In this document: positions 1-64,000 of the stretch, in pieces
Position numbering within the stretch: the first letter of the stretch is position 1
Layout: the number at the start of each line of letters is the position of its first letter
Assembly: GCA_963841365.1 (NCBI GenBank)
Contig: CAWJDG010000032.1
Location: forward strand, 25,339-89,338
Length of the DNA: 64,000 nucleotides
Origin: an uncultured Acidobacteriaceae bacterium
GTDB lineage: Bacteria; Acidobacteriota; Terriglobia; Terriglobales; Acidobacteriaceae
Reading direction: 5' to 3'
The notes under the pieces: generated by a model
The model's database searches: none
What the model was told of the DNA's origin: nothing
Seen by the model: the letters and a program-made list of their open reading frames with translations, nothing else
Translations under genes and position numbers: made by a program

Positions 1-2149
1 TCATTTCTAGGGCGAAGTGGATCGCCTCCGAAACGCCGACGATGTCGTACGGATTCACCAGCAAAGCATCGCGTAACTCCACCGCGGCGCCGGTAAACCT
101 GCTCAGCACCAGTACACCGTCCTCATCATCGCGCGCGGCCACAAACTCTTTCGCCACCAGGTTCATGCCGTCGTGCAGTGAAGTCACCAGGCATATTTCT
201 GCGGCGCGATACCAGCGAGTCACCTCGGCATGGTCGCACTGGCGCTCGATCAGCACGATGGGCTTCCAATGTGCCGTTTGATAGCGTGCATTAATGCGCT
301 CCACCGTCGCATCAACGCGGTGGCGCAGGTCGACATAGCTCGGGATGCGCGTTCGGCTCGGCGCGGCAATCTGCACCATGGTCAACCGCTCTTGGTGCCA
401 GGGATGAGTCTCGAGCAGTTGCTCGATCGCTTCAAGCCGTTCCACAATTCCTTTCGTATAGTCCAGTCGGTCGACGCCCACCGCCAGGCACTCGGCGCGC
501 ACACCAAACTCACTCAACAGCTTCTGCCGCGCCGCGGCGCGTTCCTGTTCCATCTCTGCCCCCGGCAAAGGTGCAGATAGCCCCGCAGCCCCATCGAACG
601 CAACACTTACCGGATAGGGCCGAACTGCGCTCAGGTGTCCGTTGCGTAGCACCGTCATTTGCTCGCGTACAGTGCGCGACTCCACCACACGATCTACCGT
701 CGCCAGAAAATTGTTGCAGTGCAGAGGAATGTGGAATCCGATCAGGTCCGCGCCCAGCAAGCCGTCAAGTAGCTCGGCCTGCCACGGACAAATCCCGAAA
801 GCTTCCGGGTTGGGCCATGGAATATGCCAGAAGATCGCCACGCGTGCATCTGGCCTTGCCCTCTTCAACATTTGAGGCAGCAGCGCGAGGTGGTAATCCT
901 GCACAAACACGACCGGCTCGGCGCTATCCCGCATCTCTTCCACTAGGGCATCGGCAAATCTCTGGTTTACGCGTTGATAGCACTCCCAATCAGCGGCGCG
1001 GAAGATAGGACGCGTATGTGCAATGTGACAGAGGGGCCAAAGTCCCTCGTTGGCGAAACCATCGTAATATCGCGTTTCCTCTTCTTCTGAAAGCCACACC
1101 CTTCGCAGTGTGTAGCGTGGTTCGTCCGGAGGCACGCGTAGCCGGTCGAACTCGTCCACCGTCGTCGCATCGGCGTCCCCGCTGCCACTCGCCACCCACA
1201 CGCCGTCGCACGCGCGCAGCACCGGCTCAAGCGCGGTCACTAACCCGCTCGGCGGCACCACACAAACCGTCTCCCGTCCCTGCCTCATGTGCATATACGG
1301 CTCGCGGTTTGACACCACGAAGATGCGGCTCGAGCCCGCCCGGTTGCGAATGTGTACGGCTAATCGCTCGGCGGTCCACAAATGCTCACCCGCCTCGCGC
1401 AGACGAGCCTCTGCTGCGGCGGCAGCCCGCGCGGCTTTCAGGCTCTCGGCCATTGTCTCCAATTCGCGCGCCAACGGAGAAAACAAGCCGAGTTCCGGAG
1501 CCGCCGGTCCCATAGATTTTTCCGCGTGGCCGGCGCGCAGGTGGCGCAGGCGCTCCGCCACCCGGCTCATTGGTCGCAGAAGAAACCAGCGCACCATCCC
1601 CAGCGTGATCCCCACGATCAGAATAACTAGCGCCACAATCCGCCAGAAGCTCCGCCGCCAAAGATCGTTTGCTTCGGTTCGGATATAGCTGGCATCCGCC
1701 ACGATGGCCATGGCGCCTTCCAACTCGTTCCCGTTGTGGATAGGAAATGCCTCTTCCAGCCATTGCCATTGCCCCGCATGCCCGAATGCACCAACTTCAA
1801 TTCCCCTTTGCAGCGATTTCTCCACCACGCCGCGAGCCAGTGCCGCCATCACGTCTGGCGGACCGCTGCCCGCCATTAGATTTCCGTGCGTGTCGAACAC
1901 CGCAAGGCCCAATGCCCCCGTACCCGACTTGAGCAGCCCCATCAGACCGGGAAGAGCAGAGCGATCACCCGTCCTCAGCGCGCCCAGCACGTCTGGCTGG
2001 ATGCTGATTCCCATCCACTTCGTGCGGCGCTCCAGATCCTCGCGCAAAACGTGCCGGTGGGCTAATACGTCGAAATATGTGGAGGCGAGTGACACCAGCG
2101 TGACGCTCGCGATGAGAGCAAGAATCAGCCGCACGCGAAACAGATGCAT
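1..2149 (-). CDS. otsA: Trehalose-6-phosphate synthase (GT20) with N-terminal TM-periplasmic-TM-HAMP-like extension; 3' end runs off the window
   Basis: Manual translation from ATG 2149 (SD AGGAGG): MHLFRVRLILALIASVTLVSL...; GT20 motifs IFVVSNREPY and VTSLHDGMNLVAKEFVAARDDEDGVLVLSRFTGAA...LLVNPYD. Absent from the ORF track because no stop lies in the window. Confidence 0.9.
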   Translation of the reverse strand, partial: MHLFRVRLILALIASVTLVSLASTYFDVLAHRHVLREDLERRTKWMGISIQPDVLGALRTGDRSALPGLMGLLKSGTGALGLAVFDTHGNLMAGSGPPDVMAALARGVVEKSLQRGIEVGAFGHAGQWQWLEEAFPIHNGNELEGAMAIVADASYIRTEANDLWRRSFWRIVALVILIVGITLGMVRWFLLRPMSRVAERLRHLRAGHAEKSMGPAAPELGLFSPLARELETMAESLKAARAAAAAEARLREAGEHLWTAERLAVHIRNRAGSSRIFVVSNREPYMHMRQGRETVCVVPPSGLVTALEPVLRACDGVWVASGSGDADATTVDEFDRLRVPPDEPRYTLRRVWLSEEEETRYYDGFANEGLWPLCHIAHTRPIFRAADWECYQRVNQRFADALVEEMRDSAEPVVFVQDYHLALLPQMLKRARPDARVAIFWHIPWPNPEAFGICPWQAELLDGLLGADLIGFHIPLHCNNFLATVDRVVESRTVREQMTVLRNGHLSAVRPYPVSVAFDGAAGLSAPLPGAEMEQERAAARQKLLSEFGVRAECLAVGVDRLDYTKGIVERLEAIEQLLETHPWHQERLTMVQIAAPSRTRIPSYVDLRHRVDATVERINARYQTAHWKPIVLIERQCDHAEVTRWYRAAEICLVTSLHDGMNLVAKEFVAARDDEDGVLVLSRFTGAAVELRDALLVNPYDIVGVSEAIHFALEM

Positions 2150-2504
2150 CGTCCCCTCCTGAACTCAGGGTATATATAGTTAGATGCCGTCCGAGGCAAA
2201 TTCATTGCCTCATGAGCTCTACCCAAGCACTTTGATGCGGCTAATCCATGAAGAAGAAAGCATTTGGGCACACTAACTTGCCTTAAGAAGTTTACGAATT
2301 CGTGCTCGCTAGAGCGCGAACACTGGGCGTTTGCGACCAATTCCAAATTCAACTGCGTGTTCCGCTCGGTGCAGGCGGCCGAGCCGCCACGCCCACTTAG
2401 CTTGACCCCGTTGCAGAATGCCCCCTCCTTCGTTCGCGCCTCCTCCATGCGCTATCCTGTCCTCTGAAGCGCCGCATGATCTTCAACCGCAAGGCCTGCA
2501 CATC

Positions 2505-3284
2505 ATGGCGATAATTTCGATCGACCGTACCGCCAGGCAAATCGTACTCACCGTCCAGGAATATTCCCTGTTCGCGGGGCGCGCCTTTCTCAATCTTTTT
2601 CGCCCTCCCATCTATTGGACCGACTTTCTCGTTCAGTCCGATATCATCGGCGTTGGCTCGTTGCCCATCGTAATTCTCTCGGGTTTCTTTACTGGCGGCG
2701 TGCTCGCGCTCCAGTCCGCGTCCACGCTCACCGAGTTCGGCGCAGCGGCCGTCACAGGTCAATTCGTCTCGCTAACCATGATCCGCGAACTCGGCGCGGT
2801 CCTCACCGGCATCATGGTTGCAGGCCGCAACGCATCCTCCATGGCCAGCGAGCTTGGCTCCATGGTTGTTACAGAGCAGATCGATGCCATGCGCGCGCTG
2901 GGCGTCGACCCAATGCGCAAGCTCGTCACCCCTCGCATCTTCGCCAGCATTGCCATGCTGCTCCTCCTCACCATCGTGGCCGACGCATTCGGCATTACGG
3001 GCGGTGCCGCTGTCACAGTCTTCCTCAATCATCAGAACGGGACTCAGTACTTCCACATGGCCTACGAGCATCTTCGCTATCCCGACATTATTCAGGGCTT
3101 GGTCAAGCCGCTCTTCTTCGGCTATATTCTCGGCTCCATCGGCTGCTTCTATGGCATGAGGACCACCGGCGGCACCCAGGGCGTCGGCCGCGCCACTATT
3201 TCGGCGGTGGTCAACTCCTCGGTGATCATCATTGCTGTCGACTTCCTCATTACCCACGTGCTGCTCTCGCTGTTCCCCACATGA
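2505..3284 (+). CDS. mlaE: MlaE-family ABC permease
   Basis: IRELGAVLTGIMVAGR...SELGSMVVTEQIDAMRALG and GGTQGVGRAT motifs; start taken at MAIISID. Confidence 0.9.
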   Translation: MAIISIDRTARQIVLTVQEYSLFAGRAFLNLFRPPIYWTDFLVQSDIIGVGSLPIVILSGFFTGGVLALQSASTLTEFGAAAVTGQFVSLTMIRELGAVLTGIMVAGRNASSMASELGSMVVTEQIDAMRALGVDPMRKLVTPRIFASIAMLLLLTIVADAFGITGGAAVTVFLNHQNGTQYFHMAYEHLRYPDIIQGLVKPLFFGYILGSIGCFYGMRTTGGTQGVGRATISAVVNSSVIIIAVDFLITHVLLSLFPT

Positions 3285-4120
3285 GTTATGCTGCCGCAGC
3301 TTCGCCTTCGCCTCCGGCTCCGCAGTCGGGCGGGAGTCCTGTTGTCGACTTGCGCGGCGTTTCCGTGGCGCTCGACGGCCGGCCCGTGCTCCAGGACATC
3401 ACTTTTTCCGTCGCGCCTGCGGAGACACGCATTTTGCTTGGGCCAGCCGGTGTGGGCAAGAGTGTGCTTCTCAAACTCATCATGGGGCTGCTTCCGCCGC
3501 GCAAAGGCACTATCCTTCTCTTTGGCGAAGACATTTCCCACATGCCTGAAGAGAAACTTTTTCCCGTGCGCTCTCGCGCTGGAATGGTCTTCCAGGAGGG
3601 CGCGCTCTTTGACTCCCTCACCGTACGCGACAACGTCGCTTACCAGTTGATCCAGGAACGAGTGCCCGATGAAGAAATCGACAGCCGCGTGCGCGAGGCG
3701 CTTAGCTTTGTCGGTCTTCAAGAAACCTTTGATATGTATCCCGCAAGCCTTTCAGGCGGCATGAAGCGGCGCGTTGCTATTGCTCGGGCACTTATCCACC
3801 AACCCGAGCTCATCCTCTACGACTCGCCCACTGGCGGCCTCGATCCCGTTACTTCCACCACTATCATCGAACTTATCGTCAAACAACGCGATGTCCATGC
3901 GACGCCCTCCTTGCTTGTCACCCATCGCCTGCAGGACGCCTTCACTCTCTGCGATCATCGCTTCGATGCCGATCAGAATTGCATGGTCCCCCTCCCTGCG
4001 GGTCAAACCGACCCCAACACAACCTTCCTCATGCTCGAAGAGGGTCGCCTCATCTTCGATGGTCCACTCCACCAGTTTGTACACAGCCAAAACGAGTTCG
4101 TCCGCGAATTCCTGGAATAA
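3281..4120 (+). CDS. mlaF: MlaF-family ABC ATPase
   Basis: Walker A GPAGVGKS, LSGGMKRRV, YDSPTGGLDP; ATGA overlap with mlaE. Confidence 0.88.
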   Translation: MSYAAAASPSPPAPQSGGSPVVDLRGVSVALDGRPVLQDITFSVAPAETRILLGPAGVGKSVLLKLIMGLLPPRKGTILLFGEDISHMPEEKLFPVRSRAGMVFQEGALFDSLTVRDNVAYQLIQERVPDEEIDSRVREALSFVGLQETFDMYPASLSGGMKRRVAIARALIHQPELILYDSPTGGLDPVTSTTIIELIVKQRDVHATPSLLVTHRLQDAFTLCDHRFDADQNCMVPLPAGQTDPNTTFLMLEEGRLIFDGPLHQFVHSQNEFVREFLE

Positions 4121-4176
4121 AGCGCTACTTCCTTTTCTCTATCCCCTCTTGGTTGTTCCTCGCTACAATCTGATCC

Positions 4177-5604
4177 GTGACTACGGGTCTCTTCGATCTC
4201 TTCAAAATCGGCGTCGGCCCCTCAAGCTCGCATACCATGGGGCCAATGCGCGCGGCATTCCGCTTTGCGCACGGCCTTCAAGACTCGGGTCAACTCGATC
4301 GCGTGGCGCGCGTCCGGGCCGATCTCTATGGCTCGCTGGCTCTCACCGGCATGGGCCACGCCACAGATCGCGCCATCCTCCTCGGCCTGGCCGGCAACGA
4401 ACCGGCCACCATTGATCCTGGCGCCATTGGATCCACGGTTGCTGCAATCCGTGCCTCCAGGCACATTGATCTCGCCGCAAAGCGGTCCATCCCGTTCGAC
4501 GAACCAGGCGACCTCGTTTTCCATCGGGATCAGATGCTTCCTCCCAACGCGCATACTCAGCACCCCAACGGTTTGCGGTTTACCGCATTTGACTCGGACG
4601 GTGCCGTCCTGGGCGAGCGCACATTCTTTTCCATCGGCGGTGGATTCATCGCTGAAGAGGGCGGCGCCAATTCACCAGGCAGCGATTCAGACGTCCATCT
4701 TCCTTTTCCATTCCATAGCGCGACCGAACTCCTTGAGGTCGCCCGCGCGCACTCTCTCTCCATCGACAGGGTGATGCTGGCCAATGAGTGCGAACGCTTT
4801 CGTGCCGCAGATCGCAACGCACCCGAGCAATCGCTTGAAATGCGCGTTCGCTCCGGGATCGAAGCCATCTGGCAGACCATGCAGGCATGCACTCAGCGAG
4901 GCATGGCCGCGGAAGGTATTCTCCCCGGTGGGTTGCAGGTCCGCCGCCGTGCTCGCCGTTTGGCCGAGCGTCTGCGCGCTCGCGACGTCAGCGAAGCCAC
5001 CGGTGATCCCTTGGCGCCGCTCGACTGGGTGACCGTCTACGCAATGGCCGTGAATGAGGAGAATGCCGCCGGCGGCCGTGTGGTCACCGCGCCCACCAAC
5101 GGAGCCGCGGGAGTGATCCCGGCTGTTGCCCTCTACTATCGCCGCTTCATTCCTGAGTCAAGCGACGAAGGCATCGTGCGCTTCTTCCTCACCTCCGCCG
5201 CCATTGGTTTGCTCTACAAGGAAAATGCCTCCATCAGTGGCGCAGAGGTTGGATGTCAGGGCGAAGTCGGCGTGGCCTGCTCCATGGCTGCGGCGGGACT
5301 CACTGCGGCGCTCGGCGGAAACAATGGCCAGATCGAGCATGCCGCTGAAATCGCCATGGAGCACAACCTCGGCATGACCTGTGACCCCATCGGCGGTCTC
5401 GTGCAGATTCCTTGCATCGAGCGCAATGCCATGGGCGCGGCGAAGGCTGTACAGGCTTCGCGCCTGGCCCTCAATGAGCCTGAGACACACAAAGTCTCGC
5501 TTGATCAAGTCATCCGCACCATGTACCTCACCGGCCTCGATATGCAGTCGCGCTACAAGGAAACAAGCCTCGCGGGGCTCGCGCTCAACATCATCGAGTG
5601 CTGA
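4177..5604 (+). CDS. sdaA: L-serine ammonia-lyase (Fe-S, single chain)
   Basis: [37 protein letters not shown]...QIPCIERN. Confidence 0.95.
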
Positions 5605-5797
5605 GCGAGCAACGGCAAACAGCGTTTCGCATCGCCCGCTCCACAACCATTTCATCTGCGCGAGTGTTCATCGGATGCGATCCGATCGCGTTGGAATTTT
5701 GATCCGCGCATCGAATTTCATCCCGAACTTCGTCGCATCTGCCGATTCATCCCCGGAACGATGTTGATCTTTTTTTCACTCATGTGTCGTTTTTTTC

Positions 5798-5826
5798 TTG
5801 ACATCGATGATTCATGAATCTATACA
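5798..5826 (+). promoter_or_regulatory. Sigma70-like promoter for the small Lys-rich ORF
   Basis: TTGACA (5798-5803), 17-nt spacer, TATACA; the spacer holds the perfect palindrome GATTCATGAATC. Confidence 0.65.
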
Positions 5827-5890
5827 TTCTTCAACTGCAGTTTATTAATTGCAGAATCGATGCAACCCATCGAAAAGGGAGAATAGGCAA

Positions 5891-5971
5891 ATGGCAACCA
5901 AGAAAGCAGCCAAGAAACCAGCGAAGAAGGCAGTCAAGAAGACTGCAAAAAAGGCCGCGAAGAAAAAGTAG
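5891..5971 (+). CDS. 26-aa Lys/Ala-rich histone-H1-like peptide MATKKAAKKPAKKAVKKTAKKAAKKK
   Basis: Purine-rich SD (AAGGGAGA) upstream, varied synonymous codons across repeats, own promoter and terminator. Confidence 0.75.
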   Translation: MATKKAAKKPAKKAVKKTAKKAAKKK

Positions 5972-5999
5972 CGGACCGAATAACCCAAAAGGCAACACT

Positions 6000-6038
6000 C
6001 AAGGGGGACGCTTAAAAGCGTTCCCCTTGGTGTTTTTG
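6000..6038 (+). terminator. Intrinsic terminator after the Lys-rich ORF
   Basis: CAAGGGGGACGC-TTAAAA-GCGTTCCCCTTG followed by GTGTTTTT. Confidence 0.75.
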
Positions 6039-6203
6039 CGGAGGAAAAATCACGCCCTTTAAATGAGTAATGCGCCGCCATATCAACTCACTCAAACCCG
6101 CGCAGGACGCGGCGATTGGCCATTTTCAATAAAAACGAATCCCGGTGCGGCAGCTCAGGTCACATCGTACACTTCATAAGAAGAGATTGCCCGAAAGGGA
6201 CCG

Positions 6204-6947
6204 ATGACTCGTCGCCGATGGATTGCCGAACGCTGGGACGAAGCTACCGCCACCATTGCCGGCGCGCAGGCTGAACACCTGGCGCGTGTCCTCCGGGCGC
6301 AGCCAGGCATGGAAGCGGAGGTCGTTGCCGGCGGTCACGTCTTTCACGCCCAGATCGTCACCGTCACCCTGGCGGGAGAGAACAGCGAAGTCCGCTTCAA
6401 CCTCGCCGCGGAGCTCCTCGCCGACCCCGCGCTCCCCGTTACTTTGGTGATGGCGGTCTATAAGTTCGATCGCATGGAGTGGGCCATTGAAAAGGCTACC
6501 GAGCTCGGCGTTGCCGCCGTCGCGCCGGTCGTCGCGCAGCGGACTGAAAAGCATCTGGCCCAGGCTGCCGCCAGGCGCGCTGAACGATGGCGTCGCATCG
6601 CGCACGAAGCATCGCAACAGGCGCGTCGCTCCGACGTGCCCTCGATCCACGACCCCATTCCACTGGCTCAGTACGTGCGCATGGCCTCCGCATCGACGCG
6701 CATCGTGCTCGCAGAACAGGAGCGCACGACCACCCTTCGTTTCTCTGTGGAGGAAGCTATCGTGGCCGCCAGAGAAGATGCACCCGCGCTTGAAATTGCA
6801 ATCGGGCCTGAAGGTGGATGGGCTCCCGCGGAGGAAGCCATCTTCGACGCCAATGGCTGGCGCACTGCTTCGCTCGGGCCTCGCATCCTGCGCGCTGAAA
6901 CTGCGGCCATCGCCGCGCTGGCCGTCGTCGCTTCTTGTTTGGAGTGA
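6204..6947 (+). CDS. rsmE: 16S rRNA m3U1498 methyltransferase
   Basis: HLARVLR, EKATELGV, IGPEGG, LGPRILRAETA. Confidence 0.95.
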   Translation: MTRRRWIAERWDEATATIAGAQAEHLARVLRAQPGMEAEVVAGGHVFHAQIVTVTLAGENSEVRFNLAAELLADPALPVTLVMAVYKFDRMEWAIEKATELGVAAVAPVVAQRTEKHLAQAAARRAERWRRIAHEASQQARRSDVPSIHDPIPLAQYVRMASASTRIVLAEQERTTTLRFSVEEAIVAAREDAPALEIAIGPEGGWAPAEEAIFDANGWRTASLGPRILRAETAAIAALAVVASCLE

Positions 6948-7034
6948 TCGCTCAAGGCCAACCGAAGCAGAAATCAATCAACGCGCCGCACTTACTGTGG
7001 AAAAGGCGGCTGGAATTCAATTTGCTCACCGCCA

Positions 7035-7763
7035 TCACAGGTGCGCGTAGTGCAGCAGCAACCCCGCCAGCGCCCCGCCGGCTAAATCGCCAATGATTGG
7101 AATTGGAGCATAGCGCCAGTTCGAACTGCCCTTGCCGGGAATCGGCAAAAGTGCATGAACGATCCGCGGGCCCAGATCGCGCGCCGGGTTAATCGCATAA
7201 CCCGTCGTTCCGCCCAGTGAGAGCCCGATGCCCCACACCAGGCTGCCCACCAGCCATGGCCCGAGTCCCGCCGCTGGTCCGTTCATAGCCACGCCATGCG
7301 AAAAAATCGCTCCCGCCACCAGCACCAGCACAACTGTGCCCACCATCTCGCTGAAGATATTTGCCAGCGGGCTATCAACCGCTGGCTTCGTGCAAAATAC
7401 GCTCAGCTTCGCCACCGGATCGGGCGTCAATCGCCAATGCGGCGCATAATGAAGGGCCATCAATCCCGCGCCGCACATCGCGCCTGCTAATTGCGCCGAC
7501 CAATAAACAAGCAACAGCCCATAACTGCCGCTGCTGATCGCCGCTGCCAGTGTAAAGGCTGGGTTGATGTACGCGCCCGGACTGCCGAATGCCTGCGCCA
7601 CCATCACGCCGCACAGCACCGCCAAAGCCCAACCTGTCGTGATTACCATCCATCCCGCATCCGCCGCATACGTCTTGCGCAAGGTCACGCCGGCGCAGAC
7701 ACCATCGCCTAACAGCACAAGCACCAACGTGCCCATGAACTCCCCAAACCATACAGAATGCAT
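7035..7763 (-). CDS. MIP-family channel (glycerol facilitator-like)
   Basis: Two NPA boxes (YINPA, AINPARDLGPR); the NPARD signature is of aquaglyceroporin type. Confidence 0.9.
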   Translation of the reverse strand: MHSVWFGEFMGTLVLVLLGDGVCAGVTLRKTYAADAGWMVITTGWALAVLCGVMVAQAFGSPGAYINPAFTLAAAISSGSYGLLLVYWSAQLAGAMCGAGLMALHYAPHWRLTPDPVAKLSVFCTKPAVDSPLANIFSEMVGTVVLVLVAGAIFSHGVAMNGPAAGLGPWLVGSLVWGIGLSLGGTTGYAINPARDLGPRIVHALLPIPGKGSSNWRYAPIPIIGDLAGGALAGLLLHYAHL

Positions 7764-7983
7764 CAAACCTTCCTTATTGGGATCTGCACAGCAGTCTCAC
7801 TGTTAAAGAGAGAGTAGGGCGCGACCCAGACCCAATTTGAGGGACGAAAGCATTCTCCACTGCCGAGCCTGCCTTCGCCAAGAGCGGAATGCGGACGGTC
7901 GAATCCCTCGGAAAACGAGCCAACCAGCAAAGCGGAGACTCTAAAATAAGAGCAGGTGGAATCCGGATGGAGCAGATCATTCA

Positions 7984-8889
7984 ATGACGCGCGGCATCTT
8001 TGTAGGGCTTTCGACCATTGACATCGTTTACGGCGTAAACGAGTTTCCTGCGGCGAACACAAAGGTCGTTGCGGAGAGCCAGAGCGTCTTCGTGGGAGGG
8101 CCCGCAACCAACGCTGCCATCGCATTCTCGTGCCTTGGCGCCAATCCAACGCTTGTCACGGTCGCGGGGCGCAATGCCATCGCGAATGTCGTTCGCGAGG
8201 AATTGCAACGATACTCCGTTCAACTCGCCGATTTGAATCCGCAATTTGAAGGCGATCCCGTCATTTCGTCCATTTCCGTTGACAGCAGCGGCAACCGCAA
8301 CGTCGTCTCTGCCAATGCCATGCGCATGGCAACGCCTGCCGCGGAGATCGACAAGAGCCTTTGCGAACAGGCGCGCATCGTCTTGGTCGACGGCCACTAT
8401 ATGCAGGCATGTCAGGCTTGGGCCGCCGCGGCCAAGGCCCGAGGTACGCCTGTTGTTCTCGATGGCGGAAGCTGGAAAGAAGGGACGGAAGACCTTCTCA
8501 AGAACGTCCACACCGCGATCTGTTCCGCCGATTTCCTACCCCCCGACTGCGTCACACGTGACGATGTATTCCAATTCCTCAAGGGCCGCGGAGTTACGAA
8601 CATCGCGATCAGTGACGGCGCAGAGCCGATCCAGTTTGTTTCAGGCAAATCGTCAGGAACATTGTGCGTCCCGCGGGTCGAGGTGGTCGACACCATGGGG
8701 GCCGGAGATATCCTTCACGGGGCCTATTGCTACTTCGTGGCCACTGGGCGTGGGTTCATTGAATCGTTGGCTGAAGCAGCGAAAATTGCGGCAGAATCCT
8801 GTCGCTACGCTGGAACCAGAGAATGGATGAAGAATCCCTCTGCATTCGACTTCGAGACAATTCCCGAGGGTTCTGATCCGCGTCCCTGA
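7984..8889 (+). CDS. PfkB-family carbohydrate kinase
   Basis: GGPATNAA and VVDTMGAGDILHGA. Confidence 0.9.
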   Translation: MTRGIFVGLSTIDIVYGVNEFPAANTKVVAESQSVFVGGPATNAAIAFSCLGANPTLVTVAGRNAIANVVREELQRYSVQLADLNPQFEGDPVISSISVDSSGNRNVVSANAMRMATPAAEIDKSLCEQARIVLVDGHYMQACQAWAAAAKARGTPVVLDGGSWKEGTEDLLKNVHTAICSADFLPPDCVTRDDVFQFLKGRGVTNIAISDGAEPIQFVSGKSSGTLCVPRVEVVDTMGAGDILHGAYCYFVATGRGFIESLAEAAKIAAESCRYAGTREWMKNPSAFDFETIPEGSDPRP

Positions 8890-8961
8890 CATTCCTCGGC
8901 CTGCTGCAAAGCGTCGCCCGATTCTTGAACAACCGCTCGCTGCGTTCTTCGAGAAGATTCG

Positions 8962-10038
8962 TCAGGGCCTCATTGCCCCTGCCGGTTCATCGCCCGGGGT
9001 CGTCCCTTCATATCGCGTCCAATGGCTCAAAAGCTCGCCCACCACAACATGTCCAACGCGATAAGCAGCCTCCAACGATGGCAGGTACGCCGAATACGAT
9101 CCAATCCTTTGTTCGGCCAAGCTCTGGGTCGCGCTCAAGCCACGTGGTTGCCGGTCATAGTTGCTCACGGTGCGTAACACCAGCACCCGATGAATGTTCA
9201 CCCGTCCCGCTCGCGCCAGGAATTCCAGGGACTGCAGCGTTCCCGTATCCTCCATCGCTGTGGTCGCAAACACTCCCTTGCCGCCCGTGAAATACGGCAC
9301 CCACTCCGCCGCCCACGCATCCATCAACTTCCCGTGCCAAAACGTCGAAGAAGAAATTTCATCGCCCATGGTCACAAAGGGCGGACGCTGCGCGGTGGCG
9401 CCATCAAAGTGGCTGCGAATCTCCTTCAGCTTGTCCGAGTCCTCGAGTGGCATGGCGCGCGTCAAATCGAAAGCCCACTCAGCCAAGCCCCCATTCAAGG
9501 CATACGCCTGCCCATCCTCCGGTTCGGCGGGCGCTTCGAAAGGCCGGGTCTTGTGGAACGGAATATAGCCCGTCGTCCAGTCCGGAGGAATTTCGCGCGC
9601 ATCGATCTCGTATCCCAGATCGCCATCCACCACCCAGCGCGCCCACGCCGCTGATCCCAGCGAAACCCGGTCCGGACACCCGCCCGCAATTCCCGCAATC
9701 ATCCAATACGCACGGCTGAAGTCAAAGCGCGGATCCAACCCCACCGCCATGATCGTCGCCGCTGCGTGTGCCGTCCCACGGCCCGTTAGCACCGCCATCT
9801 CGCCTTCCCCGTTCATGCGCACCGCATGGTAGCCATCGGCTATCGGATACACCTGGTTCAGGTGGTCGCGTTCCACCCAATACTGCAACTCGCCGGGAGC
9901 ATCGCCCGTGTCGGCGCCGACTTCGAACATCGTCACCACCACGACCTTCACTGCGATCGGTTGCGGCTGGGCCGCCGCCATAACTGCAGCAGACACGAAC
10001 AGAAGCAGGGAAGAGAAGAGGCGCAGGCTCGGCATCAT
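8962..10038 (-). CDS. Purine nucleoside permease (NUP) family protein with signal peptide
   Basis: KVVVVTMFE, DPRFDFSRAYWMIAGIAG, TAMEDTG, LRTVSNYDR; start approximate. Confidence 0.8.
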   Translation of the reverse strand: MMPSLRLFSSLLLFVSAAVMAAAQPQPIAVKVVVVTMFEVGADTGDAPGELQYWVERDHLNQVYPIADGYHAVRMNGEGEMAVLTGRGTAHAAATIMAVGLDPRFDFSRAYWMIAGIAGGCPDRVSLGSAAWARWVVDGDLGYEIDAREIPPDWTTGYIPFHKTRPFEAPAEPEDGQAYALNGGLAEWAFDLTRAMPLEDSDKLKEIRSHFDGATAQRPPFVTMGDEISSSTFWHGKLMDAWAAEWVPYFTGGKGVFATTAMEDTGTLQSLEFLARAGRVNIHRVLVLRTVSNYDRQPRGLSATQSLAEQRIGSYSAYLPSLEAAYRVGHVVVGELLSHWTRYEGTTPGDEPAGAMRP

Positions 10039-10279
10039 GAATGCGATGGTAAATGACAATTGGAGGGCAGTGAACCGTACGGATCAGAACGAGGTCTTCT
10101 GTTTGTAATCGAGATGCGCGGTGTCGAGTTTGTCCGCCGGCACCCGCTCCTCCGCGCACGTGCTGCCTGAACTGAATGGCACGATAAGGCGATAGGATGT
10201 TAGCAGCGGAATTGCGCTGGTGCACCTCACGCTTCGTCAAGATGCGCCAGCGCGATGAAGGCCAGGAGGTTACTCAGCG

Positions 10280-11344
10280 ATGAAGACCATCCGCGGAATA
10301 TTCTTTGGAGGCATCATGATGGCTGCAGTTGCTTCGGCACAACAGCCTCAGCCTCGCCACTGGGCGATCGTCGTCCACGGTGGCGCGGGTGACATCGCTC
10401 GCGCCAAGCTGGGCTCGGCGGGCGATGCGGCCTATCGCGACTCCCTCGCCAAAGTTGTTCAGGCTGGTGCTGCGGTGCTCGCCCGCGGCGGTTCGTCGCT
10501 CGACGCCGTTGAAGCAGCCATCCATGTCCTCGAAGACGATCCGCTCTTCAACGCCGGTCGCGGTGCGGTCTTTGCCTCCGACGGCACGAACGAGATGGAC
10601 TCGGCCATCATGGACGGTGCAACCCTCCGCGCCGGGGCTGTGGCCGACGTTACGCGCACTCGCCATCCCATCAGCCTGGCGCGCGCAGTCATGGAAAAGA
10701 CCCCATACGTGCTCCTCGTTGGCCCGGGTGCCGACGCTTTTTCCGTTCAGGCCGGTTTGGAACAGGAGCCGCCCAGTTTCTTTTTTACTGAGAGCCGCTG
10801 GCAGTCTCTCGTAAAGCAATTGCAGAAGGAAGGCAAGCCAATTCCGTCGCGTCCAACCGGTGCTCCGCCGCCGGGCCTCCCTGCGCCGGTTGCACAATGG
10901 CAGGAGTCGGCAGATACGCACAACTACGGCACGGTCGGCGTGGTCGCGCTCGATAAGCAGGGCAACATCGCCGCGGGTACTTCGACGGGCGGCTTGCAGG
11001 CCAAGATGCCGGGCCGCGTGGGCGACTCGCCTCTCATCGGCGCCGGCACCTACGCGTCCAATCAGTCCTGCGCCGTCTCCGGCACCGGCGTCGGCGAATA
11101 CTTTATTCGCTACACCGTCGCCCGCGACATCTGCGGCCTGGTCCAGTACAAGGGCCTCACCTTGCAGCAGGCCGCTGACGAGGTCATCCACACGAAACTC
11201 GCACCCATCCATGGCGATGGCGGCGTTATCGCCATTGCACCCGACGGCCAGCTCGCCTGGAGTTTCAACACTCCCGGCATGTTCCGCGGACGGCAGGTGG
11301 AAGGCGGCAATATCGAGGTCCACATCTACAACGACGAGCCGTAA
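10280..11344 (+). CDS. iaaA: Isoaspartyl peptidase / L-asparaginase type 2
   Basis: IVVHGGAG, GTVGVVALD autoproteolysis site, GRVGDSPLIGAG. Confidence 0.9.
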   Translation: MKTIRGIFFGGIMMAAVASAQQPQPRHWAIVVHGGAGDIARAKLGSAGDAAYRDSLAKVVQAGAAVLARGGSSLDAVEAAIHVLEDDPLFNAGRGAVFASDGTNEMDSAIMDGATLRAGAVADVTRTRHPISLARAVMEKTPYVLLVGPGADAFSVQAGLEQEPPSFFFTESRWQSLVKQLQKEGKPIPSRPTGAPPPGLPAPVAQWQESADTHNYGTVGVVALDKQGNIAAGTSTGGLQAKMPGRVGDSPLIGAGTYASNQSCAVSGTGVGEYFIRYTVARDICGLVQYKGLTLQQAADEVIHTKLAPIHGDGGVIAIAPDGQLAWSFNTPGMFRGRQVEGGNIEVHIYNDEP

Positions 11345-11412
11345 TTCGGGTTGTGCGCCCGGACCGGAGACCTGCTGCATTTCAGAATCGCGACTTCGAA
11401 TAAACTGAGTCC

Positions 11413-11961
11413 ATGGCGCTTCAGTTCACCACTTCCTACATCGAAGACGCTGTCTCCCTCTTCCGCTATTACAAGCGGCTTGCTGAGCGTGCCATGGAAC
11501 AGGTCAGCGATGAACAGCTCTTCACCGTTCTCGACCCAGAGGCCAACTCCATCGCCGTCATCGTGAAGCACATGGCAGGCAACATGCGCTCTCGCTGGAC
11601 CGACTTTCTGACCGCAGACGGCGAAAAACCGAACCGTGACCGAGACACCGAGTTCATCGATCCGCCCGCAATGCGCGAGAGCCTGATGGCAGATTGGGAG
11701 AATGGCTGGAACTGTCTCTTCGCAGCGCTTGAGCCGCTCACCGATGCGGATCTCAGCCGGACCGTCACCATCCGCGGAGAAGCGCACTCCGTCATGCAGG
11801 CTATCAACCGCCAGTTGGCGCATTACCCCCATCACTTGGGGCAGATTGTCTTTTTGGCGAAACATTTTGCGTGCGACCGCTGGCAATCCCTCAGTGTGCC
11901 CCGCAATCAGTCAGCCGCGTTCAACCGAAGGGTGGCGGCAAGCGAGGCGAGCCAAAGGTAA
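11413..11961 (+). CDS. DUF1572 / DinB-like protein
   Basis: NSIAVIVKHMAGNMRSRWTDFL, RQLAHYPHHLGQI. Confidence 0.85.
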   Translation: MALQFTTSYIEDAVSLFRYYKRLAERAMEQVSDEQLFTVLDPEANSIAVIVKHMAGNMRSRWTDFLTADGEKPNRDRDTEFIDPPAMRESLMADWENGWNCLFAALEPLTDADLSRTVTIRGEAHSVMQAINRQLAHYPHHLGQIVFLAKHFACDRWQSLSVPRNQSAAFNRRVAASEASQR

Positions 11962-12050
11962 GCTGTCGGCAATCTCCGCGCACTGCGAGGTCGCTGCAAC
12001 TACGCATTTTCGCCCGGCCCCGGATCGTCACCCGCTGATCCCGCCCAGTG

Positions 12051-12629
12051 CTACTCGACCGCCTCAAACCGTTCTTGCGAACAGCGGCACACCGGGCAGA
12101 TTTCATCCTCGTGGGCCGTCTCCGCTGTGTATCCGCACACCGGGCAAACAAAGAACTCCCGGGCGACCTCGATCCATGAGTCCCTCCTACCAGCTTCGAG
12201 CAGAGCGATGACTTCCGCATACAGCCGCGCATGGGCCTTCTCTGCCTCCAGGGCCCAGGCGAAGGTGCGAGTCACGGCTAGGTTCCTGCGTTTCCTCGCT
12301 TCCGCAAGAACCCCGGGATACATTGCGGTGATCTCATGCTCCTCGCTTTCGAGCGCATCAATCATGTTTTCGAGCGTGCTCTTCACCTTGAATTCGATCG
12401 GCTTGCACCGCGCCTCCACGCCCAGTTGCCTGATCGCGCGGGCATGACTGGCGGCATGAAAGTGCTCGGAACGCGCTGCTGCCCGGCACAAGCTGGCGGC
12501 GCCATGCAGTTCTTCCGCATCGGCCTTCTCGGCAAACGCAAGATACTTCGCCTGCGCGTTCGTCTCGTCTTCAAAAGCTTCCAAAAGATCCTGAACCGCG
12601 AATTCGTTTTCAGCCGAAATCTCTAACAC
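12051..12629 (-). CDS. Rubrerythrin-family protein
   Basis: Diiron ExxH motifs (SEHFHA, AEKAHA) and C-terminal CPVCG...CPVC; GTG start after SD GGAGG. Confidence 0.88.
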   Translation of the reverse strand: MLEISAENEFAVQDLLEAFEDETNAQAKYLAFAEKADAEELHGAASLCRAAARSEHFHAASHARAIRQLGVEARCKPIEFKVKSTLENMIDALESEEHEITAMYPGVLAEARKRRNLAVTRTFAWALEAEKAHARLYAEVIALLEAGRRDSWIEVAREFFVCPVCGYTAETAHEDEICPVCRCSQERFEAVE

Positions 12630-12790
12630 CCGGTTTCCTCCCCGTTCTGGAAGAGTCCTCGTTCTCACGTTGCTCCAAAGGCTACGCGCGCAAGTCACCT
12701 GCGGCTGTGATCTAGCCCACACGCCTCCAGCCCGCCCCAATCGCCGGCCATACAGCCACTTGCGCCGCGCGTCCCTGTAGAATGTTTCGA

Positions 12791-14149
12791 ATGGAGACCA
12801 TTCAATACAACCTGCCGCAGAGCAGCATTCCCCGGGCCTGGTACAACATTCTTCCCGATCTGCCTAAGCCCTTGGCTCCGCCTCTGCATCCAGGCACCCT
12901 TCAGCCCATCGGTCCCGCTGACCTCGCGCCTTTGTTTCCCATGGGTCTCATCCTTCAGGAAGTCAGCGCCGAGCATGAAATCGAGATTCCCGAAGAGGTA
13001 CGGCAGATTTATGCACAATGGCGCCCTTCGCCGCTGATGCGTGCGCGGCGCCTTGAAAAAGCTCTCGATACGCCGGCGCGAATTTATTACAAGTACGAAG
13101 GCGTCAGCCCGGCCGGCTCGCACAAGCTCAATACTGCCGTCGCGCAGGTGTATTACAACAAGCAGGAAGGCGTCAAACATCTTTCCACTGAGACCGGTGC
13201 CGGCCAGTGGGGCTCCGCGCTCGCCATGGCCTGCGCCTTTCTCGGCCTCGACTGCAAAGTCTTCATGGTGCGCGTCAGCTACGACCAGAAACCCTATCGC
13301 CGCGCCCTCATGGAAGCCTTCGGCGCGTCGGTCACCGCCAGTCCAAGCACGCAGACTGACTCAGGCCGCGCCATTCTCGCTGAGCATCCTCATTCCAACG
13401 GTTCGCTCGGCATCGCCATCTCTGAAGCGGTCGAAGTTGCTGCCAAAGATCCCCATACAAACTACGCTCTCGGTAGCGTGCTGAATCACGTGCTGCTTCA
13501 TCAAACCGTCATCGGACAGGAAGCCATCGAGCAGATGTCCCTTGCTGGCGACGAACCCGACGTCATCATCGGCTGCACCGGCGGCGGCTCGAACTTTGCC
13601 GGGCTGGTCATGCCCTTCTTGGGCCGCAAGATCAAGGGCAAGTGCAACGCGCGCGTCGTCGCCGTCGAGCCTGCCGCCTGCCCCAGCCTCACCAAGGGCC
13701 GCTTCACTTACGACTTCGGCGACACCGGCCACCTCACGCCTCTGGTCAAAATGCACACCCTCGGCAGCACCTTTGTGCCTCCGGGAATTCACGCCGGCGG
13801 CCTGCGCTATCACGGCATGGCGCCACTCGTCTCGCACGTCATCGATCTCGGCCTCGCTGAAGCCACGACCGTCCAGCAGTTGGACGCCTTCGCTGCCGGC
13901 ATTCAATTTGCCCGTGCCGAGGGCATCGTTCCCGCGCCTGAGGCCAACCACGCCATCGCCGAAGCCATTCGTCAGGCCCTCGAAGCTAAAGCGGAAGGCA
14001 AGTCTCGGACCATCCTCTTCAACCTCAGCGGGCATGGTCATTTTGACATGCAATCCTACATCGACTATCAAGCAGGTAAACTAGAGAATTACGACTATCC
14101 GGAGGAAGAAATCGCCATGGCGCTTGCCGGCCTGCCCGCAGTCCCTTGA
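12791..14149 (+). CDS. trpB2: TrpB-like PLP enzyme (TrpB2 type)
   Basis: [35 protein letters not shown]; no adjacent trpA. Confidence 0.93.
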
Positions 14150-14428
14150 CCCGCAGCAGTTCTGTTTTCGTGTTTGCTCGTATCTGCTCCCGGTCAGGGC
14201 CTATCCATTCGACTTGTGTCAACGTCCAAGAGCGTTGAAGATAGCAAAGGGCAGATTTACGGCATGCGTCGCAACTCAGCGCAATCAACCCAGGAGGGTG
14301 TGTTTCGGATGAAGATTTGGATGCAGGGCGCGTTACAGCAGTTTCGGAAATTGTGCAGTGTATTCGCCTTATTTGAGCGGACGCCATCCCAGGGAGCGAC
14401 GACCCTGACTGCTGCTGTGACTCACCAC

Positions 14429-15040
14429 ATGATTTCTCGAACTGCGGTTGTCGTCGTCCTGGTCGCCGCAATGTGCGGTGCAGGAGCCAAGGCGCAGACC
14501 GATGCAGCGTTGAGCGGTTTCGCGACCTTCACCAGCGCCACCAGCGGATTCGGCACCCAGCAAACGCCGCACAACTCCGAGGGCGCCCTGCTTGAAGTGC
14601 GCCATATCGTCAATCCACTTGTCGGCTTCGAATTCGCTTACTCCTTCAATCTGGCGAATCAGTCCTATGCTCCAAAGGCCGGTGCCTGCGGATTCGTTTG
14701 CGGCCAACCGCCGCTCACCGTCAATGGTGACGCCAGCCAGGTCGGCGCAAATTGGGTGGTCTCAGTCAAGAAAGGAAACTTCCGGCCATTTGCTCTAGGC
14801 GGTGCAGGTTTTCTCATCACCTTGCCCACCGGAACCAGCCCGTACACAATCAACACCGTCGTTAGACCGGTCTTCGTTTACGGTGCTGGTTTCGATTGGA
14901 GTTTTACCTCGCATTTAGGCCTGCGGCTGCAGGTCCGGGGCAACACGAGCAAGGCTCCCAATCTCTCTAACCTTTACCCCTCCACCACTGCGTATACCCA
15001 GATCTACGAGCCAATGGGTGGCGTGTTCTACCGCTTCTGA
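14429..15040 (+). CDS. Small outer-membrane beta-barrel protein (paralog 1)
   Basis: Signal peptide, alternating beta strands, YGAGFDW, C-terminal aromatic YRF. Confidence 0.75.
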   Translation: MISRTAVVVVLVAAMCGAGAKAQTDAALSGFATFTSATSGFGTQQTPHNSEGALLEVRHIVNPLVGFEFAYSFNLANQSYAPKAGACGFVCGQPPLTVNGDASQVGANWVVSVKKGNFRPFALGGAGFLITLPTGTSPYTINTVVRPVFVYGAGFDWSFTSHLGLRLQVRGNTSKAPNLSNLYPSTTAYTQIYEPMGGVFYRF

Positions 15041-15259
15041 CACCGTAGCTTAAAACTCCAACTGTTCCCCGAAACGCGCTCTCGCGCGGCCTGAAGCAAC
15101 GCTCGTGCATCTGGGCGTGGATCTCTTGCTTTTTCTTCGGGGCGGTCTAAACACCTCGTGCTCACCTGCGCTGGATTCCCGCATCCAAAACATCAACACG
15201 CGCGGCCAAGAGCAGATCGCCCGGCCGCGAGATCCCAATGATCGGAGGCAATGTTAGAT

Positions 15260-15865
15260 ATGAAAAAGAAATCCGCATTCGCGATCTTGTTCCTCGCCTT
15301 TTTTCAGTGCGGCGGCGCAGCCGCAAACGCGCAGACTTCCGTCGGCGTAAGCCTCTATGGTGCTTTCAGCGGCACAACCAACGGAAATGGCGTCCAGGAG
15401 AGCCCATCCAACTCCGCGGGTGGTTTCTTCGAGTTGCGCCATATTTCGAATCCTATCCTCGGATGGGAAGCTACCTATTCTTACAATCGAGCCAACCAGA
15501 CCTATACGGTCTGCGGCACGATTAACCCGCTGTGCCAAAGACAATCGATTTCGGCCGACGCCCATGAGATTACCGGCGATTGGGTCCCCTCGATTCATAT
15601 TTCAAATCTAAGGCCCTTTGGTGTCCTCGGTGTGGGTCTCCTGTTGAGCGAACCAACGGGCAGCCAAAGCAATACCACCAGCTCGAATCAGGCGGTTTAC
15701 GTTTATGGTGCCGGTCTGGATTGGGGGCTGCTTCCGCACCTGGGTCTTCGCTTCCAATATCGCGGCAATCTTTATAAGGCGCCCGATGTCGCCAGGCTCT
15801 ACACTTCGACAAATGCATTCACACACACCGCAGAACCCATGATCGGCGCCTACTTCAGTTTCTAG
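15260..15865 (+). CDS. Small outer-membrane beta-barrel protein (paralog 2)
   Basis: Signal peptide; shares RHI.NP..G.E..YS.N.ANQ.Y, RPF, YGAG.DW, HLGLR.Q.RGN..KAP with paralog 1; ends FSF. Confidence 0.8.
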   Translation: MKKKSAFAILFLAFFQCGGAAANAQTSVGVSLYGAFSGTTNGNGVQESPSNSAGGFFELRHISNPILGWEATYSYNRANQTYTVCGTINPLCQRQSISADAHEITGDWVPSIHISNLRPFGVLGVGLLLSEPTGSQSNTTSSNQAVYVYGAGLDWGLLPHLGLRFQYRGNLYKAPDVARLYTSTNAFTHTAEPMIGAYFSF

Positions 15866-16229
15866 CTGCCCCGATCCGCAACTTCAGATCTTCCATCGAC
15901 GCAAGAAACCAGACGTCGTCACGCTCGTTTGACTCGCGGATGAAGTCGCGCAAGGCCTTGCTCTCGGCCGCAAGAGCGGATGTGTCGCCAATAATCGCGA
16001 TCGGAACCTGATAGGTCACGAACTTCTGCAGGAATCCACCAGCCACGCCGGTCCGGAGCTGAAAAAACTCCGGATCGAGCCTCTCCACCGGCACAACCAC
16101 CATCTCCGCACCAGCCGAGCGCACTTCGCCGATCAGGTCGATGGCTGCCTGCGGGCCCCGCAGCAAAGCCCCCTCGGCAGGGCAGACAAAAACTCTCCGC
16201 CTTTCGATGGCAACCAGATTCTGTGTCAT
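15855..16229 (-). CDS. DUF4180 domain protein
   Basis: FFQLRTGVAGGFLQKFVTY...LRDFIRESN. Confidence 0.85.
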   Translation of the reverse strand: MTQNLVAIERRRVFVCPAEGALLRGPQAAIDLIGEVRSAGAEMVVVPVERLDPEFFQLRTGVAGGFLQKFVTYQVPIAIIGDTSALAAESKALRDFIRESNERDDVWFLASMEDLKLRIGAARN

Positions 16230-16249
16230 GGGTTTTCGTTTCGGATTTC

Positions 16250-16837
16250 TCAGCGCCCGGAGATCAGCATCAGCGGATCGGGTCTCACCCGGCATGCTTG
16301 TCCCTCGGCGATCTTCCATACCGAGCCGTCGCTGTAGACCATCGATTTCAAATCGATCCTTTCCACCGCGCTCATCCCCGGAACCCAGATCCTCGCAATT
16401 GCAGTCTGATCGGGTCCAGCAACAAACGAAACGTCGAGCGTCTGCGTTGCATCCGGTGAACCCGCTCCCTTTGACTGCGCCTGTGTCATGCGTCCGATGG
16501 GCGTCAGGCCGTTAACCGTCACCGTCGCCTTCGCAATCTGTTTCGCATCCCGGCTCGTGAGCGATAAATTCAACCACTGACCCATTCCTTTTGGGTGAGC
16601 ATTGTTCGTCTTCACCATGCTTCCGTCGGCAAGATGATCCGCACGCATCGTTACCGGGCATCCATCGTTTGCTTCCCGCGGCTGAACGATGGCGACGGCG
16701 TTCGTTTGATGTCCTGCTCCAGCCGGCGTCGAGTCATGGAACTGGATCACGTGTCCCGAAGTTTGGCCCGCGCCTTGCGCACTCAGCGTCGCCGCGCCCA
16801 GCATCAGAGTAATGACAACCACGAATCCGGTTTTCAT
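16250..16837 (-). CDS. Secreted hypothetical protein
   Basis: Signal peptide MKTGFVVVITLMLGAATLSA, SD AAGGAGG, two Cys. Confidence 0.7.
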   Translation of the reverse strand: MKTGFVVVITLMLGAATLSAQGAGQTSGHVIQFHDSTPAGAGHQTNAVAIVQPREANDGCPVTMRADHLADGSMVKTNNAHPKGMGQWLNLSLTSRDAKQIAKATVTVNGLTPIGRMTQAQSKGAGSPDATQTLDVSFVAGPDQTAIARIWVPGMSAVERIDLKSMVYSDGSVWKIAEGQACRVRPDPLMLISGR

Positions 16838-17191
16838 TCGAGCCTCCTTTCCACTTGCACGTCACGAAATCAAGGCCACTCTATCGACGTTACGCATCCG
16901 GTTCCGTCGCGTCTGATCCCGCCCCGGCCTCATTCCATGCGGTGAATGCACATCACAACACTCGCCTTCAGCACATCAACAAAATACTCCCGCGCCTTGC
17001 CCGAAGCAACTGGTGCCTTCCGTCTCGCACCCATTCCAGATCATTCGGACTCCTCCGCCTCGCTGTGTTACCGTTTCAATACGGCGTCAGTGGGCCGGAC
17101 GAGCCTTCCCGCGTCCGGTGACAACGGTCGGCGATGGACGGCAAGTGATTGCGATGCACAAACATCGGGGACGGTGGACAGAAGCAAACCA

Positions 17192-17563
17192 ATGCGCCAG
17201 CAGCCGGATTCGTCATCGTCGACGCTCGCTTTGAGCCCGGCTCCCGCGCCTGAGCAGTCATCGGACTCTGCGCCCGACGCCACACCCTCTCCGCAAGCCG
17301 ACGCCAACCACCCCCATCGGGTTCCTCGCTGGCTTGAACGCACAGAATTGTTTCTGCGCGTCATGTTGCGCATGTATATCGGAATCGCCATCTGCTACGC
17401 GCCGTGGTCGCACACATTCTGGGATCAGAATCCGATCTTCCTGCAATACCCTATGGTCGGCAACATTGCCGCCAACGGCGCGGTCCGCGGCATCGTCTCC
17501 GGGCTAGGTCTTTTGAATTTGTGGATAGCGTTTCACGATGCCATTCGTCATCGGGATGGTTGA
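17192..17563 (+). CDS. Hypothetical membrane protein
   Basis: Low-complexity N-terminus then two hydrophobic segments; ends 3 nt before the LOG gene. Confidence 0.6.
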   Translation: MRQQPDSSSSTLALSPAPAPEQSSDSAPDATPSPQADANHPHRVPRWLERTELFLRVMLRMYIGIAICYAPWSHTFWDQNPIFLQYPMVGNIAANGAVRGIVSGLGLLNLWIAFHDAIRHRDG

Positions 17564-17566
17564 GAG

Positions 17567-18718
17567 ATGAACGACAGAGAAAAACCAACAGGCGCGCTCG
17601 CCGGTTCCGGGACCAGCGAACAGAAAGCAGATCATGCTGCCTCAGCCAAAACCGTTGCTGATGCCGCGTCGTCGCCATCAATGGCTTCCGGCCCAGCGCC
17701 TCGCGCCGTCATTCCGGGAAATGGTGCGCCTCCGCCCCTGGAGTGTGCGCCGCTCGCCTATGAAAATTCCGCGTTCCTGAACAGCCCCGACGGACGCCTC
17801 ATTCGCATCGTGTCGGAGTTTCTTGAACCGCTATCTCGCTTCCGCCGTGAGCAAATTCAGGACACGGTTGTCTTCTTCGGCTCCGCGCGTTTTCGTGGAC
17901 GAGAAGAAGCCGATCATGCGCTGGAACTTCTCGATAACACTGGCTCCACGCAACCGGCTCCCAGCGAAGAGCAACCCGCTAGGGCTCTCGAGATCGCGGA
18001 AGGCAAGGCCACCGATCTGCAGCGCAAACGCGCTGTGGCCGCAGTCGAGATGGCCCGCTACTATGAGGACGCGCGGCGTCTGGCGCAACTCCTCACGCAA
18101 TGGGCCAAGACCATTCCCTCGCGTAAACATCGCTTCGTGGTCACCTCCGGCGGTGGTCCCGGCATCATGGAAGCAGCCAATCGCGGCGCCTATGAAGTCG
18201 GCGGCAAAACCATCGGCATGAATATTTTGCTGCCCTTTGAGCAGAGGCCCAATCCCTACATCACGCCCTCGCTCAACTTTGAGTTTCACTACTTCTTCAT
18301 GCGCAAGCTCTGGTTCGCCTACCTTTCAAAAGCGCTCGTCGTCTTTCCGGGCGGCTTCGGCACGCTCGACGAGATGTTTGAGATCCTCACGCTGGCACAG
18401 ACTCAGAAACTCGCCAAAAAGATCACTGTGCTTATCTACGGTCCCGAGTACTGGAAGAAAGTCTTCAACCTTGAAGCGTTGGTCGATACTGGCGCAATCT
18501 CACCCAAGGACATCGACCTGTTCCAGTATGCCGACTCGCCTGAGCAGGCCTTTGAGCTGCTCAAGAAAGGCCTCACAGAGAACTATCTGGCCGCTGAGGC
18601 AGCCACCGCTGCGGCTGCTCACCCCGAGATCAAAAAGAATGCTCGCGAAGAAGATCTGATGGCGGGCTGGAACGCAGACGATTTTCTCGGCCCGGAACTC
18701 GCCAAAACCCGGAAGTGA
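17567..18718 (+). CDS. LOG-family (TIGR00730) nucleotide phosphoribohydrolase
   Basis: VFFGSAR, GGGPGIMEAANRGA, PGGFGTLDE. Confidence 0.9.
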   Translation: MNDREKPTGALAGSGTSEQKADHAASAKTVADAASSPSMASGPAPRAVIPGNGAPPPLECAPLAYENSAFLNSPDGRLIRIVSEFLEPLSRFRREQIQDTVVFFGSARFRGREEADHALELLDNTGSTQPAPSEEQPARALEIAEGKATDLQRKRAVAAVEMARYYEDARRLAQLLTQWAKTIPSRKHRFVVTSGGGPGIMEAANRGAYEVGGKTIGMNILLPFEQRPNPYITPSLNFEFHYFFMRKLWFAYLSKALVVFPGGFGTLDEMFEILTLAQTQKLAKKITVLIYGPEYWKKVFNLEALVDTGAISPKDIDLFQYADSPEQAFELLKKGLTENYLAAEAATAAAAHPEIKKNAREEDLMAGWNADDFLGPELAKTRK

Positions 18719-19112
18719 ATCAACCCCCGCCCTAATCGTTACTCTCACACTGCATGTCGCGTGTAAGGTCTCGCGCAGACGCCCGTTCGACGTTTTCCCA
18801 TTTCGCTTCGTCATTTCACCGATAATTCACACAGCACGCCGGGCCTTAGAGTTCGTTTGGAAACCGACGTGTTCAGCGCACGCAAGATCCCAAGCCAAGT
18901 ACGAAATTTCGTATTTCAGAGATTCCGCACTATCCCCTGAAAATCAACAGACTTTTGCCTATACCTCCCGGTATTTTGGTAACTTCTTTGATTCCATCCC
19001 GGCATCAATTGAAGGGCATTTCGCACGCTCTTAACCGGATATTCACTACTCAAACCAGATACTAGCTGTGGAAATCCGGACAGATTGAGAGCCGAAAGAT
19101 CGAGGAGCGCAA

Positions 19113-20273
19113 ATGCCTGCTTCATCCATCTCGTATCTGTGGCGCGACACGGATGCCCCCAGGGGCTTTCGGACCGGTGTTTCGCTGCACAGCCATACCA
19201 ATCAGTCGCGCGAGACTCTTGGATTTCCTGGCCAACTTCGGCAACCAATACCCAGTGATGCGTCCCCTGCTCTCGCGGCTGGAGCGCCGCGCCGAGCAGA
19301 TGCATGGCATGCGCATCAATTACGCCGCCAGCTACTGGACGCCGCCCATGACTCCCAAGCTGGCCTTCGATCTTGAAACCCGGCAGATCGAAAAGCTTGA
19401 CCTGGCGCCATGGTCTCCATCACCGACCACGACACCATCAAGGCCCCCATGCTTCTGCGCACCGTGCCCAGCGCGCGGCAGATTCCGGTCTCGGTGGAGT
19501 GGAGCGCGCCCTACGGTGGCGTGCAGTCCTTCCATCTGGGCGTGCACAACCTGCCCAGCGCTCGCGCGGCCGAGTGGATGGCAACGCTCGGGGAGTTTAC
19601 CGGCAATCCCAGCGATGCGCGCCTCACCGAGATTCTCGCCGCGCTGCACCACGAGCCGAACGTGCTGGTGGTCTTCAACCACCCCATGTGGGACCTCTAT
19701 CTGGTCGGCAAAGAAAAGCATCAATTCCTGGTCAACGAGTTCCTGCAGAAAAACGGCGCGTTTCTTCACGCGCTGGAGCTGAACGGTCTGCGCCATTGGG
19801 ATGAAAACCGTGCCGTTCGGCGCCTGGCCGAAAAGTGGAACATGTTGCTCATCGCCGGCGGCGATCGTCATGGCGTGGAACCGAACGCCAACATCAATCT
19901 GACGAACTCCTCCAGCTTTACAGAGTTTGTCCACGAGGTGCGCCGCGAGAAAAAGAGTAACGTCCTCTTCCTTCCCCAATATGCCGAGCCGTGGAAGCAT
20001 CGCATTCTGCAGTCGACCATCGATGCCGTGCGCCACTATCCGGAGTTTCCGCAGGGCTCGCGATCATGGGACGACCGCGTCTTCCACCCCGACGCCGATG
20101 GTGTGATTCGTCCTCTGAGCGAGATTTGGCCGAAACGATCGGCGCCACGAGCCATCAGCGCCGTGATTGCCATGGTGCAACTCATGGGGCAAGGACTGGT
20201 TGCCGGTGGTCTGCGCATGGCGTGGAGCGAATCGCACCAGCTGCGTCTGACCTTGGGCGAGCCCGAGTTTTGA
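19113..20273 (+). CDS. PHP-domain metallohydrolase, split by two frameshifts (~19220, ~19408)
   Basis: SLHSHT in the first frame, continuation DFLANFG...EKLDLAP in a second frame, then SITDHD, FNHP, GGDRHG. Confidence 0.7.
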
Positions 20274-20390
20274 ATGGGTGCGCATTACGCGCTGAATCAG
20301 AAAGAACGGCCGCGGAATCCATGCGCCCTCTACTAACTCCGCGAACTCCGCTGACTCGCTGACTTGCCAACTTGCCGTCTCGCTAACGTG

Positions 20391-21590
20391 ATGACCCCTC
20401 CCGTCCCGCGCGTCGCATACTTCCCTGACTCGTTCCATGAAGTCAACGGCGTCGCGCACACCAGCCGCCATTTTGAAGCCTTTGCCCGCCGCCGGAATCT
20501 TCCCTTCCTCTGCGTACGCGCCGGCGGCCGCGCTCAGGCTGTCATCCAGGACGGCAATGTGTGGACTCTCGAACTACCGCGCGGCTTTCTCTCTTTCCCC
20601 CTCGAAAAGGATCTCCGCCTCGATCCCGCGTTCTTGCGTCACATCCCGCTGATCGGCCGGGTGCTCAAGCAATTCCACCCCGACCTGATTCACATCACTG
20701 GCCCGAGCGAGGTAGGAATTTTGGGAGCATGGCTGGCGCACCACTTCCGTCTGCCACTCGCCGCCAGTTGGCACACCAACGTCCACGAGTACGCTGCCCG
20801 CCGCGCCAATTGGTTCCTGCGTCTCTTGCCCAGGCAACGGTCCGCCGCCACAGGCCAAAAAATCGAAGACCTGGCCATGGCAACCGCGGCCAAATTCTAT
20901 TCCATCGCGCAAGTCCTCTTTGCTCCCAATCCTGAGCTCTGCGCGCTTCTCGAGCGCATTACGGGTCGGCCCTGCCACCTGATGCCGCGTGGCGTTGATG
21001 CGGAGCTCTTTCATCTTGCCAAACGCGATCGTGATCCCCAGGACAGCGACCGGATCCTCGGCTTCGTCGGTCGACTCTCCGTTGAAAAGAACATCGGCCT
21101 TCTCGTACAAATCCAGCACGAGTTCGATCGCATGGGTGTGACGAACACAAGGTTCCTCATCGTCGGTCACGGCGGCGATGAAGCATGGCTGCGCGAGCAC
21201 CTGCCGCAGGCACAGTTCACCGGTGTCCTGCGCGGAGAAGCTCTTGCCACCGCCTACGCCAACATGGACCTCTTCGTTTTCCCCTCGCACACCGACACCT
21301 TTGGCAATGTCGTGCTTGAGGCGCTGGCTAGTGGCGTTCCCGCCATCGTCACCCCCGACGGTGGCCCATGCACCTTCACCCGCGACGGCGTCACCGGCCG
21401 CATCGTGCGCGACGATCAATTCACCGCCGCCATCACCACCGTCCTCGCCGATCCTGGCCGCCTCACGCGGATGCGCCAGGCAGCCCGCGCCTACGCCCTC
21501 ACCGCCAGTTGGGACTCTGTGTTTGAAGGCATCTACGCAGCGTACGAGGGACTCGTACCGTCAGCCAATCGATATTCGGCTGCGGATTGA
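20391..21590 (+). CDS. GT4 glycosyltransferase
   Basis: EVNGVA, FVGRLSVEKN, FPSHTDTFGNVVLEALASG. Confidence 0.9.
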   Translation: MTPPVPRVAYFPDSFHEVNGVAHTSRHFEAFARRRNLPFLCVRAGGRAQAVIQDGNVWTLELPRGFLSFPLEKDLRLDPAFLRHIPLIGRVLKQFHPDLIHITGPSEVGILGAWLAHHFRLPLAASWHTNVHEYAARRANWFLRLLPRQRSAATGQKIEDLAMATAAKFYSIAQVLFAPNPELCALLERITGRPCHLMPRGVDAELFHLAKRDRDPQDSDRILGFVGRLSVEKNIGLLVQIQHEFDRMGVTNTRFLIVGHGGDEAWLREHLPQAQFTGVLRGEALATAYANMDLFVFPSHTDTFGNVVLEALASGVPAIVTPDGGPCTFTRDGVTGRIVRDDQFTAAITTVLADPGRLTRMRQAARAYALTASWDSVFEGIYAAYEGLVPSANRYSAAD

Positions 21591-21658
21591 CGGTGCGCTG
21601 AGCTGTATAACGCTGACTTTGTAACGCAGGCGATCCGCTTCAACACCCGCGCCAATGT

Positions 21659-21715
21659 CCTAAAAATTTAGGTTGACAAATTTCCGCCGCAAAGTCATAC
21701 TCCTATTTGTTTAGG
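21659..21715 (+). promoter_or_regulatory. blaI promoter flanked by two CCTA-N6-TAGG palindromes
   Basis: TTGACA 21673-78, 17 nt, CATACT 21696-701; palindromes at 21659-72 and 21702-15. Confidence 0.7.
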
Positions 21716-21722
21716 AGACACT

Positions 21723-22124
21723 ATGGCAGGACGAAGAAAAGGCGCCATCTCCCTCACCCCCCTCGAACTCAAAATCATGCAGGTTCTTTGGAGCGAGGGA
21801 CCGAGCAATGTGCAGCGCGTCCAGCAGAGCCTGCCGTCCGGTGAGGCCCTCGCCTACAACACCGTCCAGACCATGCTCAACATTCTTCACCGAAAAGGCA
21901 GAGTCCGGCGCAGCCTTGTGGGGCGCGCCTACGTCTATCGCGCAACAGCTTCGCGCGACAAGGTTCTGGGTCAGGCGGTTCGCGATTTCGTCGAGCGAGC
22001 TTTCGGTGGATCGCCGGAAGCGCTCGTGATGAGCCTGGTCAAGAGCCGCCAGGTCGATTTGGAGCGGGTTGCCGAACTAGGCCGAAGGTTCGAGGCCGAG
22101 GAAAGGAGTGAGAAAAGTGAATAG
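21723..22124 (+). CDS. BlaI/MecI/CopY-family repressor
   Basis: LTPLELKIMQVLW, LAYNTVQTMLNILHRKG, GRAYVY. Confidence 0.92.
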   Translation: MAGRRKGAISLTPLELKIMQVLWSEGPSNVQRVQQSLPSGEALAYNTVQTMLNILHRKGRVRRSLVGRAYVYRATASRDKVLGQAVRDFVERAFGGSPEALVMSLVKSRQVDLERVAELGRRFEAEERSEKSE

Positions 22125-23463
22125 CCTTTTCGTTTTTTCGGTTTCTTACCTGGCGAATGCGGTATGGGAAGTTGCCATCATTGTCGCCGCAGGATGGCTG
22201 GCGACCCGTTTGCTTAAACGCCTCGGCCCGCAGGTTGAACACTCCGTTTGGATCTCCACTCTGATGATCGCTGTCGTCACGCCCGCGCTGCCCTTTCTTC
22301 GCACCCTGGCGACATCGCTGATCGTTCCATCGACTGCGGGTCAGCATTCGTCGATCGCTCTCGTCGCTGCCCAAGGCGCCCCGAACTGGCGCCCGGCTTT
22401 CGTTCTTCCCGAAACCATTCTCTGGTCATTCCTGGCTGTCTACGTCTCCGCGATTCTCTACTTTGCCGCCGGCATGCTCACATCTCTTCTCGGCGCTCTA
22501 ACGCTGCTTCGCAGGGCAAAGGCTGCCGCGCTCACTCCAGACCAGGAAGAAATCTGGCGTAACTGCATGCGATCGTTCTCTCTGCGCAATGCGCGGATTC
22601 TGGTGTCATCGAAGGTCTCGGGTCCAGTTGCGCTAAGCTTTGGGAACCCGGCGCTGCTGCTGCCCCCCAATTTTGCCGCCCAATGCGCGCCGCACGACTT
22701 TCTCGCCGCCGTGGCCCACGAATGTGCGCACCTCAAGCGGCGCGACTTCCAGAAAAATCTCTTCTATGAGGCTGTAAGTCTTCCCCTCGTCTTCCACCCG
22801 TTAACGTGGCTGCTCAAATCTCAAATCGCTCAAACGCGCGAGATGATCTGCGACGCTGTGGTCAGCGAACGGCACATGGACTCGCACAGCTACTCCAGGT
22901 CACTGCTGCGCCTCGCAACCATGGTGGCCCTCGCCGCGCGCGTTCCTGCAATTCACCCCATCGGCATCTTCGATGCCAACATTCTGGAGAAACGAATCAT
23001 GAGAATCAACATGAAAAAGCATCGAGTCGGCGCATGGTTGAAGTACGGCCTGCTCTTTCCCGCGGCACTTATTCTGCTTTCCGCAGCGCTTTGCAGTGCG
23101 GCGATGGCAGTTGTCATCGAGCCGCAGTCGTCTGCTAAATCTGCGGACCACGCAAGTCCATACGGGCACGTTTACAAAATTGGCGGAGATGTCAGCGCGC
23201 CGGTTGTGCTCAAGTCCGTCGAAGCCGAATTTCCAAAGTCAGCCCACGACACCAAGGCGGGCTTTTCTGCCATCGTTCTGGTTCACCTCGTTGTGGACGC
23301 CGGCGGAACGCCCCGCGACGTGCACATTCAGCGCTCGTACAACGCCGACTTCGACGCGGAAGCGACCAAAGCTGTGAAACAGTATCAGTTCAAACCGGCG
23401 CTGCACCAGGGGAAGCCGGTCGCCGTTGCAATCACGATAGAAGTGAATTTCAAGAAATACTGA
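22117..23463 (+). CDS. M56 (BlaR1-like) metallopeptidase with C-terminal TonB_C-like domain
   Basis: AHECAHLKRRD, REMICD, LEKRI; C-terminal A.KAVKQYQFKPA...GKPVAV.I.V.F. Confidence 0.88.
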   Translation: MNSLFVFSVSYLANAVWEVAIIVAAGWLATRLLKRLGPQVEHSVWISTLMIAVVTPALPFLRTLATSLIVPSTAGQHSSIALVAAQGAPNWRPAFVLPETILWSFLAVYVSAILYFAAGMLTSLLGALTLLRRAKAAALTPDQEEIWRNCMRSFSLRNARILVSSKVSGPVALSFGNPALLLPPNFAAQCAPHDFLAAVAHECAHLKRRDFQKNLFYEAVSLPLVFHPLTWLLKSQIAQTREMICDAVVSERHMDSHSYSRSLLRLATMVALAARVPAIHPIGIFDANILEKRIMRINMKKHRVGAWLKYGLLFPAALILLSAALCSAAMAVVIEPQSSAKSADHASPYGHVYKIGGDVSAPVVLKSVEAEFPKSAHDTKAGFSAIVLVHLVVDAGGTPRDVHIQRSYNADFDAEATKAVKQYQFKPALHQGKPVAVAITIEVNFKKY

Positions 23464-23478
23464 ATACGCGAGGCACGC

Positions 23479-24069
23479 TTAACCGCGAGCGGGCGGGATA
23501 CACCGCCCGCTCCGCAGCTCCAGAGCAAATCGCGTGTCACGATCGCTCTTCATCTCCCAACCCACTCCGCGAAGCACGCCGCCTTCCACTGCCGTAATCG
23601 TTACGCCTTCGTCCGAAAGCTTTTCCGATTCCCACGCCCGCCCTTCACGTCCCCATGCCAGGATCGAACGGTGGCCGCCAAACAACAGCAAACCCTCCGC
23701 CACCACAGGCCGGATCTCAAACACCGGCCGGTAAGGAATCATCGTGAAGCGTTCCGGCGCTGCGGTGTCGATCAGGTATGCATACCCTCCTGAGACCGCA
23801 CAAATTTCTTCTGGATTAGGAGTCGCCCATAGCCCGGTGGGCGCCGTCTCGTCGCGAAATCCCAGCGCGCATGTCGCCAGGAAAGCCTGCGCATCCAACT
23901 CGCCGGGCCGGACCAGCACCTCCAGAGCTCCGCGTTCCACTTCTTCGGCCTCGCGCGGATAAACGAAATGGCGCTGCGGCAAAATCATCGGCCGCGTCGC
24001 AAGCACTTCGGCCTGCCAGCGATGCGCAAAGCTGAGGTCAACGATGGTCCGGCCTGCCGTCGCAGTCAC
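23479..24069 (-). CDS. Hypothetical protein
   Basis: Coding-like ORF with 4-nt overlap to the upstream phosphatase gene. Confidence 0.7.
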   Translation of the reverse strand: MTATAGRTIVDLSFAHRWQAEVLATRPMILPQRHFVYPREAEEVERGALEVLVRPGELDAQAFLATCALGFRDETAPTGLWATPNPEEICAVSGGYAYLIDTAAPERFTMIPYRPVFEIRPVVAEGLLLFGGHRSILAWGREGRAWESEKLSDEGVTITAVEGGVLRGVGWEMKSDRDTRFALELRSGRCIPPARG

Positions 24070-24572
24070 CCTTCTGCCTTGTACTTGAGAATCCAGCGCC
24101 GCTGCTCCTTGGTGTCGGGTACGTTGCAGCCGCGCGCCGCCTCAATGGCGGCTAGCGCGTCCTTCGCCTTCCAACCGAAATGAATGAGCGTGCATGCCGC
24201 CGTCACCGTCGACCTGCCGATGCTGCCCCGGCAGTGCACGCCGATCCGCTCGCCCTCGCGAAGGCGATCCGCCAAGCCCGCCACAAACATTCTGAAACTA
24301 TCTCTGTCATCCGGCACATGCACGTCGAGAATGGGGTAGGAAAGAAAGTGCATTCCAAGTTCTTCGGCGAGCGGACCTTCTTCGGCTAGGCCAAGCCAAC
24401 GAGCCTCATTCGGTTCCAGCAGCGAAACCAGCGTTTCCACTCCGCCCTGCCTTATGGCCGTCAATTCGTCCTTCAACCACTCGTCTCCCTGCGGCCGCAG
24501 CACAATCGCCATACCTGCGGGCGGCGTTCCTTCGATCCACAAAACACTTTCTACTTGCTCAAACTCCCGCAA
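24066..24572 (-). CDS. Protein tyrosine / dual-specificity phosphatase family
   Basis: CX5R loop VHCRGSIGRS; VPDT..Q. Confidence 0.85.
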   Translation of the reverse strand: MREFEQVESVLWIEGTPPAGMAIVLRPQGDEWLKDELTAIRQGGVETLVSLLEPNEARWLGLAEEGPLAEELGMHFLSYPILDVHVPDDRDSFRMFVAGLADRLREGERIGVHCRGSIGRSTVTAACTLIHFGWKAKDALAAIEAARGCNVPDTKEQRRWILKYKAEG

Positions 24573-25145
24573 ACCGTTCCCCCTGCTCGCTTATACTCTG
24601 TTGCTGGCCCTGTCAGTCTTGATGATAGACGGTAGCTAGGAATCATTGCTTCTGCCGCGCTCCCCGGCCCGTCACGCGCCTCCATGGGCGTCTTGGGGCA
24701 GGTCTCGATCGCGCACTTACGGCGGGAACAGGGCAGGATAAACAACTCCCCTCTCACCCATCGCATCGGAGCAACTGTGTGCTGTTTCTCGCGCTTGACC
24801 ATGGGCGGAGAGACAAATGCGGCAGTTCCAAATTGCGCGCCACACATTGGGCCCCAAGCCGGGGTGGGGCTCGGCAGTTTCCTCTGGGAGCGACAAATTT
24901 TTCGCGTCCCCGGGGTTTCTGCCGGTTTCATTTGGCCCTCCCCAGAGCACTTTCGGGAAGCAAGTCGGCGGCTCTTGAGAACCGTCGGCTTGCAACTCGA
25001 ACCGCAACTCGATCTCGAGCGGCCCTCGACGCGCGCACCATCCCGGGCAACACACTCCTGCTCATAAACCCTTGCAAAGATGCGAGAATGGCAGTATGGA
25101 CCGGCTCGTGTTTCCCTCAGATCCGGTGCGAGGGGCCTCGCTATC

Positions 25146-25967
25146 ATGCTGCGCGTCTTATCGACTCATCTCTTTCTGAACCATCGCCTGCACCCAGGCC
25201 TGCTTGAGCTTGCCAGTCGTTCCGGCGCGCAGGCGATCGAGATCTTTGCCGCCCGCCGACACTTTGACTACACCAGCCGCGAGCATGTGGCCGAGCTGGC
25301 TGAGTGGTTCCGTTCCAACTCTCTTGAGGCCTTCTCCATGCACGCCCCGCTTTATCCCGACCGCGAGATGGGCCGCGCCGGCGCTCCCGGAGTAAATGTC
25401 TTGCACCCGGAAAAGGCTCGCCGCATTGATGCCATGGACGAAATCAAACGCGCGCTTGAATCCGCCGAGCACATCCCATTCCGCCACCTTGTCGTCCATC
25501 TTGGCGAGCGAAACGATACGTGGTCGCCGCGTACCATCGAGTTCGCGCACACCGCACTCGAACACTTGGGCGCCTTTGCTCGCCCGCTCGGCGTCCGCCT
25601 GCTGGTTGAAAACCTGCTCAGCGAAGCCACAACTCCCGATCACCTTGCCCTCATTCTTGAATTAGGGCACCTGGACAGTATCGGCGTCTGTCTCGATCTC
25701 GGTCACGCGAACATCACCGTCGGTACTGTCGAAGCAATCGCAAGTCTAGGCAGCCGCATAGCCTCCGTGCATGTTCACGATAACCATGGTGCAAAGGACG
25801 AGCACTTGTGGCCTGGCGACGGCACCATTGACTGGCCGGCCACCATTGAAGCCCTCAAAGCACTCTCAACCGCTCCCGCAACCGTCCTTGAAATCAGCCA
25901 CACGGTCCCCGATGACGCCGCGGCATTGCCCGCCAGAATTGAGCAGTCCTTCGCGCTTTTCGATTGA
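25146..25967 (+). CDS. Sugar-phosphate isomerase/epimerase (AP endonuclease 2 TIM barrel)
   Basis: SMHAP, LLVEN, CLDLGHA, VHVHDNHGAKDEHLWPGDG. Confidence 0.85.
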   Translation: MLRVLSTHLFLNHRLHPGLLELASRSGAQAIEIFAARRHFDYTSREHVAELAEWFRSNSLEAFSMHAPLYPDREMGRAGAPGVNVLHPEKARRIDAMDEIKRALESAEHIPFRHLVVHLGERNDTWSPRTIEFAHTALEHLGAFARPLGVRLLVENLLSEATTPDHLALILELGHLDSIGVCLDLGHANITVGTVEAIASLGSRIASVHVHDNHGAKDEHLWPGDGTIDWPATIEALKALSTAPATVLEISHTVPDDAAALPARIEQSFALFD

Positions 25968-25989
25968 GGGTTCGCCGCGCGAAGGCTTC

Positions 25990-27066
25990 TTAACAGATGC
26001 GCGGCAACTGCTCGCCGATCATCGTAGGAATTACGCGGTTCGCACCCATCGCGGTGCGCGCCACCAGCATGTGCTTGTGCTCGGTCGTCACCTGGCCGAT
26101 GCGCGCCGCTTCGCGGCCCAGCGGATGCCCGCGCAGCGCCACGAGCACTCGCTCCGCCGCTTCGGGCGCGACGAAAAATACCGCCTTACCCTCGTTAGCC
26201 ACATAGACCGGATCGAGCCCGAGCAGCTCGCAGGCCGACTGCACCTCAGTCCGCACTGGGAGGCTCGATTCGTCAATCACGATGCCCACATCGGATGCCT
26301 GTGCAATCTCGTTGAGTGTTGATGCCAGCCCTCCGCGCGTGGGATCGCGCATGGCGTGCACCGCGACGCCGGCTGCAGCCAGCACATCCGCGATCATCCC
26401 GTTCAGCGCGGCGCAATCCGATCGGATCTGGCTCTGAAACTCCAGGCCCTCCCGCACGCTCATGATCGCCATTCCGTGGTCGCCGATGGTTCCCGAGACG
26501 ATCACCGCATCTCCGGGCTGCGCGCGGTGCGGGCCCACCTGAATTCCCGGTCGCAGCACCCCGATGCCTGCAGTGGTGATGTAGCAGCCGTCGCCATGCC
26601 CGCGTTCCACAACCTTCGTATCGCCGGTCACGATCTGTACGCCTGCAGTGGCCGCTGCCTTCGACATCGCGTCCACAATCGCGGCCAGTTGCGCCAACGA
26701 AAAGCCCTCTTCCAGAATGAAGCTCGCGCTCAGAAACTTCGGCTCCGCGCCGGAGACCGCCAGATCGTTCACTGTCCCATTCACTGCCAGCTCGCCAATC
26801 GATCCGCCGGGAAAGAACAGTGGCTGCACCACAAACGAGTCTGTGCTCAGCGCCAATCGCGTTCCCGCCGCTTCAAGCACGGCCGCGTCGCCCAGGTTTT
26901 CGAGAGCAGGATTGCGAAATGCCGGCAGAAAAAGATGCTCGACCAATTCGGTGCCGAGCTTCCCGCCGCCGCCGTGGCCCATCACGATGGTCGGGTAGTC
27001 GGCCAGGGGTAACGGGCAGGTCCACTTGGAAAAGTCGGGTGCCGCGGCCGAAGCATTCTCAGGCAT
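25990..27066 (-). CDS. hypE: Hydrogenase maturation carbamoyl dehydratase
   Basis: [21 protein letters not shown]-terminal PRIC. Confidence 0.96.
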
Positions 27067-28213
27067 GTGCCGCTCCGGCCAAATCTTTGCTTAGCGCCGA
27101 ACCCGCACCCGCCAGCTCTTCGGCCGAAAGGAATCTACCGTAGTTGTAATACGCCGCGCACGCGCCTTCGCTTGAAACCATCGTCGCGCCCAGCGGATGC
27201 CGCGGCGTGCACTCTTTTCCAAATGCCGGGCACTCGGCGGGCTTCATCACGCCCCGCAGCACCTCTCCGGAGTGGCACAAGGCCGACTCCTGCGTGTGGA
27301 TGCCGGTGATCTTGAATCGCAATTCCGCGTCAAATTCGCGATAGTCGTCATTCAGCCGCCAGCCGCTCTTCGGAATCACGCCGATACCACGCCACGCGCG
27401 ATCCGTCACCTCAAAAACTTCGCCCAGAAGCTTCTGCGCGGCGCGATTTCCTTCGAACGTCACCACGCGGCTATACGCGTTCTCCACTTCATGACGTCCG
27501 GCCTCGAGCTGGATCACCGTCCTCCGGATTCCGTCGAGCAAATCCAAGGGCTCAAAACCCGTGACCACAATCGGCACGCCAAACTTCTCTGCCAGCGGCG
27601 GATACTCCCAGTAGCCCATCACGCTGCACACATGGCCGGCGGCCAGAAATCCATCAATCTTGTTGCCGGGTGCCTGAAGGATTGCCGCAATCGCGGGCGG
27701 CACCAGCACATGCGACACGAGCAGAGAAAAATTCTTCAATCCGCGCCGCTTGGCCAGATGCACGCTCATGGCATTGGCTGGTGCGGTCGTCTCAAATCCC
27801 ACGCCGAAGAAGACCACTTGTTTGTCGGGATTTTTGACTGCCAGCTCCACCGCGTCCAACGGCGAATACACCACCCGCACGTCGCCGCCGCGGCCCTTCA
27901 CTTGAAACAGGTCGCTGTCGGTGCCTGGAACGCGCAGCATGTCGCCGAAGGAGCAGAAAATCACGCCAGGCTGCGCGGCGATCGCGAGCGCCTTGTCAAT
28001 CAGCTCCAGCGGCGTAACGCAAACCGGGCATCCTGGCCCGTGAATCATCTCGATATTGGCCGGTAACATCTGGTCGATGCCATTCTTGATAATGGAGTGC
28101 GTTTGCCCGCCGCACACTTCCATGATCTTCCACGGTCGCGTTGCCACTTGATGAATCTCGCGCGCCAGCGCTCGAGCGATCTCGCCGTTGCGAAACTCGG
28201 TGAGGTACTTCAT
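27059..28213 (-). CDS. hypD: Hydrogenase maturation protein
   Basis: [33 protein letters not shown]. Confidence 0.96.
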
Positions 28214-28539
28214 TCCCCGGAACTCCCGCCGGAGCAACTTCCGTCAGGGCATGGCGATTGTTTCGCATTGGCAGCGCGCGCAAATGCCTCTTCCTCGCTG
28301 CCCAACTCCTCGTCGAGCATGCCGAGCGCGCGGAAGTCGGCGAGCGTTTGCTCGGCAGTTTCCACGTCGATCTTCGAAATGGCAAAGCCAACGTGGACAA
28401 TCGTGTAATCGCCCACTTCGACTTCGGGCACGTAGTCGAGGCATACGTTCTTGACCACGCCGCCGAAGTTCACTCTGCCCACACGGATCAACCCGTCGGA
28501 GGTAATCTCTTCCACTTTTCCTGGTATCGCCAGACACAT
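28210..28539 (-). CDS. hypC: Hydrogenase assembly chaperone
   Basis: [19 protein letters not shown]; ATGA overlap with hypD. Confidence 0.95.
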
Positions 28540-29083
28540 AGCAACCTTCTTATACCTCGGGGGAGCACTGGTCAAATGTGATTTGGATCACCTGCAACCT
28601 GCGAGGCAGGTCAGCACGGCGGCGCGCGCAGTTTCACAGTTCCACAGTTGCGTTTCGGTTGAGGGGACACCGGCTTGCAGAGGAGACGACAGTCGCACAG
28701 TTTCACAGGGGGCACCCCCCCTCCCCTTTTTGGGGCCAAGTGCTTTCCTTTCAACGGCTTGTGGGTTTGATCTCTGGCTGCAACCCGATGACACCAAAGG
28801 GGTTAGACCGTAAAATTCGAATCTAAAGGACTTACGAGACGTTTTCGGGCCATTTCCCGGTTCCGTTGGTGTTTTTCACTTGGAAACCGGGTTCGAAGCG
28901 GATTGTCACCGCCCGGAAGATGGCCCGGATGAACGCCTATGAAATGATTGTGCGCCAAGAGCGATTAATTGACTGCAAACGGAAAGCCCAGGGACATAGG
29001 GACTTACGGAGATAGGGACTAGACAGGCGAGCAGTTGGATAACGGAGTTAGCGGCGTTAGCTGAGCCAGTTTAGGTGCGGACG

Positions 29084-29809
29084 CTAGTCCGAAACCATCA
29101 CTTCGCCCGGCAGAATGGGCCGTGTGCGGGGGAGCTTGCCGCTATACGACATCAATCCCATCTCCACCAATACCCCAACGAAGACAATCAGCTTGAGCCA
29201 ATTACCGGATTCAGTCGAGATCGAGGTGTGAGGAAGAACCTTCCATAGCACCAGGCCAGCGGTATGCGCAGCGGCCACTGCCCAAACAGAACCGTAGAAA
29301 TATCGCCGCTCGCTGCCCTCGCCTTTCGTGGACGGTCCCACGCGTGGGAGCTTGCCGAGTATCCCCAGAAACAGAATGAGCGCGCAGAGCGGAGAGTAGG
29401 TGTAGAGATAGAGTTGCTTCATCCGCCACACCCCTTTCACCACGGCGGTCAGTAGCCCGGCCAGGTTAATCAGCGTGTAAGTGATCACCGCGTTCCACGC
29501 AAAGGTATAGCAAATGCGACGGTAAAGCGGATTGGGCTTGTCCTCGTCGAAGCGCAGAATGTAAGGCGCTGGCTCAACGCCCGGCAACTGGCCGTACAGC
29601 CCGGCAACGCCGGTGCCAACGAGAACCGCTGCCAACCATGCCCAGTTTGCCCAATGGAGCCCGTGAGCAAACAGGCCAAAGGTGAGCGGCCCAGGCGCCA
29701 GGAAAAAAACCCAAATCCAGATAGGCCAATGTGCCAGCCGGTATAAGCGCTTGTTGCGGACGCGAAGCTTGCGCTCGGCGGCGTATTCAATCTTTCCCGT
29801 GTACCCCAT
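29084..29809 (-). CDS. Hypothetical multi-pass membrane protein
   Basis: About six hydrophobic segments; coding-like. Confidence 0.75.
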   Translation of the reverse strand: MGYTGKIEYAAERKLRVRNKRLYRLAHWPIWIWVFFLAPGPLTFGLFAHGLHWANWAWLAAVLVGTGVAGLYGQLPGVEPAPYILRFDEDKPNPLYRRICYTFAWNAVITYTLINLAGLLTAVVKGVWRMKQLYLYTYSPLCALILFLGILGKLPRVGPSTKGEGSERRYFYGSVWAVAAAHTAGLVLWKVLPHTSISTESGNWLKLIVFVGVLVEMGLMSYSGKLPRTRPILPGEVMVSD

Positions 29810-29886
29810 TGGGGTGAGTCTCGCAGAGCAGATATGAACGAGTCAACCCTTGCCTCTGGTAGTCGTTTCCGTGAGGCGCAGCTCGC

Positions 29887-30795
29887 CTATTGCCGCACGA
29901 AATCCACCACCTTCGGCCCCATCTCGCTGGCGCATTGCAACGGCGCCAGATGTCCGCAGCCGGCGACGACGTCCAGCTCGGATTGGGGAACGAGCCGATG
30001 GATTGTCTCTGCCTGATCCAGCGGCACAATCCTGTCGAGAGAACCCCACAGGATGAGCACCGGCATCTTGAGTTGCGGCAGCATTTTGTCGGTCACATCC
30101 TGGGCAGTCATCATGGTTGCCAGCGCCCGCTTCACCACCCAGCCATTTTTTTGCGAGAGGCGCAGAATGTCGCGCGCCACATAGGAGGGAACCCGCGGCG
30201 GGTCCGGCATCAGTAAAGCATCGAGTTGGTCAAGCTGGGCGGCTGTCATTGGAGTGAACAGCCCGGTATCCCAATTCGGCTTCACGTCCAATCCCACCGC
30301 ATCAAAAAGCATCAAACGCGTGACTCTTTCCGGATGCTCCGTCGCAGCCAGCTCCACAATCCACGCGCCCATTGACCAGCCACCGAGATCCACCTGCTTC
30401 AACCCCAGCGCATCCATGAAGCCCATTACCACCCCGGCCTCGTCGCGCACGGAATAGGAAAAATCCACCGGCTTCGCGCTTCGCCCGTATCCCAGCAGGT
30501 CAGGGATGTAGACGCGAAAGCCCGCCCCGGCCAGATACGGCGCCAGATTGCGCCAGTCCTCGGCGCTGCCACCCAGCCCGTGCACCAGCACTACTACCGG
30601 CCCGCTCCCCGGTCCCTCAGCAAGGTAATGCACGCGATACCCCTCAACCTGCACCGTGAGGCTTTCCACTCCCGAGAGATCTTCGTTCAAGTACATCAGT
30701 GCGTTGAAGTAGCTCACCGGGCGCATAAGGAATCCGATCCCCACGATCGCTGCCAGCACGATCGCGACCCAGAGCACCCTTTTTGCCAACTTCAT
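29887..30795 (-). CDS. Alpha/beta hydrolase
   Basis: LVHGLGG, GWSMG nucleophile elbow, GCGH. Confidence 0.9.
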   Translation of the reverse strand: MKLAKRVLWVAIVLAAIVGIGFLMRPVSYFNALMYLNEDLSGVESLTVQVEGYRVHYLAEGPGSGPVVVLVHGLGGSAEDWRNLAPYLAGAGFRVYIPDLLGYGRSAKPVDFSYSVRDEAGVVMGFMDALGLKQVDLGGWSMGAWIVELAATEHPERVTRLMLFDAVGLDVKPNWDTGLFTPMTAAQLDQLDALLMPDPPRVPSYVARDILRLSQKNGWVVKRALATMMTAQDVTDKMLPQLKMPVLILWGSLDRIVPLDQAETIHRLVPQSELDVVAGCGHLAPLQCASEMGPKVVDFVRQ

Positions 30796-31262
30796 CTTTC
30801 TACCTTCTTTCCCATTGCCTGCGCCCTTTGCCAGCCTTTTTCAATCACCCGCACCGTCACCGGATCCACAATCAGGGCGCTATGGCTATTCCATTCCGCG
30901 CGTTCCACCCAGCGTGCCGCGTCCGCATCCGACGCCGCGCACAGTTCTCCGCCGGTCACGCGGCACAGGTAATCGGCGATGACATAGTGGTAGCGGACGC
31001 GCTCACCTTCGCGGTGAATCCGGTCAAGAATCTCGATCAGTTCGATTGGTTCCACTTCCAGGCCGGTCTCTTCCCTCACTTCGCGCACAACGCCCTCGGT
31101 GAGCGCCTCGCCCACCTCCAACATGCCTCCGGGCAGCGTCCAATGGCCTTTTAACGGCTCGCTTCCGCGCCGCACAAGAAGCACCCGGCCCTCCTGCTCT
31201 ACCACCGCGCCAACGGCCAGCAGGGGAGCCTGCGGAAACTCGCGTTGCAGCTTGCTTTCCAT
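30792..31262 (-). CDS. NUDIX hydrolase
   Basis: Nudix box GGMLEVGEALTEGVVREVREETGL. Confidence 0.93.
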   Translation of the reverse strand: MESKLQREFPQAPLLAVGAVVEQEGRVLLVRRGSEPLKGHWTLPGGMLEVGEALTEGVVREVREETGLEVEPIELIEILDRIHREGERVRYHYVIADYLCRVTGGELCAASDADAARWVERAEWNSHSALIVDPVTVRVIEKGWQRAQAMGKKVER

Positions 31263-31369
31263 GTCCTACGCCTTTCTTTCACATTGCGTGGGCGTTTTCT
31301 GGATTCACGGTCCGCTCCCGAATCCCTCTTAGCCCGCTATCATCAAATAAACACCAGAGGGAGATAAGA

Positions 31370-31591
31370 ATGCCCGAGTTCATGCTGAAAATCGACGGAA
31401 TGCACTGCGCCTCGTGTGTGCGCCGCGCGAGCCAGGCGCTTGCGGCCACTCCTGGCATCGTGGTGAATGAAGTCACTGTGGGAACGGCCAAGCTCAGTTC
31501 ATCGGAGCCACCCGCTCCCGCCGATAACGCCATCGACCTCGCCATCGCCGCTCTCGCCAAAGTTGGCTACAGCGCGCATCTGGAATCATAA
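31370..31591 (+). CDS. copZ: Heavy-metal-associated (CopZ-like) chaperone
   Basis: GMHCASC; SD GAGGGAG. Confidence 0.85.
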   Translation: MPEFMLKIDGMHCASCVRRASQALAATPGIVVNEVTVGTAKLSSSEPPAPADNAIDLAIAALAKVGYSAHLES

Positions 31592-31639
31592 CGCTCGAAA
31601 TCTGGCCGCATCGTACACTGGCCTTACGCTGGACCCCAT

Positions 31640-33925
31640 TTGGATAGCTCCGTGGCATCGCACGCGACAGAATCGCTCACCCTCCCCGTTCTGGGCATGA
31701 CCTGCGCCAGTTGCCAGCACCATGTGGAGGAAGCGCTGCGCTCCACAGCGGGAGTGGAGTCAGCGCGCGTGGATCTAATGGCGCATCGCGCCAACGTGGT
31801 GTTCGATCCCGCACTGGCCGCGCCCGAGCAACTGGTCAATGCCATTCGCGGTGCCGGATACGATGCTGTTCTGCCACGGGCCGGGGATTCCGGCCCGCAG
31901 GCTCGCGACCGCGTAGCAGAGTCGGCCTGGAAAGCTTGGATCACGCTCGCCGCCGGCGCGCTGGCCATGCTGCTGGCTATGCCGCTGGGAACGGAGATGA
32001 GCAGCGCGCCTGATCGCTTCCTGATGCGACTGCTGCCGTGGCTCTATGCGCTGCCCGCAAGTCCATTGCGCTGGTTCTTGCTGATCCTCACAGCGGCCGT
32101 CGTGGCCTGGGCGGGGCGTGGCATCTATGTGAGCGCTGTTCGCGCCCTGCGCCATGGGTCCACCAACATGAACACGCTGGTGAGTCTCGGCACCGCGGTG
32201 GCCTTCGTCTATTCCGCTTACGCCACCTTCGCCCCCGCTCCCGGGCGCGACGTCTACTTTGATGCTGTTCTGCTGATTCTTGGCTTCCTTCTGCTGGGCA
32301 AAGACCTTGAGGGCCGCGCCAAGCGCCGCGCACTCGCAGCGCTGGATTCGCTCTCGCGGCTGCGGCCCGTCACCGCGCGCCGCATGGTCGATGGCGTTCA
32401 GACCGTCGTCCCGCTCGAAGAAGTGCGGCCCGGAGACAGCATCGTGGTGCTGCCCGGTGAGCGATTTCCCGTCGACGCCGTGATTCTTGAAGGCCGCACC
32501 ACGGTCGATGAGTCGATGCTTACCGGCGAATCCACGCCGCTCGATCGCGAGCCTGGTGGCCGCGTGCTGGCCGGTTCGCTCAATTACGACGGAGCAGTGG
32601 TTTGCCGTGCCGAGTCACTGGGCGAGGCTACGGTGCTTTCTCAAATCGCCCGCATGGTCGATCAGGCGCAAAGCTCGCGCGCGCCCATGGAGCGGCTTGC
32701 CGATCGAGCCAGCGCTATCTTCGTGCCCATTGTGCTCGCGCTCGCCGCGATCACATTTGCCGCATGGCTCATCACCACACATTCGTTGCCGCTTGCTCTT
32801 GCCAACACGGTTGCTGTTCTTGTGGTCGCGTGCCCCTGTGCCATGGGCTTGGCCGTGCCGGCTGCGCTTACTGTGGCTGTGGGCCGCGGCGCGCAAATGG
32901 GCGTGCTCTTCAAAGGCGGCGAAGCGCTGGAGCGCCTCGGACACCTCGACGCCGTTGTCCTCGACAAGACAGGCACGCTCACTATGGGCCACCCGGTCCT
33001 CCAGGATGTTCACGCGCTCAACGGCCACACGGAAAACGATCTCCTCCGCATAGCCGCTGCCGCCGAAGAACGTTCCAATCATCCTCTCGCGCACGCTCTA
33101 GTCGACCGGGCGCGTGCGCTCAGACTTACATGGCTGCCTGCCGACGATGTGCAGATTTTTCCTGGCCGCGGCTTGACCGCCCGCGTGGAAGGCCGCGACT
33201 GCCTGCTTGGCAATGAAGCGCTTTTCCGCGAGTTCACGATCGCGCTCCCTGATGGTGTGGCATCACCGGAACCCGGGGTCACGCGCCTGTGGATGGCCCT
33301 GGACAACAAGCCCGCCGGCTACTTTGACGCGCGCGATGCGCTTCGCCCCGACGCAGCTGAAGCTGTCGCCGCATTGCGCCACGCGGGCCTGCGCATGCTG
33401 ATGCTTACCGGAGACTCTGCCGCAGCGGCCGCGCCCATTGCGCAGCAAGCGGGAATCACGGAGGTCGAAGCCGGCCTTGACCCCGCCGGAAAGCTGGCTC
33501 GCATTCGCGAACTTCAGCAATCCGGGCTGCGCGTGGCCATGGTGGGCGACGGCATCAACGACGCCGCCGCGCTGGCCCAGGCCGATGCCGGCATTGCCAT
33601 GGGCACCGGCACCGATCTTGCGCAGGAGGCCGGCGACGTTCTGCTTCTGCGCACGCAGCCTTCCGCCATTCCCGCTGCGCTTGCCCTCGCCCGCGAAACG
33701 CTGCGCATCATGCGCCAGAACCTGGGCTGGGCTGTGGGCTACAACCTCATCGGCATTCCGCTGGCCGCTGGGCTGCTCTATCCGGCCTTCCACGTCCTGC
33801 TCACACCATGGCTGGCGGCGGCGGCCATGGCGCTGAGCTCGGTGTGCGTGCTGGCAAACAGCTTGCGGCTGCGGCGATGGCAGCCTGCCGCTCTCGCCGG
33901 GGAAGGCTGCGCGGCACCAAGCTAA
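31640..33925 (+). CDS. copA: Cu(+)-type P1B ATPase
   Basis: GMTCASC, TGES, CPC, DKTGT, GDGIND, YN and MALSS. Confidence 0.93.
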   Translation: MDSSVASHATESLTLPVLGMTCASCQHHVEEALRSTAGVESARVDLMAHRANVVFDPALAAPEQLVNAIRGAGYDAVLPRAGDSGPQARDRVAESAWKAWITLAAGALAMLLAMPLGTEMSSAPDRFLMRLLPWLYALPASPLRWFLLILTAAVVAWAGRGIYVSAVRALRHGSTNMNTLVSLGTAVAFVYSAYATFAPAPGRDVYFDAVLLILGFLLLGKDLEGRAKRRALAALDSLSRLRPVTARRMVDGVQTVVPLEEVRPGDSIVVLPGERFPVDAVILEGRTTVDESMLTGESTPLDREPGGRVLAGSLNYDGAVVCRAESLGEATVLSQIARMVDQAQSSRAPMERLADRASAIFVPIVLALAAITFAAWLITTHSLPLALANTVAVLVVACPCAMGLAVPAALTVAVGRGAQMGVLFKGGEALERLGHLDAVVLDKTGTLTMGHPVLQDVHALNGHTENDLLRIAAAAEERSNHPLAHALVDRARALRLTWLPADDVQIFPGRGLTARVEGRDCLLGNEALFREFTIALPDGVASPEPGVTRLWMALDNKPAGYFDARDALRPDAAEAVAALRHAGLRMLMLTGDSAAAAAPIAQQAGITEVEAGLDPAGKLARIRELQQSGLRVAMVGDGINDAAALAQADAGIAMGTGTDLAQEAGDVLLLRTQPSAIPAALALARETLRIMRQNLGWAVGYNLIGIPLAAGLLYPAFHVLLTPWLAAAAMALSSVCVLANSLRLRRWQPAALAGEGCAAPS

Positions 33926-33945
33926 ACTAGCGTGAAGGCTTCTCT

Positions 33946-36288
33946 GTGCGCATCCTCACCCGCTACATTCTCGGCGAGATCCTCTCCCTCACATTCATTG
34001 GTTGCGCCCTCTTTACTTTCATTCTCTTCATGCCCCTGCTTCCTCACATCCTTGAGATTGTGGTGCGCAGCAGTTCTACGTGGTCCGACGTGGGGCAGGT
34101 CTTCCTCTTCACCCTTCCCAATCTCTTCAAGGTCACCATTCCCATGGCGGTGCTGTGGGGCATTTTGCTCGGGCTTGAGCCGCCTGGCCTCCGACAGCGA
34201 GATCATCGCCATGCGCGCTTCCGGCCTGGGCATCGGCTATTTTGTTCGCGTCGCCTCCATCGTCGCCGTCAGTGGCACGCTGCTCGGGCTGGGCAACTCA
34301 CTCTATCTCATTCCGCGCGCCAACCAGGCCATCATCCAGATGGAGCAGGCTCTTGAAACCTCGCAGGCCTCCTATGAGATTCAGCCGCGCGTTTTCTATG
34401 AGGATTTTCGCAACTACGTTCTCTATGTGCAGGACGTGCGCGCCGGCGCGGGCGCGGCCAACTGGGGCCAGGTTTTCATGGCCGATGTCAGCGATCCCGG
34501 CAATCCAAAGGTCACCACCGCCGAATCGGCCACCGTGGTCAACGACAGCTCGCAGGAGCTGATCATGCGCCTGCGCAACGGTCTGCGCGACGAAACCGTC
34601 GCCGACCAGCCGGGGCAGTCCAACATCTCCACCTTCACTACCACTGACATGCCGCTGCTTCTGGGCCAGCAGAGCGACGTCCACCTGGGCCGAATGGACC
34701 AGGCCCTCTTCGCCATGCCCGTCAGCATGCTGCTGCAGCGGATTCACGGTCCCGACAGCAAGCGATTTCTCATTGAGCTGCACAATCGCTTTGCTTATCC
34801 CGCCGCCTGCCTGGTGCTGATGCTGGTAGGCGTTCCTCTCGGTGTGGCCTCGCGCCGCGGAGGCAAAAGCTCGGGATTCGTCTTCACCATCCTGCTGGTC
34901 TTCGTTTACTACTTCCTCTCGTCCACCGGGGTTGCTCTTGGACATCAAAGCCGGCTCCCGGCATTTTTCGCGGTGTGGTCGGCGAATCTGCTCTTCGCCG
35001 CTGCCGGCATCTTTCTGTTGTGGCAAATGGCCACCGGCGGCCGCATCCTGGCCGCCATCACAGCATGGATCTCCCGATTGCCCAAGCTCAAGGCGCCGCC
35101 CAAGCCCAATGGTTTTCCCCTCGCCGGTCTTCTCGATCGCTTTCAGCCGCGCGTACCGCGCAACAAGCCTCGCAGCATCTTTCCGCGCATCCTCGACGAG
35201 TACATCGTGCGCGAGTTTGCCACTATGTTTTTCCTCGTTCTTGCCGGCTTTGTCCTGCTCATGATCGTCTTCACGTTCTTCGATCTGATTGGCGACATTC
35301 TTCGCAACCGCATCGCTCTCGGCATCGTCGGCGAGTATCTGTTGAACCTTACCCCGAGCATGATCTACCAGATCGCGCCCCTGGCCGTCCTCATTGCGGC
35401 CCTGGTCATCTTCAGCGCGCTCAATCGCAACAGCGAAATCGTCGCCATGAAGGCAACCGGCATCAGCCTTTACCGGCTGGTCATTCCCATCGTCGCCATC
35501 GCCGTTTGCCTGTCCGTGAGCCTGTTTGTCTTTGCGCAGTACTATCTGCCTCAGGCCAACCGCCGGCAAGAGGGGCTGCGCAACATCATCAAGGGCCGGC
35601 CACCGCAAACCTACCTCAACCCCAATGAGAAATGGATTTTCGGCCAAAAGCCGCTTCCCGGCGAGCCAGGCAGCATCTTCTACTACGAGTTCTTCGATCC
35701 AGACAGCAATGAGTTTGCTAATATTTCCGTCTTCGAGTTCGATCCCTCCACCTTCCAACTCACGCGGCGCATCTTTGCCAAGCGCGCGGTCTGGAATCCG
35801 GATTCCCTGGATGGCTCTTCGAAAGCGGCTGGGTGCGTGACATCCAGGGCGCGAACGTGAAGGCGTACCGCACGTTCCTTAAAACATCATTTTCTGAAAT
35901 TCACGCGGGGCCGGATTACTTCAAGAAAGAGGATCTGCAATCGCAGGAGATGAACTTCGGCCAGCTCGACCACTATATCCGCGACCTGCGCCAGAGCGGA
36001 TTTGACACCAAGCGCCTTAGCGTCGCGCTCTGGGACAAGCTCTCCTATCCGCTGATCGCGGTCGTCATGGCGGTGCTTGCCATTCCCTTCGCGCTCTCCA
36101 TGGGGCGCCGCGGCTCCATCACCGGCGTCGCCGTAGCCATCGCCGTGGCGCTCGCCTACTGGGTCGTGAATCTCATGTTTGAAGCCATGGGCAACGTGAA
36201 TTACCTGCCCGCATCCATGGCGGCCTGGTCTGCCGACGTCCTCTTCGGCCTTGTCGGCGGCTATCTGCTGCTGCGCACGCCGACGTAA
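33946..36288 (+). CDS. lptF: Fused LptF/LptG LPS export permease, split by frameshifts (~34176, ~35807)
   Basis: MRILTRYI...GILLGL then SRLASDSEIIAMRASG; second unit RILDEYI...RNSEIVAMKATG; C-terminal part in a third frame. Confidence 0.85.
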
Positions 36289-36409
36289 AGCAAAGATCTG
36301 GGAACTGGGATTAGAGACCAGGGAATAGCCAGTAGCTTGTAGCCGGTAGCTGGTAGCGAGTGTTTGGGCGAATTTCGAGCTCCAATCGCGCTCCCGGTAC
36401 AATAAACCT

Positions 36410-38176
36410 ATGCTCGGCGACCTCGGCCCCCTCTACCCCTACATGCGCCGCTACCGCTGGGGATATGTCCGCGGCACGCTGGCGTGCGTAGCCACAAACA
36501 TTGTTGCCGTCCAGTTTCCCCGCGTACTCGGCATGGCCGTCGACAGGATCGAGAAGGGGACCACTCGCGAACTGATCCTGATCTTTGCCCTGATCCTGAT
36601 CGGCATCAGCCTGGTCAAGGGCATCTTCCTCTACGCGCAGCGCTGGGTTCTCATCGGCATCTCGCGCGAAATCGAATTCGATCTGCGCAACGACCTCTTC
36701 CTCAAGCTCGAGACTCAGGACTCGGGCTTCTATCAGCGCTATCGCACCGGCGACATTATGGCCCGCATGACCAACGACCTGAACGCCGTGCGCATGCTTC
36801 TCGGGCCGGCGCTCATGTACAGCGCCAATACAATCTTCCTCTCTGTCTTTGCGCTGTTCTTTATGCTGCGGATCAGCCCTTATCTGACCATGGTGGCGCT
36901 GGCGCCCATGCCGCTGGCCAGCATCGTCATTCAGTATCTCGGGCGCAAGATTCACGACCGCTTCGAGCGCATCCAGGCCAGCTTTTCCGATATCTCCGCG
37001 CAAGCCCAGGAAAACTACTCCGGCGTCCGCCTCATTCGCGCCTTTGCCCGCGAGGAGTCTCAGATCGGACTCTTCGAGCGCCTCAACCGGCAGTACATCG
37101 GCCGCGCCCTGCGCCTTGTGCAGTTGATGGGCATGTTGTGGCCTACGCTCGAGTTCATCCTCGGCATCTCCATGATCATCACCCTCTTCGCCGGCGGCCA
37201 CCAGGTCCTCGCGCACCGCATCACGGTCGGCCAATTCGTAGCCTTCAGTACCTACATGATTCTGCTTATCTGGCCCATCATCGCGGTGGGCTGGGTCATC
37301 AACATCTTTCAGCGCGGCACGGCCTCAGTCAAGCGCATTGATGAACTGCTTAAATCCGAGCCGGCGATTGACGACAGGCACTCCACGCCCTCAGCCTTTG
37401 GGCCGGGTTTCAGGCTCAACGGAGAGATTGAATTCCGCAATCTCACGTTCAGCTACGACGACACGCCCGGGCAAACACCGGTCTTGCGCGACGTCTCGCT
37501 GCACATTCCTGCCGGATCGAGCCTGGCCATCGTCGGCCCCACCGGCTGCGGCAAAACCACGCTCGTCAACTTGATCCCGCGCCTGTTTGATGCGCCCGAA
37601 GACATGCTTTTCATTGACGGCCGCCCCGTGCGCGAATATCCGCTGGAGGTTTTGCGGCGCAACATCGGCATGGTGCCCCAGGAAACTTTCCTTTTCAGCG
37701 AGACCATCCGCGAAAACCTGGCCTTTGGCGCGCCGAAAGCAAGCGCCAAAGAGCTTCTGGAAGCGGCGCAGGCGGCTCACATTCGCGTGGAATTCGAAGA
37801 GTTTCCGCAAGGCTTTGAAACCATGGTCGGCGAGCGCGGTGTCACACTCTCCGGCGGGCAAAAGCAGCGCGCCGCCATCGCTCGCGCGTTGTTGCGGCGG
37901 CCCGCCATCCTTATCCTCGACGACGCGCTCGCCAGCGTTGACACCTACACGGAAGAGCGCATCCTCGGCGGCTTGCGCGCTTACACAGCCGATACCACGA
38001 CCATCCTCATCTCGCACCGCGTGTCTACGGTGCGCAATGCCGACCGCATCGCCGTGCTCGACAAAGGCCGCATCGTCGAAGTGGGACGCCACGACGAACT
38101 GCTCGCCCTCGACGGCTACTACGCCAGCCTCTACCAGAAGCAGCAGCTCGAAGAAGAGCTGACGGTGGCGGGATAA
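36410..38176 (+). CDS. ABC exporter, fused TMD-NBD (MdlA/MsbA-like)
   Basis: GDIMARMTND, GPTGCGKT, LSGGQKQR, ILDD. Confidence 0.92.
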   Translation: MLGDLGPLYPYMRRYRWGYVRGTLACVATNIVAVQFPRVLGMAVDRIEKGTTRELILIFALILIGISLVKGIFLYAQRWVLIGISREIEFDLRNDLFLKLETQDSGFYQRYRTGDIMARMTNDLNAVRMLLGPALMYSANTIFLSVFALFFMLRISPYLTMVALAPMPLASIVIQYLGRKIHDRFERIQASFSDISAQAQENYSGVRLIRAFAREESQIGLFERLNRQYIGRALRLVQLMGMLWPTLEFILGISMIITLFAGGHQVLAHRITVGQFVAFSTYMILLIWPIIAVGWVINIFQRGTASVKRIDELLKSEPAIDDRHSTPSAFGPGFRLNGEIEFRNLTFSYDDTPGQTPVLRDVSLHIPAGSSLAIVGPTGCGKTTLVNLIPRLFDAPEDMLFIDGRPVREYPLEVLRRNIGMVPQETFLFSETIRENLAFGAPKASAKELLEAAQAAHIRVEFEEFPQGFETMVGERGVTLSGGQKQRAAIARALLRRPAILILDDALASVDTYTEERILGGLRAYTADTTTILISHRVSTVRNADRIAVLDKGRIVEVGRHDELLALDGYYASLYQKQQLEEELTVAG

Positions 38177-38333
38177 CGAGCCGGTTGCTTCATCCTGGTT
38201 TTGCTAGGGCGCGACGCTTCTGAAAAAATTCTCCCATCGCGTTCAAGACCTCGCAAAAAAACATTGCATCTTCACGCATTTCGATTTATGCACCAACCTT
38301 GGTGAAATCCACAAATTTACTTGTTTTTTGCAC

Positions 38334-38363
38334 TTGCTTCCACAGATTGAACGGACGTACTGT
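38334..38363 (+). promoter_or_regulatory. Sigma70-like promoter for the candidate ncRNA
   Basis: TTGCTT 38334-39, 18 nt, TACTGT 38358-63, with an AT-rich upstream tract. Confidence 0.5.
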
Positions 38364-38369
38364 CTCATT

Positions 38370-39237
38370 CAACTGATGACCTTGTAGGGCATTAGGAGTT
38401 GGTTGCCGGAATGGTTGGCGGAACGAAAAGCCGATGAGAATCGGAAAATGGACGCCAGCCCGGCCAGAGGGTGAAACCTGAGGCGAAAGCCGCAGAGGGA
38501 TCGCTGGTCGCGCCAGACATTGCAAAAGCCGACGCAAGTCGGAAGTTGTTAAGCTGGCAGATCCGGAGGGTGCGCGAACCGGTGGATACGGAATACTCAT
38601 CGGCGGCTCAGCTGCCGATGCAAGGTTCGGTTGAAGCAAGGGGTGCATCAAAGGCCCAGCCGGAGGTAGAAACATCCGACGCAAGTCGGGTGAGTCGAAA
38701 CCGGTAAAGCTGGAGGAGGAACAGCCGATGCGAGTCGGAGGTTCGCCGCCGGTGTGGCAGACGGGCGACAGAAGGCGCAAGCTGGAAGTCGCAGCAGCAG
38801 TCAGCGCAAGCTGACAGGTTGCAACAGCAGCCGGCGAAAGTCGGAGGCTGGACACGAGCCGAGCTGAAGGATCAACGCCAGGTGCGAGTCGAAAGTTAGT
38901 CGCCGGCCTTGCCGGAGGAAGGATCGTTCGACGCAAGTCGGATGGATCGCCGCCGGTCGAACGGAAGCGCGCAACAGCCGATGCAAATCGGAGGTTCGCC
39001 ACTGGTCGAGCCGAACGATGGAACGCCGATCCGAGCCGGGAAAGTTGGCCGCCGGTCGAGCCGGATTGCAGAGCAGTCGGCGCAAGTCGAAGGTTCTCAA
39101 GCCGTCGCAGCCAGAGGATGTGACGCCAGCGAAAGCTGGAGGTCAGCCGCTGGGGTAGCCGGAGGACGCAACAACCGGCTGTACTATGAGTTATCAAGAT
39201 TGAAACGCCAGAGGCTTCGGTCTCTGGCGTTTTCAAT
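38370..39237 (+). ncRNA. Candidate large modular structured ncRNA (~49-nt GNRA-hairpin units)
   Basis: 12 clear GNRA-capped hairpins, ~49-nt period, compensatory stem changes, 5'/3' end pairing, flanking promoter and terminator. Confidence 0.75.
39199..39237 (+). terminator. Strong intrinsic terminator
   Basis: AAACGCCAGAGGC-TTCG-GTCTCTGGCGTTT with a T-tract; C(UUCG)G loop reads correctly on the + strand. Confidence 0.85.
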
Positions 39238-39342
39238 TTACGGCCATTTCTCCCGAACACCTGGCCGCTGCATCCCCGCCGTGCTCCTCGTCACCGCGCC
39301 CTCCGCCACACTCCGCATTACACTGGCCGTGGAGAGTCACTC

Positions 39343-39846
39343 ATGTCATCCGGGTTCATCAGAAAGAGCGCGACCGCCATCGCCGCCCTCGCATTCGTGT
39401 GCCTTTTTGAATTACCTCCGCGCGCCATCGCCCAATGGGCGTCGCCGCAGCCGGCCAGCGCAACGACCATTCCGGCCGCCCAGCTCATCCAGCCCGAAGC
39501 GCTCAACCGCCTGCTTCACTCCCTCGGCGCTGACAAGCCCCTCATCCTGCAGGTCGGCTCGCGCATGATGTTCGCCCAAGCCCACATTCCCGGCTCGGAG
39601 TACGCGGGCCCCGGCTCGCAATCGGAAGGACTGCAGCAGTTGCGCGCCCGCGTCGCCTCGCTCCCCCGGTCGAGCTTCATCGTCCTCTACTGTGGCTGTT
39701 GTCCGTGGAATCGCTGCCCTAACGTCGGCCCTGCCTACAATCTGCTGCACGAAATGGGTTTCGCCCGTGTCAAAGTTTTGTACCTCGCCGACAACTTCGG
39801 CACCGATTGGGCCGGCAAAGGCTACCCGATTGAGAGCGTTCACTAG
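39343..39846 (+). CDS. Secreted rhodanese-like domain protein
   Basis: Signal peptide, AHIPGS, IVLYCGCCPWNRCPNV, DWAGKGYP. Confidence 0.8.
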   Translation: MSSGFIRKSATAIAALAFVCLFELPPRAIAQWASPQPASATTIPAAQLIQPEALNRLLHSLGADKPLILQVGSRMMFAQAHIPGSEYAGPGSQSEGLQQLRARVASLPRSSFIVLYCGCCPWNRCPNVGPAYNLLHEMGFARVKVLYLADNFGTDWAGKGYPIESVH

Positions 39847-39850
39847 CGCC

Positions 39851-40384
39851 GTGACTTCTGCGCCAACAGAACGCCGCGGTCTCCTCCGCGCACTTTTTGT
39901 CGCGCTCATCACCGCGTCTCTCGCCACTGCGGCCAAGCACGCCGCCACCACTCAAGAAACCCTCCTTAACCACCCCGCGCCCCAGTTCTCCCTGTCTGAC
40001 CTCAACGGCCGACCGCTCTCGCTCGAGCGCTACCGCGGCAAAGTCGTGCTGCTCAACTTCTGGGCCACCTGGTGTGCGCCGTGCCTGATTGAGATGCCCA
40101 CCTTCGCCGCGTGGCAACGTCAATACGGCCCGCAAGGCTTGCAGGTCATCGGCATCTCTATGGACGACACCGCCGCGCCTGCGCGCCACACCGTCCATCG
40201 CCTCAACCTCAACTACCCCGTGGCCGTGGGCAATGCTCGCCTTGGCGCTCGCTACGGCGGAGTCCTCGGCCTGCCGCTCACATTCCTCATCGACCGCCGC
40301 GGCATAATCCATGCGCGTTTCCAGGGTGAGACCGATTTGAAATTGATCGAGGACGGAGCGAGTGCGCTTCTGGCCAAGCCTTGA
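39851..40384 (+). CDS. TlpA-family thiol:disulfide oxidoreductase
   Basis: GKVVLLNFWATWCAPC, GLPLTFLID. Confidence 0.9.
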   Translation: MTSAPTERRGLLRALFVALITASLATAAKHAATTQETLLNHPAPQFSLSDLNGRPLSLERYRGKVVLLNFWATWCAPCLIEMPTFAAWQRQYGPQGLQVIGISMDDTAAPARHTVHRLNLNYPVAVGNARLGARYGGVLGLPLTFLIDRRGIIHARFQGETDLKLIEDGASALLAKP

Positions 40385-40468
40385 CGGCAGCATGATTCTC
40401 GAGCCCGGCCGCTGCGCATTCTCGCACACGCCCGCGTAGCGCAAAAGTTAGAAATTAATCTCTCTACA

Positions 40469-41020
40469 CTAGCCTCTCAGTAAAGGCAGTCCGGCGCGTG
40501 CCGCAATCAAGCGCGCTACGTTCTTAGCGCGGTAAAAACAGTGCGATGTGAACGTGACGGTGTTCGTGTCCGTGCCGAGAATAGTGAATTTCCGCGCATT
40601 CGGCGCGTTCTTGTAATGCACCGCGGCAATTCCGTTCCACGGCATAAACACTTCCTCCGTGTCATTCCTGTCGCCCAGCTTGAAGTGCGCTCCAAGGTTG
40701 TCCAGCAGCACCGAGCAATGGGCCAGCAAGCGTCCTTGCCTCCACAAAAAGACATTCGATGCCGCCATCAGCCATGCTCCTGTTGCCCACACGAAAGCGG
40801 CGGCGGCCTTTTCGAGGTTGATCGCGTGCAGCGGGAAGATGGAGGAAATGGCGAGCGCTGCCATGCTCAGGCATATTACGAGTGAAGCGGCGCTCCCCAG
40901 GAATATCAATCCGATCAGGATCCGGCCGTTGCGAACCAGCGTCGGACGCACCCGTGACAACTCCTGCTGCCGGCCCATTCCCGCTGCCCGGGCCAGTGCG
41001 AAATCTTGTGCTTCGATCAT
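40469..41020 (-). CDS. Hypothetical membrane protein
   Basis: SD GAAGGAG before ATG 41020; two TM segments then a soluble domain. Confidence 0.65.
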   Translation of the reverse strand: MIEAQDFALARAAGMGRQQELSRVRPTLVRNGRILIGLIFLGSAASLVICLSMAALAISSIFPLHAINLEKAAAAFVWATGAWLMAASNVFLWRQGRLLAHCSVLLDNLGAHFKLGDRNDTEEVFMPWNGIAAVHYKNAPNARKFTILGTDTNTVTFTSHCFYRAKNVARLIAARAGLPLLRG

Positions 41021-41337
41021 GACGCAAACTCCTTCACAACGGGATTCGGTGGTCTGCGTAGAGAGGCAGCCCTGCTGGCGGAATCCCGTCTTGCTTTTCA
41101 TGCAGCCGCCGTCGCGGCAGCGCGCGCGAGGCAACTTTCGCTCGCGCGACTTTATGCCCAGCCTGGGCAGGAATTCACGAATTCTCAGGGGGGAGATAGG
41201 CCGCCAGGGGGAAACAGCGGCAGGTATTCGAAAGTACACCATCCTGCAATCTCTGGCAAGTCAGCAATCCATAGTTTCGTCGGTTTTTCGCCGCCCGGCA
41301 GTAACCGTTGCGTGCATTACACTGGCGCAGGGCAAAC

Positions 41338-42462
41338 ATGAACCTTGGCTTGGGACTCTATCGGCACATGCTCAACGACGAGTACTACTCCTTTGCCGTG
41401 CAGGCCGGTTGTACGCACGTCATCATTCATCTTGTCGACTACTTCAAGCAGGGAGAAGCCAACCCCGCGCACAACCAGCCCACCGGCGGCAAAGACAAGC
41501 CCTGGGGTGTGGCGGGCGACCCCGACCGCCTGTGGACCGCCGCCGAGCTCATCGCGCTCCGAAAGCAGATCGAAACTGCTGGCCTCAAGCTCGAAGGCAT
41601 TGAGAACCTCGACCCCGCGCACTGGTACGACATTCTCCTCGACGGCCCCAAACGCGCCCAGCACATGCAGAACGTGCACGCCATTCTGCGCGCCATGGGC
41701 GAAGCCGGCATCGGCACCCTCGGCTACAACTTCTCCATCGCTGGCGTCGCTGGCCGCACCAGCGGCCCCTTCGCACGCGGCGCCGCGGAATCAGTCGGCA
41801 TGGACGGCAACGTCGACACCCCCATCCCAAACGGCCAGGTCTGGAACATGATTGTCGACCCCGCCGCGCCCGCCGGCACGCTCCCCTCCATTGCCCACGA
41901 CGAGCTCTGGCGCCGCGTACAGCGATTCCTTGAAGAAGCGCTCCCCGTCGCCGAGAAATGCGGCGTCCGCCTCGCCGCGCACCCTGACGATCCGCCCACT
42001 CCCACCATGCGCCGCCAACCGCGCCTTGTTTATCAGCAGGCCATGTACCAGCGCCTCATTGACATTTCGCCCAGCCCCAGCAACATGCTCGAATTCTGCC
42101 TGGGAACCCTCGCCGAAATGACCGAAGGCGACATTTATCAGGCCGTCGAGCGCTACAGCGGCCAGCATCGCCTCGCTTACGTCCACTTCCGCAACGTCAG
42201 CGGCAAAGCGCCGCACTATCATGAAACCTTCATCGACGATGGCGACGTGGACATGCTGCGCATCCTATGGATCCTGCACAAAAACTCATTTGACGGAGTC
42301 ATCATTCCCGATCACGCCCCGCAAATGACCTGCTCCGCGCCCTGGCACGCCGGCATGGCGCACACGCTGGGCTTTCTCCGCGCAGGCATCAACGCGGTCG
42401 AGCGCGGCTTTGTGCCGGCTCCGCTGCTGCACGACGCCAAGGCGCCGCGCTCAGCGGTGTAG
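41338..42462 (+). CDS. uxuA: Mannonate dehydratase
   Basis: GYNF, LAAHPDDPP, YVHFRNV, IIPDHAP. Confidence 0.88.
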   Translation: MNLGLGLYRHMLNDEYYSFAVQAGCTHVIIHLVDYFKQGEANPAHNQPTGGKDKPWGVAGDPDRLWTAAELIALRKQIETAGLKLEGIENLDPAHWYDILLDGPKRAQHMQNVHAILRAMGEAGIGTLGYNFSIAGVAGRTSGPFARGAAESVGMDGNVDTPIPNGQVWNMIVDPAAPAGTLPSIAHDELWRRVQRFLEEALPVAEKCGVRLAAHPDDPPTPTMRRQPRLVYQQAMYQRLIDISPSPSNMLEFCLGTLAEMTEGDIYQAVERYSGQHRLAYVHFRNVSGKAPHYHETFIDDGDVDMLRILWILHKNSFDGVIIPDHAPQMTCSAPWHAGMAHTLGFLRAGINAVERGFVPAPLLHDAKAPRSAV

Positions 42463-42474
42463 GCTCAGCGAATG

Positions 42475-43659
42475 CTAATTCGGCGATGGCCTGTCAGCAT
42501 GGTCGATCACAATCACATCCACCATTGCCTTTGTAGCCTCCAGCTTTAGCCCGAGCTGTTCTCCAACGGCCACGAAGACTCCAGGCGGTGCATTTGGATC
42601 GCTGGTAGTGGCTCCGTCCGGCGTCCATTTCAAAGTGAAATCGTATCTGCCCGCAAGACCGGTCTGATCGACCACCGGTCTCTCCACCAGGTAGCCCATC
42701 ATTTCCGCAAACTCCTGTATGGTGGCATTCGTCTCTTTCAACTCAATCAGTTGAGAAGTCCAATGCGTAACGGTCTGATCGGGATTGCCGTTCGGGTCAC
42801 CTAGACTCTTCGCAAGTTTTGGACCGCTCTTTCCCACCTGGAGGCCGTAGACGGAAATCTCGCGGGTTTCATGGTGCAGCGTTAAGTTGAATCGGGAGGT
42901 AAGCAAACTGCGATACATGTCGCGCATCTGCTTCAGATTCGGCACCCCAATCACATCGGGAAAGCCATTCACATCGTATTTGTTCGTATTAAGCCACGCT
43001 GGTCCGCCTACAATCTGTTGTGCGTGAACTCCGTATGCGAACGAGATGATGTCGTCGACCGTCTCGTTGAAGCAGACGATGTGTCGTTCCCCCCTGGTGC
43101 CGAAGCCCTGCGAGGTCTGGTTGGGGTCGGTGGGCTTGATGGTGGCCACTTCAAACTCCGGCGTTGCGCCCGGCGGCATGTGATCTGTCGGTTTGGGAAC
43201 TTCCCAGGCAGTATCAGATGTGGCGCGCGCCAGGGAGATCGCATAGGAAGCCCCGCCGTACTTTAATGTTCCAGTGATCGATTTGCCATCCGCCCCGAGT
43301 TTGCCGTCAAAACTTCCTTCGGAAGAAATCTCAAACCGAAGGATCGATCCTTCGAATGTTATCGACGGCACATCTGATTCTCGTGTCCCTCCAACGCCCA
43401 TGCTGTAGAAGATGCCTTGCAACGCGCCCTTCCCGGCCTGGCTCTGATCTGCCTGCGTGATTTCCAGTATGATCCGAAACCCTCGGCCAGCCTCGACCGT
43501 CCCTTGCCAATTGCCCGTAATGTCCGGCGCATTCTGGGCTGGAAGAGGCCGGTTCGACAGGCTCAAGGTGATGAATGCAGCGAAGATTGCGATTTTCCAG
43601 ACACGGTGCATCAGGAGTGCGGTCGAACTTACTCTTTGAGGCTCACTTTTGCTCGCCAT
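42475..43659 (-). CDS. TIGR03435-family exported protein with extra N-terminal domain
   Basis: FEVATIKP, RPVVDQTGLAGRYDFTLKW, EQLGLKLE, IVIDHADRPSPN. Confidence 0.88.
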   Translation of the reverse strand: MASKSEPQRVSSTALLMHRVWKIAIFAAFITLSLSNRPLPAQNAPDITGNWQGTVEAGRGFRIILEITQADQSQAGKGALQGIFYSMGVGGTRESDVPSITFEGSILRFEISSEGSFDGKLGADGKSITGTLKYGGASYAISLARATSDTAWEVPKPTDHMPPGATPEFEVATIKPTDPNQTSQGFGTRGERHIVCFNETVDDIISFAYGVHAQQIVGGPAWLNTNKYDVNGFPDVIGVPNLKQMRDMYRSLLTSRFNLTLHHETREISVYGLQVGKSGPKLAKSLGDPNGNPDQTVTHWTSQLIELKETNATIQEFAEMMGYLVERPVVDQTGLAGRYDFTLKWTPDGATTSDPNAPPGVFVAVGEQLGLKLEATKAMVDVIVIDHADRPSPN

Positions 43660-43939
43660 TGCAGCAAGCCTTTCTCGACCTCGGCATACATGGTTGAACG
43701 GCTCGATCCGAGGCGGTAAATAGGGGAGCCTGCCGACACTTTCCCGGATCGATATGAATATATACCCGAAAATGCCGCCTGGCCTGTGCCGCGCGTGGGC
43801 CTCCGTGGCGCGCAGGGCTTCTGCCGTGCGGCACACTTCCGCCTTTCAAAGCCGACTGCTACCTCTCCGCAATTCGCTCAGACATAATAAGGAGAGACAG
43901 ACCTACGCCCTCGCATCATCCCGAAAGGACCTCATTCCC

Positions 43940-44716
43940 CTGACTTCCGAAAAGACAGTCCTCGACAAATTCAAACTCACCGGCAAATCTGCGCTCGTCA
44001 CCGGCTCGTCGCGTGGCCTCGGCGCCGCCATCGCTGTCGCTCTGGCCCAGGCCGGCGCCAGCGTCGCTGTTCACGGCTCCAGCACTGCTCCCAAAGCCAC
44101 GCAACACAAGATCGAGGCCCTCGGCGTCAAATCGGCCGCGCTGGTCGGCGACGTCGGCGACGCTGCGGTTTGCGCGCGCCTTGTCGCTGAGACCGTCCAG
44201 CACTTCGGCACCATCGACATTCTCGTCAACAATGCAGGCATCATTCGCCGCGCGCCCGCCGTCGACTACTCCCAAGAGGACTGGAAGGCCGTCATCGACG
44301 TGAATCTGAACAGCGTCTTTCACCTCATGCAGCATGCCGGCCGTCACATGCTCAAGCGCGGCTCCGGCAAAATTATCAACATTGCCTCGCTGCTCACGTT
44401 TCAGGGCGGCATTCTTGTCCCCGCATACGCCGCGGCCAAGGGCGGCGTCGGCCAGCTCACCAAAGCCTTTGCCAACGAATGGGCCGCCAAAGGCGTCAAC
44501 GTCAATGCCATCGCGCCCGGCTACATGGATACCGACAATACCGAGGCGCTCAAAAAGAATGCCGAGCGCGCGCGGCAAATCCTCGAGCGCATTCCCGCCG
44601 GCCGCTGGGGCCATCCTGACGACCTCGCCGGTGCTGCGGTCTTTCTTGCTTCCAGCGCCAGCGATTACCTTCACGGTCATGTGCTCGTAGTAGACGGCGG
44701 CTGGCTCAACCGATGA
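43940..44716 (+). CDS. kduD: 2-dehydro-3-deoxy-D-gluconate 5-dehydrogenase (SDR); start uncertain
   Basis: TGSSRGLG, IASLLTFQGG, YAAAK, GHVLVVDGGWL. Confidence 0.85.
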   Translation: MTSEKTVLDKFKLTGKSALVTGSSRGLGAAIAVALAQAGASVAVHGSSTAPKATQHKIEALGVKSAALVGDVGDAAVCARLVAETVQHFGTIDILVNNAGIIRRAPAVDYSQEDWKAVIDVNLNSVFHLMQHAGRHMLKRGSGKIINIASLLTFQGGILVPAYAAAKGGVGQLTKAFANEWAAKGVNVNAIAPGYMDTDNTEALKKNAERARQILERIPAGRWGHPDDLAGAAVFLASSASDYLHGHVLVVDGGWLNR

Positions 44717-44769
44717 TTTCGCCACCTCCGATTCCGAATATAATTCTGGCCGCGGTCCGAGGAAGTGAA

Positions 44770-45174
44770 ATGCTCGATAGTACTGCGCAAGTCCACACCG
44801 TGCTTGCATCCATCAATGCCGCTTGGCGCAACGGTCGTCCGTCGTCGATGCGCGAGTATCTTCATCCTGAAATCGTCATGGCTCTCCCGGGATTCAAAGA
44901 GTTCATTCATGGTCGCGAAATCCTGATCGGCAGCTTCGAAGAGTTCTGCAAAAACGCAAAGGTCATCGAGTACGAAGAGAGCGACGAGCACATCGATGTG
45001 ATCGAAGGCTGCGCGATCGTCACCTTCAAATTCAGAATGCTCTACGAGCGGCCCGCCTATCGTGAACTCTCACAAGGGCGCGACATGTGGGTCTTCCGGC
45101 AGCAGCAAGATCGCTGGATTGCGGTCTGGCGTGCCATGATTGAATTGTCGGCAGAACGCTCGCCAAAGCAATAG
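44770..45174 (+). CDS. NTF2-like / DUF4440 protein
   Basis: Size and pattern (LHPEIVM...GR...GRDMWVF...WIAVWR). Confidence 0.7.
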   Translation: MLDSTAQVHTVLASINAAWRNGRPSSMREYLHPEIVMALPGFKEFIHGREILIGSFEEFCKNAKVIEYEESDEHIDVIEGCAIVTFKFRMLYERPAYRELSQGRDMWVFRQQQDRWIAVWRAMIELSAERSPKQ

Positions 45175-45270
45175 CTCCGTCCGGCAGGGATTCCTGCGCC
45201 AGGTTTACCCGGCGTCTGCAGGCTTTTCACCCGTAGATCGACACTTTATGAAGACCTTCAGGGGAAAGAA

Positions 45271-45609
45271 ATGAAAGATGAGAGCGTCGTTTACACGGCA
45301 ACCGATGCCACCCGCGTCACCAGCCCCGAGCCCGGCATGCTGCGCCAGGTCCTGGCCTGGAACCCGCATCTCATGCTCGTTCGTCACACCTTTGAAAAAG
45401 GATGGAAGGGTGCACGCCATAGCCATCCGCATCATCAAATGGTCTATGTCGTGCGCGGCCACATCGTCTTTCAGGCCGCAGGCAAAAGCTGGCAGCTCCG
45501 CGCGGGCGACAGTGCGGTGGTTGACGGCGGCGTCGAGCACGAAGCTTCTGCCCTCGAACCCTCGGAGGTGCTCGACATCTTTACCCCTTATCGCGAAGAC
45601 TATGCATAA
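45271..45609 (+). CDS. Cupin, KdgF-like
   Basis: HSHPHHQ, GVEH, LDIFTPYREDY; close to kduD. Confidence 0.8.
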   Translation: MKDESVVYTATDATRVTSPEPGMLRQVLAWNPHLMLVRHTFEKGWKGARHSHPHHQMVYVVRGHIVFQAAGKSWQLRAGDSAVVDGGVEHEASALEPSEVLDIFTPYREDYA

Positions 45610-45682
45610 TGAGCAGTCTCCCGCCTGTTCGCAATGCCATCTGCGTCAAACGCTTCATGCTATGGAGGTTTAGGAGATAACG

Positions 45683-46501
45683 ATGAAGATCCGTTGGATT
45701 GCAACCTTGGCGCTGCTTTGCGCCTCCTCGATCACCTTGCTTGCGCAGCCGCCTGCACCCGATTCTGGCATCATCGGCATTGCGCACATTGCCTTCCGCG
45801 TCAGTGATCTGGATCGCGAGATCGCCTTCCTGGGCAAGCTCGGTTACGAAGAGTCGTTCGCCATAACCAACGGCGGCAGCACCACTGAGGTCTTCATCAA
45901 GATCAACGACCGCCAGTTCATTGAGCTTTACCCGCAAACCGCCCCGACGCAGCCCATCGGTTGGATGCACGTTTGCTATGAGGTCGGTGATCTCAACATC
46001 CTCTACAAGTTCTACGACTCTATGGGGCTCAAACTGAGGCCGGTACAAAAGGCCGCGGCCGGCAATCTCATCTCTTCTGTCAACGACCCCGAGGGCCGTG
46101 TCACCGAGTTCACCCAGTACATGCCCGGTTCGCGCCACACACTCGACCGCGGACAGCACCTCGGCGTGGGCCGCATCTCCACCGAACTGATGGGCTTTGA
46201 CCTGCCGATACGCGAGGGCGCTGCCATGAAGGAGTTCTACACCGATCTTGGATTCGAGGCGGAGAATGTAAACGGCAATGTGCGCTTGACCGCTCCCGCA
46301 GCTCCCGACTTGCACATCGAGATCCGCGCGGTAACCCCCAACTCCCAGCCCGAATTCCTCTTCCCGGTCCCCGACGCGCGCAAAGCTGCCGATGAAATGA
46401 AGCAGGCAGGCCTCAAGGCCACCCGCCTCGACAAGATTCTCTTTGTCCACGACCCCGACGGTAATGCTTTTGTCTTCCTCGAAACCGGTCCGAACAAGTA
46501 A
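45683..46501 (+). CDS. Secreted VOC/glyoxalase-family protein
   Basis: Signal peptide, GIAHIAFRVSDL, DPEG, DPDGN. Confidence 0.8.
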   Translation: MKIRWIATLALLCASSITLLAQPPAPDSGIIGIAHIAFRVSDLDREIAFLGKLGYEESFAITNGGSTTEVFIKINDRQFIELYPQTAPTQPIGWMHVCYEVGDLNILYKFYDSMGLKLRPVQKAAAGNLISSVNDPEGRVTEFTQYMPGSRHTLDRGQHLGVGRISTELMGFDLPIREGAAMKEFYTDLGFEAENVNGNVRLTAPAAPDLHIEIRAVTPNSQPEFLFPVPDARKAADEMKQAGLKATRLDKILFVHDPDGNAFVFLETGPNK

Positions 46502-46513
46502 AGGCTCGTTCCC

Positions 46514-47749
46514 TCAGTGAATCGTCTTCGACTTATGCTGCATGTAATCCATCAGCAGATACTGTCCCAGTGTCGCCGGAGTCGTGAAGTACGCCTTGCC
46601 CCTGCACATTTCTGACACCTTGTGCACGAACTGCACCAGGCCGTAGTCCGAAGCCAGCATGAACGTGTTGATCATCACGTTTGACCGCTTGCAGCGCGCT
46701 ACTTCTTCCAGCGTCTCGCTCACCACCAGCGGGTCCAGCCCATAAGGATTCTTGTAAATCCTTCCGTCGGGCAGCGTCAGAGCCGAAGGTTTTCCGTCCG
46801 TGATCATCACAATCTGCTTCATGTCCTTCCGCTGTCGCGCCAGTACGCGCTGTGCCACGCGTAGGCCTTCGCGCGTGTTCGTATGCCACGGTCCCACCTT
46901 CACACGCGCCAGGTGCGACACCGGCATCTCCTCTGCCGAATCGTGAAACAGCACCAGCGACAGCGAATCGCCCGGATACTGTGTGCGGATCAGGTGCGAC
47001 AGCGCCATCGCCACGCGCTTCGCCGGCGTAAAGCGGTCTTCGCCGTAAAGAATCATCGAGTGCGAGCAGTCCAGCATCACCACCGTCGCGCACGAGCTCT
47101 GGTAATCGCATTGGTGTACCTGCAGATCTTCGTATTCCAGGTTCAGCGGCAGCCCCAGCCCCTCGCGCGAAATCGCCGAGCTCAACGTCGCCGTCACGTC
47201 CAGGTTCAGTGTGTCGCCGAACTCATACCGCCGCGAGCCGCCGCTGGTCTCAATCCCCGTCGCCCAATGTCGCGTGTCGTGCCGTCCAAAGCTCGACTTG
47301 CCCAGCGACCCCATCAGATCGCGCAGCGTCTTGAAGCCCAGAAAGTCTAGGCTCTTGTCGGTCACTTCGAACCGCACCCGTCCCTCCGCGTCGCTCGAGT
47401 GTCCATTTACCTCGTCAATGCGTGTCGGACCATCCTGCCGCATCGAAGAGATATAGTTCTCCTGCTCCATCCGCTCCATCAACTTATCGATCAACTCATC
47501 CAGCTTGCCTTGCGCCTCCAGTTGCTTCAGTTGCTCGCGCATCTCTTCGTCGAAAGCGGCGCCTGATTCCAGCACGCGGCGCAGTGCCTCTCGCAGATCG
47601 TCGAGATTGTGGTCCAGATCCTCGAAGCCGTTGTATGGATCGTAGAATCCCGAGTTGAGCAGGTAGTCAGACAGCGCCTGCAGCAGCCCCTCGAGATCGA
47701 CCTCCGAGGCCAAGTCGCCGTTATACTTCGTGTAATGAACCCGCTTCAT
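46514..47749 (-). CDS. VWA-domain protein
   Basis: MIDAS DCSHS, TNT, ITDGKP. Confidence 0.88.
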
Positions 47750-47768
47750 CCCACTCCCAGTCCCTGCC

Positions 47769-49309
47769 TTAGTTCAACCCCTGCCCCCTACGCCTGCGCC
47801 GTGCTCGTTCCCAATCTTCATACTCTGTTTCCAGCTCCTGCCTCTCCTGGCCTTGTACCTCGAGTTCACGCTTGCGTGGGCTTTCTTGGGCGGCAAAACC
47901 ATGCTGCTCATTGCGGCTCAGCTTGCGATGCGCCACCAACCCTTCCAGCAGAAACTCCGCTGCAGCCACCACCTTCGGCGCCGCATCGTTTGCTTTCACC
48001 CCTAGCGGCGACAGCTTTTCCAAAAGTCCCTGGATCCCCTTTAACTCTTTCAGCGACGCCGCGGCCGCCTGTGTCTCTTCGAGCTTCACCGTGCCGCCGA
48101 AATTGAACCACTCCTCAATCTGGTGCGTGTCCACGCCCGCAAAGTAGCAGTCGAAAATCTTGCCCACCGCCATGCGGATCAAGTCCCGCACCACCGTGTC
48201 GGCGCCCTTCATCTCGCCCTCGTACTCCAGCTCCAGCTTTCCCGTGATACCCGGGATCGCGGCGTAGATATCGCTCACGCGCGGCAGCACCGGCGTTCTC
48301 GCCCGTAATCAGCGCACGCCGCTCCGCGTTTGAAATCACCAGCTCCGTGGTCGAGATCGGCAGCCGCTGGCTTACGCCGCTGCGCTTGTCCACTTTCTTG
48401 TCTTCGCGCGCTGAAAAGGCCACCTGCTCCACAATCTCGCGCAGATATTCGGCATCTCAATCGCCGTCCGCTCCGCGCTCTGCCCATGCCTCCTGCGCCG
48501 TAATCGCGATGCCCTCTTCGAGCGTCTCCGGATAGTGCGTGCGAATCTCCGATCCAATGCGGTCCTTCAACGGCGTAATAATCTTGCCGCGCGCCGTGTA
48601 GTCCTCGGGATTGGCGCTGAACACCAGCGCCAAATCCAGCTCCAGCCGCACCGGGTAGCCTTTGATCTGAACATCGCCTTCCTGCATGATGTTGAACAGC
48701 GCCACCTGGATCTTCCCGGCGAGGTCCGGCAGCTCGTTGATCGCGAAAATCCCGCGATTGGCCCGCGGCAGCAGGCCGTAATGCATCGTCAGCTCGCTTG
48801 AAAGATCGTCACCCGCCGCGCGCCGCCTTGATCGGATCCAAATCCCCAATCAAATCGGCAACGGTCACGTCCGGTGTCGCCAGTTTTTCCACGTAGCGGT
48901 GCTCTCGCGAAATCCACGCAATTGGTGTCGCATCTCCTCGATCGGCAATCAGGTGACGGCAGCGCACGCACAACGGCCGGTAAGGATTGTCGCGGATCTC
49001 GCATCCCGCCACGTACGGCATCTGCTCGTCCAGCAGCGCCGTAAGCGCGCGCAAAATCCGGCTCTTCGCCTGTCCCCGCAACCCCAGCAGAATGAAGTTC
49101 TGTTTCGAGAGAACGGCATTCACAATCTGCGGGATCACCGTGTCCTCGTAGCCCACAATGCCCGGAAATACCGTTTCGCGTGCTTTCAGGCGCGCCATCA
49201 GGTTTTCGCGCATCTCGTTCTTCACGCTGCGAGCTTTCAGCCGTGCTTCTGAAAATTGATTGCAGGCGCGCAGTTCGCCAATTGTGCGGGGAAGAGCAGT
49301 TGCAGGCAT
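47769..49309 (-). CDS. AAA+ ATPase (ChlI/MoxR-like), split by three or more frameshifts
   Basis: [33 protein letters not shown] in successive frames; breaks near 48812, 48460 and 48293. Confidence 0.85.
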
Positions 49310-49803
49310 TCGTGACCTCCTGGCATCCGGCTCCCTGCCTGAAAGCCGGCCTTGCTAGATCATGTTTCAAAAATAGCTCAGTATCAGGGCACGGCATAAG
49401 CTGTGCCGTAAACGGAGCAAGAATCGATAAGGCCTTCAGCCCCTGGGGGAAGCTCTGGCACCACATGGATCGAGTTCGTGAGGCCACTCTAAAGAGACGT
49501 GCAAAGCAAAGAATTGGCGCGAAAGGGGGAAGTCTCTGCACGCAATCATTCAAATGCATCATTGCGCCATGCACGCAGTATGCACCCATTTGCCCAAATC
49601 GCAAAATGCAGCGAAGGAGTCGCATCGTCGAACGGAAATGGTGGGAAAACAGATGCGTCACAATGACAGCGGCACAAACGCGGCGGGATGAGCAAGAAGT
49701 GTCAGGGCTCGACTTTACTTGTGCTGAATTAGCCAAGAACTAACGTAGCCTTAAACCCCTGAGAAACGCATTTCTACTGGCAATTGGCTCGCCGCGAACA
49801 GCT

Positions 49804-49998
49804 CTAATTCCGTGCCGCGTGCTCCGCTGCCGCTCTTTCCTGCGCCAGCAGTTGCGCTAAAGCTTTTTCCGGACACATGTGATGCGCTTCCCGTGCGTCC
49901 AGCTCTTTTTCCGTCTCCACGCACGAGGCAATAGTCAAAAAGCAGTCGAGGCACCGCGAGTTGTAGCTGCCATTCTCGTTTTGGGTGCGGCTGTACAT
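49804..49998 (-). CDS. Small CxxC...HxC putative metal-binding protein
   Basis: 64 aa with RCLDCFLTI...EAHHMC. Confidence 0.6.
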   Translation of the reverse strand: MYSRTQNENGSYNSRCLDCFLTIASCVETEKELDAREAHHMCPEKALAQLLAQERAAAEHAARN

Positions 49999-50109
49999 GG
50001 CATTCTCGAGGGAAATTACCCAACGATCGTAGCCGCATCTTGATTTTCTTGCCCGTGACTCGCATCACCTACGCATGTTCACGCGCTCTCCACACTCTCG
50101 GTGCACCGC

Positions 50110-50164
50110 CCAAAGCCTCGGTGCCCCATTCATGGCGCAGCAGTATCGCGCCATGAGTGGGAGA
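50110..50164 (+). repeat. REP-like palindrome family A, copy 1
   Basis: GGTGCCCCATTCATGGCGC-loop-GCGCCATGAGTGGGAGA. Confidence 0.85.
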
Positions 50165-50230
50165 CGACACCGTCCCATTCGAATCATCCCACCCAGCACG
50201 ATCGCATGGGTGGGAAACAGGGTAGGAAAC

Positions 50231-50527
50231 CTAGTACGCCGGCCCGCCCACATTCTCCCATTGATTGGGATTTCGCTTCAGATGCCAGCACGGATCCTCG
50301 CCCCCCTGCGGAAACAGCGCCACTGCGCACGAAACATCCGCCGTGCCCAGAAAGTCGTATTCGGTCTTTTGCCCCTTGAGCGGAATCACCATAAACCGGC
50401 TCACAGAAACCGTCGATTGCGGCGACCGGCGCAGCCGGTACACCGTCCAATCCGCCGCGTACGCCGTCAAGGTAATCGCAGCAATCGCCACCAGCACGCG
50501 CAACACCCACAGGCCTAACCAGCGCAT
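50231..50527 (-). CDS. Small hypothetical membrane-anchored protein
   Basis: N-terminal TM, C...LFPQGG..PCW. Confidence 0.65.
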   Translation of the reverse strand: MRWLGLWVLRVLVAIAAITLTAYAADWTVYRLRRSPQSTVSVSRFMVIPLKGQKTEYDFLGTADVSCAVALFPQGGEDPCWHLKRNPNQWENVGGPAY

Positions 50528-50614
50528 CGTCTTTCCTCTTCCGATCCGGTCTGTTCGCAGGCTCCCGTTCCTAGGGCCCGGGGCTTTTGCTGAAAGCTGG
50601 AACCTTGCCCCGTT

Positions 50615-50655
50615 CCCCATTTAGGTCGCAGTTGTATCGAGCCATGAGTGGGAGA
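50615..50655 (+). repeat. REP-like palindrome family A, degenerate copy 2
   Basis: CCCCATTTAGGTCGCAGTTGTATCGAGCCATGAGTGGGAGA. Confidence 0.7.
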
Positions 50656-50694
50656 CCACTGCCCTCAACCCTGCCATGACAGGAAAGCCGCCCT

Positions 50695-51714
50695 TCAGAA
50701 CTTCACGCTCGCCGCCCTCGGCGAAATCCCGCTCAGCTCCGCTGCCCGCGCCTCGGCATACGCGGCCGCGCCAATCAGCGCCGTGCGGCTTTCCAGAATC
50801 ACCCTCACGGGAATATTCACCAGCAGTTGGCTCATCCTTCCCTTGTCGGTAAAGGCCTTCATAAACGTCCCGTCCTTCAGCTTCTCCAGGATCCGTGGCG
50901 CAATTCCTCCGCCCACATACAACCCGCCCACCGACAAAATCTTCAGCGCCAGGTTGCCCGCCTCCGCTCCGTAGGCCGAAACAAACATGTCCAGCGTCTT
51001 CTCACACAGCTCGCTCTTGGCCTCCATAGCGCTTTCAGTAATCACCGCGTTCGGATCCTCGTGCCTCATCCGCTCAGCCAGCCACGCCGGCTCTTCCAGG
51101 CCGCGCACTTCGCGCAGATATTCGTAGATATTCGTCAGCCCCTGTCCGCTTACCAACCGCTCAAAGCTGATGCGCCCGTTGTACTTCTGCCACAAAAAGC
51201 GCAACAGGTTTATTTCCTCTTCACTGCGCGGCGCATAATCCGAGTGCCCGCCCTCTGAAGGGTAGGGAACATAATCGCGCCCATCCCAAACCAGAAAAGC
51301 CTCTCCCAGCCCCGTGCCCGCCGAGATCAGTGCTCGATTGCCCACCTGGGCCATGTCGCCCTCGCTTAGCGTGTAAATCTGGTCGGCGTCCAATTCCGCA
51401 ATCCCGTATCCGTTCGCCTGCAAATCGTTAATCAAAAAAACGTAATCAATCTTCAGGTTCTTGGCCAGCTCGCGGCTGTCCAGGGTCCACGGCAAATTGG
51501 TCAGCCGCAACCGCCCCTCCCGCACCGGACCCGGCACGCCAAAACACGCCGCCGTCACTTTCTCCTGCAGCACAAACTCCTTCACAATCGCTTCCAGCCC
51601 GGAGTACTCCTTTGCCGGGTACTGCTTATCGCGCGCGTGCTTCAGGTTCCCATCCGTAAATTCGAACAGCGCCAAGTGAACCTTGGTGCCGCCTACATCT
51701 CCTGCCAAAATCAT
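50695..51714 (-). CDS. glk: Glucokinase
   Basis: LAGDVGGT, LINDL, GTGLG, SEGGH, GGGIAP. Confidence 0.95.
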   Translation of the reverse strand: MILAGDVGGTKVHLALFEFTDGNLKHARDKQYPAKEYSGLEAIVKEFVLQEKVTAACFGVPGPVREGRLRLTNLPWTLDSRELAKNLKIDYVFLINDLQANGYGIAELDADQIYTLSEGDMAQVGNRALISAGTGLGEAFLVWDGRDYVPYPSEGGHSDYAPRSEEEINLLRFLWQKYNGRISFERLVSGQGLTNIYEYLREVRGLEEPAWLAERMRHEDPNAVITESAMEAKSELCEKTLDMFVSAYGAEAGNLALKILSVGGLYVGGGIAPRILEKLKDGTFMKAFTDKGRMSQLLVNIPVRVILESRTALIGAAAYAEARAAELSGISPRAASVKF

Positions 51715-51931
51715 TCAATTCCTCTCTAACCTGTTAAAAGAATTGTGTCTCATGCCGCAGCCCATCCACCGCAACGAAAAATCATTGCTTTGAAAGTGTA
51801 CGGCTGAATCGGGGGTCTCAGTCGTCCCGAAAAACACGACGCCTTCGAACGGCACGGCTCTAGCTGCGCCGAAAACGACGCAAAATGAAGATGGGCCTAG
51901 CCTCCGGGGGGAGCTCTTCCAGTCCGGCCTG

Positions 51932-52720
51932 CTACCCAATCGTGCTCACACTACCCTCGCCAATAGCCGGCAAAAGCGCCGCCGCCGACCGATCCAGCAG
52001 CAATGTCAGTATACCGTTCGCGGGCGAAATCAGTTGGCTCGGCAACCGCTCAGGGTCGCGCGGCCCCATGATTACCTCTTTTAGAATCTGCGCCTTATCC
52101 TCGCCGGCGATCAGAAGGAACACCTCCGCCCCACGGTTGATCACCGGCAGTGTCAGCGTAATCCTCCAGGCGTCCTTGGCCGACACGTGATTCGCCACCG
52201 CCAGCCGCCCCATCTCGTGCAAGGCCTCAGTGTGGGGAAAAAGAGACGCAGTGTGTCCATCTGGACCCATCCCCAGTTGCACCAGATCGAACCGCGGCGT
52301 CTCCGCCCCCTCCAGCCTGAACCCGTTCCGCAGCGCCGCCTCATACCGTGCCGCCGCCACATTGGGCTCCAGCTCCCCCTCCATGCGGTGAATCTGCTCC
52401 GGCTTCAGTGGCACATGATCCAGCAGCGCCTCACGCGTCATGCGGAAATTCGAATCGGGATCATCCGGCGGCACGCAGCGCTCATCCACCCACCACAAAT
52501 CCAGCCGCTCCCACGGCATCCGCATTCGCCACGGCTGCCCATGATCGCCGAGCAGCGCAAACGCAGCCTTCGGCGTCGATCCTCCACTGATCGCAATCCG
52601 TGCCCATCCCCGTGCCGCGACCGCCTGCTCAACCTTCTCCACAAAATACTCGGCCGCCCGCCGCGCCAGCGCCTCCGCATCCGGCTCTACGCGATACACA
52701 ATTTTCACGTTTTGAGGCAT
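51932..52720 (-). CDS. pgl: 6-phosphogluconolactonase
   Basis: SGGSTP, VDERCV, LGMGPDGHTASLFP. Confidence 0.95.
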   Translation of the reverse strand: MPQNVKIVYRVEPDAEALARRAAEYFVEKVEQAVAARGWARIAISGGSTPKAAFALLGDHGQPWRMRMPWERLDLWWVDERCVPPDDPDSNFRMTREALLDHVPLKPEQIHRMEGELEPNVAAARYEAALRNGFRLEGAETPRFDLVQLGMGPDGHTASLFPHTEALHEMGRLAVANHVSAKDAWRITLTLPVINRGAEVFLLIAGEDKAQILKEVIMGPRDPERLPSQLISPANGILTLLLDRSAAALLPAIGEGSVSTIG

Positions 52721-52801
52721 GGGGAATGTTCCTCTGTTCTTCAGGGTACGTGGCAGGAGATAACAATTGCGAGTGAAGTATGCGCGATCAGGCAATGATG
52801 G

Positions 52802-54292
52802 TCAACGTCCCAAATACACCCGGTACTGCGTCTCCAGCACGCCTGCCGCCCTCGCCAGTTGCAGCTTGGCCACGTTGTATTGGTACAGGCTCTCGACCAG
52901 AGTATTCTCGGCAGTAGCCAGCTCCGCCTGAGCCGTGACCAGTGGCAGATTATCGTCCACGCCGGCGCTCACTCGGTCGACCTCATCGCTCAGCGCGCGC
53001 TTCGCCAAATCCACATTGGACCGCGCCACTTCCACTAGCCTGGCATTCGCATTCACATCCAGCAGCGCCGCGCGCACCTGTTCGTCGATATGGTCGCGCA
53101 GGTCGTCGAGCTGCGCGTTCACAGAGTCCATCTGCGCCTTCGCCACGTCCGCATCCCCGCGCAACTTCGCCTCGCGAAAGATCGGAAAATTCAGCGTCCC
53201 CATGGCCACGAAATTCCCGTGCGTGCCCGCGCCGTTCACTGTACTGGTGCCGTAGTAACTCTGGAAACTCAGTGTCGGCAACCGCTCGCTGCGATACACC
53301 GCGTGGGCAGCCTTGTACTCCACCACCTGGTTTTGTAAATTCTGGTAATCCTGCCGGCTCGTGTAAGCCAGCGCCCGCACTTCTTCCGGCGTCTCCGTAG
53401 CCAGCTCGCTGTAGGGTGCCGCATCCGTCATCGTGATCTCCTGCCCAGGATCCACGCCAATCTCGCGCTTCAGCAGGATCAGGTCCTTCGCCTGCTGATT
53501 CTCGGCCGCAATCAGCGCTTGCTCCTGCGCCTGCAACTGCACCTTCGCGCGCAGCTCGTCCAGGTTCGCTGCTGTTCCCGCCTCATGCGCCGCGTGCTCG
53601 TGATCTTCGAGTACCTGCGCCTCAGCGACCTGCGCCTTCGCGTTGTCCACGTGGCTCGCGTCCGCAACTGCGCGCAAATATGCCGTCGCCACCTGCTGCA
53701 CTACCTCGCCGCGCGCGCTCATCTTCGCGAAATACGCTGACCGCTCCGCCGCCCCCGCCGCCTTCCACCCTTCGATAACCGGCCCCGAAAACAGAATCTC
53801 ACTGTAGCGGATCTGCCCCTGTGTCAAATCGTCGCGCGCAATCAACGACAAATTCGTCGGCACCTTGCCCCCGGGGAACAGCGACGTGAACTTTGAAACC
53901 ACGTTGGGACTGAACCCCAGCGCAGCCAAATCGTGCATGTAGTAGCCGGTGTCGCCCTCGAGCTCGATCGTCGGCAAAAACTCCTGCAGCGCCTCATTCT
54001 TTTCGCCGTGCAGAATCTTCTCGCCGCTTTCGGCCTCTCTTAGTCCAAGATTGTTCCTCAATCCGCGCTGGACCGCGTCATCGAGCGAGAGCCTCAGCGC
54101 CTCGTCAGTCACCGGCTGCGCGGTCACGCTGCCCCAGAATGGATTGGCTGCCGACGTCGGATTCGGCATCTGTGCGAACGCCCGCGCGCCCGGGAAAACT
54201 CCCAATGCTGCGCCGCATAACAAAACAAAAAAGGCAAATGGTCCCGGCTCGGCCCACCGGAATACAGAATGATTCACTCGACTCACTTTCAC
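52802..54292 (-). CDS. TolC-family outer-membrane protein
   Basis: LSLDDAVQRGLRNN and duplicated OEP repeats; start approximate. Confidence 0.85.
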   Translation of the reverse strand: MKVSRVNHSVFRWAEPGPFAFFVLLCGAALGVFPGARAFAQMPNPTSAANPFWGSVTAQPVTDEALRLSLDDAVQRGLRNNLGLREAESGEKILHGEKNEALQEFLPTIELEGDTGYYMHDLAALGFSPNVVSKFTSLFPGGKVPTNLSLIARDDLTQGQIRYSEILFSGPVIEGWKAAGAAERSAYFAKMSARGEVVQQVATAYLRAVADASHVDNAKAQVAEAQVLEDHEHAAHEAGTAANLDELRAKVQLQAQEQALIAAENQQAKDLILLKREIGVDPGQEITMTDAAPYSELATETPEEVRALAYTSRQDYQNLQNQVVEYKAAHAVYRSERLPTLSFQSYYGTSTVNGAGTHGNFVAMGTLNFPIFREAKLRGDADVAKAQMDSVNAQLDDLRDHIDEQVRAALLDVNANARLVEVARSNVDLAKRALSDEVDRVSAGVDDNLPLVTAQAELATAENTLVESLYQYNVAKLQLARAAGVLETQYRVYLGR

Positions 54293-54369
54293 TATTCTCT
54301 CAGATGCTCGCCGCAGCCTTGAGATTCACCCGTCATCAAAATCCACAGTAAAACCGCCGTAAAATCTCG

Positions 54370-54424
54370 CCAAACCCTGGTGCCTCATTCATGGCGCAGT
54401 TTTATCGCGCCGTGAGTGGGAGAG
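54370..54424 (+). repeat. REP-like palindrome family A, copy 3
   Basis: GGTGCCTCATTCATGGCGCAGTTTTATCGCGCCGTGAGTGGGAGA. Confidence 0.85.
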
Positions 54425-54513
54425 CACGATCCCAAACCAACCTGCTAAATTCATGCTCTTCGATTCACCAGACACTGCTAGCCCCTGCACCCTGGCCCAT
54501 TCGCCGCCCCGCC

Positions 54514-56544
54514 CTACTCCACCTTATGGATCCACATCGCGTTCCCACCGCCTGAAACCATGTGTACGTCCAGCACCGTATTCCGGTCCACCGTCTGCTG
54601 CGTCAGCACCGTATGCGTGGCCTGCTCGGCCGCGTCCGGCGCGTCCTCATACATCTCAGCAACGTACTTCCCGTCGCCCAGAAAATTCAGCGGCACCTTC
54701 ACATCGCGCGCATCCCAGTTTGTCAGCGAGCCCACATACCAGTCGCTTCCGCTGCGCCGCGCCAGCGTGACCCACTGCATCGGCTCGCCGCCAATCGCGC
54801 GCACTTCATCCCACGTGCACGGAACCCGCTTGATGAAATCGAACTCCTTCTGCCCCGCGTAGCGCTCCGGATAATCCGACACCATCTCCAGCTCGCTCTC
54901 GAACACCACAAACAGCGCAAGTTCGTGCGCCCGCGTGCCCAGCCCCATGGGCATAAAGGACTGCGCAACAAAGTTCTTCAGGTTGCTGTTCCCAAATGCG
55001 CCCGGCGTGTAGTCCATTGGCCCCGCCAGCATGCGCGTGAACGGCAGCGTCGCATTGTGCGCCGGCGTCGTCCGCGCGCTCCACCTTCAAATACTCCTTG
55101 CCCATCACGCCTTCGCGCGTCATCAGGTTCGGATAGGTGCGCCGCAATCCGTCCGGCGGGAACGCCCCGTGGTAGTCGATCATCAGGTGACACTCCGCCG
55201 CCTTCGCCACCACGCGTCGATACCACTCCACCATCCATTGGTCATTGCGGTTCATAAAGTCGATCTTCACGCCCGCTATGCCCCACTTCTCAAACAGCGG
55301 AAACGCCTCGTCCATATATTTATCAATCGACGTCCAGTGCGCCCACAGCCAGATCTTCACATTCTTTTCTTTCGCGTAGCGAAGCAGCTCCGGCATGTCG
55401 ATGTTCGGCGACGTGTGCAGTGATATTCGGCTTGCCGCGGTGCAGCGTTCGACGCAGTCGGATCCCTGGCGCTCCCACCCCGCATCGATCAACATGTACG
55501 GGAACCCCGACGCCGACGCAAAGTCGATGTAGTGCTCCATCGTCGCGGTGTTCATGCCCGATTTTGACGTCATGCTCGGCGCGGCTTGCCCGCTCCACCA
55601 GTCCCACGCTGACTTGCCCGCCTTAATCCACGAAGTATCCGCAATCTTCGACGGCGGATTCAGATTCAGCACAATGTTCGATTCGATCAGCTTCGCCGCG
55701 CTCATCGGCGATCATCAGCACGCGCCACGGGCTCGTCAAACGGCGTCGTGGTCTCCACGGCGTAGCTGGCGTCGATATTCCCCGCGCGATCTTCATGCGG
55801 CGACAAATCCGCATGCACCGTGCGGCTCAGGAACGTTTCCTCCTTGCGCAGGTACATTCCTGAATAATTCTCGATGTCCGCCTCGGTAATCGCCACCCAC
55901 CCGATCCCCGGCACATTGGCCAGATAGGGCAGCGCAATCAACCAATCCTTGTGCAGCCCGCTCACGTTCCGCAATTGGTACTCGTCCTCCCACGACGACT
56001 GATATCCGTCCACGATCAGCGGATACGTTGACCCGTCTTTCGCATACATAAATTCGGTCAATTCATGCGCAATGCGCACCTGCCTCACCGCCGCTTGCTC
56101 CGGAACTACATAGCGAAACGCTACGCCATCGTCGAAGGCCCGCACCTCAATCGTCAGCTTGCGCCCGCTTGCGTCCTCAAAGTCCACGCGCACGCCGTTG
56201 TAGTGGTTGCGCACCGTGCGCGTCTTGCCCACCGGAATCGTGTAATTCTCGTCGGCGCTCTCTGGCTGCTCGCCCGTCTTGCGCATTCCCGGTCCCAGTT
56301 CCGGTTGCCCAACAAGTCCCAGCCCTAGCCGCGCCCGCTCCATCAGCTGTTTTCCATGGAACTCCACCGCGTAGCCCAAATCGCTGTTCGCGCCGTCCGC
56401 CGCAAACAGTTCGAGCTTGATCTGCCCGTTGGGCGAACTCACCGTGGCAGCGGTTGCCCCTTCGGCCTCCGGAGTCTGTGCGGTCAAACATCCCGCGGCT
56501 AAAAGCGCAATCAGGCAAAGCGCAGCCCGGCGAAGAGTGGTCAT
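54514..56544 (-). CDS. GH97 glycoside hydrolase, split by frameshifts (~55730, ~55705, ~55085)
   Basis: Signal peptide, RAFDDGVAFRY, GKSAWDWW, GVKIDF, DYHG, TREGV, LAGPMDYTPG. Confidence 0.85.
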
Positions 56545-56630
56545 GCTTCCTCCCTGCAGTCCGGATCGCACACGTCGACCTAACGCGCCTTTCCGGCCAC
56601 GCGCCAGTATATATTGATGGTCTTTCGCGC

Positions 56631-57644
56631 CTATCCGGCCTGTGCGGCCGCAACCGCAAGCCCGTCCTCGCGCCTCCGCTGATCGTGATAGAGCACTGCC
56701 AGCGCCGCGCTGAGAGCCGAGTAGCACAGCATGACGTAGAACACTACGACGACCAGATAACCCAGCACACCCAGGCCCACAAGAACGAAGAATGTGGCAG
56801 ATCCCACTGCCACATGAGCCATCATGGCCACCAGCACGCCCAACGCCGCAAACACCGCAAGAACGAGCAGGCACACCAACTGCATCGCGTACACGGCTGC
56901 GTAGACTACCAGGATCACCAGGAAGATTCGCCCCTTTGCGCCGCGAGTGAGTTGTGCGCTGCGCCGGAATGCCGCCCACGCCGTCAGACCTTCCTCCAGG
57001 CTCGCCGGGTAAGCCACCGCGAAGCGCAGCATAATGAGGATCGAGTAGACGAGAACGCATAGATAAAACAGCACCAGCAGCGGAATCAGGAAGAACGGAA
57101 AGCTGGAACCCGGGGCCATCCCCGCAGCATGGTGCCTCAACACAATCGAACCGCCAACCACTGCCGCGATCACTGCAATCGGCACAAACATGTAAAGGAA
57201 ATAGAGAATCATCAGCCACAGATAGCGGCCATACCGGTTCCAGGCCGCGCTGTAGGCCTCATGGAAGGTGACCCTGACGCCGCGATCAGCTTGCGCGGCG
57301 GCAAAGATGGCCGCAGGCACATAAAGCGCGTAAACCAGGAGCAGAAGCGGCTCGCCAATGAGACAGATGGCGATAAACCACGCGGGCGGACCGGCTACCG
57401 CGCCTATGCCCGAGGATTTCCCGGCCAATTGCGGCCCGATGATTTTCACCATGAAGCTCATCATCGCCACAAAGAGCAGCAAGATCGCCGCTGCGGGCAC
57501 CCCCGCTACGCCGAAGAAAAGCCGCCAGTGAGCCCGCATTAATTGGTAGGTCCGGTCCAGAATCTGTCCGAAAGTCAGCGGAACCACCGGTACTTGTTCG
57601 GAAGAAGCGGCAGCAAAAGGCGAAGGAGCGCCCTGGTCGTTCAT
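56631..57644 (-). CDS. Multi-pass membrane protein (GDPD membrane-domain-like)
   Basis: PLTFGQILDRT, RRSAQLTRG, LYHDQRRREDG. Confidence 0.75.
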   Translation of the reverse strand: MNDQGAPSPFAAASSEQVPVVPLTFGQILDRTYQLMRAHWRLFFGVAGVPAAAILLLFVAMMSFMVKIIGPQLAGKSSGIGAVAGPPAWFIAICLIGEPLLLLVYALYVPAAIFAAAQADRGVRVTFHEAYSAAWNRYGRYLWLMILYFLYMFVPIAVIAAVVGGSIVLRHHAAGMAPGSSFPFFLIPLLVLFYLCVLVYSILIMLRFAVAYPASLEEGLTAWAAFRRSAQLTRGAKGRIFLVILVVYAAVYAMQLVCLLVLAVFAALGVLVAMMAHVAVGSATFFVLVGLGVLGYLVVVVFYVMLCYSALSAALAVLYHDQRRREDGLAVAAAQAG

Positions 57645-57768
57645 AGCATCCCCCTGTTCGCTGTGTTTGAGACTCGCAGGGATACTAGCACAGCCCAGAA
57701 CGCGCCGTAGCGCGGGCCGAATTTTTAATTATGGCTGCACCAGCCGCAATCTGCCCTCTTGTTTCTGC

Positions 57769-59031
57769 TCACGCAAAGTGCAGCGCCGCCTCAGCCCACG
57801 CCAGCGCCTCTTCGTACCAGCGCAGCAAATCGTACGCATTCAGCATGAGCCTCTCTGCAATCAGGTCGCACACGGCCCAGTCGCCACGCTCGTGTCCCTC
57901 CAGCCAGCACAACAAGGCGCGCTCAGGCGCTTTCTCGCCTTCAAGGGCCCGCCGAATCTCTTCGCGCAGCGGCAGTGACGGCGTCAACTCCTTCATCGGC
58001 ATTCGCAGCATCGCCGGCAGCAGGCTGAGCAGCCCCAGCAGGTATTGCTCCGTCCCATCCAGCCCGCAAAGCCCCGCCCCTAGCTCGCAAAATCGCCCGC
58101 GCACAAACGCCATGCGCAGCAGTTCCATCGGATGACCCGCGTTCAGCTCGCTGGTAATGGCCAGTGTCGCCATGCGCCGGAACGCTTCCTCGCCCACTGC
58201 GATCAGCGCCGCCTGCACGCTGCGCACCTCCTGCCGCATGGCGCAAACCGGCGAGTTCATCAGCCGCAGCAAACGGTAGGTGAGTGAAGTGTCGCGCTTC
58301 ACCAGGCGCGTCAGCCTGTTCAGGTCAATTGAGTCGGCCTGCAGCAGCCGCAGAATCTCCACGTGCGACAGGCGATTCGCCGGCACTTTGCGATTCTCCA
58401 TCAAAACCGGCCGGCAAAAATAGTACCCCTGAATCAGCGTGAATCCTTCCTCGCGCGCCTCGGCAAACTCCTCCTGCGTCTCCACCTTCTCTGCAATCAG
58501 CGCCACCGTCACGCCGCTTAGCCGGTCCAGCAATTCTCGCCGCTCCTCGCGATTCATCGCCGCGAAATCTACCTTGATGTAGTCGGCCAACTCCACCAGC
58601 GGTTTCATGCCGGCCTTCCATGTGAAATCGTCCAGTGCCAGCCGAAAACCCGCCGCCTTCAGCCGCCGGCATGCGCCCATCACGGCCGCTGTGGGCTCGA
58701 CGTCTTCCAGTATCTCCAGCACCGTCATGCCGGAGGGCAGCACGTGCACCAGGTTCCCCGTCAGCGCCTCTTCGGTGCAGTTCACGAATGCCGGCAGGCC
58801 GTACGTCAGCCTTCCCAGCCCGAAAAGCACTGTGTTGTCCAGCATCACCCGAGTGGCAAAGTCGCCATCGCCGCGAAACGCCTCCTCGGGACCGTCGCGA
58901 AACAGCAACTCGTACCCGTGGACCTTGCCGCGCAAATCCAGAATCGGCTGCCGCGCCACATAACGGATTCCATCCTCCGCCGCAGCCCCGCCGCGAAGGC
59001 AGCATTCGGGTGACGCAGTTTGAGTCGCCAT
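57769..59031 (-). CDS. EAL plus HDOD domain protein (YuxH/PdeH-like)
   Basis: ARQPI, YELLFR, ALDDF, AEKVET, QGYYF, LLRLMNS. Confidence 0.9.
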   Translation of the reverse strand: MATQTASPECCLRGGAAAEDGIRYVARQPILDLRGKVHGYELLFRDGPEEAFRGDGDFATRVMLDNTVLFGLGRLTYGLPAFVNCTEEALTGNLVHVLPSGMTVLEILEDVEPTAAVMGACRRLKAAGFRLALDDFTWKAGMKPLVELADYIKVDFAAMNREERRELLDRLSGVTVALIAEKVETQEEFAEAREEGFTLIQGYYFCRPVLMENRKVPANRLSHVEILRLLQADSIDLNRLTRLVKRDTSLTYRLLRLMNSPVCAMRQEVRSVQAALIAVGEEAFRRMATLAITSELNAGHPMELLRMAFVRGRFCELGAGLCGLDGTEQYLLGLLSLLPAMLRMPMKELTPSLPLREEIRRALEGEKAPERALLCWLEGHERGDWAVCDLIAERLMLNAYDLLRWYEEALAWAEAALHFA

Positions 59032-59216
59032 GCACGCCGCTCCACATCGTCTATCGGCGCAGCGCCTATGGAACTTGAAAAGAAAAGCGCCGGAATCTCC
59101 GGCGCTCATCAAGCCTTTTCAGAAAAAGTTTTTTGAACGAGTGACGTACCCTCGCTGGCGTTCGCATGAGCTACCAGCAGAGAACTGTTTGCTGTTTACT
59201 GTCCGCTGTCAGCCTT

Positions 59217-59966
59217 TTACCCCCCCATGAACATCCCGCCGTTCACGTCCAGCACGTGCCCGGTAATATACGACGCCGCATCCGACGCCAGGAACTTCAC
59301 CGCTTGCGCCACATCCTTGGCCGTCCCTCGCCGCCCGAGCGGAACCGTCGCCAGCATGGCCTTCGTCACTTCCTCGCTCAATACCGCAGTCATCGGCGTC
59401 TCAATATATCCCGGCGCCACCGCGTTCACGGTAATGTTCCGCGACCCGACTTCGCGCGCCAGTGAACGGGTCAACCCGATCAGCCCTGCCTTCGACGCGG
59501 CATAGTTTGCCTGTCCTGCCTGCCCCGCACGTCCTACCACGCTGGCAATGTTCACAATCCGTCCCCAGCGGTTTTTCAGCATCGGGCTCAGCAGCGCCTG
59601 CGTCAGCAAAAATGCTCCAGTCAAATTGATGCTCAGCACCAGGTCCCAGTCCGCGCGCTTCATGCGCAGCATCAAATTGTCGCGCGTGATCCCGGCGTTG
59701 TTCACGAGGATTTCCACCTTGCCGAACTTCTGAAGGATCGCCTTGGCCCCCGCCTCGATCGACTCCTCGCTCGACACATTCACCGTGAACGCTGTCGCAT
59801 CGATCCCCTGGGCCTTCAGCTCCGCCACCGTCTCCGCCAGCTTGGCCTCGTTCACATCCGCCAGCGCCAGCGTCGCTCCGGCCGCGGCCAGTTCTTCCGC
59901 AATCGCGCGACCAATCCCCTGCGCTCCGCCCGTCACCAGCGCAATCCGTCCCTGCAAATCTCCCAT
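59217..59966 (-). CDS. fabG: 3-oxoacyl-ACP reductase
   Basis: NNAGITRD, GQANYAASKAG, VNGGM. Confidence 0.93.
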   Translation of the reverse strand: MGDLQGRIALVTGGAQGIGRAIAEELAAAGATLALADVNEAKLAETVAELKAQGIDATAFTVNVSSEESIEAGAKAILQKFGKVEILVNNAGITRDNLMLRMKRADWDLVLSINLTGAFLLTQALLSPMLKNRWGRIVNIASVVGRAGQAGQANYAASKAGLIGLTRSLAREVGSRNITVNAVAPGYIETPMTAVLSEEVTKAMLATVPLGRRGTAKDVAQAVKFLASDAASYITGHVLDVNGGMFMGG

Positions 59967-60251
59967 CTGTTTCCTTGACCCCTCTACGCACCCATCAATT
60001 AGGGCGCGTCTTTCCATCGCCCATTATAGATGGGCCAGTTCCGTCGCATCATGCGCGATCAGGACGCATTGCGTACTGCCAATCGGCCCTCGTCCGCCAC
60101 CTCGCTTGATCGAAGTGAGCAAAATATTTCTCGCAAGTCACGGGCTGAAACTCGTTCCCTATTAAGGGAATAGATTTCCGCGCCGCGATGACCTTTCATC
60201 TCGCTTTCGCGTCTACTCCAGCAGTCTCCTCCATCACGAAAGGGGTGTTTT

Positions 60252-61840
60252 GTGCGTACCAGCAAGTTTTTTCTTGCCGTTGTCTTTGTCTCATCTCTCG
60301 CCGCGCAGCAGTCTCCCAACCCTCCGCTCCATCCAGCGCGCCCGCCTCCGCCCTCACCATTTACAACGAGGACTTCGCCGTCGCGCGCACCACCATCGAT
60401 CTCGACCTTCATCGCGGCCTCAACCAAGTCGCCACCAACCAGGTCACCACCCAGCTCGAGCCCGACTCCGTCGTTCTCCGCGATCTCAACAACGCCGGCC
60501 CAGCCGCCAAGCCGTCCTTCCGCATCGTCGAGCAGAACTACGATGCCGCTGTCGTCACCCAGGACTGGCTCCTCAAGAAATACGAGGGCAAGACCATTCA
60601 TTTTGCGCTGGGCAACTCCATTGGCCCCGACGGCCACGTCGTCTCAGGCAACATCATCGAGGGTAAAATCATTCGCGCGCCGCAGCCCCCGTCGCCCTAC
60701 GGCAATCAATATGGCATCTACCAGCCGAATCAGCAGCCCCTCATTGAAGTCAACGGCGAAATGCAATTCAATCTGCCGGGAACTCCGCTCTTTCCCGCCA
60801 CAACAGACGGCCTCCTGCTCAAACCCACACTCCGCTGGCAAATCGATTCTGAAAAAGCGCAAAAGCTCTCTGCCGAGCTCGCGTACATCACCAGCGGCCT
60901 CAACTGGCAGGCGACCTATAACGTCATCACCTCCGGCGCGAATCTCACGCCCGGCAAAACAGCCACCGCTGCCCAGGCAGCCGAAGAAAAGGCCGACCTT
61001 GTCGGCTGGGTCACCATCACCAACCAGACCGGCGCCGATTTCCCTGAAGCCCGCATCAAGCTCATGGCTGGCGACGTCGCCAAGATTCAGCCGCGCAATT
61101 ATGCCCGCGCCGCAATGGCCGGCCCGATAGCAATGGACGCCATATCTTTCGGAGCCAACGGCCAGGTCACGCAAAAGCCCTTCGACGATTACCACCTCTA
61201 CGATCTCAACCGCACCGTATCGCTTCAGGACGGCGAAACCAAGCAGGTTCAGTTCCTCGATGCGCCCGGCGTCACCCTCGCCCGCAGCTACGTTTACGAT
61301 GGCGCCGACACAAACCGTCAGCCCATCGCCAACTATGGTGGCAACTTCATCCAGCAGCAGAACTACGGCATCAGCCCCGGCAACACCAAAGTGCAAATCC
61401 AGCAGGAAATCAAAAACACTGAGGCCAATCACCTCGGCATTCCGCTTCCCGCCGGCCGCATCCGCCTCTATCGGCGCGATTCCGACGGCCAGATCGAGTT
61501 CGTCGGCGAAAGCACCATCAATCACACGCCGGCCGAAGACACCATCAAAGTCACCAGCGGCAGCGCCTTCGACGTAAAAGGCTCACGCCGCCAGACCGAC
61601 TACTACGTCGATAATGGCCGCCGCACTCTCCAGGAGTACTTCGAGATCAAGCTGACAAATCAAAAGGCCGACCCGATCACGGTCAACGTCCTCGAACATC
61701 TGTACCGCGGCGATAACTGGGAGATCATGCAGAAATCCACCGACTACACCAAGCTCGACAGCCACACCATCGAGTTTCCGGTGCAGGTGCCGTCCAAAGG
61801 CGAGGCCACAGTAACCTACTCCGTCCGCTACACCTGGTGA
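60252..61840 (+). CDS. Secreted DUF4139 protein, frameshift near 60325
   Basis: Signal peptide MRTSKFFLAVVFVSSLAA in one frame; LTIYNEDFAV, YHLY, PLPAG in another. Confidence 0.8.
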
Positions 61841-61861
61841 GGCCAGGTGTTCCATTTATCA

Positions 61862-61915
61862 CCAAAGCCTCGGTGCCCCATTCATGGCGCAGTTCCATCG
61901 CGCCATGAGTGGGAG
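61862..61915 (+). repeat. REP-like palindrome family A, copy 4
   Basis: Identical to copy 1 except for four loop bases. Confidence 0.88.
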
Positions 61916-62060
61916 AGCACAAAGGCCAACTCACCATGAACCGGGTGCCCCGCCTTCGCCACGTTTCTGTTTTTGTGGCTAAGGTGGGACCGTGCCGAGT
62001 GCCCGTACAAGCTCGGCTTGGGCGGGATCGCATCTGTTAGCTTTTAGCTGAAAGCTGCCC

Positions 62061-62867
62061 TCACGTCGGCGTCGCCGCCACCGTCACCGGGCGCGCCGCC
62101 AGCACAGGCCGCACCAGCTCCGCCGGCCAGATGTAGAGTGCCAGCCGTCGCGAATAGTGCAGCACCGGCTCCTGGTCCGGCAGCTCGATCCCCACCGCCG
62201 TCGCCAGGTCGTTCCGCTCAATTTCGGCTTCCGCCTCTTCCAGCGGCCACGGAACGTGGTGCAGATTCGCGCGGATCGGCTGTCCCACCCGATTGGTGCT
62301 GAACACACATGGCCGCTCCGTAATGAAATATTCAAGTGACCCCGGCCGTATCTCCGCCGTCTTCCGCGTCGGCCCCAGTCCCCGGTAGCGCGCATTAAAG
62401 ATCACATCCGGCCGCGAAAATCGCCTGCGACTGTAGAATGCAAACTCCCGTTCCGATCGCTGCTCCAGGTGCATCTCCGCAAGCCTATACGGCAAGTGAT
62501 AGAGGACATGCGCCGCCGCCACTGCCAAAATGTTGCTTGAATCAACTGAGAAGCAATAGAAGCCCGGCGTCCCCGTATAGCGGTCGCGGACATACGTGCG
62601 TAAATTCAGGTCAGGGAAGTGGCGCAACCCCGGAATCGCCGGCAATCCGCGGATCTTGATGCGGTCCAGCCAGAACGGAACCGCCCCCAGCCACGCCGAC
62701 CCCTCGCACGTGTCGGCCTCCAGCCACTCTGGCAACAGCGCCTCTATCCGCGCCGCCGGGATCGGCCAATGCGCAAAAAGCAGGTCGTTCCATCGCTGGG
62801 TCATCGCCCAGCGTCCCGCCGGCAATGGCCGCGGTTTGTGCGACGTCCGCACCAAGTACTCCCGCAT
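62061..62867 (-). CDS. YqjF / DUF2071 family protein
   Basis: MTQRWNDLLFAHW, LNLRTYV, FITER. Confidence 0.88.
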   Translation of the reverse strand: MREYLVRTSHKPRPLPAGRWAMTQRWNDLLFAHWPIPAARIEALLPEWLEADTCEGSAWLGAVPFWLDRIKIRGLPAIPGLRHFPDLNLRTYVRDRYTGTPGFYCFSVDSSNILAVAAAHVLYHLPYRLAEMHLEQRSEREFAFYSRRRFSRPDVIFNARYRGLGPTRKTAEIRPGSLEYFITERPCVFSTNRVGQPIRANLHHVPWPLEEAEAEIERNDLATAVGIELPDQEPVLHYSRRLALYIWPAELVRPVLAARPVTVAATPT

Positions 62868-62990
62868 CAATGCTCCCGCGCGTTCCTGGGCTCCCGCTCT
62901 CCGGCGTTTTCTCTCCCAATTCAGGGGGTAGCGTTCACCGCAACGCGCGGCGGCTCCCTTATGACGTATTCTGTCCGCGAGACCATCCTC

Positions 62991-64000
62991 ATGTCCAGTG
63001 AATCTTCGCCGACCGCCGATCTACGGAACCAAACTGAGGTCTTCGCCGTCCATGGCGCCGACCCTGAGATCCTCGCTTTCGCCATGGCCAAGTACTCCCG
63101 CTCCTCGCTCTCCATGCGGGAGTCGCTCACTGAAATCAGCTCCCAGCGAGCCGAGCAGTTCCTCAACACCTTTTATTTTCAATACGGCCACCGCTCCATC
63201 GCCGACCTCGCCCACATCGCCTTCGCCGTCGAGCGCCTCTCGCTGCTCGCCGCCATCGTCCTCGTCGACGAGCCCCGATGGGACGGCCAGGAACGCTCTA
63301 CCCGCTACCAGAACTTCCTCAAATCCGGCTGGTATCTCCCCGATTTCGGCGCCGACACCGCCTCCGCCGAGCTTTATTCCCAGACCATCGAAAGCCTCTT
63401 CGCCGCCTACCAGCGCGTCAGCGCCGCCGTCCTCGATCTACTCCGCAGCCGTATCGCCCGCCCTGAAGCCCTCAAACCCGAAGCCTACGAGCGCACCCTC
63501 CGCGCCCGCGCCTTCGACGTTGCCCGCTACCTGCTGCCCCTCGCCACCAACACCTCCCTCGGCCAGATTGTCAGCGCCCGCACTCTTGAAACCCAGGTCT
63601 CGCGCCTGCTCTCTCATCCCGCCGCCGAAATCCGCCTGCTGGGCGCCAAACTCCGCGAAGCTGCCACCACCCCCGCCTGGGACATCAACGCCCAGGCGGC
63701 CCGTGCCTTCATCGCCAAACTCACCGTGCTCAATGACGACTCCGCGCCCAGCCTCGCCGCCGAAGCCGCCGCCCTCTTCACTCGCGACATCCGCACCGCT
63801 CCCACGCTCGTCAAATACGCCCAGCCCAACCCCTACCTCACGCAATCCCAAGCCGAGCTCGCCCAGGCCGCGGCTGAAGTCCTCGCCAACCACCCAATCG
63901 ACACCGCCCCGCTCGTTGATTTAATTGAGCGCACCGAATCCCTCGAAGTCGAGCTCGCCGCAACGCTCCTCTACTCCGCCAGCCACCACCCCTACCGCCA
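62991..64000 (+). CDS. thyX: FAD-dependent thymidylate synthase ThyX-like (long form), runs off the window
   Basis: Manual translation: AKYSRS, YFQYGHRSIADLAH, QERSTRY, ARYLLPLATNT. Confidence 0.8.
   Translation, partial: MSSESSPTADLRNQTEVFAVHGADPEILAFAMAKYSRSSLSMRESLTEISSQRAEQFLNTFYFQYGHRSIADLAHIAFAVERLSLLAAIVLVDEPRWDGQERSTRYQNFLKSGWYLPDFGADTASAELYSQTIESLFAAYQRVSAAVLDLLRSRIARPEALKPEAYERTLRARAFDVARYLLPLATNTSLGQIVSARTLETQVSRLLSHPAAEIRLLGAKLREAATTPAWDINAQAARAFIAKLTVLNDDSAPSLAAEAAALFTRDIRTAPTLVKYAQPNPYLTQSQAELAQAAAEVLANHPIDTAPLVDLIERTESLEVELAATLLYSASHHPYR

What the first reader, a model, noticed from the sequence alone, without database searches (positions are those of the whole stretch)
38334..39237. 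Candidate ~830-nt self-contained structured ncRNA with its own promoter, closing stem and terminator
Seen: a ~1.1-kb gap between the ABC exporter and the rhodanese gene has no credible CDS. It has a sigma70-like promoter (TTGCTT-18-TACTGT) and a strong UUCG terminator. The predicted 5' end (TGATGAC-C-TTGTAG, 38374-87) pairs with the 3' end (CTATGA-GTTATCA, 39184-96) using G-U wobbles, and GTTGGTTGC (38398-406) can pair with GCAACAAC (39168-75) just inside it. GNRA and UUCG loops and G-U pairs only make sense on the + strand. Inference: one large RNA whose ends close around a ring of hairpins, in the size class of GOLLD, ROOL or OLE but with an architecture I do not recognise. It may be a multivalent scaffold, a protein sponge or a self-assembling RNA.
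Basis: partly seen in the sequence, partly recalled or inferred. Interest (0 to 1): 0.92.

Follow-up and report, generated by a model that had tools for sequence, protein, structure and literature searches.

The report
New modular hairpin-array RNA of Terracidiphilus
The gap holds a real, expressed, roughly 0.8-kb non-coding RNA gene found in two genera of soil and peat Acidobacteriaceae (Terracidiphilus and one sister genus); it is built from a variable string of 49-nt GNRA-capped hairpins closed by a 5'-3' stem, matches no described RNA family, and its function is unknown.

Summary
Window 38370-39237 (+) is a stand-alone non-coding RNA gene. It has a strongly conserved promoter block, a covariation-supported 5'/3' closing stem and a strong intrinsic terminator.

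- **Architecture.** The body is a 49-nt lattice of self-contained hairpins, 13 of them in this genome. Each has a CYRG/CYRG base, a bulged A, a variable stem, an AG/AG internal loop, a 5-bp C/G stem and a GNRA loop. A conserved ~95-nt central domain and a 3' three-way junction interrupt the lattice.
- **Not coding.** The 324-aa minus-strand ORF is a composition artefact.
- **Not a known family.** No Rfam family matches, including Acido-1 and Acido-Lenti-1.
- **Distribution.** Homologs occur in about 70% of the Terracidiphilus species genomes sampled and in one sister genus. Size runs from ~420 to ~1550 nt, with about 2 to 21 modules.
- **Expression.** Environmental contigs carry only the RNA body. 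Three are fused to rRNA fragments, so they are transcript-derived. Their ends lie in the closing stem, which suggests processing that removes the terminator.
- **Partner.** CsrA is absent from the genomes searched, and no partner gene is linked to the locus.

My best guess for function is a multivalent ribonucleoprotein scaffold or sponge (about 0.4). A self-associating GNRA/receptor RNA remains possible.

The parts
38302..38313 (+). Upstream promoter box 1 (GTGAAATCCACA; DnaA-box-like)
   Evidence: Nearly invariant in alignments A1 and A2. It is part of the two-box pattern that hit at least 119 contigs in the species-genome collection, all titled as Acidobacteriaceae or other Acidobacteriota MAGs or one isolate.
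38334..38363 (+). Core promoter: -35-like TTGCTT, box 2 TTCCACAGATT (38338-48), -10-like TACTGT (38358-63)
   Evidence: Conserved across the genus. The -10 keeps TANNNT in distant homologs. The match to sigma-70 is weak and the scan did not call it.
38370..38372 (+). Predicted transcription start (about 7 nt after the -10)
   Evidence: Inferred from promoter spacing. Two environmental contigs (L265, L301) begin at the equivalent of 38371 and 38373.
38374..38387 (+). 5' strand of the closing stem: P1a 38374-79, 3-nt loop 38380-82, P1b 38383-87
   Evidence: Covariation over 79 sequences. 10 of 12 transcript-type contig 5' ends map to 38380-38382.
38413..38561 (+). Modules 1-3 (38413-461, 38462-510, 38511-561)
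   Evidence: R1 covariance-model hits of 28-35 bits. Compensatory pairs are listed. The loop of module 1 is GAGA in 40 of 41 homologs.
38562..38656 (+). Conserved central domain: a long irregular hairpin that fills two lattice slots
   Evidence: R2 model scores 101 bits here. Helices 38569-75/38643-49 and 38588-607/38611-31 carry double compensatory changes. Invariant blocks are visible in A4.
38658..39009 (+). Run of modules: 38658-708, 38707-756, three short hairpins (loops at 38777, 38806, 38836), 38863-909, 38910-959, 38960-39009
   Evidence: R1 hits of 29-41 bits. Loop spacing is 49, 47, 29, 30, 48, 49, 50 nt. Many compensatory pairs.
39010..39180 (+). 3' domain: variant slot with an invariant CCGAUCCGAGCCGG motif, and junction helix 39034-56/39158-80 enclosing modules 39059-108 and 39109-157
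   Evidence: The helix is 99% canonical with one pair reading C-G 26, U-A 14, U-G 1. R1 hits of 33-34 bits.
39184..39196 (+). 3' strand of the closing stem: P1b 39184-88, loop 39189-90, P1a 39191-96
   Evidence: Covariation. 6 of 10 transcript-type contig 3' ends map to 39188-39190 and 4 map to 39194-39198.
39197..39240 (+). Intrinsic terminator: UUCG-capped stem plus U-tract
   Evidence: Folds at -26.9 kcal/mol, z = -8.8. It is almost invariant, and conservation collapses right after the T-run.

Best explanation
**Shown.**
- Window ~38370-39237 (+) is a stand-alone gene for a large structured non-coding RNA.
- The family occurs in Terracidiphilus and in at least one sister genus of Acidobacteriaceae.
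- The primary transcript starts just after a strongly conserved promoter and ends at an intrinsic terminator.
- Its two ends pair (P1a and P1b).
- Between them lie about 16 lattice slots of 49 nt. Most hold a self-contained hairpin module: a CYRG/CYRG base, a bulged A, a variable stem, an AG/AG internal loop, a CCGRY/RYCGG stem and a GNRA loop, most often GCAA.
- Other slots hold a conserved central domain and a 3' three-way junction.

**Inferred from transcript-derived environmental contigs.** The RNA is abundant in situ. It is cut in the internal loop between P1a and P1b, which leaves a mature RNA of about 810 nt (~38381-39190) without the terminator. This resembles the way rRNA precursors are excised from a 5'/3' stem.

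**Inferred mechanism (about 0.4).** The RNA is a multivalent ribonucleoprotein scaffold or sponge. Each module would present the same apical element (the AG/AG loop, the C/G stem and the GNRA loop) to copies of one RNA-binding protein. The unique domains would anchor or regulate the particle. Valency would be tuned in evolution by gain and loss of whole modules. The protein is unknown and is not CsrA.

**On the confidence figure.** That this is a real, expressed, structured non-coding RNA gene I hold at about 0.95. The figure given for this explanation (0.4) is for the mechanism.
For: **It is a real RNA gene.**
- Full-length homologs at 69-92% identity exist, and 277 of 400 other genus genomes match at least the promoter and leader.
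- Conservation ends exactly at the terminator.
- 40 of 281 RNAalifold pairs carry double compensatory changes in 8 sequences. There are many more in 41 sequences.
- The module structure has a covariation score of 0.435, against 0.205 +/- 0.009 for shuffles (0 of 500 reach it) and 0.05-0.14 for slid controls.
- Arms of one module covary with each other: 92 G-C, 54 A-U, 7 mismatched, odds ratio 414. They do not covary with arms of the next module (odds ratio 0.96).
- Loop spacing peaks at 49 nt, with harmonics at 98, 147 and 197 nt. GNRA hairpins number 1013 on the + strand and 23 on the - strand.
- The closing stem covaries.

**It is not coding**.

**It is expressed and processed.**
- About 18 of 120 environmental contigs carry only the RNA body, with no promoter and no terminator.
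- Three of these are fused to LSU rRNA fragments.
- 5' ends cluster at 38380-82. 3' ends cluster at 39188-90 and at 39194-98.

**Points that fit a scaffold or sponge.**
- The uniform apical motif is the most conserved part of the 583 modules.
- Whole-module insertions and deletions occur between species.
- Family members range from about 2 to 21 modules and from ~420 to ~1550 nt around a conserved core.
- The module occurs at this one locus only in the genome.
Against: - No protein partner is identified.
- Neighbouring genes are variable and include no RNA-binding protein.
- CsrA is absent.
- Hfq paralogs do not track the array.
- Loop identity is position-specific. GAGA at module 1 is found in 40 of 41 homologs, and orthologous modules stay 1:1 among near species. 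This fits a defined three-dimensional architecture at least as well as a simple sponge.
- The processing inference rests on assembled contig ends and chimeric junctions, not on mapped reads. The sample types behind the contig names could not be read.
Confidence: 0.4

Rival explanations
1. A self-folding or self-associating architectural RNA. The GNRA loops of the modules would dock into helical minor-groove receptors in other modules, or in other copies of the RNA, to build a bundle, sheet or oligomer. This would be analogous in spirit to the ROOL, GOLLD or OLE assemblies.
For: - Every module carries both a GNRA loop and tandem C:G pairs. The CYRG/CYRG base comes in two forms, CC:GG and CU:AG. 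From memory of Costa and Michel's work, these are the classic helix receptors for GYAA and GYGA loops; I did not check this in a paper.
- Loop identity is fixed at several lattice positions.
- The strict 49-nt period is kept across species and across the special domains.
- The fold is very stable, z = -10.
Against: - Module number varies about tenfold within one genus. That is hard to reconcile with a closed, defined assembly.
- No loop-receptor covariation could be shown. The apparent associations are confounded by orthology, and the base types do not vary where the loops do.
- Neighbouring hairpins joined by 3-6-nt linkers point the same way, so intramolecular docking between neighbours is geometrically awkward. 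This last point is my inference.
Confidence: 0.22
2. A polycistronic precursor that a double-strand-specific nuclease dices into about 45-nt hairpin RNAs, each acting on its own.
For: - Each module is a hairpin of about 20 bp, the size that RNase III-type enzymes accept. This rests on general knowledge.
- The closing stem appears to be cleaved.
Against: - Transcript-derived contigs assemble the whole ~800-nt body with common ends.
- Stem sequences evolve by compensatory change, so no guide-like sequence is conserved.
Confidence: 0.06
3. A long cis-acting leader or attenuator for the downstream rhodanese and AhpC/redoxin genes.
For: Rhodanese and AhpC/redoxin lie downstream on the same strand in 22-25 of 30 near homologs.
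Against: - A strong terminator, with conservation collapsing after it.
- Downstream genes differ in many species: rhodanese in only about 22 of 71 loci, and an MFS transporter or a UxuA-like gene elsewhere.
- Transcript contigs end before the terminator.
Confidence: 0.04
4. A protein-coding gene on the minus strand (the 324-aa ORF), or a non-functional repeat or satellite.
For: - An open frame of 324 codons in this genome.
- The sequence is repetitive.
Against: - The ORF is not conserved, has no Pfam hit, shows no codon periodicity, and has no 3n indels.
- The locus is single-copy.
- Orthologous modules are kept by compensatory changes.
- The promoter and terminator are conserved.
Confidence: 0.02

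Closest known systems
CsrB/RsmZ-type protein-sequestering RNAs
   Same: A stand-alone non-coding RNA with its own promoter and terminator. It is made of many similar hairpins, and their number varies between species. This gives a multivalent presentation of one short motif.
   Different: - The loops are GNRA, not GGA-containing. The GGA/GGAGG motifs present are mostly base-paired.
- CsrA is absent from the window's genome and from five complete RNA-bearing genomes.
- It is two to three times larger, keeps a strict 49-nt lattice, and has a 5'/3' closing stem and unique conserved domains.
MAEB motif (tandem hairpins in Burkholderia; PMC1950547)
   Same: A hairpin unit repeated in tandem (2-12 copies), with symmetric purine-purine positions in the stem. 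Its authors also considered a CsrB-like protein-binding role.
   Different: - MAEB sits in the 5' UTRs of many metabolic genes at many loci per genome, in beta-proteobacteria.
- Here there is one locus per genome. It is an independent transcription unit with a closing stem and unique domains, in Acidobacteriaceae.
Large bacterial ncRNAs of unknown or structural function (OLE, GOLLD, ROOL, raiA)
   Same: Size class (0.5-1.5 kb), strong covariation, a stand-alone gene and a lineage-restricted distribution.
   Different: - No sequence or structure match to any Rfam family at E <= 10.
- From my own knowledge, those RNAs have non-repetitive, fixed multi-domain folds. This one is a periodic array whose length varies several-fold within one genus.
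Acido-1 (RF01686) and Acido-Lenti-1 (RF01687)
   Same: Acidobacterial non-coding RNA motifs (PMC2864571).
   Different: Neither scores here, even at E <= 10.
rRNA precursor processing stems (RNase III sites formed by 5' and 3' flanks)
   Same: The 5' and 3' flanks pair. The apparent mature ends lie opposite each other inside that stem, and the terminator is removed.
   Different: The enzyme is unknown. The ends are inferred from assembled contigs only, and they fall in a small internal loop rather than in a long perfect duplex.

Membership tests
Any Rfam 15 family (including Acido-1, Acido-Lenti-1, OLE, GOLLD, ROOL, 6S, tmRNA, RNase P, group II intron) | A covariance-model match at the family's gathering score | tested here: not met
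   There were 0 matches in the whole window at gathering thresholds. Only noise (E of 2-8, unrelated families) appeared in 38100-39400 at E <= 10.
CsrB/RsmZ-type CsrA sponge | The cognate CsrA/RsmA protein is encoded in the genome | tested here: not met
   PF02599 was not found in the window's genome (76% complete) nor in five complete RNA-bearing genomes (99-100% complete). The control genomes were positive.
CsrB/RsmZ-type CsrA sponge | GGA motifs exposed in hairpin loops or single strands | tested here: not met
   Loops are GNRA: GCAA 700, GAAA 324, GCGA 273 and so on. The conserved GGA/GGAGG motifs lie in stem and internal-loop positions.
MAEB-like cis-regulatory tandem hairpins | Many loci per genome, in the 5' UTRs of metabolic genes | tested here: not met
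   Modules occur at one locus only in this genome. The unit has its own promoter and terminator, and the downstream genes vary.
CRISPR or other repeat-spacer arrays | Near-identical direct repeats alternating with unique spacers | tested here: not met
   Tandem Repeats Finder found no array. The units are 60-80% alike, and they conserve structure rather than sequence.
Protein-coding gene (minus-strand ORF 38286-39260) | A conserved open frame, codon-position substitution bias and 3n indels | tested here: not met
Dispersed repetitive extragenic palindromes (REP/BIME-like) | Many dispersed copies in the genome | tested here: not met
   The whole-genome search with R1 gave 10 hits in this locus and one weak hit elsewhere. 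The DNA search found a single copy.
Self-assembling large RNAs (ROOL/GOLLD/OLE-like behaviour) | Homo-oligomer formation, or defined tertiary loop-receptor contacts | not testable with these tools
   Only an indirect loop-versus-receptor association test was possible, and it was inconclusive.

The most novel reading that the evidence does not exclude
The RNA is a new kind of architectural RNA. It would be a processed, highly abundant ~0.8-kb molecule whose 49-nt GNRA-hairpin lattice zips together through tetraloop and CC:GG or CU:AG helix contacts, within one molecule or between molecules. Alternatively it could template a periodic protein filament. Either way it would form an extended ribonucleoprotein or RNA-only assembly whose length is set by module number. 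No such periodic, length-tunable RNA lattice has been described in bacteria.
Probability: 0.2. Interest if true: 0.92.

Novelty: categorically new. Interest (0 to 1): 0.8.

Why it matters
Terracidiphilus and related Acidobacteriaceae are common in the acidic soil and peat datasets behind these genomes. This RNA is present in most of the species sampled. It is abundant enough in environmental RNA to assemble and to form chimeras with rRNA.

It adds a new class to the short list of large bacterial non-coding RNAs. Its periodic, modular, length-variable design is unusual and lends itself to experiment:
- modules can be counted, deleted or swapped;
- a cultured isolate appears to carry it (locus L132, 'Acidobacteria bacterium AB60', matched by the promoter pattern).

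If a protein partner exists, the RNA defines a new multivalent RNP. If none exists, it is a natural example of a repetitive self-organising RNA. The closing-stem processing would also be a rare example, outside rRNA and tRNA, of a bacterial non-coding RNA being excised from a 5'/3' stem.

Tried and rejected
- **Rfam.** Searched at gathering thresholds and at E <= 10. Nothing matched.
- **Literature.** Searches for Terracidiphilus or Acidobacteria large or tandem-hairpin RNAs found no description. A 2026 preprint on periodic intergenic arrays reports periods of 60-79, 18 and 5 nt, not 49.
- **Minus-strand ORF as a gene.** Rejected.
- **Long-range pairing 38430-41/38593-604 (repeat I3).** Rejected. 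Changes in the first hairpin are compensated locally, not in the distant segment.
- **CCGG-N5-CCGG mini-hairpins between modules.** Rejected in favour of within-module closure.
Disfavoured.
- **A local 5' hairpin (CUGAUG...CAUCGG) as an alternative to the closing stem.** It is possible in near homologs but poor in distant ones, where the closing stem still holds.
- **CsrA as partner.** Rejected.
- **Hfq paralogs.** Three or four copies are present whether or not an array is present, so there is no signal.
- **Conserved neighbouring genes.** No consistent partner.
- **Loop type versus receptor type.** Inconclusive.
- **DNA-level search outside the genus.** Insensitive. The module model found one more genus. 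The central-domain model found nothing outside the genus.
- **Circular junctions in transcript contigs.** I looked by eye at the flanks and saw none.

Full report
**What is there.**
The gap between the ABC exporter (36410-38176) and the rhodanese gene (39343-39846) is 1166 nt. Reading it shows a degenerate repeat of about 49 nt (spacings of 49, 98 and 147 nt). Each unit holds a hairpin capped by a GNRA tetraloop.

**Not a known RNA.**
Rfam gives nothing for the whole window at gathering thresholds. At E <= 10 the region gives only noise. Acido-1 (RF01686) and Acido-Lenti-1 (RF01687) are in that library (PMC2864571), so both are excluded.

**Not a protein gene.**
- A 324-aa ORF spans the region on the minus strand. 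It has no Pfam hit.
- In 37 homologs the longest open minus-strand stretch is mostly 100-200 codons, and the frame shifts between species.
- Column variability shows no codon periodicity (0.285, 0.323 and 0.326 for the three positions).
- All 216 small indels against near homologs are 1, 2 or 4 nt long.
- The open frame is therefore a by-product of a purine-rich, U-poor + strand: G 36%, A 25%, C 25%, U 14%.

**Strand and stability.**
- The + strand folds to -391.5 kcal/mol (z = -10.1). The - strand folds to -304.5 kcal/mol (z = -2.6).
- Over 93 homologs there are 1013 GNRA-capped hairpins on the + strand and 23 on the - strand.
- The terminator 39197-39240 folds at -26.9 kcal/mol (z = -8.8).

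**Homologs and taxon.**
- The locus is single-copy in its own genome.
- A DNA search of 400 other genomes of the same genus hit 277. About 60 hits were full-length at 69-92% identity. Most of the rest matched only the first ~90 nt, which is the promoter plus leader.
- Record titles identify the genus as Terracidiphilus (Acidobacteriaceae). One hit is an isolate, 'Acidobacteria bacterium AB60'.
- Downstream of the conserved promoter, distant species all carry + strand arrays of GNRA hairpins at 49-50-nt spacing.
- Over 93 species representatives the RNA is 515-1553 nt long (median 870). Loop spacing peaks sharply at 49 nt, with harmonics at 98, 147 and 197 nt.
- Genus genomes that seemed to lack the array still have the promoter, leader and core with few modules: about 420 nt in G104 and about 610 nt in G013 and G019. 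G005 has a diverged form with other loops but a conserved AAGUCGGAG element.
- A covariance model of the module (R1, built from 98 modules) finds nine modules at 28-41 bits in the window and nothing else above 12 bits.
- Across the family and order, R1 finds arrays only in this genus and in one other genus, g124. There the RNA is about 470 nt long, with the same promoter boxes, a compensated closing stem and the same terminator.
- A model of the central domain (R2) finds nothing outside the genus.

**Module anatomy.**
From 583 modules the consensus is: GCCGG, a bulged A, GG plus a variable stem, AAC, AG, CCGRY, the GNRA loop, RYCGG, AG, GUU, the return of the variable stem, CC, and finally CCGG.
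- On 98 diverse modules this structure has a covariation score of 0.435. Shuffles give 0.205 +/- 0.009 (0 of 500 reach the observed value), and slid controls give 0.05-0.14.
- The four-pair base helix covaries within a module: 92 G-C, 54 A-U and only 7 mismatched (odds ratio 414). It does not covary with the next module's arm (odds ratio 0.96).
- So each 49-nt unit is a closed hairpin of about 45 nt, joined to the next by a 3-6-nt linker. The alternative of small inter-module hairpins is rejected.
- In this genome, 13 GNRA modules lie on a lattice from 38436 to 39131. The special domains occupy whole numbers of slots.
- Between species, modules are gained and lost as whole units.
- Loop identity is fixed at some slots (GAGA at the first in 40 of 41 homologs) and free within GNRA at others.

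**Long-range structure.**
- RNAalifold on 8 and on 41 sequences gives many compensatory pairs in the local hairpins.
Over 79 distinct sequences, P1a (38374-79/39191-96) is 86% canonical against 12-59% for slid controls. P1b (38383-87/39184-88) is 83% canonical against 16-46%. Each has one clearly covarying pair.
- In other clades the stem changes from GAUG/CAUC to GGUG/CACC or AGUG/CACU. In the sister genus it reads GCAGU/ACUGC.
- Single-sequence folds of RNAs from 711 to 1135 nt recover 5'-3' pairing in 10 of 14 cases.
The competing internal helix 39034-56/39158-80 is 99% canonical, with one pair reading C-G 26, U-A 14, U-G 1. It makes a three-way junction around the last two modules.
- The central domain (38562-38656) is a long irregular hairpin with invariant internal-loop sequences and three helices that carry double changes.

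**Promoter.**
- TTGCTT, an 18-nt spacer and TACTGT match the sigma-70 consensus at only 6 of 12 positions, and the scan did not call them.
- The block is nevertheless the best conserved part of the locus. The -10 keeps TANNNT in distant species.
- Two copies of a TCCACA(R)AUU box lie about 36 bp apart, at 38302-13 and 38338-48.
- From my own knowledge, the upstream box resembles a DnaA box (TTATCCACA). I did not test this.

**Expression and processing.**
- A scan of metagenome contigs with an invariant central-domain pattern returned at least 120 contigs.
- Most are ordinary genomic contigs that carry the promoter and the terminator.
- About 18 short contigs carry only the RNA body, from the equivalent of 38380-38386 to 39188-39198. 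Beyond that point they either end or continue into unrelated sequence.
- Three of these are fused to LSU rRNA fragments: two bacterial and one eukaryotic (Rfam). This marks them as assemblies of RNA, not DNA.
- 10 of 12 5' ends fall at 38380-82. 6 of 10 3' ends fall at 39188-90, and 4 fall at 39194-98.
- These positions are the two sides of the small internal loop between P1a and P1b.
- I infer that the primary transcript is cut there, as rRNA precursors are cut in their 5'/3' stems. That would give a mature RNA of about 810 nt without the terminator.
- Two further contigs start at the equivalent of 38371 and 38373, which is the predicted start site.
- These are assembled ends, not mapped reads, and I could not read the sample descriptions.

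**Function.**
Nothing in the neighbourhood points to a partner.
- Upstream genes vary. Downstream genes are rhodanese plus AhpC/redoxin in some species, and an MFS transporter or a UxuA-like gene in others.
- CsrA is absent from the window's genome and from five complete carriers.
- Hfq has three or four paralogs in array-bearing genomes and in genomes with few or no detectable modules.
- GGAGG is enriched (10 occurrences against 2.5 +/- 1.5 in shuffles), but it is mostly base-paired.

The module has a uniform apical motif, the RNA has a conserved core, and module number varies about tenfold. These features fit best with a multivalent protein-binding scaffold or sponge (about 0.4). The strict lattice, the position-specific loops and the pairing of GNRA loops with CC:GG or CU:AG helices keep a self-associating architectural RNA in play (about 0.2). 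A test for loop-receptor covariation was inconclusive. Dicing into small hairpins, a cis-acting leader, a coding gene and junk repeats are all unlikely.

**Novelty.**
I found no matching Rfam family and no paper that describes such an RNA. The nearest ideas are CsrB-type sponges and the MAEB tandem hairpins. It fails the defining features of both. I rate it a new class of large bacterial non-coding RNA, with function unknown.

Noticed in passing
window 38302-38313 and 38338-38348: There are two direct copies of a TCCACA(R)ATT box in the promoter. In many species the upstream copy reads GATATCCACA, one mismatch from the E. coli DnaA-box consensus TTATCCACA as I recall it. This hints at DnaA or cell-cycle control of the RNA.
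   Followed up: no
loci L328 (9-131), L213 (828-1132), L250 (910-1109): These environmental contigs are chimeras of this RNA with LSU rRNA fragments (two bacterial, one eukaryotic). L213 and L291 share the same stretch of foreign flanking sequence; in L213 it lies within the 23S rRNA match.
   Followed up: partly
genomes G020, G025, G171, G219, G027, G013, G023, G104, G009, G019: Every Terracidiphilus genome tested encodes three or four Hfq-family genes: one canonical (about 100 bits) and two or three divergent (25-40 bits).
   Followed up: partly
window 33932-36288: A 642-aa ORF has two LptF/LptG matches. It is followed by an overlapping 151-aa ORF (35833-36288) that matches only the C-terminal part of LptF/LptG. 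This could be a fused LptF-LptG pair with a frameshift, or a split second gene.
   Followed up: no
genus g19 genomes (for example G435:C3:135285-135335, G576:C1:909700-909748, G734:C1:405816-405865, G737:C1:410774-410824): Single, non-arrayed hits to the module model at 28-34 bits occur in 6 of 10 genomes of another Acidobacteriaceae genus. The one locus inspected (L194) has no array. They may be an unrelated hairpin or a relic module.
   Followed up: partly
locus L183 (G005), minus strand: A diverged family member has many module loops that are not GNRA (GGAA, GAAG and others). The 3' half-site AAGUCGGAG is kept, which suggests that this element, rather than the tetraloop as such, is the conserved feature.
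   Followed up: partly

What the first reader, a model, noticed from the sequence alone, without database searches (positions are those of the whole stretch)
38413..39153. 49-nt periodic module: stem / AG-AG internal loop / 5-bp stem / GNRA, with internal covariation
Seen: GNRA loops start at 38436, 38485, 38534, 38681, 38730, 38777, 38806, 38836, 38933, 38983, 39082 and 39131, with degenerate ones near 38884 and 39031. Most spacings are 49-50 nt or multiples (147 = 3x49; 99). Apical stems vary but stay paired: CCGAT/ATCGG, CCGAC/GTCGG, CCGAT/GTCGG, TCAGC/GCTGA, CCGGC/GTCGG, TCGGC/GTCGA, CCAGC/GCTGG. Several sit on an AG/AG internal loop, e.g. GAAC-AG-CCGAT-GCGA-GTCGG-AG-GTTC and CAGC-AG-CCGGC-GAAA-GTCGG-AG-GCTG. 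A period of 49 is not a multiple of 3. Inference: an old tandem amplification under selection for structure rather than sequence. Units could be processed into small RNAs, or dock through tetraloop-receptor contacts.
Basis: seen in the sequence. Interest (0 to 1): 0.85.

Follow-up and report, generated by a model that had tools for sequence, protein, structure and literature searches.

The report
Tandem GNRA-hairpin RNA gene, Terracidiphilus
This intergenic stretch is a stand-alone gene for an RNA of about 870 bases that codes for no protein and is built from some 16 tandem 49-base hairpins capped by GNRA loops; it is conserved across one genus of peat and soil Acidobacteria, matches no described RNA family, and its function is unknown.

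Summary
All 12 named GNRA hairpins are present on the + strand with 49-nt spacing. Dinucleotide shuffles never reproduce this: 10 hairpins against 0.9 expected, and 8 periodic spacings against 0.03.

The array is the body of a single-copy RNA gene at about 38370-39236. It has a conserved promoter block, terminal closing helices and an intrinsic terminator.

Each unit is one long imperfect hairpin: outer CCGG-type stem, purine-rich internal loop, middle stem, tandem purine mismatch, 5-6-bp apical stem, GNRA loop. Covariation supports the hairpins and the closing helices. G.U far exceeds A.C, which fixes the strand.

A covariance model of the unit hits only this locus in the own genome. It finds arrays in 106 of 150 genomes of the same genus (labelled Terracidiphilus/Acidobacteriaceae MAGs). 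It found none in about 290 other Acidobacteriota genomes sampled, nor in 14 viral contigs that share a promoter word.

There is no Rfam match. CsrA is nearly absent from the genus. Neighbouring genes vary, and the minus-strand ORF is not conserved.

Best reading: a multivalent scaffold or sponge RNA with an unknown partner. This mechanism is inferred, not shown.

This scan noted the same family before in another genome (e1-4188686).

The parts
38289..38308 (+). Conserved upstream palindrome TGCACCA-N4-TGGTGAA; probable operator or enhancer site for a dimeric regulator
   Evidence: Nearly invariant in 18 aligned loci while the sequence further upstream is unrelated. Similar palindromes occur elsewhere in the own genome. 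Its function is inferred.
38307..38348 (+). Two conserved ATCCACA(G/A)ATT boxes (38307-38317 and 38338-38348) flanking the conserved TTTTGCACTTGC block (38326-37)
   Evidence: Conserved block in the alignment of 18 loci. The pattern TTTGCACTTGNNTYCACAG retrieved at least 120 contigs; of 87 loci in the array set, most came from this scan.
38334..38363 (+). Inferred sigma-70-type promoter: -35-like TTGCTT (38334-38339), 18-nt spacer, -10-like TACTGT (38358-38363). The transcription start is inferred near 38369-38372.
   Evidence: The hexamers are conserved as TTGCWT / TAnnnT-like in the aligned loci. The consensus scanner did not call it. No transcript data are available, so this is inferred.
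38369..38388 (+). 5' strand of the terminal closing helices (UCAA-C-UGAUGA, then GUAGG)
   Evidence: RNAalifold pairs columns 9-14 with 850-855 and columns 20-23 with 842-845. Across 61 distinct loci the pairs are kept, with AU<->GC and UA<->CG exchanges.
38412..38560 (+). Hairpin units 1-3 (GNRA loops at 38436, 38485, 38534)
   Evidence: Covariance-model hits at 38412-38462 and 38510-38560.
38569..38649 (+). Non-periodic, highly conserved long hairpin without a GNRA loop. It sits within the 147-nt gap between the GNRA loops at 38534 and 38681.
   Evidence: A1 columns 207-287: closing stem GAUGCGC/GCGCAUC with a GC<->AU exchange (11 against 7). The interior is nearly invariant in 18 orthologues.
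38657..39155 (+). Hairpin units 4-14 (GNRA loops at 38681, 38730, 38777, 38806, 38836, 38884, 38933, 38983, 39082, 39131). This stretch includes three shorter ~29-nt hairpins at 38757-38862 and an invariant non-GNRA unit around 39031.
   Evidence: Covariance-model hits at 38657-38705, 38706-38756, 38812-38862, 38909-38958, 38959-39009, 39058-39108 and 39110-39155.
39180..39203 (+). 3' strand of the terminal closing helices (CUAU, then UUAUCA-AGA-UUGA)
39203..39240 (+). Intrinsic terminator: long G+C-rich stem with a UUCG loop, followed by UUUUC
   Evidence: Read in the sequence. Paired in RNAalifold columns 856-898. The same kind of hairpin, with differing stem and loop sequence (UUCG or GCAA loop), ends the array in 72 of 80 loci tested.

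Best explanation
Window ~38370-39236 (+) is a stand-alone gene for a structured non-coding RNA of about 870 nt. It belongs to an undescribed family confined, as far as sampled, to one Acidobacteriaceae genus whose MAGs are labelled Terracidiphilus.

Shown:
- The RNA body is a tandem array of ~49-nt imperfect hairpins.
- Each hairpin has an outer CCGG-type stem, a purine-rich internal loop (A-R-G-R), a middle stem, a tandem purine-purine mismatch, a 5-6-bp apical stem and a GNRA tetraloop.
- The whole array is closed by helices between the 5' end and the segment just before an intrinsic terminator.

Inferred mechanism: the RNA acts as a multivalent scaffold or sponge. Its 10-19 near-equivalent hairpins each present the same structural epitope (GNRA tip, tandem G.A, purine loop at fixed distances). 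One long-lived transcript could therefore bind many copies of a single partner, most likely a protein that is not CsrA. Its synthesis would be tightly controlled through the conserved operator-like elements in the promoter.

My odds: about 0.9 that it is a structured RNA gene of this architecture, and about 0.45 for the multivalent-partner mechanism.
For: - RNA and strand: GNRA loops occur only on the + strand. G.U against A.C at the unforced pair -5/+8 is 82 against 9. The + strand MFE is -390 kcal/mol (z -8.2); the - strand is -304 (z -2.0).
- Covariation: 36 of 257 alifold pairs in 18 orthologues show compensatory changes. The unit alignment has a covariation score of 0.39 (0.33 after model alignment), against at most 0.16 for slid partners and 0.16-0.18 for shuffled partners, with 0 of 500 shuffles as high.
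- Outer stem: the partner-shuffle test gives z=13, middle stem z=19.5.
- Gene-like boundaries: conservation among relatives starts at the promoter block and stops at the terminator. The closing helices covary across 61 loci.
- Single copy: all model hits in the own genome fall in this locus.
- Distribution: arrays are in 106 of 150 genomes of the genus, including 64 of 87 high-quality ones.
- Independence from neighbours: no flanking gene family occurs in more than 24 of 87 loci, and downstream genes lie on either strand.
- For a scaffold or sponge: what is conserved per unit is shape plus a few purines, not stem sequence. Unit length is held at 49 +/- 1 nt while unit number varies from 5 to 19 and RNA length from 513 to 1154 nt. 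The array is U-poor (12.8% U) and end-closed, as expected of a stable RNA.
Against: - No partner is identified. No RNA-binding protein gene is linked to the locus.
- CsrA, the classic partner of repeat-hairpin sponges, is missing from the own genome and found in only 2 of 60 high-quality genomes of the genus.
- Strict periodicity is not a feature of the known sponge RNAs (own knowledge of CsrB/RsmZ). It could instead point to an RNA-only architecture.
- There is no expression evidence. The transcription start is inferred from sequence only, and the consensus promoter scan found nothing.
- About 30% of sampled genomes of the genus gave no hit. Some are nearly complete, so the RNA is dispensable or replaced there.
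Confidence: 0.5

Rival explanations
1. RNA-only architecture: the hairpins pack against each other, or against a second molecule, through GNRA docking into helical minor grooves such as the conserved CC:GG outer stems. This would build a defined rod, sheet or multimer, in the manner of the large RNAs ROOL, GOLLD and OLE.
For: - The unit length is strict (49 +/- 1 nt) across clades whose sequence has diverged.
- The tips are nearly all GNRA, and the outer stems are conserved as CCGG.
- The array is tied into a closed multi-hairpin domain by terminal helices.
- Own knowledge: CC:GG steps are helical receptors for GYAA loops (Costa and Michel, cited in PMC1950547 as reference 39).
Against: - No 11-nt receptor motif is present: CCTAAG occurs once and TATGG nine times in 87 RNAs, never together.
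- Loop identity covaries only with its own closing pair; all other positions have z of 3.7 or less.
- Neighbouring hairpins are joined at their bases, so their tips point the same way.
- Unit number varies from 5 to 19, which fits poorly with one fixed 3D object.
Confidence: 0.2
2. Precursor RNA: the array is cut between hairpins into ~49-nt small RNAs that act individually.
For: The layout is tandem, unit-sized hairpins with 3-5-nt linkers. The layout of promoter, repeats, terminator recalls ToxI-type arrays (own knowledge; PMC3401426 surfaced but was not read).
Against: - Stem sequences drift freely by compensatory change, so the units share no common seed for base pairing.
- Covarying 5'/3' closing helices argue that the full-length molecule is the functional form.
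- Linkers are short and the RNA is U-poor. Uninterrupted helices are only about 6 bp. By inference these are poor RNase E and RNase III substrates.
Confidence: 0.1
3. Cis-acting leader or type III antitoxin-like array that controls the downstream gene (here a rhodanese-like protein at 39343-39846).
For: The downstream gene is on the same strand, 107 nt after the terminator. It is conserved in about 27 of 87 loci. A terminator between repeats and gene is the ToxIN layout (own knowledge).
Against: - The downstream gene differs in most loci (MFS transporter, DUF6640, amidohydrolase and others) and lies on either strand.
- The product is a weak rhodanese-domain match (PF00581, 22.8 bits against a cut-off of 22.2); its hydrophobic N-terminal stretch looks signal-like on reading. 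No Pfam family other than rhodanese matched.
- The units are only about 36% identical, unlike the near-identical antitoxin repeats.
Confidence: 0.04
4. A DNA-level element: a REP/BIME-like repeat, a cluster of protein-binding palindromes, or a protein-coding gene on the minus strand (ORF 38286-39260, 324 codons).
For: The stems are palindromic in DNA. A 324-codon open frame exists on the - strand.
Against: - It is a single locus on one strand in the genome.
- There is a strong strand asymmetry: G.U far exceeds A.C, GNRA occurs on one strand only, GC skew is +0.22 and AT skew +0.3.
- The conserved purine-purine mismatches cannot be symmetric in DNA.
- The open frame shrinks to 148-293 codons in orthologues, and essentially all indels are not multiples of 3.
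- It has no Pfam match.
Confidence: 0.02

Closest known systems
CsrB / RsmX-Y-Z protein-sponge RNAs
   Same: A stand-alone RNA gene with its own promoter and terminator. The body is made of many (~18) imperfectly repeated hairpins, and the function comes from multivalency. This is the best 'works like' model.
   Different: The defining GGA motifs in hairpin loops are absent, because the loops here are GNRA. Hairpins here are about 46-49 nt long and strictly periodic. CsrA is not encoded in the own genome and is found in only 2 of 60 genomes of the genus. No Rfam family matched in the searches run: E up to 1 over window 37500-40000, gathering threshold over the whole window, and E up to 0.1 over ten homologous loci.
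MAEB motif (Burkholderia; Weinberg et al. 2007, PMC1950547)
   Same: A single hairpin repeated head to tail (2-12 copies) with conserved linkers and symmetric purines opposite each other in the stem. Its authors also raised a CsrB-like role.
   Different: MAEB lies in 5' UTRs of metabolic genes in beta-proteobacteria, at many loci per genome. Here there is one terminator-bounded gene per genome in Acidobacteria, with longer units and end-closing helices. No Rfam model matched.
Large structured bacterial ncRNAs of unknown or newly found function (OLE, GOLLD, ROOL, HEARO, raiA)
   Same: Size class (0.5-1.2 kb), rich in GNRA-capped helices, narrow taxonomic range, and no obvious linked function.
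   Different: Those RNAs are built from unique, non-repeated domains. This one is almost wholly a periodic array. No match to any Rfam model, and it was not found on viral contigs.
ToxI-type (type III) antitoxin repeat RNAs
   Same: Promoter, tandem short RNA repeats, then a terminator.
   Different: Antitoxin repeats are near-identical and are followed by the toxin gene whose product cuts them. Here the units are diverged and the downstream gene is variable and unrelated.

Membership tests
CsrB/RsmZ sponge RNAs | GGA (ANGGA) motifs displayed in hairpin loops or single strands | tested here: not met
   By the unit definition used (apical GNRA hairpin with at least 4 bp, neighbour at 46-52 nt), the loops are GNRA: GCAA 48%, GAAA 20%, GCGA 19%. 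GGA occurs only at stem/internal-loop junctions.
CsrB/RsmZ sponge RNAs | CsrA/RsmA partner encoded by the organism | tested here: not met
   PF02599 gave no hit in the own genome (76% complete) and hits in 2 of 60 high-quality genomes of the genus. The control genomes scored positive.
CsrB/RsmZ sponge RNAs | Match to the Rfam covariance models | tested here: not met
   No family matched at E up to 1 in window 37500-40000, at gathering thresholds in the whole window, or at E up to 0.1 in ten homologous loci.
MAEB motif | Tandem hairpins in the 5' UTR of metabolic genes, at many loci per genome | tested here: not met
   One locus per genome, terminator-bounded, with variable neighbours on either strand.
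MAEB motif | Hairpin with symmetric purines in the stem, repeated head to tail | tested here: met
   Position -7/+10 is A.G, and -6/+9 or -8/+11 is G.A. This is a resemblance only; there is no Rfam match.
Type III antitoxin (ToxI-like) | Near-identical tandem repeats followed by a cognate toxin gene | tested here: not met
   Lag-49 identity is 0.36. The downstream gene is rhodanese-like here and different elsewhere.
REP/BIME-type dispersed DNA repeats | Many copies scattered over the genome in both orientations | tested here: not met
   All 9 model hits in the 4.9-Mb assembly are in this locus on the + strand.
CRISPR array | Identical repeats alternating with unique spacers | tested here: not met
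   No exact repeats: TRF finds none. The whole unit varies and stays paired.
GAAA tetraloop / 11-nt receptor module | CCUAAG...UAUGG receptor present together with GAAA loops | tested here: not met
   One CCTAAG and nine TATGG in 87 RNAs, never in the same RNA.
Structured ncRNA gene (generic) | Compensatory base changes, strand-specific G.U, own terminator, conservation limited to the transcript | tested here: met
Structured ncRNA gene (generic) | Detected transcript of the predicted size | not testable with these tools

The most novel reading that the evidence does not exclude
The RNA is a new kind of modular bacterial ribonucleoprotein or RNA-only assembly. In this reading, a genetically expandable chain of identical-length GNRA hairpins (5-19 units, gained and lost in blocks of one to six) forms a regular higher-order lattice or filament, or titrates a so far unknown hairpin-binding protein, with copy number tuned by unit number. 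It would be a bacterial counterpart of repeat-built eukaryotic lncRNA scaffolds and unrelated to the Csr/Rsm system.
Probability: 0.3. Interest if true: 0.85.

Novelty: new variant of a known kind. Interest (0 to 1): 0.72.

Why it matters
Large bacterial non-coding RNAs with strong structural conservation are rare, and nearly every one studied has revealed new biology.

This RNA is unusual in being built almost entirely from one repeated structural module whose length is fixed while its sequence and copy number drift. That makes it a natural system for two questions: how tandem RNA modules evolve under purely structural selection, and what multivalent hairpin display does in a cell that lacks the Csr/Rsm system.

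It occurs in most sampled members of a genus represented here by MAGs whose labels point to peat and acidic soils (SPRUCE, palsa/fen, MFD), so it may matter for the physiology of these organisms.

It also supplies dozens of natural sequence variants of a 49-nt GNRA / tandem-G.A hairpin for RNA structural work.

Tried and rejected
- Mini-hairpin model (CCGG-N5-CCGG between units): my own first reading. Rejected because pairing is no better than with shuffled partners (z 0.5), whereas the outer stem that encloses the GNRA arm gives z 13.
- CsrB-like sponge for CsrA: rejected.
- Known RNA families: no match for the window or for ten homologous loci.
- Minus-strand ORF P0001: no Pfam match, and the frame is not conserved.
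- Linked partner gene: clustering all flanking ORFs of 87 loci gave no family in more than 24 loci. The recurrent ones are rhodanese, a redoxin, an MFS transporter and others, none of them RNA-related.
- Phage association: the promoter word occurs on 14 viral contigs, but none holds a unit.
- Loop-receptor covariation: none beyond the closing pair.
- NtrC/sigma-54 reading of the upstream palindrome: no GG-N10-GC promoter follows it. The genes next to the other copies of the palindrome are not nitrogen genes; they are a MaoC dehydratase, a GH2 hydrolase, a menaquinone-synthesis gene and dnaA.
- DnaA-box reading of the ATCCACAG boxes: the word is not enriched in the genome (131 hits against about 150 expected).
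- Literature searches for a description of this RNA found none.
- Tandem Repeats Finder and the sigma-70 consensus scan were uninformative.

Full report
**Observation.** The region lies in a 1.17-kb gap between an ABC exporter gene (36410-38176, +) and a small rhodanese-like gene (39343-39846, +).

The spacings are 49, 49, 147, 49, 47, 29, 30, 48, 49, 50, 99 and 49 nt. No such hairpin lies there on the - strand. The two 1-kb bins hold 10 of the 32 + strand hairpins of the whole window.

In 2000 dinucleotide-preserving shuffles:
- Hairpins with at least 4 bp average 0.88 (max 5), against 10 observed.
- Adjacent spacings of 47-51 nt average 0.03 (max 2), against 8 observed.
- Sequence autocorrelation peaks at 49, 98/99 and 147 nt (z 5.5, about 4, and 5.9).

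**It is an RNA, read from the + strand.**
- The + strand is purine-rich, with GC skew +0.22 and AT skew +0.3.
- At stem positions that my hairpin filter did not force, G.U outnumbers A.C by 82 to 9.
- The + strand folds to -390 kcal/mol (z -8.2 against shuffles). The complement reaches only -304 kcal/mol (z -2.0).
- The 324-codon open frame on the - strand is a by-product of the U-poor composition. It has no Pfam match, shrinks to 148-293 codons in orthologues, and essentially every indel between orthologues is not a multiple of three.

**Gene boundaries.** Seven genomes of the same genus carry full-length homologues at 76-85% identity. In more distant members only the first ~110 nt and the terminator still align, yet the stretch between them is again an array of GNRA hairpins at ~49-nt spacing.

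Conservation begins abruptly about 80 nt upstream of the first helix, with a block that is nearly invariant in 18 loci. The block reads TGCACCA-N4-TGGTGAAATCCACAGATT, a variable spacer, TTTTGCACTTGC(A/T)TCCACAGATTGA, and a TACTGT-like hexamer. I read TTGCTT (38334-39), an 18-nt spacer and TACTGT (38358-63) as the promoter, with the start near 38369-38372. This is inference: the consensus scanner did not call it and no transcript data exist.

The 3' end is a long G+C-rich hairpin with a UUCG loop and a U-run (39203-39240). An equivalent terminator-like hairpin ends the array in 72 of 80 loci tested.

**Global architecture.** The 5' end (UCAA-C-UGAUGA, then GUAGG) pairs with the segment just before the terminator (CUAU, then UUAUCA-AGA-UUGA). 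Across 61 distinct loci these pairs are kept in 45-61 cases. They show exchanges such as A-U (29) / G-C (17) / G-U (9), and U-A (31) / C-G (9) / U-G (17). The array is thus a closed, multi-hairpin domain.

Predicted RNA length ranges from 513 to 1154 nt (median 874), with 5-19 GNRA hairpins.

In the window's clade a highly conserved 81-nt non-GNRA hairpin (38569-38649) sits within the 147-nt gap between two GNRA loops. It has a GC<->AU exchange in its closing stem. Three shorter ~29-nt hairpins sit at 38757-38862.

**Unit anatomy.** I collected 811 periodic units from 87 loci, of which 490 are non-redundant. The consensus, numbered from the loop G, is:
- outer stem at about -21..-18 with +21..+24 (mostly CCGG/CCGG);
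- A-R-G-R on the 5' side of an internal loop;
- middle stem -12..-9 with +12..+15;
- A.G at -7/+10, with G.A at -6/+9 (the window's 'AG/AG' form) or at -8/+11 (the 'GA/GA' form of other clades);
- apical stem of 5-6 bp;
- GNRA loop: GCAA 48%, GAAA 20%, GCGA 19%.

My first idea was a separate CCGG-N5-CCGG mini-hairpin between units. It fails: pairing is no better than with partners taken from other units (z 0.5). The outer stem that encloses the GNRA arm gives z 13, and the middle stem z 19.5. In 773 of 811 units the MFE fold of the 51-nt unit is a single hairpin spanning it.

Covariation is strong:
- In the 18-orthologue alignment, 36 predicted pairs carry double changes.
- In 110 diverse units the covariation score is 0.39, against at most 0.16 for slid partners and 0.18 for shuffled partners.
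- After alignment to the model it is 0.33, against at most 0.14 and 0.16.
- Caveat: the four loop-proximal pairs were required by my selection, so the weight rests on the other pairs, for example AU 62 / GC 42 / GU 15 at one middle-stem pair.

**Distribution.** A covariance model of the unit (R1) hits nine times in the 64-kb window with filters off, and nine times in the whole 4.9-Mb assembly. All hits fall in this locus on the + strand.
- In 150 sampled genomes of the same genus, 106 have hits (64 of 87 high-quality genomes). In the matches listed, each genome's hits fall on one contig and strand.
- In 150 genomes from 142 other genera of the family, only two isolated marginal hits appeared.
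- In a phylum-wide sample of 150 genomes, arrays were found only in the three members of the own genus.

Public contigs that carry the promoter word are labelled Terracidiphilus sp. or Acidobacteriaceae MAGs; the isolate labels (SPRUCE, palsa/fen, MFD) point to peat and soil. None of 14 viral contigs with that word holds a unit. These are samples, and the searches used strict filters, so 'not found in those searched' is the correct wording.

**Evolution of the array.** Paralogous units are about 36% identical at lag 49 in the window, while orthologous units are 80-86% identical between species. The amplification therefore predates these species.

Units also have clade-specific flavours: best-match identity is about 0.5 between clades and 0.67-0.78 within an RNA. 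Some lineages show stronger identity at 147/148 or 294 nt than at 98 nt, which indicates later block duplications of three or six units.

**What it is not.**
- No Rfam 15 family matches the window or ten homologous loci.
- It is not a CsrB-type sponge in the strict sense. The loops are GNRA, not GGA. CsrA is absent from the own genome and present in only 2 of 60 high-quality genomes of the genus.
- It is not a leader or a ToxI-like antitoxin. The downstream rhodanese-like gene is conserved in only about 27 of 87 loci. Other loci have an MFS transporter, a DUF6640 protein, an amidohydrolase and so on, on either strand.
- It is not a REP-like dispersed element and not a CRISPR array.

**Mechanism.** Selection keeps three things: the shape of each hairpin, a handful of purines, and the hairpin length. 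It does not keep stem sequence or unit number.

That pattern fits a molecule whose function is to display many equivalent structural epitopes. This means a multivalent scaffold or sponge for a partner that recognises the GNRA tip and/or the purine-rich loops at fixed distances. End-closure and the U-poor composition suggest a stable full-length RNA rather than a precursor. I commit to this reading at about 0.45.

The main rival (0.2) is an RNA-only higher-order structure using GNRA docking into the conserved CC:GG helices. Strict periodicity favours it. The lack of any receptor motif, the lack of loop-receptor covariation and the variable unit number weigh against it. Processing into unit-sized RNAs (0.1) cannot be excluded without small-RNA data.

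**Comparison and novelty.** The closest functional analogue is CsrB/RsmZ. The closest published structural analogue is the MAEB tandem hairpin of Burkholderia, which also has symmetric purines in its stem (PMC1950547).

The RNA fails the defining features of both families. It therefore belongs to a new family whose principle (multivalent tandem hairpins) is known but whose module, strict period, closure and partner are not. My results agree with it, except that I tested and rejected the CsrA link.

**Limits.**
- There is no expression or probing data.
- The promoter and transcription start are inferred.
- The genomes searched are unnamed species representatives and partly incomplete.
- Units are related by descent, so shuffle statistics overstate independence.
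- The outer stem is blurred in ungapped alignments and rests mainly on the partner-shuffle test and on compensatory changes in the orthologue alignment.

Noticed in passing
window 38289-38308; own genome C5:20933, C29:7108, C29:68580 (loci L141-L143, around position 2500), C37:28482 (L144), C89:4530 (L145): The palindrome upstream of the RNA gene (TGCACCA-N4-TGGTGA/CA) recurs in the genome. Three copies head a repeated non-coding element of about 200 nt. That element reads AATTGCACCA-N4-TGGTGCAA, then CGTAAGTCCTTTAGATCNGGATCTTACGG, then AACCCCTTTGGAATCATCGGGTTACAGCCAGAGATCAAAGG, then GTTGAAAAGAAA, and ends in a G-run. One further copy lies 57 nt upstream of dnaA. It may be a shared regulator site or part of the dispersed acidobacterial repeat noted earlier (e1-2466941, e1-5452657).
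   Followed up: partly
window 38569-38649: An 81-nt hairpin without a GNRA loop interrupts the array. It is the most conserved part of the RNA in 18 orthologues, with invariant GAAUACUCAUCG and CGAUGCAAGGUUCGGUUGAA. It is a likely specialised binding or folding domain, and it seems specific to the window's clade.
   Followed up: partly
window 39020-39045: The 'degenerate' unit around 39031 (CCGAUCCGAGCCGG) is invariant in all 18 orthologues. It looks like a conserved non-GNRA variant rather than a decayed copy.
   Followed up: no
window 38307-38317 and 38338-38348: Two conserved ATCCACA(G/A)ATT boxes lie 31 nt apart in the promoter region, one of them inside the -35/-10 spacer. They resemble the DnaA-box core, but the word is not enriched genome-wide.
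   Followed up: partly
loci L010, L017, L083, L127 (array bodies): In some lineages the array shows higher-order repeats of about 148 and 294 nt, stronger than the 98-nt lag. This indicates recent duplication in blocks of three or six units.
   Followed up: partly
window 39343-39846 and the next gene in related loci (e.g. L003:2978-3559): In the window's clade the RNA gene is followed by a rhodanese-like protein with a hydrophobic, signal-like N-terminus (as read from the translation) and then, in related loci, an AhpC/TSA-type redoxin. This is a small thiol/sulfur redox pair, probably only syntenic with the RNA.
   Followed up: no
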